A DNA stretch of 32,000 bases from Erysipelotrichaceae bacterium (GTDB lineage: Bacteria > Bacillota_I > Bacilli_A > Erysipelotrichales > Erysipelotrichaceae), in contig OY781039.1 of NCBI GenBank assembly GCA_963676105.1, positions 690,001-722,000 of the forward strand, written 5' to 3'. The position numbers and the translations under genes were made by a program. Under the pieces are notes generated by a model. The model did no database searches. It saw nothing but the letters and a program-made list of their open reading frames with translations, and had not been told where the DNA came from. Position 1 is the first letter of the stretch; each line of letters starts with the position of its first letter. Positions 1-32,000 of the stretch are shown here, piece after piece.

Positions 1-488
1 ATAAATACAACATTAATAATCAATGATAGTACTGTTAAAAAGGTTAATGAAACAACTGGTATATAGACTGTAACTGATAAAATCATAATCGTCGCAATAT
101 ACATATGAACAAAATCAAAACGATTAATGGTCACAATATTTAAACAAGTCGCAAGTCCAATAAAATTGGCAATAATAATATGTTCTAGTTTAAACATGCT
201 CATAAAATCAGACTTAAAGTGATTTCGTTTATGTTTAAAAGCTGGGATTAATAAAAGACCATTGCTCACGACAAACGCCATTGAAACATAACGAATTTTA
301 AAATCTATACTAGGTAGAAATGCTAAGATAATTTCTAAGATTTCTAGGCCAATCATGATTTTATAGATCTGCTCAAAATTCTCTACTACTTTTTCATTTG
401 AAAACTCATCCCGATAGTGTTCCATTTCCTCAGCTGTGTGGGTTGGTGATACTAAATGATAATAGAGATTTTTCACAGAGTTATTCAT
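1..488 (-). CDS. Partial CDS (N-terminal ~162 aa; C-terminus lies beyond the window edge). Multi-pass membrane domain paralogous to the N-termini of the two adjacent GGDEF proteins, so probably a third tandem diguanylate cyclase
   Basis: Hand translation from ATG 488-486 stays open to position 1: MNNSVKNLYYHLVSPTHTAEEMEHYRDEFSNEKVVENFEQIYKIMIGLEILEIILAFLPS... The N-terminal pattern matches 582-1706 (FFYDFAYPKPEHKAVFPYRFEF) and 1784-2911 (FNDFLYPTNEHKEILPYLDTF), followed by hydrophobic helices. The GGDEF domain itself is not visible. Confidence 0.55.
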   Translation of the reverse strand, partial: MNNSVKNLYYHLVSPTHTAEEMEHYRDEFSNEKVVENFEQIYKIMIGLEILEIILAFLPSIDFKIRYVSMAFVVSNGLLLIPAFKHKRNHFKSDFMSMFKLEHIIIANFIGLATCLNIVTINRFDFVHMYIATIMILSVTVYIPVVSLTFLTVLSLIINVVF

Positions 489-494
489 ACATTT

Positions 495-503
495 AATATA
501 GCA
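495..503 (-). promoter_or_regulatory. Extended -10 box TGCTATATT located 6 nt upstream of the ATG at 488 (candidate leaderless promoter)
   Basis: Minus strand reads tgtctagTGcTATATTaaatgtATG. There is no Shine-Dalgarno sequence between the box and the start codon. Confidence 0.4.
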
Positions 504-581
504 CTAGACATTACAAAAAAACGTAGTAATTGTATTAAAATCTTATTTTTTTATACAATTTATATCTATATTTAATGACTT

Positions 582-1706
582 TTAGATATTTAATCGAATT
601 TGATTTTTACCACTGTGTTTTGCGGCATATAAATTCTTATCAGCTAGTTTTATTAAATCTTTACTACTGTGATTATTTGATTCTGATATTCCACCGCTAA
701 TGGTTATTTTAAAATCTTTAAATTCAATATTTTGTACAGCTAAACGAATACGCTCTGCAATTTCATACGCTTGATTATGGGTCGTTTCTGGGAAAATAAT
801 CATAAACTCTTCCCCACCATAACGACCAATTAAGTCATTATTTCGAACTTGTTGACGAATGGTTTTAGATACTTCGATTAAAACAGTATCGCCATATTGA
901 TGACCATAAGTATCATTTACGTTTTTAAAGTCATCTAAATCTAAGATAAGAATGGATAAGTTTTCTTTGTTTAATTTCGCTTTTTCAATCGAGTTATCAA
1001 GGAGTTGGAAGATCTTTTCATGATTATAAAATTGTGTCATCGAATCTTTTTGAGCTAATTCCTCAAGTTGAATATTAGCTTCTTTTTGATTATGGTAATT
1101 CATCCAAATAATAATACGATTACGATTTGACAAAATACCTAGATACCACGCAAGCGCAATGAAAATCACAATATTCATAATTTCAAAGCGAACTACCAGC
1201 GGGTCAGTATGATAATACAAGACTCCGATAATATTAAAGATTTGACTAATGATTGCTAGCCAAGCTAGTGTATCTGATTTGATGTGCAGTATAACAGATG
1301 CAAAAACAAAGAACACAATAAAAAGATGCACTAAAACTAAACGATCTGCTTCAAATAAATTATAAATACTGGTTAAGAAAATAAAGTTTATAAGAATTAA
1401 ACTTTGAACTCTTAACATTGATTTATAACGAACACCGTAATTTCGTTTTCTAAAGTTATAAACAATCATTAAACAAAATGCATTCACAATTAGAAAAAAT
1501 ACAATCGCTAACTTTGTTTTGTAGGCAAAATCAAAAAAGAGTATCCCAATTTGAACAAAGTTTGAAATGAGCATTAAACCCCATAGATGCTCTAAATTGA
1601 TTTTTGTTTGTTCAAAAAGAAACTCAAAGCGATATGGGAATACAGCTTTGTGTTCAGGTTTCGGATAGGCAAAATCATAGAAGAATTCTATAAATTTTTT
1701 AATCAT
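582..1706 (-). CDS. Membrane-anchored diguanylate cyclase (six predicted TM helices plus a C-terminal GGDEF domain)
   Basis: 374-aa ORF. Active-site GGEEF in RYGGEEFMIIFP. I-site RxxD (RNND) sits exactly 5 residues upstream of GGEEF. DLDDFKNVNDTYGH is the metal/phosphate-binding region typical of GGDEF domains. The N-terminal ~190 aa are hydrophobic. Confidence 0.85.
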   Translation of the reverse strand: MIKKFIEFFYDFAYPKPEHKAVFPYRFEFLFEQTKINLEHLWGLMLISNFVQIGILFFDFAYKTKLAIVFFLIVNAFCLMIVYNFRKRNYGVRYKSMLRVQSLILINFIFLTSIYNLFEADRLVLVHLFIVFFVFASVILHIKSDTLAWLAIISQIFNIIGVLYYHTDPLVVRFEIMNIVIFIALAWYLGILSNRNRIIIWMNYHNQKEANIQLEELAQKDSMTQFYNHEKIFQLLDNSIEKAKLNKENLSILILDLDDFKNVNDTYGHQYGDTVLIEVSKTIRQQVRNNDLIGRYGGEEFMIIFPETTHNQAYEIAERIRLAVQNIEFKDFKITISGGISESNNHSSKDLIKLADKNLYAAKHSGKNQIRLNI

Positions 1707-1783
1707 AAACTAATTGTATCGAAAAAAGATTATATAAATATACTGACATGCACTTAATCGTATGAAAATACTTATTTTATCGT

Positions 1784-2911
1784 TTAATGTGATTCTATTC
1801 TATTCTTACCCATGCTTTTAGCTTTATATAGACGACTATCTGCTAGTTCAATCAGTTCATCTCTTGTATGATTATCCAATATTGATAATCCACCTGAAAT
1901 GGTTAGTCGGATTTTATCTATTCTCAGATTCTCAACGGTCTCTCTTATTCTTTCGGAAACATTTAAAGCTTGATTAAGATTTGCGCCTGGAAAGATAACC
2001 ATAAACTCTTCACCACCATGGCGACCTAATATATCTTGTTCTCTGACATTTTCACGAATACATGTTGATACCGCTAATAAAACTTCATCTCCTTTTAAAT
2101 GTCCGTATTTATCATTGATTATTTTAAAATCATCAATATCAATAATCAATATAGCTAATGAGCTTTGTTTAAGAATGGCATCTTTAATGGCATGGTCTAA
2201 GAGTCTAAAAATATGATCATGATTAAAAAATTGTGTCATTGAATCTTTAACCGCAATATCTTGAAGGAGTTCATTTTCTTGTTTATGTTTTTGTACATTG
2301 AGCCACAACAACATACGATGGCGATTATTCACAACCCCAAAATACCAAGCGACACTTATGAAGAAAAGTAAATTTATAATTTCATAGACAATTGTGAACA
2401 TATTAAAGTCATGCAAGATTAAAATACTTAAAATATTCAATCCTAAGCTAATCAAACCAATCACAAGCATGGTAAGTGCTGGAACATGAAGAAGTATTGC
2501 GGTGTAAGCATACACGATAATGTAGATATGTATATTAACCATATCGTTATAACGAAACGCATTAAAAGCGCTCGTAGCATATAAAAAAGATAAGATTACT
2601 AGCATTTGTACAATAAATTGCCATCTAAAAGAAACCTTATAATTAATCCGTTTCCAATAATAAATAGTGACGGTATAAAAACTTGCAAAACAAACAAATA
2701 CAATTAAACTTGCTTTCAATAAACCAGTTATACCTGGAAAATTTAGAGCGATGAGGGTTGAAATGATTGAAAAAATCAAAATTCTAAATATCTGATTTAA
2801 ATTATGAATCGTATACTCACGTAAAAAAGTATCCAAATATGGAAGAATTTCTTTATGTTCATTTGTTGGATATAAAAAATCATTAAAGTTCTTTTTAAGA
2901 TTTTCCCACAT
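1784..2911 (-). CDS. Membrane-anchored diguanylate cyclase, paralog of 582-1706
   Basis: 375-aa ORF with GGEEF (RHGGEEFMVIFP), I-site REQD and DIDDFKIINDKYGH. Architecture matches the neighbour, with roughly half the residues identical across the GGDEF domain by eye. Confidence 0.85.
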   Translation of the reverse strand: MWENLKKNFNDFLYPTNEHKEILPYLDTFLREYTIHNLNQIFRILIFSIISTLIALNFPGITGLLKASLIVFVCFASFYTVTIYYWKRINYKVSFRWQFIVQMLVILSFLYATSAFNAFRYNDMVNIHIYIIVYAYTAILLHVPALTMLVIGLISLGLNILSILILHDFNMFTIVYEIINLLFFISVAWYFGVVNNRHRMLLWLNVQKHKQENELLQDIAVKDSMTQFFNHDHIFRLLDHAIKDAILKQSSLAILIIDIDDFKIINDKYGHLKGDEVLLAVSTCIRENVREQDILGRHGGEEFMVIFPGANLNQALNVSERIRETVENLRIDKIRLTISGGLSILDNHTRDELIELADSRLYKAKSMGKNRIESH

Positions 2912-2917
2912 GCATCA

Positions 2918-2923
2918 ATAATA
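2918..2923 (-). promoter_or_regulatory. Possible -10 box TATTAT located 6 nt upstream of the ATG at 2911
   Basis: Minus strand reads gagtagTATTATtgatgcATG, with no SD. The region is AT-rich, so a chance match is possible. Confidence 0.3.
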
Positions 2924-3024
2924 CTACTCTATACCTAATTTAAAAATATTTATTTAATATTTAAACACTTTTTTATGTAGTTTATATGGAATATATCTAA
3001 ATTTAATTTATATGCGCTACTTTC

Positions 3025-3054
3025 TTGATAAGATTTAATACATTGGTTTAAAAT
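3025..3054 (+). promoter_or_regulatory. Sigma-A type promoter (TTGATA, 18 nt spacer, TAAAAT) ending 6 nt before the ATG at 3061, which predicts a leaderless mRNA
   Basis: TTGATA at 3025-3030 and TAAAAT at 3049-3054, followed by agattt and then ATG. No SD is present. Confidence 0.45.
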
Positions 3055-3060
3055 AGATTT

Positions 3061-3261
3061 ATGGAATGGTTACACTTATTAGGCTTATCCACCGCAACAA
3101 TCGCATTCTTAGCGCTTATTTTATTTAAGGGTTTTTCATATTATCAATACTATAAAATCTATAATAAGAAACGAAGTGAAGGCACACAAAAGATTACTTA
3201 TAAAGAATATGAAAAATATCGTCGCTTAATGGAAGCACAAATGAAAGATAAGAAAAAATAA
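3061..3261 (+). CDS. Small single-pass membrane protein (66 aa) with a Lys/Glu/Tyr-rich cytoplasmic tail; family unknown
   Basis: The ORF has one N-terminal hydrophobic helix (LLGLSTATIAFLALILF) and a charged tail. It is bracketed by its own promoter-like element and a hairpin terminator. Confidence 0.45.
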   Translation: MEWLHLLGLSTATIAFLALILFKGFSYYQYYKIYNKKRSEGTQKITYKEYEKYRRLMEAQMKDKKK

Positions 3262-3300
3262 AAGACATTGATCTGTGAATGAATCAATGTCTTTCTTGTT
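3261..3300. terminator. Bidirectional rho-independent terminator between convergent genes
   Basis: Perfect 12-bp inverted repeat: AAAGACATTGAT (3261-3272) and ATCAATGTCTTT (3283-3294). It is followed by a T-rich tract on the plus strand and an A-rich tract upstream. Confidence 0.65.
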
Positions 3301-3302
3301 TA

Positions 3303-4217
3303 TTAATGATAGAAATCTAAACCATTGAGTTTAAAGAGTTCTAAGAAAGCTTCTACGGCATCCTTTGAATCTGCTGCACTCTTAACTTCGATATTTAAGC
3401 CTTCCCAAGCTTGTGAAACCAGTTCACCACTTGGTACACCTAAGACATCAGCCCCTACGGTATTGATTGGCTCAATTACTGTACTTGCATCTGCATCAGC
3501 ATTTGAAATAAATGTTTGCATACTTTCAAAGCGTGCTGCGACTTGAGCAAGCGCTTCATCACTTAAATCAGCTTTTACAAATAAAGCAGCTTGTGGATAG
3601 TTATCAAAACCAGTTTGTTCTTTCCATATGGCTTGAACATCGTCATAGACTTGTAAAGCCACATTGCTTGACTCTGCTTTTGCTAAAGTAGCTGTAACCA
3701 GTGGTTCAGCCAATAAACCTACAGTATATTGACCACTTAAGAGTTGAGCTTGTACATCTGAGACAGAATTAAAGAAATCAGCACTGTATTCACTGCTATT
3801 ACCAAACAACTTATTGTAGATGATACCTGGAACAGCTTTATCGCCAAAGGCAGCTAATTTCCATGGTTGATCACTTGCTTGAACTAAAGTTCCTACGATA
3901 TAAAGGTTACCCCAAGTCAGCACACCATAGAGTTTATAAGCTTCATTCCCTTTTGAATACAACATCGCTCCTAAGTTAACAGGCGCAACAATCGCATCAT
4001 ATTCCCCTTTAACTAATTCTGCAGATAGTAAATCCGCTCCATCGACAAAATCAATTTTGTCCACTCCATTTTCAACTAAAGGCGTTAGTGCTACAGCAGG
4101 TGCCCCTTTAGGTGATAAAATACTTAAACTATTCCATTCAAGCTCTTTCGCACTTTGTGCTGAACAGCCGCTTAAGAATAAACCTACAAACAAAACTAAA
4201 CTAAGAATTTTCTTCAT
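3303..4217 (-). CDS. Lipoprotein, periplasmic-binding-protein type (NMT1/TauA/ThiY-like ABC substrate-binding fold). Orphan: no permease or ATPase is adjacent
   Basis: Signal peptide plus lipobox MKKILSLVLFVGLFLSGC. The mature part resembles NitT/TauT-type binding proteins (SPKGAPAVAL..., APVNLGAMLYSKG, TWGNLYIVG). The ATG directly abuts the thrS stop (TAAATG), with AAGGAGA inside the thrS 3' end. Confidence 0.65.
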   Translation of the reverse strand: MKKILSLVLFVGLFLSGCSAQSAKELEWNSLSILSPKGAPAVALTPLVENGVDKIDFVDGADLLSAELVKGEYDAIVAPVNLGAMLYSKGNEAYKLYGVLTWGNLYIVGTLVQASDQPWKLAAFGDKAVPGIIYNKLFGNSSEYSADFFNSVSDVQAQLLSGQYTVGLLAEPLVTATLAKAESSNVALQVYDDVQAIWKEQTGFDNYPQAALFVKADLSDEALAQVAARFESMQTFISNADADASTVIEPINTVGADVLGVPSGELVSQAWEGLNIEVKSAADSKDAVEAFLELFKLNGLDFYH

Positions 4218-5948
4218 TTATCGTTTCTCCTTGACTTCACTTGTTAATAATATCACAAGTTCTTCCACTGTCAAGGTTTCACTATCCTTTTGTCCATATT
4301 TACGTACATTTACGGTGTTGGCTTCAAGTTCTCCATCACCAACAACGAGTTGATATGGAATTTTCTTCATTTGAGCTTCACGTAAACGATAACCTAGTTT
4401 TTCATTACGATCATCAAGTGATACACGTAAGCCTAAGGCTTGAAGTTTATTGAGTAAGTCATTCGCATATTCATTATGGAATTCTGCATTAACCGGTAAA
4501 ATCACCACTTGTTTAGGTGCTAACCAAAGTGGGAAAGCGCCTGCATAGTGTTCTATTAAAATACCGATGAATCTCTCAACTGAACCAAAGACTACACGAT
4601 GTAACATAACCGGTCTTTGTTTAGATCCATCAGCCGCAATATAGGTCATATCGAAGCGTTCAGGTAAGTTCATATCAAGTTGGATGGTTCCACATTGCCA
4701 CTCACGACCAATACTATCTTTTAGATGGAAGTCTAATTTAGGACCATAGAATGCGCCATCCCCAGGGTTAATCTTAATATCTTTACCAGCCGCTTTAACA
4801 GCTTGTTCTAAGGCTTTTTCTGATTCATCCCAGACTTCAATAGAACCAATGAATTTCTCTTCAGGACGTGTGGATAGTTCAATTGTGTAAGATAAACCAA
4901 AGAGTTTATAGAAACGGTCGAACAAATCAATCATACGAACGATTTCACCCTCAATTTGATCTTGTGTCATATAAAGATGGGCATCATCTTGTGTAAAGGC
5001 ACGGACTCTAAATAAACCATTTAAAGCACCAGATGCTTCATGACGATGAACTAAACCGAGTTCTCCAACACGTAGTGGAAAGTCTTTATACGAGTGTAAA
5101 TTGTGTTTATACGCTAAGATACCCCCTGGACAGTTCATTGGTTTAATCGCAAAGTGACGATCATCAATTTCTGATGTATACATGTTTTCTCTGTAGTTAT
5201 ACCAGTGACCTGAAATTTCCCATAACTCTTGAGATAACATCGTTGGTGTTTTAATGAATTGATAGCCTTCTTTCGCATGTTCTTCATACCAGAAGTTCTC
5301 TAAGATATTACGAATAATCATCCCATCAGGTAGCCAGAATGGGAAACCTGGACCATACTCACTCATCATAAAGAGATCTAACTCTTTACCCAATTTCTTA
5401 TGATCACGCTTTTTCGCTTCTTCTAACATATACATGTGTTCTTCTAAAGCTTCAGGTGAATCAAAACAAACACCATAGACACGCTGAAGCATCTTATTAG
5501 AGGCATCACCCTTCCAATATGCACCAGAGACTTTTAAAAGTTTAAAGTTTTTAAGCTCTTTAGTCGTATTCGCATGAGGTCCACGACATAGATCTTCAAA
5601 CTCATCTTGTTTATAAGTACTAATGACTACGCCATCCATATTTGAAATCAAATCAATTTTATACGGATCATCCTTAAACTTCTCTAAAGCTTCTTCTTTA
5701 GATAGTTCAGTTCTTGTGATACGTTTATCACTTTTTGCGATCTTCTTCATTTCTTTTTCAATCGCAGGTAAATCTGCTTCTGATAAAACCGTATCGCCTA
5801 AGTCCATATCATAGTAAAAACCTTCAGTAATAACCGGTCCTACCCAAAATTGTGCCTGTGGATACAAACGTTTAACCGCTTGAGCCATCATGTGTGCACA
5901 TGAGTGATTAATAACGGATAGTCTTTCATCTTCTTTAATGTTAATCAT
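4218..5948 (-). CDS. thrS: Threonine--tRNA ligase (short form without the N-terminal TGS domain)
   Basis: 576-aa ORF. Editing-domain motifs HSCAH and CRGPH lie near the N-terminus. The class II catalytic core (FRVRAFTQDDAH, HRHEASGALNGL) and a C-terminal anticodon-binding domain are present. It is preceded by a Thr-specific T-box leader and AGGAGG. Confidence 0.95.
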   Translation of the reverse strand: MINIKEDERLSVINHSCAHMMAQAVKRLYPQAQFWVGPVITEGFYYDMDLGDTVLSEADLPAIEKEMKKIAKSDKRITRTELSKEEALEKFKDDPYKIDLISNMDGVVISTYKQDEFEDLCRGPHANTTKELKNFKLLKVSGAYWKGDASNKMLQRVYGVCFDSPEALEEHMYMLEEAKKRDHKKLGKELDLFMMSEYGPGFPFWLPDGMIIRNILENFWYEEHAKEGYQFIKTPTMLSQELWEISGHWYNYRENMYTSEIDDRHFAIKPMNCPGGILAYKHNLHSYKDFPLRVGELGLVHRHEASGALNGLFRVRAFTQDDAHLYMTQDQIEGEIVRMIDLFDRFYKLFGLSYTIELSTRPEEKFIGSIEVWDESEKALEQAVKAAGKDIKINPGDGAFYGPKLDFHLKDSIGREWQCGTIQLDMNLPERFDMTYIAADGSKQRPVMLHRVVFGSVERFIGILIEHYAGAFPLWLAPKQVVILPVNAEFHNEYANDLLNKLQALGLRVSLDDRNEKLGYRLREAQMKKIPYQLVVGDGELEANTVNVRKYGQKDSETLTVEELVILLTSEVKEKR

Positions 5949-5969
5949 TTTTTATTTCCTCCTTATAGA

Positions 5970-6006
5970 AATATAAAAGCACTCCATCCAATAAGGACGA
6001 AGTGCT
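5970..6006 (-). terminator. Intrinsic terminator of the T-box leader (the alternative to the antiterminator)
   Basis: Minus strand AGCACTTCGTCC-TTATT-GGATGGAGTGCT forms a 12-bp stem (including G-U pairs), followed by TTTTATATTT. The 5' arm overlaps the T-box sequence as expected. Confidence 0.8.
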
Positions 6007-6165
6007 CGTGGTACCACCTTAATTTATAAGTTATAAAATATAACTTACCTCTAATCCTTTAACGCAAGATTCACGCAAGTTTTCTAACTTGACCACTTAA
6101 GTGGTAGTCTTATTTATTTAAACGAAAGTTTGCACCAAACACTTTCTCTCTAAAGATTAAATAAA
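5970..6165 (-). promoter_or_regulatory. T-box riboswitch leader (threonine specifier) controlling thrS
   Basis: The minus strand carries the AG-bulge AGAGAG (about 6150-6145) and distal-loop GGTGCAA (about 6136-6130). The specifier region is AAGACTACCACTT, with Thr codons ACT-ACC-ACT at 6108-6100. The T-box sequence AAATTAAGGTGGTACCACG lies at 6025-6007, followed by a terminator hairpin. Confidence 0.88.
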
Positions 6166-6198
6166 TAAACCATGTCTTAAGTATGGGTTACTGAAGAT

Positions 6199-6227
6199 AG
6201 TTTAAGCCATTTTCAAACTTAAATCAA
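6199..6227 (-). promoter_or_regulatory. Candidate promoter of the thrS leader (TTGATT, 17 nt spacer, TAAACT)
   Basis: TTGATT at 6227-6222 and TAAACT at 6204-6199 on the minus strand, immediately downstream of the hicB stop and upstream of T-box stem I. Confidence 0.4.
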
Positions 6228-6232
6228 GCGCC

Positions 6233-6610
6233 TTAATCTTCATTGACTGTCAAAGATTTTACGATTGCTTTCCCTCTATTAACATACGCTGTTAAAGCTT
6301 CAATCATATAGGTGTTCAAACTTACATTTTCCTCAGAGGCTTGTTCAGATATTTCTTTATGAAGTGTTTTAGATAAACGTAATACGAGTTTCCCACTAAA
6401 GTCTTTAAGTTCAATATCTGGGGTTGGTATGCTTATTCCTTCTTTAACCATATACTCGATCGCGATAGAAATAGCTTCATTCAGATCAGTCACTGCTTCA
6501 TCAATTGTATGTCCACCTCCTGATACATATTTAAAAGCTGGATATTTCGCTACAAAAATCAATCCTTCTGATGTTTCTTCTTGAGTAATAATTAATTTAT
6601 AGGGATACAT
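6233..6610 (-). CDS. hicB: HicB-family antitoxin (N-terminal HicB fold plus a C-terminal ribbon-helix-helix DNA-binding domain)
   Basis: 125 aa. The N-terminus YKLIITQEETSEGLIFVAKYPAFKYVSGGGHTIDEAVTDLNEAI is typical of HicB. The C-terminus FSGKLVLRLSKTLHKEISEQASEENVSLNTYMIEAL is typical of RHH. It overlaps the upstream hicA by 14 nt. Confidence 0.75.
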   Translation of the reverse strand: MYPYKLIITQEETSEGLIFVAKYPAFKYVSGGGHTIDEAVTDLNEAISIAIEYMVKEGISIPTPDIELKDFSGKLVLRLSKTLHKEISEQASEENVSLNTYMIEALTAYVNRGKAIVKSLTVNED

Positions 6611-6872
6611 TTTTGTTTAACTCCTTTAATTTCACCAATACTGTCCTTAGATCTTTTACTGTATTTGGATGGATTGTAGCATTGTTATTATGTCTTGATA
6701 AAACGATTACATCTTCAATCAAAGCATGTCTAATTATGACATGACTCCCCTTTGTGTATCTAAATTCAAAATCTAAACATAATAGTAAGCTCATAAGATC
6801 TTTATATCGAATATCAGTTCTTAAAGGATCTTGCTTAAGAGCACTCAAAGTCTTTCTTTGTTTACTATTCAT
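6597..6872 (-). CDS. hicA: HicA-family mRNA interferase toxin
   Basis: 91 aa. The KGSHVIIRH motif plus ...VLSRHNNNATIHPNTVKDLRTVL matches the HicA (YcfA-like) pattern GSHxxxxH...P.H....l. It has the canonical toxin-first order with hicB. Confidence 0.68.
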   Translation of the reverse strand: MNSKQRKTLSALKQDPLRTDIRYKDLMSLLLCLDFEFRYTKGSHVIIRHALIEDVIVLSRHNNNATIHPNTVKDLRTVLVKLKELNKNVSL

Positions 6873-6898
6873 ATGATACTACATTTGATACTATTCAT
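6869..6898 (-). other. 9-codon upstream ORF (MNSIKCSII) with a strong SD, whose stop overlaps the hicA ATG (ATGA)
   Basis: AAGGAGA (6913-6907), 8 nt, then ATG at 6898. The frame ends at TGA 6871-6869, overlapping the hicA ATG at 6872-6870. hicA itself has no SD. Confidence 0.35.
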
Positions 6899-6953
6899 CA
6901 ATTAGATCTCCTTCTCTGTTACTTTTTATTACGTAACAAAAGATGAATCTCCT

Positions 6954-6980
6954 CAAAAAAAGAGTTCAATTAAGAACTCT
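6954..6980 (-). terminator. Rho-independent terminator after the 6983-7576 gene
   Basis: Minus strand AGAGTTC-TTAATT-GAACTCT followed by TTTTTTT, starting 2 nt after the stop codon. Confidence 0.65.
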
Positions 6981-6982
6981 CA

Positions 6983-7576
6983 TTATTTTTGTTTGCGCCA
7001 GATAAAGGTATGAATTAGTTTTAATATGCCGTAAATGGCTGCCATCGCGATGGCGACAATCCTGTTTTGAGGTGTTGATGCATTCACAATGAGATGCACA
7101 AACATCAAGACATAAGATACATAGGCAAAGCGTTGAAGTTTTTTCCAGTTTTGTGGCGTCATTTTCTTTCTAACACTTAAGTAAGACGTAATCCAGAGTG
7201 GAATCATAACCACATATGAAATCACACCATACCAAGGTATTTCACGAGTACCTGTTAAAATTTCACTTGTGTAAAAAATTGGATGCGCTGTTAATAGGAC
7301 AAAGCCTAAAATACTGTACATCCCTCTGACACTAAATAATTTCTTAGTCAGTGTCCACTTAGGTGGAAGTGCACCGGTAATGGCTACTACAAAGAAGAGT
7401 GCATAACCAATGAATCCTTTGACAAATGGTGCCATAAACGGCGCATTTCTCAAGATGATTTCCAGCGCTAATACGCCCCAAACACCATAGGTTAAAATTT
7501 TACGATGTTTGAGAATTTTTGGCGCAAAGAAGAAAGCTAAAACCATAAACAAGGCTGCAAATATAGGACTTAACAT
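6983..7576 (-). CDS. Integral membrane protein (about 6 TM), possibly a ferric-reductase-like/YedZ(MsrQ)-like heme-binding membrane domain
   Basis: 197-aa hydrophobic ORF. It has conserved-looking His in TM helices (LLTAHPIFY, LMFVHLIV) and a WKKLQRFAYVSY motif that resembles the W..lHrl.Y of the ferric-reductase TM family. It starts 4 nt after the MMPL stop, with an AAGGGA SD. Confidence 0.4.
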   Translation of the reverse strand: MLSPIFAALFMVLAFFFAPKILKHRKILTYGVWGVLALEIILRNAPFMAPFVKGFIGYALFFVVAITGALPPKWTLTKKLFSVRGMYSILGFVLLTAHPIFYTSEILTGTREIPWYGVISYVVMIPLWITSYLSVRKKMTPQNWKKLQRFAYVSYVLMFVHLIVNASTPQNRIVAIAMAAIYGILKLIHTFIWRKQK

Positions 7577-7579
7577 AAT

Positions 7580-10417
7580 TTATTTCCCTTTCTTAACCCT
7601 AAGTTTCTTAGGGATCAAAACTTTATCAAATAATACAATTAATGGTGGCAGTACTAAGAATGTTGAGAGTAGTGCCAGTGAAATATTCACCACTGTCATA
7701 ATGCCGAAATCTTGTAAGATAACAAAATCTGACATCAGTAATACTGCAAATCCACCTACGGTTGTAAGCCCTGAAGCTAAGACAGCTTTACCAATCTTTT
7801 GAATGGATACAATCATTGCTTCAGTTTTATCAAAACCATGATTTCTTTCTTCTAAATAACGCTCCATCACCATAACCGTCATTTCAGTACCCATACCTAA
7901 GATGAGTGCACCTAAGGTTGCGGTAATTGGGGTAAAGGCAATGTCGTAGGTATACATGAAGAGTGATGAGAAACCAATAATAATCGATACTGGAATAATT
8001 GGAACTATCGCTTTAAAGAGATTGCGATAGATAAGTAGTAGAGCTGTAAAGACTAAAGCTAAACCATAGAGGGTCATTTCAATACGACCTGATGTTAAAC
8101 CATCAACCATGACAACATCTAAGACTGATTTACCCGTAAGCGTGTATTCAAATGGTGCACCAGCCAGTAAATTATCAACACTTTCAACCAAGTGACTTAA
8201 ATCATCTATGGCTAAGTGTTCGATAGAAATCAAGATCACAGCTTTATTATCTTCAGAGACAAATAACTTACGTTGATTCTCTGGTAAATCTAAAATCTGT
8301 TCTTGAATGTCATCAGCATATAAATCAATTTCACTATCCATGTTTTTCAAAATCGATGTAATGGATTGAACATCTGTAATTTCATCTGGATAACGATTTT
8401 CTAAAAGTGTTTCAATTTCATCTAAGTAAATAAGATTAGAAGTTTCTAGAATGTCATCATCTTCGATATAGACCGCGATTTGATCTGTACTTGCGAGTGC
8501 ATCACGAACCGTTCTAATATCTTCAAGCTCTGCAAGATCTTGAGGCATAAATGTTTCAATGTCTGTCTCAACCGCAATCTTAGAATCAACTGAGAATCCA
8601 TAAGCCGCGATGGCTAATACAATAATCAGAATAATGGCACCAAGTTTAAGCGTCCATTTTGTCCAAAATGCGAAGAAGCTCTCTAATAAACCTTGCTTAA
8701 CTTCAGTGGATTGTGTTTGCACTTTCGTTTCATGGTGCTGACCAGCTCTTAAAATAGGCATTAAGATAAACATGGCCGCAAATAAACTTATCACAACCCC
8801 TATCGTCAACATCTTTCCAAAGTCTTGGATCATTGGAACAGGTGACGCATACAAGGAAATGAAACCAAGCATGGTCGCAATAACTGCCACCGCGACTGCT
8901 GGGGCAATATTGATCATCGCTTCTTTCACATTTTGGTTTTCTTGGTAACGGTTATGAAATTGAATTGAGTAATCAATCCCTAAACCTATGAGTATTGGGA
9001 AGACTGCCATCGAAACCATCGTGACCGGTACATCTAACCAAGACATAAAGCCTAAAGTCGCCATAACCGCGATAAATATGGTCAAAAGTGAGAGTAATCT
9101 CCATTTAACTTTAAATACAAGTAATAAAATCAATAACATCAGCCCAACAGCCATGCCAACCATAGCCTGCATACTGCTTTTCATCTCTGTTTTTAAGGCT
9201 GAATCTAAGATTGATTTACCTGAAACAGTGATATCAATATTCTCTGTATTTAAATCTAATAATAAATTAGAAATATCTTGTGAAACTTTATCTTTAACAG
9301 AATCACTTAGATTGCCTTCAAGTTTAACCACCATCATCATTTGATGATCTGACACAAGAATGTCATCGAAAAGTGTTCTAAGTTCTGCATCTTCATAAAG
9401 TAGTAAGTCTAATTCTTCTTGGCTTGCAGGAATTCTGGCTTCCATCATCCCTGATTTATCATAGAACATCCCTAAGGCTTCTGAGATATCGTTGAGTTTT
9501 CCACCCATTTCGATAAAGCCATCAGCCATATTCATTAAATCTTCTTTACTTAAGGCTGATGATAAATCACCCTTCATTTCATTTAACTTTGTGCTCAAGT
9601 TATCTTCTATGGTGCCTAAAGCTGTAGCGGTATTAGAGGTTCCCTCTTGTATACCTTGTGTATTGGTTCCCATGGTATCTAAACCAACGGATGTGGTATT
9701 TAGATTGGTCGCAATCGTATTAAGTTGAACCTTTAGAACATTTGGACTGTTATCAGGTAATAAATCTGGTTGAGAAGCTGCTAAAGTTGCGAGTTGACTA
9801 GACACTTCAGCAATCCCATCTGATGTTTGATATAAAGCAAGTTCTAATGTATGAACACCATCAGTTAAAGCTGTTTGTCCTGTTTGAAGTTCTATAAATT
9901 TAGCGGATATATCTTCGAGTTCACTTAACTCAGCTAACATTTCTTCAGGATCTTTAATATCTTTCGCTTTAAGTTCTTCACCTAAGTCAATCATCGTTGA
10001 TCCCATAGACTCTAAACCATCAGAGAGTTCAGCAACTGTTTCAATAATCATCTCTGCTTGTTTATCCGTCATTTCATGAAGTAATGATGTGAGTGATAAA
10101 ACAGAGAAGACATGATCCGTTTCTTCAATACGTGTTTGTACATCGTATAAATCATTTAAGAAAACAGGATCTAGAATAGGATCTAAGTTCTCTGCTTCAA
10201 ATAAAACAAGAACTGCATCTCCCCCAAAGGTATCTTCCATCTCGACATTGGCAATATAGACCGGGTTGTCGGTTTGAACCAGCGTGTCATTTCCGGTTGC
10301 TAAGCGAAGTTGAGTCGCACCTGCAACCATCGCTACAACGATTAATAATGTAATAAATAGTGTTTTAAAAGGTCTTCTTTCAACTAAAGAAGCCATTAAG
10401 TTGAATAAGTTTTTCAT
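7580..10417 (-). CDS. MMPL/RND-superfamily transporter with a large extracytoplasmic insert
   Basis: 945 aa with an N-terminal TM and two approximately 6-TM bundles (aa ~410-560 and ~790-930), as in MMPL/YdfJ-type exporters. Sits immediately downstream of a TetR regulator. Confidence 0.8.
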   Translation of the reverse strand: MKNLFNLMASLVERRPFKTLFITLLIVVAMVAGATQLRLATGNDTLVQTDNPVYIANVEMEDTFGGDAVLVLFEAENLDPILDPVFLNDLYDVQTRIEETDHVFSVLSLTSLLHEMTDKQAEMIIETVAELSDGLESMGSTMIDLGEELKAKDIKDPEEMLAELSELEDISAKFIELQTGQTALTDGVHTLELALYQTSDGIAEVSSQLATLAASQPDLLPDNSPNVLKVQLNTIATNLNTTSVGLDTMGTNTQGIQEGTSNTATALGTIEDNLSTKLNEMKGDLSSALSKEDLMNMADGFIEMGGKLNDISEALGMFYDKSGMMEARIPASQEELDLLLYEDAELRTLFDDILVSDHQMMMVVKLEGNLSDSVKDKVSQDISNLLLDLNTENIDITVSGKSILDSALKTEMKSSMQAMVGMAVGLMLLILLLVFKVKWRLLSLLTIFIAVMATLGFMSWLDVPVTMVSMAVFPILIGLGIDYSIQFHNRYQENQNVKEAMINIAPAVAVAVIATMLGFISLYASPVPMIQDFGKMLTIGVVISLFAAMFILMPILRAGQHHETKVQTQSTEVKQGLLESFFAFWTKWTLKLGAIILIIVLAIAAYGFSVDSKIAVETDIETFMPQDLAELEDIRTVRDALASTDQIAVYIEDDDILETSNLIYLDEIETLLENRYPDEITDVQSITSILKNMDSEIDLYADDIQEQILDLPENQRKLFVSEDNKAVILISIEHLAIDDLSHLVESVDNLLAGAPFEYTLTGKSVLDVVMVDGLTSGRIEMTLYGLALVFTALLLIYRNLFKAIVPIIPVSIIIGFSSLFMYTYDIAFTPITATLGALILGMGTEMTVMVMERYLEERNHGFDKTEAMIVSIQKIGKAVLASGLTTVGGFAVLLMSDFVILQDFGIMTVVNISLALLSTFLVLPPLIVLFDKVLIPKKLRVKKGK

Positions 10418-10420
10418 AAT

Positions 10421-10945
10421 CTAAGCCAACAACTCTCCTACAACATAATCTGTATATTCTTCAATTCTTTTTAGTTTGTTATCAGGATGATAAAGGAACG
10501 ATAGAAACATCCCCATTAAGATACGTTGTTTAAGCTCAATCTTTTCTTTAACTCCGTATGAGAATAAAACTTCTTGCAGGGACTTAACCATCTCTTCAAT
10601 GACATTTTGATACTCATTCAACAACATTTGTTCATTTAGAATGAGCTTAATCACTAAGTGATGTTTGTTGATGTATTGAACACGCTGAATAAGCGCTGCT
10701 CTTAAAGCATCTTTAAACTTTTCTTGATCAACATCTAACTTCAACATATTTAATGATTCTTCAATCACTGGTTTAACACTCAACATAAAGATTTCATCTT
10801 TAGATTTAAAATATCTAAACAATGTCACTTCTGAAATATCTGCAACACGAGCAATCTCAGCGGTTGTGGTTCCCTTATAACCTTTTTCGATAAAGACGTT
10901 TAAGGCTGCTTGAAGCAGTTCTTTTTCTCTTTGTTCTTTGTTCAT
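10421..10945 (-). CDS. TetR/AcrR-family transcriptional regulator
   Basis: HTH region TTTAEIARVADISEVTLFRYFKSKDEIF. I chose the start at ATG 10945 (MNKEQREKELLQAAL...) because GAGGTGAAT precedes it. The longer ORF-track start at 11020 would run through the promoter and operator. Confidence 0.85.
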   Translation of the reverse strand: MNKEQREKELLQAALNVFIEKGYKGTTTAEIARVADISEVTLFRYFKSKDEIFMLSVKPVIEESLNMLKLDVDQEKFKDALRAALIQRVQYINKHHLVIKLILNEQMLLNEYQNVIEEMVKSLQEVLFSYGVKEKIELKQRILMGMFLSFLYHPDNKLKRIEEYTDYVVGELLA

Positions 10946-10956
10946 ATTCACCTCAA

Positions 10957-10976
10957 ATGTAAGTAAGTACTTACAT
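10957..10976. promoter_or_regulatory. Palindromic operator candidate (9-2-9) for the TetR regulator
   Basis: ATGTAAGTA-AG-TACTTACAT has perfectly complementary 9-nt arms. It lies directly between the -10 box and the SD of the tetR gene. Confidence 0.55.
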
Positions 10977-11005
10977 ACATTAACAAAGAAGTAAATAATT
11001 GTCAA
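10977..11005 (-). promoter_or_regulatory. Promoter of the tetR-mmpL operon (TTGACA, 17 nt spacer, TAATGT)
   Basis: Minus strand TTGACA at 11005-11000 and TAATGT at 10982-10977, immediately followed by the palindrome. Confidence 0.55.
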
Positions 11006-11036
11006 ACAAAAAAAAGACATTTTTTCAAATGTCTTA
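11006..11036 (-). terminator. Rho-independent terminator after the beta-helix lipoprotein gene
   Basis: Minus strand AAGACATTT-GAAA-AAATGTCTT followed by TTTTTTTTG, beginning 7 nt after the stop at 11043. Confidence 0.7.
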
Positions 11037-11042
11037 AATTAC

Positions 11043-12821
11043 TTAGTTGCGACTTGGTCGTGTTCCACCAGGTTGAGAAGCACTTGAACCGAAACTTGTG
11101 ATTGTTTGAGAGATTGAGAATGTTCCAATACTTGTATAATCACTAAGTGTTCCAGAAGTAGAAATATTGTTTTCATAAGTCGCATCTGTACTTCCACCCG
11201 AAACTAGTATGTAATCACCATTGACTAGATTAGTTCCACTATAGACGATTGAGTTAAAAGCTTTAAGTGCTTGTACAGAAACAATGATATTTCCACTTTC
11301 ATCAATAATACTTACTGTTTCTCCTGCAGATACACCTGAGAAATTAATAAGGACTGAGTTTTGAGTTGATGAGGATGCTTGTTCAGCCATACCAGATGAT
11401 CCAACCGCTAAGAGTGTTCCCCCATTAAGGGTAAATTGACCATTATAATCAATCGCACCATTACCATTATTGGTTGGTCCAAAGACAATCACTGTACCAT
11501 CATTCATGATCAGTGATCCATTAGAATCTAGACCATCACCTGATGCATCCATGACTAGTGTTCCACCATTGATAGTTACACTTACACCTGACTCAGCACT
11601 CATACTTTGAGAACCAGAACCAGAAGATCCATTAATCCCATCATCGAATGATGTTAAGTCAAGATACCCATCGTTTAAAGTAATGACACTCGCTTCAATC
11701 GCTTCATAGGATTCTTCAATCGTAATATCACCACCATTGATGGTAATACTATTATCAGCATGAAGTCCATCATCACCAGATGATAATGTAATAGTTCCAG
11801 CATCTATGGTTAAAGCACCATTGGTATGAATGGAATCATCTTTAGCTGTGATAATGATGTCACCTGCATCAATGATAATTTCATTAACCGCCTTTAAACC
11901 TTTACCAGATTCATCCCCTGACATCAGTGTACCTGAGGTAATGACATATGAACCTGAATCAATTTCTAAGATGTTTTCAGCTTGAATACCATCTAAACCT
12001 GCATTGATTGTGATATTAGAATCAGCGATCAATACATTCCCGACATCAGTACTTTCAGCATTAGAGGATACAATTCCATCACCTTCAGCTGTGATATTTA
12101 AAGTAACACCTTGTGCCCATACCACATCTTTACCTTTGATCGCATCATTCGCCGCATCAATGGTGATATTGACATCAATGAGTCTTAAATCGTCTTTAGA
12201 ATAAATCCCATGATTGTAGTTAGCACTAATGACTAATTCACCAGTACCGTTAAAGGTTAAATCAGATGTAGAGAAGATAGCCGCATTGGGTTCTTCTTCA
12301 GCTTGCACATAAGCACTTCCATCTTTAATCACATTTGATGTGCCTTCAGCTAAAGTGATAATGACTTTATCACCACCTGTGATCACAATTGCAGATCCAT
12401 TGGTATTAGTAATAGATGCATTATCTAAAACGATATGAACTTCTTCACCCTCAGTTGCGTTTACGATGATTTGTCCATCACTTAGGGTACCTGTAATAAT
12501 ATAATCCCCTTCAGTATCAATGGTAATCACGGATCCTGAGATAGACACATTATTCCCATCAGTAGAAGCAGATGTGCCATCTAAGGTAATGATTTCAGCA
12601 TCATAGACTTCAGTTCTTAAATCTTCTTGGGTAAAATCAAAGCTTAAATCTGCTGTACTTGTTGAATCAGAATCATTTGTTAGATCAACAACAGTTGATG
12701 TTGTGTCATCTGATGTTGTTGAATCAGTGTTGCTGGTATCTGTAGTATCATCTGTACTACATCCAGCTAGTAGTAAGGATAAGAGTAGTCCACTACTCAT
12801 TAATAAATTTTTTGTTTTCAT
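11043..12821 (-). CDS. Surface lipoprotein with a Cthe_2159-type (PF14262-like) parallel beta-helix carbohydrate/polyanion-binding domain
   Basis: I chose the start at ATG 12821 (MKTKNLLMSSGLLLSLLLAGC, lipobox LAGC), 4 nt after the upstream stop. An S/T/D-rich linker is followed by repeated turns such as GTITLSSGDDGLHADNSITINGGDITI, ITAKDDSIHTNGALTIDAG and SGDGLDSNGSLIMNDGTVIV, typical of that family. Confidence 0.72.
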   Translation of the reverse strand: MKTKNLLMSSGLLLSLLLAGCSTDDTTDTSNTDSTTSDDTTSTVVDLTNDSDSTSTADLSFDFTQEDLRTEVYDAEIITLDGTSASTDGNNVSISGSVITIDTEGDYIITGTLSDGQIIVNATEGEEVHIVLDNASITNTNGSAIVITGGDKVIITLAEGTSNVIKDGSAYVQAEEEPNAAIFSTSDLTFNGTGELVISANYNHGIYSKDDLRLIDVNITIDAANDAIKGKDVVWAQGVTLNITAEGDGIVSSNAESTDVGNVLIADSNITINAGLDGIQAENILEIDSGSYVITSGTLMSGDESGKGLKAVNEIIIDAGDIIITAKDDSIHTNGALTIDAGTITLSSGDDGLHADNSITINGGDITIEESYEAIEASVITLNDGYLDLTSFDDGINGSSGSGSQSMSAESGVSVTINGGTLVMDASGDGLDSNGSLIMNDGTVIVFGPTNNGNGAIDYNGQFTLNGGTLLAVGSSGMAEQASSSTQNSVLINFSGVSAGETVSIIDESGNIIVSVQALKAFNSIVYSGTNLVNGDYILVSGGSTDATYENNISTSGTLSDYTSIGTFSISQTITSFGSSASQPGGTRPSRN

Positions 12822-12825
12822 AAGT

Positions 12826-13506
12826 TTAACCTGCATAGTCTCCATTGTAGCTAACGAGTTGAATATTGGATACACCTTGAATGTCCGCAATCGCATTCAC
12901 AAAGCCTGTATCTTGATCTTTTAACTGACACTCGTAAATCAGTTCATGTTCATATTTTGATTGTGTTTTAGATTTAACACGCAATTTTTTAGTACGACTC
13001 TCTAATATTCTAAACGCATCTTCTTCAGCACTCGCATTCTCAAGTCTAACAATCGCAATATAGGCTGTATTTTCACCAGCTTGTTTACCTTTAAAGACTA
13101 AGAGTAAGCCAATAAACATGGATCCAAAGATTCCTAAAGGAATCAGTCCTGCCCCCATAACAATACCACCGCCAATGGCCCAAAATAGAAAGACAAGATC
13201 TAAGGGGTCTTTAATTGCGGTTCTAAAACGAACAATCGATAAAGCCCCAACCATCCCTAAGGATAAGACAACATTAGAGGTAACCGCTAAGATAACAAAT
13301 GTAGTGAGTAATGTTAGTAGAATTAAACTCAAATTAAAACTCTCTGAATACATCACTCCTAAGAAGGTACGTTTATAAATTAAATAGATAAACATGCCTA
13401 ATAGAAATGAAGCAGATAAGGCAATCGCATAATCCACGAATGAGACTGTTGTCATATTTTCTAAAAACGAATTCTTGAAGACATCACTAAATGACGTTAA
13501 TAACAT
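12826..13506 (-). CDS. DUF4956-family membrane protein (4 TM plus a C-terminal soluble domain)
   Basis: 226 aa. The signature-like stretch LSIVRFRTAIKDPLDLVFLFWAIGGGIVMGAG matches my memory of DUF4956. AGGAGAG SD; 14-nt gap to the upstream VTC gene. Confidence 0.75.
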   Translation of the reverse strand: MLLTSFSDVFKNSFLENMTTVSFVDYAIALSASFLLGMFIYLIYKRTFLGVMYSESFNLSLILLTLLTTFVILAVTSNVVLSLGMVGALSIVRFRTAIKDPLDLVFLFWAIGGGIVMGAGLIPLGIFGSMFIGLLLVFKGKQAGENTAYIAIVRLENASAEEDAFRILESRTKKLRVKSKTQSKYEHELIYECQLKDQDTGFVNAIADIQGVSNIQLVSYNGDYAG

Positions 13507-13520
13507 ATTTTTTCTCTCCT

Positions 13521-14192
13521 TTAGATTTGAGACATACGTCCCAATACATATTTTGAATGTGCGATCCGCGCTGGATCAAAATGATTGATGGAAGCTTGTA
13601 TAAAATCAGGAATAAATCGATCATATTTTATTTCCAATAGATTTTGTACGCCCCATTTCGGTAAACAAACCAAATCCTTATCAAAGAACATTGATGTATT
13701 AATTGAGGTTTGAATCTTTCGATCAATGGTGACCCTTACATTTCCACTAGGAAACTGAAAGGCTTCACGCTCATAATCAATAATAATCATGGGTCTAAGT
13801 TGATTCATCTTCACATCACGCATAAACTCTTGAGCCAATTCATAGGTATTACCTTCCAAGAAACCGACATTTCCATCTAGAATCATTTGAACTTCATCTT
13901 TAGTTAAGCGTAAATGTTCTTTTCTTCCTTTATGGTAATTCTTTGACTTGCGTTCAAGTAAGAGGAAGTCAGCATTGAAGTTATACATCCGGATTCGATA
14001 CTTACTACGCTTTGCCAATCCCATTTGATTTTGTTGAAGTGATCGATCATAAATATCATCGAAATAAACTGATCTTACATGATACATTCCATTAATCGCA
14101 TGCTTATCATGTTTTAATACTTGTCGAAGCACATGGGATAAACGCAAGTTATCATCATGTTTGATTTCGTATTTAATTTCGTTACGATACAT
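13521..14192 (-). CDS. VTC-domain protein (polyphosphate-polymerase-like triphosphate tunnel metalloenzyme fold)
   Basis: 223 aa starting MYRNEIKYEIK. Alternating charged beta-strand motifs KYRIRMY, LLLERKSK, VRVTIDRK and LLEIKYD resemble the RxRxY and ERK strands of the Vtc4 catalytic tunnel (recalled from memory, not aligned). Confidence 0.75.
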   Translation of the reverse strand: MYRNEIKYEIKHDDNLRLSHVLRQVLKHDKHAINGMYHVRSVYFDDIYDRSLQQNQMGLAKRSKYRIRMYNFNADFLLLERKSKNYHKGRKEHLRLTKDEVQMILDGNVGFLEGNTYELAQEFMRDVKMNQLRPMIIIDYEREAFQFPSGNVRVTIDRKIQTSINTSMFFDKDLVCLPKWGVQNLLEIKYDRFIPDFIQASINHFDPARIAHSKYVLGRMSQI

Positions 14193-14360
14193 CAGCCCGT
14201 CCGCCTTTCTTGATTACAGTGTTAAGTTTAGTTTACAAATGTGTCTTAAATGTGGCATTAAAGGCACAAAAAAAAGGATTGTAAAAGAACATATTCCTAG
14301 ACTTTTTGGAAGTAATCTGTGTATAATAAAAACCAACCTATAAGAAAGGTAGGTAACTAC

Positions 14361-14774
14361 ATGAAAACAATACCTCAACCCTTAGTTAAGCTTAATCAAA
14401 GCTTTGTCGCAGTATCAGCTCTTATATATTTAATCAGTCAAAACGGAGTATTTCTACTTCTTCCATTACTTAACTGTGCATCCTCTCTTTTCTTAAAAAA
14501 GAATGTGATTATGATAATTGGAAAGAAATTCTTAAATAAACCATTAAGTGAGTATCATCAAGAAGACGGTGCAGATCAACGCTTTAATAACTTACTTGCA
14601 ATGTCCATGTTTTTGGTCGCCTTTATCAGTCACCAATTCAACTGGACCTTTAGTGCTTACTTATTTACATCAATGGTACTAATCGCATCAACCGTTGCGT
14701 TAATGGGTTTCTGTGTTGGCTGTTTTATTCGCTTTCAATACAGAATGTATAAATATCGTAGAGCTAATACATAA
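14361..14774 (+). CDS. DUF4395-family small membrane protein
   Basis: I chose the start at ATG 14361 (MKTIPQPLVKLNQSF...), which is preceded by AAAGGTAGG. It has hydrophobic helices and a C-terminal GFCVGCFIRFQY motif (GFCxGC) as recalled for DUF4395. Confidence 0.55.
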   Translation: MKTIPQPLVKLNQSFVAVSALIYLISQNGVFLLLPLLNCASSLFLKKNVIMIIGKKFLNKPLSEYHQEDGADQRFNNLLAMSMFLVAFISHQFNWTFSAYLFTSMVLIASTVALMGFCVGCFIRFQYRMYKYRRANT

Positions 14775-14780
14775 GACATT

Positions 14781-14812
14781 AAAAAAGCAGACTTCTTAGA
14801 AATCTGCTTTTT
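14781..14812. terminator. Bidirectional terminator between convergent genes
   Basis: AAAGCAGA (14784-14791) pairs with TCTGCTTT (14803-14810), flanked by an A-run upstream and a T-run downstream. Confidence 0.6.
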
Positions 14813-14823
14813 ATTTATCATTT

Positions 14824-16059
14824 TTAGATAACGAAGTTTCCATCAACAAAGACTTGAACTTCAGTTCCATCTTGTTGTGTTCCAACAATCGTCATATCTT
14901 TGGTTCCAAACATAAAGTCTTCATGTTCCATTGAGTTATTAGAACCTGCTTTATCAAGTTCTTCTTGGCTCATTTCATGTCCACCTTTAATATTCATTGG
15001 ATAAGCACGTCCTAAAGCTAAATGGCAAGATGCATTTTCATCAAAGAGTGTATTCATAAAGAGAATCCCTGAGTTTGAAATAGGAGAATCATAATTTACT
15101 AAAGCTACCTCGCCTAAGTAAGATGAACCTTCATCAAATTCAATTAAACTCTTAAGAGTATCTAATCCTTCTTTGGCATCATATTCAACGACTTTGCCAT
15201 CCACAAACTTCAAGTAGAAATCTTTAATCAAGACACCATTATAGTTAAGTGGTTTAGACGCATAAACAATTCCATTAACCCCTGTTTTTAAAGGCATAGA
15301 GAAGTTTTCTTCAGTTGGCATATTGGCATTAAAGATAACCCCTTTTGTGCTTTCTTCGTTTCCACCTGCCCAAATATGATCTTTAACAAGTTCAACCACT
15401 AAATCAGTACCTAAACCAGATGTAAAGTGTAGAGATTTAAAGTTGAAGTCATTTAGAACTTTATTGTTGTGTTGTAGACGTTTTGTATGTGTGTCCCATT
15501 CAGCAACTGGATCATTATCTTCTTCGACACGTACAGCACTTAAGATTGCATTCCATAAGGATTCAACGGCTTCAGTTTCACTTTGTTCAGGGAAGACTTT
15601 TAAAGCCCAAGTAGGTGTTGGAACAGAGATAACGCACCATTGAGTACGATTACCCATGGTATGTTCACGCCACATTTTTAATGCTTTATTTTGGGCAATT
15701 GCGGCAGCTTGAAGCTTTTCAGGATCAATATCCGCCAAAAGACCAGGTGTTGTCGCATGAACGGCGATTAAAGCATAGCCTTTTTCAATGTAGTACTCAT
15801 ACTCTTTAACAAGATACTCAGGTACTTCAGTCAACTGTTCTTTTGTTTTATATTTATAACTTGAGTGTGATGTGATTTCATCATTCCATCGAACTCTAAC
15901 ATCACTTGCGCCAGCCTCATAAGCTTCATCAACGATGAGACGGACAAATTCTCTGACTTCTGTATTTGCGCTAATCATTAAAGGTTGACCCTTTTGTAGA
16001 TTAACACCACTTAACACAGAGAGTTTTGCATATTTTTCTAATCTTTTAATACTAGGCAT
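14824..16059 (-). CDS. M29-family aminopeptidase (AmpS/PepS-like)
   Basis: The N-terminus ...LEKYAKLSVLSGVNLQKGQPLMISANTEVREFVRLIVDEAYEAGASDVRVRWND and the overall length (~411 aa) are typical of thermophilic-metalloprotease M29 aminopeptidases. ATG at 16059 chosen; the ORF-track start at 16065 is a GTG two codons upstream. Confidence 0.8.
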   Translation of the reverse strand: MPSIKRLEKYAKLSVLSGVNLQKGQPLMISANTEVREFVRLIVDEAYEAGASDVRVRWNDEITSHSSYKYKTKEQLTEVPEYLVKEYEYYIEKGYALIAVHATTPGLLADIDPEKLQAAAIAQNKALKMWREHTMGNRTQWCVISVPTPTWALKVFPEQSETEAVESLWNAILSAVRVEEDNDPVAEWDTHTKRLQHNNKVLNDFNFKSLHFTSGLGTDLVVELVKDHIWAGGNEESTKGVIFNANMPTEENFSMPLKTGVNGIVYASKPLNYNGVLIKDFYLKFVDGKVVEYDAKEGLDTLKSLIEFDEGSSYLGEVALVNYDSPISNSGILFMNTLFDENASCHLALGRAYPMNIKGGHEMSQEELDKAGSNNSMEHEDFMFGTKDMTIVGTQQDGTEVQVFVDGNFVI

Positions 16060-16082
16060 ATTCACTACTTCTTTCTTTAAAC

Positions 16083-16979
16083 TTAATGACCATGTGATAT
16101 TGGAAGCATCGCTGCCCCAACAATTCCAGGTTCAGATAATTGAGCACGCTTAATCACCGGATTACGCATACCGACATGAACTAAACTATTATAGTAGTTT
16201 GTCATTTTATCAAAATAATAATCTTTAGACTTACTTACACCACCACCGATGACAAAGACATGAGGATCGACCACATGTGCAACGGCCGATAATAATGAAG
16301 CAAAGTTAAAAGCCATATTGTCAATAATTTGACTTGCTTCTTCATCCCCTTCATTCGCTCGATCAAAGATTGATTTAGCCGATGTAATGCCAGCGTCTAA
16401 TTTGCTTTGTGCTTCTTTAACTAAGGCAGTACCTGAGAATAAATTCTCTGCAGCACCAACATTAAGATGGTTAATCTTTTCACCCTCACGAGTTAAAATG
16501 ATGTTTCCAACTTCACCCGCATAACCTGAGCGACCTGAAACAAGTTTTCCATCAACCACTAAAGCTCCACCAACGCCAGTTGAATGGGTAACATAGTAAA
16601 CAATTGGTTCACCTTTACCTGCTCCAACAAGCGCTTCGGCTAAGCCTGCGACATTCGCATCATTATCAACATAAGTTGGTAAGTTAAATTCAGCTTCAAT
16701 CTCTTTGGCCATTGGGTATTCTTCAAAGCCTGGAAGATTTGTCGCCATCGTCATAACACCACGACGTGTATCTACAGGACCTGGTACCCCAATACCAATG
16801 CCTACTACATCAGTCATATCAATCTTTTTAATTAGATTTTTAAGATTATCCATGACTTTTTTTGTACCCTCTAAAGCGTACGATTCAGAACTTTCTATTT
16901 GTAGAATGTCCCCATTTTCACTGACTTTGGCAACACGTACATTCGTGCCCCCTAAATCAATGCCAATAACTGCTTTCAT
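16083..16979 (-). CDS. ROK-family sugar kinase (probable glucokinase), cysteine-free variant
   Basis: 298 aa with the ATP-binding motif GIDLGGTNVRVA, DNDANVAGLAE, and GYAGEVGN in place of the ROK GxAGE.GH. AAGGAGA SD. Positioned in an operon with pfkA and pyk. Confidence 0.75.
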   Translation of the reverse strand: MKAVIGIDLGGTNVRVAKVSENGDILQIESSESYALEGTKKVMDNLKNLIKKIDMTDVVGIGIGVPGPVDTRRGVMTMATNLPGFEEYPMAKEIEAEFNLPTYVDNDANVAGLAEALVGAGKGEPIVYYVTHSTGVGGALVVDGKLVSGRSGYAGEVGNIILTREGEKINHLNVGAAENLFSGTALVKEAQSKLDAGITSAKSIFDRANEGDEEASQIIDNMAFNFASLLSAVAHVVDPHVFVIGGGVSKSKDYYFDKMTNYYNSLVHVGMRNPVIKRAQLSEPGIVGAAMLPISHGH

Positions 16980-16990
16980 ATGATGTCTCC

Positions 16991-18415
16991 TTATTTGATC
17001 TCAACGATCTTCATCATATTAGCGGTGCCCTCACCTGTCGGATATCCAGCTGTAATAATGACATAATCACCCGTGACTAAACCACGATCACGTGCAATAA
17101 TCATTGCGAGTTCATCGTCATTAGTCATTTCATTTTGGACATCAGATAAAATTGGAATTACACCCCAATATGTTTCAAGTTTACGTTGAACAGACTTCGT
17201 AAATGTTACCGCAAAAATAGGCACACTTGGTCTGAACTTAGAGATACGACGCGCTGTAGATCCACCTTGTGTAAAAGCCACAATTGCCTTAACTTTTTCA
17301 AGTTGTAAAGCAGTATCGGCAACAGATATACCAATCGCATCTTGGATTGTATGACGTGATGTTTTGATAGACATCCCTAAACGATCACGGTAAGGAATAA
17401 TATCTTCCATGGTTAAAGCAATTGTGTTCATGGTTGAAACAGCTTCAATTGGATATAATCCTGCTGCTGTTTCACCAGATAACATAATCGCATCTGAACC
17501 ATCTAATACGGCATTGGCAACGTCATTTGCTTCAGCACGTGTTGGACGAGGATTACCCATCATACTTTCTAGCATATGAGTCGCAGTAATAACTGGTTTA
17601 CCCAATTCATTAGCACGTTTAATAATTGATTTTTGATAAATAGGCACTAAAGCTGTTGAAACTTCAACCCCTAAATCACCACGCGCAACCATTACACCAT
17701 CAGCCACTTCTAAAATGGAATCAAGATTGTCATAGCCTTCTTGGTTTTCAATTTTCGCAATAATTTGGATTTTAGCTTTATTCTCTGAAACTAAGATTTT
17801 ACGGATATCTAAAACATCTTTTGCACGACGTACAAAGGAAGCTGCAATATAGTCAACATCTTTTTGACAACCAAAACGAATGTCTTTTTCATCTTTTTCA
17901 GAAACGAAAGGCATCGATAATTTAACGTTAGGTACGTTAACACCTTTACGAGATTTAATCCATCCTGGATTTTCAATACGACAAGTTAATTCACCTTTTT
18001 TAACTTCTAAGATAGTGAGTTTCATTTTCCCATCATCAATTAGAAGATAGTCATCAACTTGAACATCATCAAAAAGTTCAGGAACAATTACTTGGAAGCG
18101 TTCTTTATTTCCTTCTACTTCTTTTGAGACAACTTTAACGATGTCCCCTTTTGCGAATTCAACACCACCATTTTCCATCACACCACAACGGATTTCTGGA
18201 CCTTTGGTATCTAATAAAATGGCTAAGTTATAACCTGATACTTCAGACACTTGTCTAACGGTATCCATACGAGCACCCTGTTCAGCATGATCACCATGCG
18301 AGAAGTTTAAACGGGTGATATTCATCCCTGCTTCTGCCAACTTTTGAATCATTTCAGCTGATTCACTTGAAGGACCTAATGTACATATAATTTTTGTTTT
18401 ACGAATTTTATTCAT
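16991..18415 (-). CDS. pyk: Pyruvate kinase
   Basis: 474 aa with TKIICTLGP, NFSHGDH, DTKGPEIR, MVARGDLGVE and MLSGETA motifs. Confidence 0.95.
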   Translation of the reverse strand: MNKIRKTKIICTLGPSSESAEMIQKLAEAGMNITRLNFSHGDHAEQGARMDTVRQVSEVSGYNLAILLDTKGPEIRCGVMENGGVEFAKGDIVKVVSKEVEGNKERFQVIVPELFDDVQVDDYLLIDDGKMKLTILEVKKGELTCRIENPGWIKSRKGVNVPNVKLSMPFVSEKDEKDIRFGCQKDVDYIAASFVRRAKDVLDIRKILVSENKAKIQIIAKIENQEGYDNLDSILEVADGVMVARGDLGVEVSTALVPIYQKSIIKRANELGKPVITATHMLESMMGNPRPTRAEANDVANAVLDGSDAIMLSGETAAGLYPIEAVSTMNTIALTMEDIIPYRDRLGMSIKTSRHTIQDAIGISVADTALQLEKVKAIVAFTQGGSTARRISKFRPSVPIFAVTFTKSVQRKLETYWGVIPILSDVQNEMTNDDELAMIIARDRGLVTGDYVIITAGYPTGEGTANMMKIVEIK

Positions 18416-18423
18416 TTTATCTC

Positions 18424-19386
18424 CTAAATTAAGCGAATCTGCATATCAAAGAATTCGCGTTTTGATGCCTTTGGCATGGCTAATGCTTCTACAATTGGGA
18501 AAGAAACAATCTTGTTTTCCTTTATCCCTACACAGTGCCCACCAACACCACTAGCGATTAATTCAACAGCTTTATCACCCATACGAGTCGCAAGTACTCG
18601 ATCAAATGCAGTCGGTGATCCACCTCTTTGAATGTGACCTAGAACCGTTGCGCGCCCTGAGAATGAGGTCGCATTAGAAATCTTTTTAGCTAAGAGTTCT
18701 ACATCTGTGATTTTTTCACTGATGACCACAATCGCATGTTTCTTCTTACGATTATCATCTAAATAATGTAAACGCTCTAACATCGCTTCTTCATCATAGC
18801 CTGTTTCTGGTGTAACCACAATTTCAGCGCCACAAGAAATCGCTGAGAACAAAGCTAAATCACCACAGTGATTCCCCATAACTTCGACCACAGAACATCT
18901 GTGATGCGATGAGGATGTATCTCTAAGTTTATCAATATTTTGAATAACAGTGTTTAAAGCTGTATCAAAACCAATTGTGTACTCAGTACTAGTAATATCA
19001 TTATCAATTGTACCGGGTAGTCCAATACAGTTGATTCCCATATCAGTTAATGCTTGAGCCCCTTTATAGGTCCCATCACCACCAATCACAACAACGGCTT
19101 CAATACCATGTTCTTTTAAATTTTCAACCGCTTTATTTCGAACTTCTTCTAATCTAAATTCGGGTAAACGAGCAGAACCTAAAATCGTTCCACCTCTAAA
19201 TATTATGTCACTAACACTTTTGGTTGTCATCGGATATATATTTCCTTCAACCATTCCTTTATATCCATCTTCGATGGCCATGACTTCTATACCTTTTGCG
19301 ATGGCTGATCTTACAACAGCCCGTATCGCGGCATTCATGCCAGGTGCATCACCACCAGATGTGAGTACGCCTATACGTTTTACCAT
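18424..19386 (-). CDS. pfkA: ATP-dependent 6-phosphofructokinase
   Basis: 320 aa with IGVLTSGGDAPGMNAAIR, IGGDGTYKGA, GTIDNDI and VLGHIQRGG motifs. GGAGG SD. Confidence 0.95.
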   Translation of the reverse strand: MVKRIGVLTSGGDAPGMNAAIRAVVRSAIAKGIEVMAIEDGYKGMVEGNIYPMTTKSVSDIIFRGGTILGSARLPEFRLEEVRNKAVENLKEHGIEAVVVIGGDGTYKGAQALTDMGINCIGLPGTIDNDITSTEYTIGFDTALNTVIQNIDKLRDTSSSHHRCSVVEVMGNHCGDLALFSAISCGAEIVVTPETGYDEEAMLERLHYLDDNRKKKHAIVVISEKITDVELLAKKISNATSFSGRATVLGHIQRGGSPTAFDRVLATRMGDKAVELIASGVGGHCVGIKENKIVSFPIVEALAMPKASKREFFDMQIRLI

Positions 19387-19411
19387 TTGTTACGCCTCCA
19401 AACCACTTTAC

Positions 19412-19420
19412 ATTCTAGCA
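19412..19420 (-). promoter_or_regulatory. Extended -10 promoter (TGCTAGAAT) for the pfkA-pyk-ROK-aminopeptidase operon
   Basis: Minus strand aaTGcTAGAATgtaaagtggtttGGAGGcgtaacaaATG, just downstream of the dnaI terminator. Confidence 0.45.
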
Positions 19421-19444
19421 TTAAAATCAAAAAGTTTTATAAAA

Positions 19445-19466
19445 AAAGGGTGAAATTTACCCTCTT
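19445..19466 (-). terminator. Rho-independent terminator overlapping the dnaI stop codon
   Basis: Minus strand AGAGGGT-AAATTTC-ACCCTTT followed by a T-run. The TAA stop (19459-19457) lies across the stem-loop junction of the hairpin. Confidence 0.55.
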
Positions 19467-20368
19467 CTGTTAAGTCCTTCTATGGACAAGCTTTGTGAAA
19501 GCGTTTGAATTCGCTCTATCATACGCATTGACTTAATTTGTTCATCATCTGCTTTGTGATTAAAGCGATAATGGTTTGCTAAAGCAGTCATTGAATGATT
19601 AGACGTGAAAAGTGTTAAAGCTTTATTTTCCATACGTGCATTTAAGATTGGAAATAAGACTTCATCTCTAAAATAAGAGGTATAAGTTTCAGCTCCAATA
19701 TCATCAAAAACCACACAATATGCCTTCTTTAAAAGATGCATATATTGTTCTTTTTCAGGCCCTTCATAATAACTATTTGGAAACTTAGACGCTAAAGTGG
19801 GCACATGCACACAAGCAACCTTCTTGTTTTTTAAGGCGAAGTAATTGGCAATCGCCATTGCTAAATGAGTTTTACCAGTGCCTGGTGCCCCGTAGAAATA
19901 GAAACCTTTATCTGTTGGTGCTTTAAACCAATCAATGACAGCTTTTAATGAAACCTTATAATTGGTATTACTCTTTTGATCAAATAACGATTCAACACGT
20001 GCTTCTAAAAATGATTCATCACACTCTAAAATTGAGTATTGTTTCTTATGAGCACGTAATCGATCTTGTTTAGCTTGATAAGCACAAGCTTGATACTCAC
20101 GTGAAAAAAGTGGTTCAGTTTGTATTCCTAAGACAAAACCTTGATGATCTTGTTTACAGGCATGTAAACCAGGACAGTTATCACACTTAGCTTTTTCAAG
20201 TGCATAATCCGCTAACATTTGAGCTTTTCTTTCAATCACAGATTCATCTAAGTGATGTTCACGCAAAAAAGATTGAACAATTTTGTTCTTCTTCAAATCA
20301 TTAATCAACACTTGTCTTTCTTTTTCTTGTGTTTCGCTAAGTTTAAAATCAAATTTTACTTCTTGCAT
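19457..20368 (-). CDS. dnaI: Primosomal helicase loader DnaI
   Basis: 303 aa with an N-terminal Cys/His cluster (KCDNCPGLHAC), AAA+ Walker A GAPGTGKTHL and Walker B CVVFDDIG. Located directly after a dnaB-like gene, as in Bacillus. Confidence 0.8.
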   Translation of the reverse strand: MQEVKFDFKLSETQEKERQVLINDLKKNKIVQSFLREHHLDESVIERKAQMLADYALEKAKCDNCPGLHACKQDHQGFVLGIQTEPLFSREYQACAYQAKQDRLRAHKKQYSILECDESFLEARVESLFDQKSNTNYKVSLKAVIDWFKAPTDKGFYFYGAPGTGKTHLAMAIANYFALKNKKVACVHVPTLASKFPNSYYEGPEKEQYMHLLKKAYCVVFDDIGAETYTSYFRDEVLFPILNARMENKALTLFTSNHSMTALANHYRFNHKADDEQIKSMRMIERIQTLSQSLSIEGLNRRG

Positions 20369-20369
20369 A

Positions 20370-21503
20370 TTACTTTATATCTTTTAAGGCTTTTTCTAAG
20401 GCAATAAGTTCTGCCTCACTTAGATCTTTCTTTTGACTTACGTAATCAGTCTTTACTTCTACTCGACGTCCTTTAGATGTTTGCTCTGATACTTTCTTTA
20501 AAGCTTCTTCTTTTGTGTGAACATTTAGGACGGCCCATTGAATGGCCGTTTCTTCTAAGACCTTTGTATTTATTTTAGAGCGATATTGTTTAAAATGCGA
20601 CTCTAATAGAACATTTAGCACTTCTGGTTTTAAACCATCTTTACTAACTAACTTCACTAATAGGTATTTTTCTAAAGAAGTTGGCGCAATGCCCTTACGT
20701 AATCGTTTAAGAAATATAGCGGGCGGATACTCATAAGGGTCATCCTTTTCTTCACTGTCTTCAACATCCACTTTAGCTGCAAATTTACGCAATTTATCAA
20801 CATTTAAAATGTCATCATTTTTTGCGCTTGCCTTACCAACGAGTTGAATCATTTGTTGTACTGATAAGCCATAAACGGCTCCAATTTCTGCAATTTGAGA
20901 TAAAGCGAGCTCTGTTCGTTTATGATTTGGAAAAATTAAAGGACTACATTGATTTAAAAATCCAATTAAATCGAAGGCAAGTGTCTTTGTCTCGTGTTTT
21001 GGTTTATGTTCTTGATTAAAGTCTTTTTCATCTTCTGCTGACCAGGATGTTATTTTTTGACGTGCATCTAAAGACTGATAATCCTGATAACCTTCATCAG
21101 ATAAGTGATGTTCTGATTCAAGTTTTAGTTTTTCAAAACTTTCAGATCCAATTTTCTTTAAAAGTTGTCGACCTAAAACATCATGTGTACATAGCGCTTT
21201 TAAACTTAAAGGTGTTTTAAATTGGATTCGATAATCTTTTTGTTTTTTGTTGGATACCTTAATTTCTAAAAGTTCTACATGGTACAAATCATCAATCGCA
21301 TTATTGACCTGAGCTAAGTTTAAATTTGTCATAAGACATAGATCTTTAAAACTCATATTTGTCTGATTGGAAGTTTTCAAAACTTGATAAAGATAGCTTG
21401 CTTCAGGTCCAATCAATATTGCATATGAGCGTAAAAAAGCACTTGAAACGGGTTCAAGTGATGTTTTGATTAAAGATAATGTGTCTTGTTCATTTATTTT
21501 CAT
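20370..21503 (-). CDS. dnaB: Probable replication initiation/membrane attachment protein (Firmicute DnaB/DnaD-like)
   Basis: 377-aa ORF. The assignment rests mainly on position (between coaE and dnaI, 1 nt from the dnaI start) and a helical, DnaD-like composition. I could verify no strong motif by eye. Confidence 0.45.
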   Translation of the reverse strand: MKINEQDTLSLIKTSLEPVSSAFLRSYAILIGPEASYLYQVLKTSNQTNMSFKDLCLMTNLNLAQVNNAIDDLYHVELLEIKVSNKKQKDYRIQFKTPLSLKALCTHDVLGRQLLKKIGSESFEKLKLESEHHLSDEGYQDYQSLDARQKITSWSAEDEKDFNQEHKPKHETKTLAFDLIGFLNQCSPLIFPNHKRTELALSQIAEIGAVYGLSVQQMIQLVGKASAKNDDILNVDKLRKFAAKVDVEDSEEKDDPYEYPPAIFLKRLRKGIAPTSLEKYLLVKLVSKDGLKPEVLNVLLESHFKQYRSKINTKVLEETAIQWAVLNVHTKEEALKKVSEQTSKGRRVEVKTDYVSQKKDLSEAELIALEKALKDIK

Positions 21504-22071
21504 CGTTTAATTGGTGTAAGTATTGTATCACTTTTTCTTTGAGTTCTTCCTTGCTTGAGTTGTTTTCAATCACAGTTGTTGATAAAGCCATCTTTTCTTC
21601 AATGGACATTTGATGTGCCCAGCGCGCTTCTATTTCTTCGTCACTTAAGCCACGACTCTCTTTTAATCGCTTTCTGGCATGACTATGGTCACAGACAATG
21701 CATAGACTATGATCAAAGTAAGATTGACCACTTGTTTCAAATAAAAGTGGCACTTCTGAAAAGCACAAATCATAGTTTTTTCCTTCATCGTGAAGTTTTT
21801 GATAAACCAGTGGATGAATAAGGGCCTCTAATAATTCTTTTTCGCGCTCATTGTTGAAAATCCTAAAAGAAATATATTTTCGATCTATTTCATTCATGCA
21901 AGTTAAAGCATGTTCTCCAAAAAGAGTGACCATTTTCTGCTTAATGTCATCTGTCTTATATAGATCAGATACAATTTGATCTGCACTTAAAACAGCCACA
22001 TTTAAATCTTTTAAAATTTGAATTACTTCACTTTTTCCTGATCCCATGGACCCGGTAATGGCGACGTGCAT
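21490..22071 (-). CDS. coaE: Dephospho-CoA kinase
   Basis: 193 aa. The P-loop ITGSMGSGKSEV is at the extreme N-terminus, which forces the start at 22071. The CoaE-like pattern FSEVPLLFE is also present. Confidence 0.88.
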   Translation of the reverse strand: MHVAITGSMGSGKSEVIQILKDLNVAVLSADQIVSDLYKTDDIKQKMVTLFGEHALTCMNEIDRKYISFRIFNNEREKELLEALIHPLVYQKLHDEGKNYDLCFSEVPLLFETSGQSYFDHSLCIVCDHSHARKRLKESRGLSDEEIEARWAHQMSIEEKMALSTTVIENNSSKEELKEKVIQYLHQLNDENK

Positions 22072-22879
22072 GTTGACTCACTTTCTGACACTTTGGACAA
22101 TAGACACTAGAGCGTCCATTTACGACAACTTTTTCTAATTCACTTTCACAGACTTTGCAGTTTTGATGTGCTCTTGAATATACTTGAAGATGTTGTTGAA
22201 ATAAACCATTAATTTCATGTGTAACCGCAAAGGATTTAATTGTGGTACCACCATCCTCTAAGGCTAAGTTTAATATTTTACGAATTGAGATGATCAGTTG
22301 ATTAAATTCAGATAAACTCACACGCTTCGCTGATTTAAGCGGTGAGAGTTTCGCATCAAACAAGCTTTCATCTGAGTATATATTACCAATTCCCGCGATC
22401 ACACTTTGATCTAAGATAAAGGTCTTGACTGGAATTGTTCGATTTTTTGCTTGTGCTTTTAAATAAGCAGCCGTTAGATTTTCATCAAAGGGTTCTAGAC
22501 CGAGTTTATCTTTGAAGTAATCGTCTAGATTTTTTGTATAATCAATTCTTCCAAACTTTCGAGTATCATTGTAATCTAGTCTAAATTCCTTAAAGAAAAA
22601 GGATGCATGTGTATGCTTATCAAGTGGATGAGATAATTCTTCGACAAAGAATTTCCCTTCCATTCTTAAATGAATAATACAATAGCCTTCATTTAAGACA
22701 AAAATAATATATTTACCCCGTCTTTTAATATCTGTAATCACTTTCGATTTTAATACTTTATTTAAATCTTTGTGATACGCAATTGGAGGATAATAAACAT
22801 CTATTTTTTCAATCACTTGCGAAATCAGTTTTTCCTTTAAGTGATTGATAATCGTTTGAACCTCAGGTAGTTCAGGCAT
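22028..22879 (-). CDS. mutM: Formamidopyrimidine-DNA glycosylase (Fpg/MutM)
   Basis: 283 aa with the N-terminal MPELPEV catalytic motif, an H2TH region and a C-terminal zinc finger CKVC-x16-CPKC. The shared A with the polA stop gives TAATG. Confidence 0.9.
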   Translation of the reverse strand: MPELPEVQTIINHLKEKLISQVIEKIDVYYPPIAYHKDLNKVLKSKVITDIKRRGKYIIFVLNEGYCIIHLRMEGKFFVEELSHPLDKHTHASFFFKEFRLDYNDTRKFGRIDYTKNLDDYFKDKLGLEPFDENLTAAYLKAQAKNRTIPVKTFILDQSVIAGIGNIYSDESLFDAKLSPLKSAKRVSLSEFNQLIISIRKILNLALEDGGTTIKSFAVTHEINGLFQQHLQVYSRAHQNCKVCESELEKVVVNGRSSVYCPKCQKVSQHARRHYRVHGIRKK

Positions 22880-25410
22880 TATTTTGCCTCGTACCAGTTA
22901 TTTCCAACTTCAACAGATACTTTTAAAGGCACTTCAAGTTTGACTGCATTTTCCATTGAATCAACGACAAGTTTCTTTAAAGCTTCAAGTTCATTTTTTG
23001 GACAATCAAAGACCAATTCATCGTGGACTTGTACAATCATCTTTGCTTTAAATTTTTGATCAATGAGTTTTTGATGAATATCAATCATCGCAAGCTTCAT
23101 AATATCTGCAGCCGTTCCTTGAATCGGTGCATTCATTGAAGCCCGCTTTGCGAATTCTCTTACTTGATAAGACTTATTATGAATTTCAGGAATTTCACGT
23201 CGTCTTCTAAAAAGTGTTTCAACATAAGCATTTTCTTCACAAAAGGCAATCGTATCGTTCATGTAGGATGAGATTCCACTGTAAGTACTTAAATATTTTT
23301 CAATAAAAGCTTTCGCAGTTTTACGATCAGATCCAATTTGTTGCGCCAAACCAAAATCAGATATGCCATAGATAATCCCAAAGTTAACCGCTTTTGCGCT
23401 ACGTCTTGCGTTTGAATCCACTTCGTCCTTACTTAAACCAAAGACATCCATCGCCGTTTTAGTATGTATATCTAAACCGCTTGTAAATGCTTCAATTAAA
23501 GCTTTTTCACTCGCCATATGCGCTAAAACTCTTAGTTCAATTTGAGAGTAATCACAAGCGAGTAAAACATTTCCTTCATGAGGAATAAAGGCTTTACGTA
23601 TGGCACGTGATTCTTCATCACGAACGGATATATTTTGTAGGTTAGGATCACTTGAAGAAAGCCGTCCTGTTTGAGCCGTGGTTAAGTTATAAGCTGTATG
23701 AATCTTTGAATCCGCTTGGATATATTTACTTAATCCAATCGCATAAGTCGAATAAAGTTTTTGATACTTTCGATAGTCCATCAGTTCAGCAATAATGGGA
23801 TGTTGATCAATTAAACTTTCTAAGACATCAACAGATGTTGAACGTTTACGATTAGCTGGTAAGCCTAAATGATCAAATAAAACTTCTGATAATTGTTTAG
23901 GTGAATTAATGTTGAAACTCATCCCTGCATGTTCTGTAATGGATTCAGTTAATCTATTGATTTTAATTAAAGTAGAATCCGCAATGTCATTTAGAATTGA
24001 GGCATCCACTAAGAAGCCCTCTTTTTCCATTTGATATAAAACCTCAATCATTGGATAATCAATCTTTTTATAAACATCTAAAATATCTTTTTCGTCTAAA
24101 GATTTTAACAAGTTATCACTTGTTTGATGAAGAGCTAAGGCTAACTCACGAACTAAATTTTGATTCGCTTCATCATTTTTTGCGATTGCTGCACTTGGCC
24201 AATTAAAAGCCTCAGCCATTTTCGCATAATTATTTAAACTCGAATCTTCAATAAATGCACATAAAGCGACATCAATAAAATTTTGATTAAATTGAAGTTT
24301 CTCTGTTTGTGCATGAAATAAAGCTTTCACATCTAAACTGATGATATCTTCTGTTGTTTTTAAGTACTTTAATAAATCATCATTATTTTCTATTTCTTCT
24401 AGTTCAAAATAAGCAGACTCTTTTCCATCGCTCATGCCTAGTCCAAATAAAGGATGTGGCCAATCACTATCTAAGCGATAATGACCAACAATGGATAATG
24501 GTTTTGATGTATCAAAGTCTTTAAAGGAAACTGATTCAGATAATTCCAGTTTAGGTGCATCAAGTTCTTTTATCATTGACTTCATTTCATATTTTTCAAA
24601 GAACTCATTGGCTTTGTCTTGAGTTGGATTAAAGAGTGCATCCTCTAACTTTACCGCAATATCCCCGTCTGTCTTAATTGTCGCCAACCACTTAGAGAAG
24701 GTCGCCTTTTCATGTAAAGTTGAGACGGTTTCTTTAAGTTTCCCCTTTAATTCATCAACGTGTTCAATAACACCTTCAACACTGTCATAAGCCGCTAAAA
24801 GTTTTAAAGCCGTTTTTTCACCAACACCAGGTAAGCCTGGAATATTATCAGAAGCATCGCCCATCAAACCTTTTAAATCACAGATTTGCTCAGGTCTAAG
24901 CCCCATAGACGTCATTAAAGCAGCTTCATCCATCTCTTCAATTTGAGAGATCCCTTTTTTGGTTAGCCAAACAGACGTGGTTTTATCAATTAACTGTAAT
25001 AAATCTTTATCAGAAGATAAGACATTAATATCCCAGTCAGGATAACGCTTGACTAATGAACCGATAATATCATCCGCTTCTAAACCATCTTGTTGGTAGT
25101 AACAATACCCCGCACTCTCACAATATTCTCTTACTAAAGGAAATTGTGATATTAACTCTTCAGGTAGTGCTTTACGTGTCCCCTTATACTCATCATAAGC
25201 TTCATGTCTAAAGGTCTTTTTACCACTATCAAAGGCAATGACCATCGCCTGAGGTTTGATTAAATCTAAAGCTTTATTGAGCATATTCGCAAAGCCATAT
25301 ACCGCATTAGTTGCTTGACCAAAAGAAGTCGTTGTCATACGCGTATAAGCCGTCGCATAATAAGCTCTAAAGAAGAGTGAATTTCCATCCACTAATAACA
25401 TTTTTTTCAT
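22879..25410 (-). CDS. polA: DNA polymerase I
   Basis: 843 aa with a 5'-nuclease domain (GDASDNIPGLPGVGEKTA), motif A DYSQIELRVLAH, motif B RRSAKAVNFGIIYG and motif C QVHDELVF. Confidence 0.95.
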   Translation of the reverse strand: MKKMLLVDGNSLFFRAYYATAYTRMTTTSFGQATNAVYGFANMLNKALDLIKPQAMVIAFDSGKKTFRHEAYDEYKGTRKALPEELISQFPLVREYCESAGYCYYQQDGLEADDIIGSLVKRYPDWDINVLSSDKDLLQLIDKTTSVWLTKKGISQIEEMDEAALMTSMGLRPEQICDLKGLMGDASDNIPGLPGVGEKTALKLLAAYDSVEGVIEHVDELKGKLKETVSTLHEKATFSKWLATIKTDGDIAVKLEDALFNPTQDKANEFFEKYEMKSMIKELDAPKLELSESVSFKDFDTSKPLSIVGHYRLDSDWPHPLFGLGMSDGKESAYFELEEIENNDDLLKYLKTTEDIISLDVKALFHAQTEKLQFNQNFIDVALCAFIEDSSLNNYAKMAEAFNWPSAAIAKNDEANQNLVRELALALHQTSDNLLKSLDEKDILDVYKKIDYPMIEVLYQMEKEGFLVDASILNDIADSTLIKINRLTESITEHAGMSFNINSPKQLSEVLFDHLGLPANRKRSTSVDVLESLIDQHPIIAELMDYRKYQKLYSTYAIGLSKYIQADSKIHTAYNLTTAQTGRLSSSDPNLQNISVRDEESRAIRKAFIPHEGNVLLACDYSQIELRVLAHMASEKALIEAFTSGLDIHTKTAMDVFGLSKDEVDSNARRSAKAVNFGIIYGISDFGLAQQIGSDRKTAKAFIEKYLSTYSGISSYMNDTIAFCEENAYVETLFRRRREIPEIHNKSYQVREFAKRASMNAPIQGTAADIMKLAMIDIHQKLIDQKFKAKMIVQVHDELVFDCPKNELEALKKLVVDSMENAVKLEVPLKVSVEVGNNWYEAK

Positions 25411-25428
25411 AGTAATCCTCGCTCATCT

Positions 25429-25437
25429 ATTTTAACA
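25429..25437 (-). promoter_or_regulatory. Extended -10 promoter (TGTTAAAAT) for polA-mutM-coaE-dnaB-dnaI
   Basis: Minus strand attaTGtTAAAATagatgagcgAGGAttactATG, directly after the upstream terminator. Confidence 0.45.
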
Positions 25438-25446
25438 TAATGACCT

Positions 25447-25469
25447 AAAGAAAAAGCCCAATGGGCTTT
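25447..25469 (-). terminator. Rho-independent terminator overlapping the stop of the 25468-26457 gene
   Basis: Minus strand AAAGCCC-ATT-GGGCTTT (7-bp stem) followed by TTCTTT. The last two bases of the TAA stop (25470-25468) open the 5' arm of the stem. Confidence 0.6.
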
Positions 25470-26457
25470 ATTCTGTCGTTGTTGTTTCTTCGTCTGCATA
25501 AGCTATTGGCAACATACCTTCTAAGGCATCTAAGTTCTCCCACATCAAGGTAATGTAGTTTTTATTGTTTTCTATATTGGCATCCGTTAAGAAGGCAATG
25601 TTGTGCATCTCAACTGATTGCAGATTTAAATCATCTTTAACTCGTTGATAAAGTTCTTCCATATCTTCTGTTAGATTTGGTTCATGAACAATGTATTGAA
25701 CGCCATCTGCTTGAATACGTGCTTCAATTAAAGCCAATTGATCCTCAGTTGGTAAAACACCATAACGAGAAAGAATTAAAGGATAAACATTGATTCCAAA
25801 GGATTTTTGCCAATTCCCAAAACTTGGTGTGACAGAAACAAAGGCTGTTTCTTGATTCCATAATTCTTGATAATCAGCATCCATACGGGCTAATTCTAAA
25901 GCTAAAGCTTCATAATTTGTCTCAAAGGTCGCCTTTTCTTCAGGATAATAGGTAACTAACCAATCCCTAATACTACCTGCGACTGAAATCATGGTAATTG
26001 GATCTAACCATAGATAAGGATCATTTTGATACATATCAATATGATCAAAAACAGCGCCTTCATAATAAGCAGATTCTAAGGTTACACGTGTATTAGAAAT
26101 ATAATTGGTGTCATAGCGTTGGAAAGCGTAAACAGAAGCCGATGAACTTAAGTCAACCATAGCAACACCTTCATTTTGTAGAACCTCATTATAAACAGAA
26201 AGATAAGGTTCTAGATTACCAAAAACAAAGAGAACATCTAAGCTTTCAAGTAAAGTTTCATAATCACTCGCAATTTGTGCACGGGTTATCGTTTTACCTT
26301 CACTTAGTTGAGTAACAGTGACTTTATTTTGGGCAATTCTTTCAACTAAATATTGAACTGGATAAACAGTTACACCAATATTTGGCTGGGATAATTTACA
26401 TGCACTTAAACTGAGTGTAAGTACTGTAATAAGAAGTAATTTAAATAAGGTTTTCAT
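25468..26457 (-). CDS. Lipoprotein with a ZnuA/TroA-like (cluster A-I) metal-binding-protein fold that lacks the canonical His ligands. Orphan: no ABC partners adjacent
   Basis: I chose the start at ATG 26457 (MKTLFKLLLITVLTLSLSAC, lipobox LSAC). Family-like motifs are NDPYLWLDP (canonical DPHxWL), FVSVTPSFGNW (canonical F.vfHdAf.Y) and VQYIVHEPN. Confidence 0.6.
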   Translation of the reverse strand: MKTLFKLLLITVLTLSLSACKLSQPNIGVTVYPVQYLVERIAQNKVTVTQLSEGKTITRAQIASDYETLLESLDVLFVFGNLEPYLSVYNEVLQNEGVAMVDLSSSASVYAFQRYDTNYISNTRVTLESAYYEGAVFDHIDMYQNDPYLWLDPITMISVAGSIRDWLVTYYPEEKATFETNYEALALELARMDADYQELWNQETAFVSVTPSFGNWQKSFGINVYPLILSRYGVLPTEDQLALIEARIQADGVQYIVHEPNLTEDMEELYQRVKDDLNLQSVEMHNIAFLTDANIENNKNYITLMWENLDALEGMLPIAYADEETTTTE

Positions 26458-26466
26458 GTCTAAAAT

Positions 26467-26475
26467 ATTATAGCA
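26467..26475 (-). promoter_or_regulatory. Extended -10 box TGCTATAAT located 9 nt upstream of the ATG at 26457 (candidate near-leaderless promoter)
   Basis: Minus strand gcttgTGcTATAATattttagacATG within the 27-nt gap after mreD. No SD is present. Confidence 0.4.
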
Positions 26476-26484
26476 CAAGCATGC

Positions 26485-27045
26485 TTAAGCCTTTCTACGA
26501 TGACGTGATAAAGTTGATTCTTCTTTAGTACGTGCTTTGATATTTGAATCTAAGATATTCAAACGTATTCGATTGAAATAGATGACGAGTAAACTTAGAG
26601 GAATATGCATCAATATTGTTAAAAATGCACGATAGATAAACCATGTACTTGGATAAAGATTTGTTAAACCCGCAAAACTGAGTAAAGAATATTGTATAAG
26701 TTCTTTTAAGAAGACCACAATAATTGATAAAATCATGAGTTCTAAATTGGACTCATTAACTTGATTTGACCAAAGTCGTGCTAAAACTAATGTAATACTA
26801 AAACTTAAGGCCGATAAAAAGAAATATCCATAACGAACAAAGTCTAAGGCTAATCCTACACTAAAGGCATAAATTAAAACAGTTAAGAAGTCTTCTTTTC
26901 GAATCGTCAACATTAAAGCGATTAAGCCAGTATTAAAAACGACAAACAACCGTCGATATTCAAAATCAACTGGGAAAATACTTTGTAAAATTAAATCAAA
27001 GATAAAGGCTAATAAGATAAACGCAATATTAATCAAACTATTCAT
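26485..27045 (-). CDS. mreD: Rod shape-determining protein MreD (probable)
   Basis: 186-aa polytopic membrane ORF that overlaps the mreC 3' end by 8 nt. Size and position are canonical for mreD, but no diagnostic motif was checked. Confidence 0.6.
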   Translation of the reverse strand: MNSLINIAFILLAFIFDLILQSIFPVDFEYRRLFVVFNTGLIALMLTIRKEDFLTVLIYAFSVGLALDFVRYGYFFLSALSFSITLVLARLWSNQVNESNLELMILSIIVVFLKELIQYSLLSFAGLTNLYPSTWFIYRAFLTILMHIPLSLLVIYFNRIRLNILDSNIKARTKEESTLSRHRRKA

Positions 27046-27880
27046 AGCGTTTTACCACAGCCACATAGTCAATATTATAAAAATCAACGGATGGATCAAC
27101 TTCAATACGTAAACCAATCGCATTACTTAAAGATTCAACACTTGAAACCTCACCTACAATTAAACCCGAAGGAAATGCACCACCAATTCCTGAAGTAATA
27201 ACGCTCATGCCTTCAGTAATCGATGATTGGGTATCTAAAAGGGTTAAGATATAAGCTTGCGCATTTGGATCATATCGCTCTAAAATGGCTTCAGCCGTTT
27301 TCGCCGCATCAATTTGAATCTTAAGTGATACTTTATTTAAACTTGTTTCTGTTGTTAATAGTAGAACCGTTGATTCATTTTCAGTCACATCAACTACTTT
27401 ACCAATTAAACCACGTGATGAAATAACCGCATCATTGAGTTCTACCCCATCACTTGATCCAACATTAATGTTTAAACTATGGTTAAAACTATCCATAGAT
27501 CGTGAAGCAATTTTTGCGGATATTAAATCATATTGTGAATAGGTACTCTCTAGATCGACTAAATCTTTTAAGTCTTCAATTTCACGATACGTCTCTTCTA
27601 GTTTGGCTTGGTATAAAGCTAATAGTTCTAATTCTTTGCGATAAGCTTCATTTTCTTCTTGGACATGCCAAAAGGATGCGATTCTTTCACTCACATCCGA
27701 AAGACTTGATAATGGCATTTGAAACAAAGCTGAATTGACCAGAGAAAAAAAACGATAACCAGGATCTGTTAAATTCACCGATGGCGCAGATACCTGTAAG
27801 GTATTTAAAATTAAGATTAAACTCACAACAATTCCCGCAAGCCATGCGAAAAACTGTTGGATTGGGCTCATATTTTTCAT
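27038..27880 (-). CDS. mreC: Rod shape-determining protein MreC
   Basis: 280 aa with an N-terminal TM and a coiled coil (EENEAYRKELELLALYQAKLEETYREIEDLKDL). This is followed by the MreC beta-domain pattern SAKIASRS...LNINVGSSDGVELNDAVISSRGLIGKVVDVTENESTVLLLT. Confidence 0.85.
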   Translation of the reverse strand: MKNMSPIQQFFAWLAGIVVSLILILNTLQVSAPSVNLTDPGYRFFSLVNSALFQMPLSSLSDVSERIASFWHVQEENEAYRKELELLALYQAKLEETYREIEDLKDLVDLESTYSQYDLISAKIASRSMDSFNHSLNINVGSSDGVELNDAVISSRGLIGKVVDVTENESTVLLLTTETSLNKVSLKIQIDAAKTAEAILERYDPNAQAYILTLLDTQSSITEGMSVITSGIGGAFPSGLIVGEVSSVESLSNAIGLRIEVDPSVDFYNIDYVAVVKRYE

Positions 27881-27896
27881 GCCCTTCTATTATAGC

Positions 27897-28580
27897 CTAT
27901 TCTTTTAAATTAGATATCATAGAACGAAGTGAAGTATAACCATTTTTTGAAATAATAATATGATCTAATAGTGGAATACCCATAGTTGATCCTGCTTCTT
28001 CTAAGACTTCAGTCACTCTTAAATCATTTTGCGAGGGTGAAGTATCACCACTGGGATGATTATGAACCACAATAATACGCGCTGCTGATACCGCACAAGC
28101 ATGTTTGTATATTTCACGCGGATGTACAATCGAGCGATCTAAACCACCTGTAAATAAAACACGATGGCCAATGACATGATTCTTTGTATTTAAAAAGGCC
28201 ACGAAAAAATTCTCTTGGTCGAGTGCACCAATTTCTTGTCTTAACCAAACTATTAAGCGTTGGGGCTGATCGACCACATCCACTTTCATACTTTGTGCTT
28301 TAGCCATACGTCGAGATAATTCCCCAATCGCACATAACTCACTCGCCTTTGCTTGTTTAATTCCAGGTATTTTAATTAAATGTTCATAACTTAAGCGAGA
28401 GAGGCCTAATAAATCTTTAGATTCATCTAATAAAGTCTGTGCTAAATCTAAAACGGGTAACTGTTTTGTACCTGTTTTTAAAACTAAAGCAATCAGTTCT
28501 GTATCACTTAAACTTTGTACGCCATAACGAATGAGTTTTTCGCGTGGTAATTCTGGGGTAAAGACGGAAAAAGAGGTCAT
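27897..28580 (-). CDS. radC: RadC-family JAB/MPN-domain protein
   Basis: 227 aa with an N-terminal HhH-like region and the JAMM motif VVHNHPSGDTSPSQND. Located next to mreC, as in Bacillus. Confidence 0.88.
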   Translation of the reverse strand: MTSFSVFTPELPREKLIRYGVQSLSDTELIALVLKTGTKQLPVLDLAQTLLDESKDLLGLSRLSYEHLIKIPGIKQAKASELCAIGELSRRMAKAQSMKVDVVDQPQRLIVWLRQEIGALDQENFFVAFLNTKNHVIGHRVLFTGGLDRSIVHPREIYKHACAVSAARIIVVHNHPSGDTSPSQNDLRVTEVLEEAGSTMGIPLLDHIIISKNGYTSLRSMISNLKE

Positions 28581-28583
28581 GCC

Positions 28584-28709
28584 TCAATTTCCCCAAGTGA
28601 GTTCAACACCTGGAATTGAAACACGCCCTCTACCACTAGTTAAAACTTTGTAGATGGCCGCAACGCCTGCAGCAATTGCGACATAAACAAGAATCGTAGA
28701 TGTTGCCAT
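28584..28709 (-). CDS. Small hydrophobic protein (41 aa) absent from the ORF track; family unknown
   Basis: Hand translation gives MATSTILVYVAIAAGVAAIYKVLTSGRGRVSIPGVELTWGN. A perfect AGGAGG (28722-28717) lies 7 nt upstream of the ATG. The TGA stop is 3 nt before the radC ATG. Local GC is higher than in flanking intergenic DNA. Confidence 0.5.
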   Translation of the reverse strand: MATSTILVYVAIAAGVAAIYKVLTSGRGRVSIPGVELTWGN

Positions 28710-28746
28710 AAGATGACCTCCTACTATTCTTATTTGTTTTAAATGT

Positions 28747-28929
28747 TTATTCTCCTAAAATTTTCTTTAAAAGATTTATATTTTTTTCAATTTCTAAAAC
28801 AGCATTTTTAAGTTGTTCCTCATTGATTGGTTCATGTTCCCACTGAACACTTTCCATAGTTTGGCCACTCTCAATAGAAATCTTATGAATCAAATTTTCA
28901 ATCTCACTGCGTTTTGTTTCTAATTTCAT
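28747..28929 (-). CDS. Small acidic helical protein (60 aa), unknown function
   Basis: I chose the start at ATG 28929 (MKLETKRSEIENLIHKISIE...). The longer ORF-track version begins at a TTG and would overlap the divergent transporter start. No SD is recognisable, so support is weak. Confidence 0.35.
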   Translation of the reverse strand: MKLETKRSEIENLIHKISIESGQTMESVQWEHEPINEEQLKNAVLEIEKNINLLKKILGE

Positions 28930-28972
28930 ATACGACAAGTGTATACTAAATTTAGTAAATAAGGATAAAATT

Positions 28973-30259
28973 ATGGAATCTATTCTAAGCAAAAAAGAGA
29001 AATGGGCTTTTGGGTTAGCAGGATTAGGACAAAATATGGTCTATAATTTCGCGACTGCATACATTATGGTTTTCTACACAGATGTGGTAAAACTCTTACC
29101 TTATGCGGTTGGGACGATGATGTTGGTGGCGCGAATCTTTGATGCGATCAATGATCCTTTAATGGGATATTTTGTTGATAAGCGAAAAAGTGGAAATGAA
29201 AAACTTCTACCCTTTTTAAGAGCCATCCCTATACCGATGTTTATCGCAACCATGATGTTATTTTTAATTCCTTTTGAAAGCATGACTGCACGACTTGTGT
29301 ATGCCTATTTTAGCTTTATCCTTTGGGATCTCGTTTATACTGTATCAGATATTCCATTTTGGGGTTTAACTGTTATGATGACCCCTCAATCAAAAGAGCG
29401 ATTATCACTAATAACCTATGCCCGGGTGCTTGCGAATGTTGGTTTGGCAATATCGATTGTTATACCTCCCCTCATGATTTCATCTTTAGGATCAAATCAT
29501 ACAGCCTATTTAGTTACTGGACTGATTATGGCAGGTATTGGCACCTTATTATTTGCCTTTGTGGGCTATTTCGCGAAAGAACGAGTTCATCCCGATCATA
29601 AAAAACAAAAAGGAAATATTCTTTCCTTACTTAAAAATAAACCTTTAATAATTCTTCAAAGTTCACGTTTACTTTCAGCTTTTAGAATGGTCCTCGCAAC
29701 CTCTGGTTTATACTATGCCAAATATAACTTAGGGGATGAAGCACAATTCTCTATTATGGGTGGCTTACTGATTTCCTCAATGATCTTAGCAATGTTAGTT
29801 ACTTTAAAACTCAGAGAAAAGTACACTAAAAAAGCCCTCTACAATTTTTCCTTAGTATTAGGCTTACTCGCTCATGGATTCTTATTTATCATTGGTGATA
29901 TTTCAGTTATCATCACCTATTCTATCTTATTTATCTCAGGATTATCCTTGGGTTTAGGCGATATTACTTCTTATAATTTAGTGGGTGATACTGTTGAATA
30001 TCACGCGCAACAAACTGGGCAACGACTAGAAGGCATGATCTTTGCGACTCAAACCTTTACCACTAAACTACAATCCGCCTTGGGTTTGTATACCATCGGC
30101 TTAGTTTTACATTACACAGGTTTTGTAGAAAACGCAGTACAAAGTGCCACTGCGGAAGCAGGTATCTTCTCACTTGTTTCACTACTTCCTGCGATTGCCT
30201 GTTTATTAAGTTTAATTCCAATGTTCTGGTTTAAACTAGATGATAATATTCATGTTTAA
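28973..30259 (+). CDS. GPH-family (glycoside-pentoside-hexuronide:cation symporter-like) MFS sugar transporter
   Basis: 428 aa with about 12 TM. The signature RIFDAINDPLMGYFVDKR lies in loop 2-3. AAGGA SD. Confidence 0.78.
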   Translation: MESILSKKEKWAFGLAGLGQNMVYNFATAYIMVFYTDVVKLLPYAVGTMMLVARIFDAINDPLMGYFVDKRKSGNEKLLPFLRAIPIPMFIATMMLFLIPFESMTARLVYAYFSFILWDLVYTVSDIPFWGLTVMMTPQSKERLSLITYARVLANVGLAISIVIPPLMISSLGSNHTAYLVTGLIMAGIGTLLFAFVGYFAKERVHPDHKKQKGNILSLLKNKPLIILQSSRLLSAFRMVLATSGLYYAKYNLGDEAQFSIMGGLLISSMILAMLVTLKLREKYTKKALYNFSLVLGLLAHGFLFIIGDISVIITYSILFISGLSLGLGDITSYNLVGDTVEYHAQQTGQRLEGMIFATQTFTTKLQSALGLYTIGLVLHYTGFVENAVQSATAEAGIFSLVSLLPAIACLLSLIPMFWFKLDDNIHV

Positions 30260-31071
30260 ACTTCTTTATTCTTTTCTAAAATAAGCTGGGCAAATTCAGA
30301 TACTCCAGCTTTTTTTGCGTCTGAGACAACGATATCTGCGACTTCTTTAATAAAGTCAGCTGCGTTATTTACGGCAGCGCTATAGCCTACTTCACTTAAC
30401 ATGATGCGATCATTCACTGAATCACCGATTGCGGCTACAGATGATAAATCGTGATTATGAAGTTTTAAGATTTCCTGAATGCCAGTCAGTTTAGAATGTC
30501 CAAAAGGCATTAAATCCATATAGGAGTCACTAAAACGTTCACAGTAAGCTTGATCTTGGTGTTTTTCAATAAAGGCATCAAAAAGTTCAGGATAATTATT
30601 ATTTTCACGATGTAAACATATTTTAGGAAATGCTTTGGTCGCATGTCTTTTTGTAAAATCCATTGGAGCCACATTAATCTTACAATGCTCTTTTTCATAA
30701 AGAACTGAATGATCTAAATGTGAATAATACAGTGTGCCATCTTGTTCAATTGAAAAATGCAAACCTAGATCAATCGCATCTTGTATATATCGATTAATAT
30801 CTTCCACACTATGATCATATTGGGCAAAAGGTTTATCATCAATAGCACGTTGAACCATGGTTCCATTAGCACCAATTAGATAACCCCCATATTTTTCAAG
30901 CTGAACAGCTTCTGCGACAACCATTAAAGATGAAATTGTTCGTCCTGAAGCTAAAATAAGTTTTACGCCTGATTCTTGTAACTCGATTAAAGACTCTATG
31001 TTTTTAGGGTGTATCCCTACTTCAACATCAAACAAAGTATGGTCGATGTCGGTAACGAAATATTTGTACAT
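30256..31071 (-). CDS. Cof-type HAD-IIB phosphatase
   Basis: 271 aa with motif I VTDIDHTLF, ILASGR and motif IV GDSVNDRIML. Confidence 0.85.
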   Translation of the reverse strand: MYKYFVTDIDHTLFDVEVGIHPKNIESLIELQESGVKLILASGRTISSLMVVAEAVQLEKYGGYLIGANGTMVQRAIDDKPFAQYDHSVEDINRYIQDAIDLGLHFSIEQDGTLYYSHLDHSVLYEKEHCKINVAPMDFTKRHATKAFPKICLHRENNNYPELFDAFIEKHQDQAYCERFSDSYMDLMPFGHSKLTGIQEILKLHNHDLSSVAAIGDSVNDRIMLSEVGYSAAVNNAADFIKEVADIVVSDAKKAGVSEFAQLILEKNKEV

Positions 31072-31080
31072 ACAAGAGAT

Positions 31081-31089
31081 ATTCTAACA
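31081..31089 (-). promoter_or_regulatory. Extended -10 box TGTTAGAAT located 9 nt upstream of the ATG at 31071
   Basis: Minus strand aTGtTAGAATatctcttgtATG, with no SD. Confidence 0.45.
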
Positions 31090-31104
31090 TGATTAAAGCT
31101 AGCA

Positions 31105-31113
31105 TGTTATAAT
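31105..31113 (+). promoter_or_regulatory. Extended -10 box TGTTATAAT located 8 nt upstream of the ATG at 31122
   Basis: Plus strand caTGtTATAATtgtgcggtATG, with no SD. Confidence 0.5.
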
Positions 31114-31121
31114 TGTGCGGT

Positions 31122-31907
31122 ATGAAAAATCTACCTAAAGCTCTATTCTTTGACTTCGATGGAACCATCGTAGATCCAAAGACTCACGAAGTGCCACAAA
31201 GCGCACTCGACGCCCTCCAACAACTCCATGAAAACGGCTATCATATTTGTATCGCTTCTGGTCGTGGTTATCCACTTCTAAAAGCTACGGGTATTATGGA
31301 TCGCTTCCCATGGGATGGTTATGTTTTAAACAATGGTCAACTGATTAAGGATGAAAATGAGAATACACTTATCCACCACTTCATTGAACATGATGTTGTC
31401 TTAAAAATTATTGAAGAAGCCAATAAATTGGATTTGAACATTCAATTTGGCTCAACTGAAGGTGACTTCATGAATAAAGAAGCCAATGACTATGTTCATG
31501 CAGCTCATGAATTCTTCCATGAACCTATTGCGCCACTAGGAGAATATACTGGTCAAAACTGCGATAAAATATTGGTCTACAATGAATTCGGCTATGATTA
31601 CGCTCCTTTTAAAGCCATAAAAGGTTTGGCAGTCTTCCCTGCTCGTAGTTCTTATGCTGATCTAGCGTGTGAGGGTATCTCAAAAGCCAGTGCCATCATT
31701 GAACTATGCAAACATAAGGGATGGGATGTACACTATGCAGCCTTTGGCGATTCTTTAAATGACATGGAAATGTTAAAAGGCGCAAGTTTAAAAGTTGCGA
31801 TGGGAAATGGTGATGATGATCTTAAAGCCATTGCCAATGTCATCGCCCCTGAAGTTTGGGACAATGGTCTAGCACGTGTTTTAAAAGAAATTGGATATAT
31901 TAACTAA
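31122..31907 (+). CDS. Cof-type HAD-IIB phosphatase (second, divergent copy)
   Basis: I chose the start at ATG 31122 (MKNLPKALFFDFDGTIV). Motif I is DFDGT, with IASGR and motif IV GDSLNDMEML. The ORF-track start at 31113 is a TTG inside the -10 box. Confidence 0.85.
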   Translation: MKNLPKALFFDFDGTIVDPKTHEVPQSALDALQQLHENGYHICIASGRGYPLLKATGIMDRFPWDGYVLNNGQLIKDENENTLIHHFIEHDVVLKIIEEANKLDLNIQFGSTEGDFMNKEANDYVHAAHEFFHEPIAPLGEYTGQNCDKILVYNEFGYDYAPFKAIKGLAVFPARSSYADLACEGISKASAIIELCKHKGWDVHYAAFGDSLNDMEMLKGASLKVAMGNGDDDLKAIANVIAPEVWDNGLARVLKEIGYIN

Positions 31908-31932
31908 AAAGCTGAAATTGTCTCAGCTTTTT
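31906..31932. terminator. Bidirectional terminator
   Basis: AAAAAGCTGA-aattgtc-TCAGCTTTTTTT lies between the stop at 31905-31907 and the convergent stop at 31933-31935. Confidence 0.65.
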
Positions 31933-32000
31933 TTATACATCGTTTAAACTTTTGTCACCATACATAGCTTTCCAATCAGTATTGAAATCTTTAACAGCTT
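31933..32000 (-). CDS. 3' end of an unidentified minus-strand gene (the last 22 codons only)
   Basis: The open frame reads ...AVKDFNTDWKAMYGDKSLNDV, then TAA (31935-31933), immediately followed by the terminator hairpin. Confidence 0.3.
   Translation of the reverse strand, partial: AVKDFNTDWKAMYGDKSLNDV

Follow-up and report, generated by a model that had tools for sequence, protein, structure and literature searches.

A VTC/DUF4956 gene pair with a Cthe_2159-type lipoprotein in an Erysipelotrichaceae genome: a candidate envelope module for polyphosphate

The gene unit and its three products

Three genes lie one behind the other on the minus strand of the window, the 32,000-nucleotide stretch of Erysipelotrichaceae DNA analysed here. 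In order, they encode a VTC-domain protein (gene 1), a DUF4956 membrane protein (gene 2) and a Cthe_2159 lipoprotein (gene 3). The unit and its associated features, in window coordinates, are as follows.

14237..14254, minus strand: direct repeat CACATTT-N4-CACATTT (period 11 bp), lying some 45-60 nt before gene 1 begins
13521..14192, minus strand: gene 1, VTC-domain triphosphate-tunnel enzyme and candidate polyphosphate polymerase (223 aa, Pfam VTC PF09359)
12826..13506, minus strand: gene 2, DUF4956 membrane protein, the predicted partner of gene 1 (226 aa, Pfam PF16316)
11043..12821, minus strand: gene 3, Cthe_2159-type lipoprotein with signal peptide, tether, long parallel beta-helix and C-terminal domain (592 aa, PF14262)
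12759..12821, minus strand: predicted lipoprotein signal peptide of gene 3, read from the sequence as MKTKNLLMSSGLLLSLLLAGC, with lipobox LAGC and lipidated Cys21
12612..12758, minus strand: low-complexity Ser/Thr/Asp-rich tether of gene 3, residues 22-70 (49 residues)
11008..11035, minus strand: candidate intrinsic terminator, a 9-bp A/U-rich hairpin followed by U8, beginning 8 nt past the gene 3 stop

The gaps are exactly 14 nt between genes 1 and 2 and 4 nt between genes 2 and 3, and the three genes form an operon-like unit. A preliminary description of this DNA had reported three co-directional genes with these gaps, and its coordinates, strand and spacing are confirmed. It had also suggested searches with three Pfam families (PF09359, PF16316 and PF14262); once run, these placed all three proteins above the curated cut-offs. 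The strong terminator that it saw after gene 3 holds up in part. The hairpin and the U8 tract are present, but the fold energy is moderate (-9 kcal/mol, z -1.9 versus shuffles) and the hairpin was not reported by a consensus terminator scan. A moderate rather than strong terminator is therefore plausible from the sequence.

The CACATTT-N4-CACATTT repeat has a single match within the window and may be where a response regulator of the OmpR/PhoB type binds. Two syntenic relatives (loci L090 and L001) keep most of the repeat region and of the TTAACACTGTAA block downstream of it. An OmpR-type two-component system lies directly upstream of the module in many related genomes, and two-component or sigma/anti-sigma regulators adjoin many of the modules at the surveyed loci described below. 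In the window itself, the neighbours (pfk, pyk, glucokinase, M29 peptidase, thrS) have housekeeping functions and do not point clearly to any pathway. The ORFs around the trio include no CotH or pel-family match, and none of the PADLOC anti-phage defence models matched the three proteins.

The product of gene 1 is a triphosphate-tunnel enzyme of the Vtc4 type, cytoplasmic and with its polymerase-type catalytic residues intact. It matches Pfam VTC over residues 3-219 (E 1.8e-34, 119.8 bits, cut-off 23), and a sequence scan detected no hydrophobic segment, which bears out its earlier description as soluble. Its AlphaFold model (pLDDT 93.4) is a closed beta-tunnel of eight strands. When this model was compared with the PDB using Foldseek, the top 13 matches were all yeast VTC subunits. 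Vtc4 was the best match (3G3R, TM 0.81, E 2.7e-13) and Vtc2 was also strong, while other tunnel enzymes scored lower (TM 0.5-0.6). Profile alignment to the Vtc4 structure 3G3Q pairs K7, R66, R68, E80, K82 and Y140 of gene 1 with K200, R264, R266, E279, K281 and Y359 of Vtc4, and R142, R153, E187, K189, S213 and K214 with R361, R373, E426, K428, S457 and K458, the last being the catalytic lysine of Vtc4 (PMC4641920). All 12 of these residues are invariant in 41 homologues. The intact Vtc4-type tunnel proposed earlier is thus upheld by the family match, the model and every catalytic residue checked, and the conservation of its Lys/Arg/Glu residues, which the same description had wanted examined, is borne out. 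Gene 1 probably makes polyphosphate, an activity that is well supported by its sequence and predicted fold.

Gene 2 is an obligate and extremely conserved membrane partner of gene 1: its homologues are 57-69% identical, versus 30-45% for the matching VTC homologues. It matches Pfam DUF4956 (E 1.2e-8, 35.3 bits, cut-off 30.6), and more than 8000 of its homologues carry PF16316 as a precomputed annotation; JGI labels homologues 'YhiD'. The structural model, of moderate confidence (pLDDT 69.5), places helices at residues 23-48, 55-74, 78-97, 101-118 and 122-144, followed by a beta-alpha-beta-beta-alpha-beta domain at residues 148-219. About five membrane helices are therefore more likely than the four described previously, with the N-terminus predicted outside and the C-terminus inside. 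The DUF4956 assignment and the soluble C-terminal domain, which is ACT-like in the model, both stand. Fold searches match this domain to the C-terminal domain of MgtC (2LQJ) and to ACT domains. Membership of the MgtC/SapB family was considered and rejected: the likeness is confined to architecture and C-terminal fold, the NCBIfam MgtC/SapB match is weak (PRK09977, E 1.2e-5, 25.1 bits, cut-off 214) and Pfam MgtC gives no match even at E 10. Nor is gene 2, with its MgtC-like layout, related to the yeast VTC channel; DUF4956 is its sole Pfam domain even at E 10. The conserved motif R93-F-R95-x-x-x-K99 lies at the predicted cytoplasmic face, and the membrane helices contain no basic residues. The channel role earlier given to gene 2 finds no support beyond analogy with yeast. 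By that analogy, the product of gene 1 might cross the membrane via gene 2, a step that is possible but doubtful.

Gene 3 is, as predicted from its sequence, a very acidic beta-helix protein that is anchored by lipid and exposed on the outer side of the membrane. It matches Pfam Cthe_2159 in two stretches (E 1.6e-81, 273.9 bits, cut-off 25.8). Its start is ambiguous, giving 592 aa (the MKTKNLL start), 600 aa (the length of P0241, a 100%-identical database protein) or 617 aa; of these, the 592-aa form fits the family alignment best. The signal peptide has a K-rich n-region and a hydrophobic core followed by the lipobox (MKTKNLLMSSGLLLSLLL-AGC), and a lipobox Cys at the Cys21 position is found in all 11 VTC-linked Cthe_2159 proteins examined and is nearly invariant in the family alignment. 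The tether consists of Ser/Thr at 24 of its 49 positions and Asp/Glu at 13. Beyond it, the solved structure of Cthe_2159 (4PEU/4PHB) aligns with residues 80-294 (E 7e-30), and the family alignment reveals an invariant Asp/His/Lys/Glu ladder at residues 305-459. Lipobox, tether and beta-helix agree with the preliminary description.

The further suggestion that the tethered beta-helix captures an exported polyanion fares less well. The lipid-tethered position outside the membrane fits, but the protein has 83 Asp/Glu versus 15 Lys/Arg (pI about 4) and would repel polyphosphate unless metal-bridged. Members of the Cthe_2159 family are reported to bind cellulose and pectin/polygalacturonic acid, the latter a polyanion; binding of cellulose or acidic polysaccharide and of calcium is known from published work on the Clostridium thermocellum protein. 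The conserved motifs of gene 3 also occur in P0300, a family member without VTC linkage, and may serve a polysaccharide function. Action of the beta-helix on polyphosphate appears unlikely.

Distribution across genomes and earlier reports

Gene neighbourhoods were surveyed in 80 species-level genomes, with loci fetched by VTC homology alone. Since these loci are the closest relatives of the gene 1 VTC protein and all come from Bacillota, the survey proportions are not a census. A DUF4956 gene directly adjoins VTC in 80/80 loci (median gap 21 nt), an arrangement far beyond chance, and the two genes form an obligate pair. The third gene varies: a CotH kinase is found at 62 of the 80 loci, a Cthe_2159 lipoprotein at 8 and no third partner at 10, 4 of which are truncated contigs. 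CotH and Cthe_2159 were not found together at any of the 80 loci. The window therefore holds a minority variant of a widespread module, and the alternation indicates a unit made of VTC, DUF4956 and an exchangeable, membrane-tethered extracytoplasmic protein.

Searching from the Cthe_2159 side gave a similar picture. Of four distant homologues, three immediately follow VTC-DUF4956, including one in Chloroflexota, and for at least 23 of the best 120 Cthe_2159 matches the contig could be paired by unique size with a top VTC or DUF4956 match. The arrangement recurs in Erysipelotrichales-like, Lactobacillales, Clostridia, Bacillales and Chloroflexota genomes, and the association persists across VTC/DUF4956 lineages that are merely 25-30% identical. 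The co-occurrence check proposed in the preliminary description is thus positive for VTC with DUF4956 and for the recurrence of Cthe_2159 in distant lineages, although the usual third partner is CotH. The listed CotH partners have a hydrophobic anchor at the N-terminus, and the third component looks, by its sequence features, extracytoplasmic and membrane-tethered throughout. This constant placement is the main argument for use of the cytoplasmic enzyme's product outside the membrane. The three genes almost certainly constitute a conserved functional module.

Part of this module has been described before. CotH, polyphosphate-polymerase and DUF4956 genes (with DUF4832) were reported in 2020 as accessory genes of Gram-positive pel loci (PMC7112168). 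In Streptococcus intermedius (SIR_1592-1594), knock-outs of the DUF4956 and CotH genes reduce Pel-dependent aggregation, an extracellular-matrix phenotype (PMC12345266); the S. intermedius preprint authors suggested that polyphosphate may stay cytoplasmic. The earlier impression that no VTC/DUF4956 pair had been characterised therefore agrees, as to biochemistry, with the literature searched but overlooks the cluster and its knock-out phenotypes. The searchable literature yielded no polyphosphate biochemistry for the VTC/DUF4956/CotH cluster, no biochemical data on any bacterial VTC protein and no report of a Cthe_2159 variant. It has also been stated in print that the VTC/DUF4956/CotH trio is not found outside pel loci; contrary to this, the trio occurs here in many different neighbourhoods, at survey loci that were not screened for pel genes specifically.

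A possible route for polyphosphate and its alternatives

The trio may be a three-part cell-envelope module for the synthesis, export and surface use of polyphosphate, a serious possibility that falls a little short of probable. The observation made in the preliminary description is confirmed and its interpretation partly supported; from the surrounding evidence we infer export through DUF4956 and polyphosphate use or binding by the beta-helix. In the proposed sequence of events, gene 1 would dock on gene 2 on the inner side of the membrane, where it would build polyphosphate from ATP. The chain would be received or regulated by two elements of gene 2, its R93-F-R95-x-x-x-K99 motif and its ACT-like domain, and the polymer or its phosphoryl groups would arrive at the outer face. 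There, the tethered partner would bind, process or use the product; by the beta-helix route, Ca2+/Mg2+ would be bridged by the invariant Asp ladder of gene 3.

Chance neighbourhood or recent insertion, without any functional link, is the least credible alternative. The housekeeping surroundings and the ten loci lacking a third partner could be read in this way, but four of those ten are truncated contigs, and the invariable VTC/DUF4956 adjacency and the repetition of the Cthe_2159 arrangement from Erysipelotrichales-like to Chloroflexota genomes effectively refute it. A different concern is that gene 1 is not a polymerase, and instead hydrolyses triphosphate or polyphosphate or makes a small phosphorylated signal that gene 2 senses or transduces at the membrane. 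Residue E5, in an R-x-E-x-K motif, is an invariant Glu across the bacterial family where, by sequence position, Vtc4 has Thr198 and AtTTM3 has Glu4, and it partly restores the ancestral E-x-E-x-K motif. A Glu at this position helps to build the second metal site of hydrolytic tunnel enzymes, and AtTTM3, whose tunnel centre is like that of Vtc4, acts as a tripolyphosphatase (PMC4641920). Hydrolysis or another tunnel-enzyme activity is thus still conceivable for gene 1, and the strong fold match to Vtc2 is to an inactive paralogue. However, the remaining acidic-patch positions carry basic residues, as they do in Vtc4 (R3, K91 and K189, at three of the four places where, by sequence position, hydrolytic tunnel enzymes are acidic), both lysines required for polymerase activity (K200 and K458 in Vtc4) are invariant, no hydrolase or cyclase resembles gene 1 as closely in sequence and fold as Vtc4 does, and Pfam assigns gene 1 to VTC rather than CYTH. 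A non-polymerase role is accordingly improbable.

The strongest competing explanation keeps the polyphosphate made by gene 1 in the cytoplasm. Gene 2 would then serve as an anchor or regulator resembling MgtC, with an ACT-like domain that senses some metabolite and takes the role of yeast SPX, and gene 3 or CotH would be merely co-regulated, belonging to the same envelope or stress regulon and acting on polysaccharide or protein. The resemblance of gene 2 to MgtC, with its ACT-like domain, fits, as MgtC-type proteins are known as regulators rather than channels and published descriptions have MgtC regulating ATP synthase and phosphate signalling. Helices free of basic residues, the cellulose and pectin binding reported for Cthe_2159 proteins, the suggestion of the S. 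intermedius authors and the regulators beside many modules point the same way. Yet this explanation does not account for a third gene that is consistently extracytoplasmic and membrane-tethered, for tight packing (a 4-nt gap here) across lineages 25-30% identical, or for the much stronger conservation of gene 2, a mere regulator in this view, relative to its enzyme. On balance, it is somewhat unlikely.

The envelope reading can be extended further. There is no ATP outside the membrane, and VTC/DUF4956 could be a bacterial polyphosphate synthase-translocase, analogous but not homologous to yeast VTC, that feeds enzymes there by delivering phosphoanhydride-bond energy or phosphoryl groups. CotH kinases, in most lineages, would use polyphosphate as donor, whereas Cthe_2159 lipoproteins, as here, would capture or process Ca-polyphosphate on the wall. 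This extension is speculative and, in our estimate, has a low probability. If true, it would provide a second, PPK-independent bacterial route to polyphosphate and a mechanism for extracytoplasmic phosphorylation.

Comparison with known systems

Like PPK1/PPK2, gene 1 would give polyphosphate from a nucleotide triphosphate; the PPK folds and families are unrelated, however, and lack dedicated membrane and surface protein partners. The resemblance to yeast VTC (3G3R, 7YTJ, 8I6V) is closer, comprising the tunnel fold (TM 0.81), the same catalytic Lys/Arg/Glu/Tyr/Ser residues and, as for Vtc4, a cytoplasmic enzyme paired with a membrane protein. In contrast to yeast VTC, the trio has neither SPX nor a fused or separate DUF202-type three-helix VTC membrane domain (Pfam, E 10), and the place of the Vtc1/2/3 membrane channel is taken by an unrelated MgtC-like protein with an ACT-like domain. 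Gene 1 is also a stand-alone enzyme of 223 aa with the extra invariant E5 in place of Thr198, and the third component of the module is extracytoplasmic.

As in MgtC/SapB/YhiD proteins, the multi-helix membrane domain of gene 2 is followed by a small ACT-like domain (M. tuberculosis MgtC 2LQJ, TM 0.61 on target), but gene 2 belongs to a separate curated family, DUF4956 (25 bits versus the MgtC/SapB cut-off of 214), and is always paired with a VTC enzyme. Gene 3 shares a lipoprotein-type signal and the region aligned at residues 80-294 with Clostridium thermocellum Cthe_2159 (4PEU/4PHB), a polysaccharide-lyase-like beta-helix. It differs from that protein in its roughly doubled length, in its genetic linkage to VTC-DUF4956 and in having its most conserved part, the 305-459 ladder, beyond the aligned region. 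The Gram-positive pel accessory cluster has the same VTC and DUF4956 core, a secreted or tethered third protein and a Bacillota host. At the present locus, pel genes are not seen nearby, there is no pelDEADAFG contiguity, and the third protein is a Cthe_2159 lipoprotein instead of CotH.

Layout and conservation of the three-gene module

It is nearly certain that the genes for the VTC-domain protein (gene 1), the DUF4956 membrane protein (gene 2) and the Cthe_2159-type lipoprotein (gene 3) form a module:

13521-14192, minus strand: gene 1, 223 aa
12826-13506, minus strand: gene 2, 226 aa
11043-12896, minus strand: gene 3, 617 aa counted from the first ATG
directly 3' of the gene 3 stop, minus strand: candidate terminator, an A/U-rich hairpin of 9 bp with a run of eight U behind it

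The preliminary description of three co-directional ORFs with gaps of 14 and 4 nt is confirmed with minor corrections. Genes 1 and 2 are separated by 14 nt, with an AGGAGAG ribosome-binding site ahead of gene 2, while gene 3 read from its MKTKNLL start (12821) encodes 592 aa and leaves a 4-nt gap after gene 2. Alignment with 21 family members favours this version; a 100%-identical database protein has 600 aa, so the copy there starts eight codons earlier. The family assignments also held, with all three proteins above the curated Pfam cut-offs (VTC 119.8 against 23 bits, DUF4956 35.3 against 30.6 and Cthe_2159 273.9 against 25.8). The terminator after gene 3 had been called strong; the hairpin and U-run are present, but it is plausibly a terminator of moderate strength only (-9 kcal/mol, z -1.9), and the consensus terminator scan did not report it. 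The sole hairpin reported near the trio, at 12783-12798 on the minus strand within the signal-peptide coding start of gene 3, has a weak stem and a poor T-run and is probably not functional, since the scan found two hairpins against 1.5 expected by chance.

To survey linkage, 80 species-representative loci were fetched by a VTC peptide pattern only, and their ORFs were labelled by profiles and checked with Pfam.

Gene arrangement at the 80 surveyed loci (core pair, VTC and DUF4956)
DUF4956 directly adjacent to VTC: 80/80
VTC-then-DUF4956 order: 79, median gap 21 nt
CotH kinase gene beside the core pair: 62/80
Cthe_2159 gene beside the core pair: 8/80
CotH and Cthe_2159 together: 0/80
Neither CotH nor Cthe_2159: 10/80, 4 of these on truncated contigs

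Each of the 62 CotH sequences labelled by profile (loci L003-L082) passes Pfam, which on its own added three further CotH genes. The linkage of VTC with DUF4956 is therefore conserved. The wider proposal that all three families belong together stood in part: Cthe_2159 does recur by the core pair, but CotH is a far commoner third partner.

Relatives are labelled Erysipelotrichaceae; an exact-sequence look-up of gene 1 itself matched no record. Look-ups of Pfam-annotated neighbourhoods agree with the survey. Of two syntenic relatives, the more distant, L001 (VTC 45% identical), keeps the trio between an M29 peptidase gene and thrS, and the closer, L090, keeps it together with a TetR/MMPL pair. 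Cthe_2159 lies upstream and divergent in Halalkalibacterium, with a two-component system in between. Anaerofustis and Pseudobutyrivibrio have CotH as partner, the latter within an exopolysaccharide locus. In a reverse search from Cthe_2159, three of four distant homologues fell directly after VTC-DUF4956; this order occurs in Tetragenococcus, a metagenome contig (L089) and Caldilineaceae (Chloroflexota). A dockerin-annotated homologue was not beside VTC-DUF4956. At least 23 of the best 120 Cthe_2159 matches lie on contigs whose unique length recurs among the top VTC or DUF4956 matches.

A distinct VTC/DUF4956 clade that pairs with Cthe_2159 was considered and rejected, as the core pair follows taxonomy. 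Cthe_2159-linked cores do not form one clade: within an order they are closest to the cores linked to CotH, and some are only 25-30% identical to the rest. The third partner has thus been swapped repeatedly on a constant core, which favours function over hitch-hiking.

A putative tunnel enzyme and its membrane partner

Gene 1 is a probable polyphosphate polymerase, as judged from its sequence and predicted structure. Searching PDB sequences with gene 1 alone gave too weak a match (E 0.059), so a profile was built from 41 homologues, which matched yeast Vtc4 at E 3.2e-10. The alignment pairs 13 Vtc4 positions with gene 1 (K200 with K7, R264 with R66, R266 with R68, E279 with E80, K281 with K82, K294 with K91, Y359 with Y140, R361 with R142, R373 with R153, E426 with E187, K428 with K189, S457 with S213, and K458, the catalytic lysine of Vtc4 (PMC4641920), with K214). 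All 13 are invariant across the 41 bacterial sequences, in agreement with the intact tunnel described earlier. The AlphaFold model (pLDDT 93.4) has VTC subunits as its best 13 matches among solved structures, the first being Vtc4 (3G3R, TM 0.81), against TM 0.36-0.6 for tripolyphosphatases, CyaB-type cyclases and thiamine triphosphatases. No hydrophobic segment was found in gene 1.

Hydrolytic tunnel enzymes carry an acidic patch (E2, E4, E90 and E171 in AtTTM3) that forms a second metal site, while the corresponding Vtc4 positions are basic and steer the growing chain away (PMC4641920). Matched by sequence position, R3, K91 and K189 of gene 1 are Vtc4-like, while the invariant E5 occupies the place of Thr198 in Vtc4. 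With R3 and E5, the bacterial motif reads R-x-E-x-K, intermediate between E-x-E-x-K, the ancestral form, and R-x-T-x-K, the form in Vtc4.

The VTC family is large, with 13,788 cluster representatives at E <=1e-3 and 8,157 at E <=1e-10 in the profile search. About 20 of the 150 best representatives are 365-529 aa long (P0412, P0424, P0443, P0448, P0483 and others), with a basic, low-complexity N-terminal extension of 140-300 residues rich in Arg, Lys and Pro. These extensions matched no Pfam domain and may be genuine tails that bind polyanions or may stem from faulty gene calling; they are not DUF4956, and a VTC-DUF4956 fusion was accordingly rejected in this Rosetta-stone test.

Gene 2 is far more conserved than its partner enzyme, which is unusual for an accessory subunit: its homologues are 57-69% identical among the matches listed, against 30-45% for gene 1 homologues past the closest relatives. 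Its invariant core reads ILAVTSxVVLSLGMVGALSIVRFRTA-K-P-D--FLFW. The model is of moderate quality (pLDDT 69.5) and places an N-terminal amphipathic helix before hydrophobic helices at 23-48, 55-74, 78-97, 101-118 and 122-144, so that five transmembrane segments are more likely than the four first counted. With the positive or cytoplasmic parts at K45/R46, R93/R95/K99 and the C-terminal domain and no charge in the other loops, we infer a five-helix, N-out, C-in topology. This would place the invariant R-F-R-T-A-I-K-D-P motif and an ACT-like domain on the side of gene 1. That domain (148-219) is well predicted as beta-alpha-beta-beta-alpha-beta; its matches are ACT domains and, from Mycobacterium tuberculosis MgtC, the C-terminal domain (2LQJ). 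Gene 2 is thus MgtC-like by layout, not an MgtC family member: the NCBIfam MgtC/SapB match is weak (25 bits against a cut-off of 214) and Pfam gave no MgtC match. Searches found no sequence match among solved structures and nothing that resembles the membrane domain of yeast VTC. The conserved polar residues of the helix interiors are Thr, Ser and Asn, none basic, and a channel role is possible by analogy.

The third protein and the regulatory context

The preliminary reading of gene 3 as a lipobox lipoprotein with a tether rich in Ser, Thr and Asp and a Cthe_2159 helix is upheld. Its N-terminus, MKTKNLLMSSGLLLSLLLAGC, is a lipoprotein signal with a lipobox and Cys21, its 49-residue tether holds 24 Ser/Thr and 13 Asp/Glu, and the Pfam match reaches 273.9 bits. 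Residues 80-294 align with the solved Cthe_2159 structure (E 7e-30), a protein that also starts with a lipoprotein-like signal and is about half as long. In a 22-member alignment, conservation peaks past this stretch, at residues 305-459 (window 11443-11909), in an invariant ladder of S305-x-K307-G-x-K310, D328-D329 with H332, D350-D351 with H354, E373 and E376, D393-D394-G-x-N397, D429, D432 and N434, and D458. This Asp-Asp/His/Lys/Glu ladder looks like a metal or catalytic site, presumably akin to the Ca2+ site and lysine base of PL9-type beta-helix lyases, and 'carbohydrate-binding' Cthe_2159-type proteins may therefore be enzymes. The ladder motifs are a feature of the Cthe_2159 family and not specific to VTC linkage, since P0300, another member, has them although no VTC gene lies near it.

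A lipobox is present in all 11 VTC-linked Cthe_2159 proteins examined. The CotH partners listed lack a lipobox; their N-terminus, with basic residues leading into a hydrophobic helix, resembles a signal anchor. The third component thus looks extracytoplasmic and membrane-tethered throughout. Anaerobic gut fungi, uniquely among fungi, acquired both Cthe_2159 and CotH domains (PMC6712302), the two alternating third partners of the bacterial module, although this may be coincidence.

At 37 of the 80 related loci (L006-L085), among them 7 of the 8 with Cthe_2159, the module has an OmpR-type response regulator and/or HisKA histidine kinase as its neighbour, in most cases immediately upstream and in the same orientation (for example, L009 5512-7772 and L035 4989-6559). 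A further 14 loci have, directly upstream, an ECF-like sigma factor together with RsgI-like anti-sigma proteins and RsgI_M-PepSY proteins. Such neighbours suggest a module responsive to an extracytoplasmic signal. The two-component systems cannot be given a specific name such as PhoPR, because every NCBIfam match to them scores far under its cut-off. Neither of these regulator types occurs in the window, where the surroundings of the trio are as follows:

14319-14774, plus strand: divergent DUF4395 membrane protein gene, upstream of gene 1 and followed by housekeeping genes; position conserved in L090
14237-14254, minus strand: exact direct repeat CACATTT-N4-CACATTT, gene 1 promoter region
7580-10945, minus strand, between gene 3 and thrS: TetR regulator and 945-aa MMPL/RND-type transporter
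6233-6610, minus strand: HicB-like antitoxin gene
5990-6193, minus strand: T-box leader matching Rfam RF00230 at 101 bits; the threonyl-tRNA synthetase gene (4218-5948) lies downstream of it
582-1706 and 1784-2911, minus strand: tandem paralogous GGDEF diguanylate-cyclase genes, ~375 aa each

The repeat occurs once in the window and is largely conserved in L090 and L001. With a period of 11 bp, as is usual for OmpR/PhoB-type sites, it may be bound by a response regulator, though no regulator gene is adjacent. The TetR/MMPL pair is absent at that place in L001 and looks like an insertion. No HicA partner was obvious among ORFs >=100 aa, the N-terminal halves of both GGDEF proteins matched no Pfam family, and PADLOC found no defence-system match for the trio.

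Proposed mechanism and relation to known systems

In the proposed mechanism, gene 1 would be a cytoplasmic Vtc4-type polymerase and gene 2 its obligate MgtC-like membrane partner, which would anchor, regulate and possibly conduct, while the third protein would be an exchangeable, tethered component that binds or uses the product on the outer face. Confidence differs between these parts: polyphosphate synthesis by gene 1 is moderately favoured, translocation of the product across the membrane is a tentative proposal, and action of the beta-helix on polyphosphate is rather unlikely. Gene 3 is strongly acidic (83 Asp/Glu against 15 Lys/Arg, pI ~4), making direct electrostatic capture of polyphosphate unlikely; holding it by metal bridging is conceivable. 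Polygalacturonic acid binding has been reported for the Cthe_2159 family.

Two main rivals have to be weighed. Gene 1 could be a tunnel enzyme with a non-polymerase activity, and the invariant E5 is the main caveat against reading it as a polymerase; the Vtc4-like residues at the other patch positions point towards polymerisation. Alternatively, synthesis could be purely cytoplasmic and MgtC-regulated, the surface protein being merely co-regulated. The MgtC-like layout of gene 2 is consistent with this, whereas the strongest argument for use of the gene 1/2 product on the outer face, though indirect, is the third partner itself: with a tethered protein outside and an enzyme that lacks an export signal, something from genes 1 and 2 would be used there. 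The invariable pairing with a conserved membrane protein points the same way.

The textbook route to bacterial polyphosphate is PPK1/PPK2. If a Vtc4-type polymerase works in bacteria, it would be a second, unrelated route, encoded here in small, self-contained genes. Use of its product outside the cell would bear on the fuelling of secreted CotH-type kinases, the origin of extracellular polyphosphate and the modification of Gram-positive matrices such as Pel.

Parts of this cluster have been noticed before. In streptococci, clostridia and bifidobacteria, cotH, 'poly-phosphate polymerase', DUF4956 and DUF4832 were described in 2020 as accessory genes contiguous with pel operons (PMC7112168). 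In Streptococcus intermedius, SIR_1593 was modelled as Vtc4-like and SIR_1592 as MgtC plus ACT, and deletion of SIR_1592 or SIR_1594 (CotH) lowers Pel and aggregation (PMC12345266 and preprint). The suggestion that no bacterial VTC/DUF4956 pair had been characterised thus needs qualifying for deletion phenotypes; it stands for enzyme activity, as the searchable literature, which omits most subscription journals, holds no report of activity for any bacterial VTC protein, nor of the Cthe_2159 variant. The three-gene arrangement was also stated to be absent outside pel loci (PMC12345266). This conflicts with the survey, in which the CotH/VTC/DUF4956 trio occurs in dozens of Bacillota genomes (L003, L004, L006-L085) in varied neighbourhoods, compared by their general make-up and not by pel gene content. 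The window trio is a novel version of this previously noticed cluster.

The review checked on VTC distribution covers eukaryotes only. The eukaryotic complex has SPX and a VTC membrane domain; the window module has neither and so is not a member of that complex, although by analogy it may work like it. In yeast, synthesis is coupled to translocation (PMC4641920), and the proposed outer-face use would follow the same logic.
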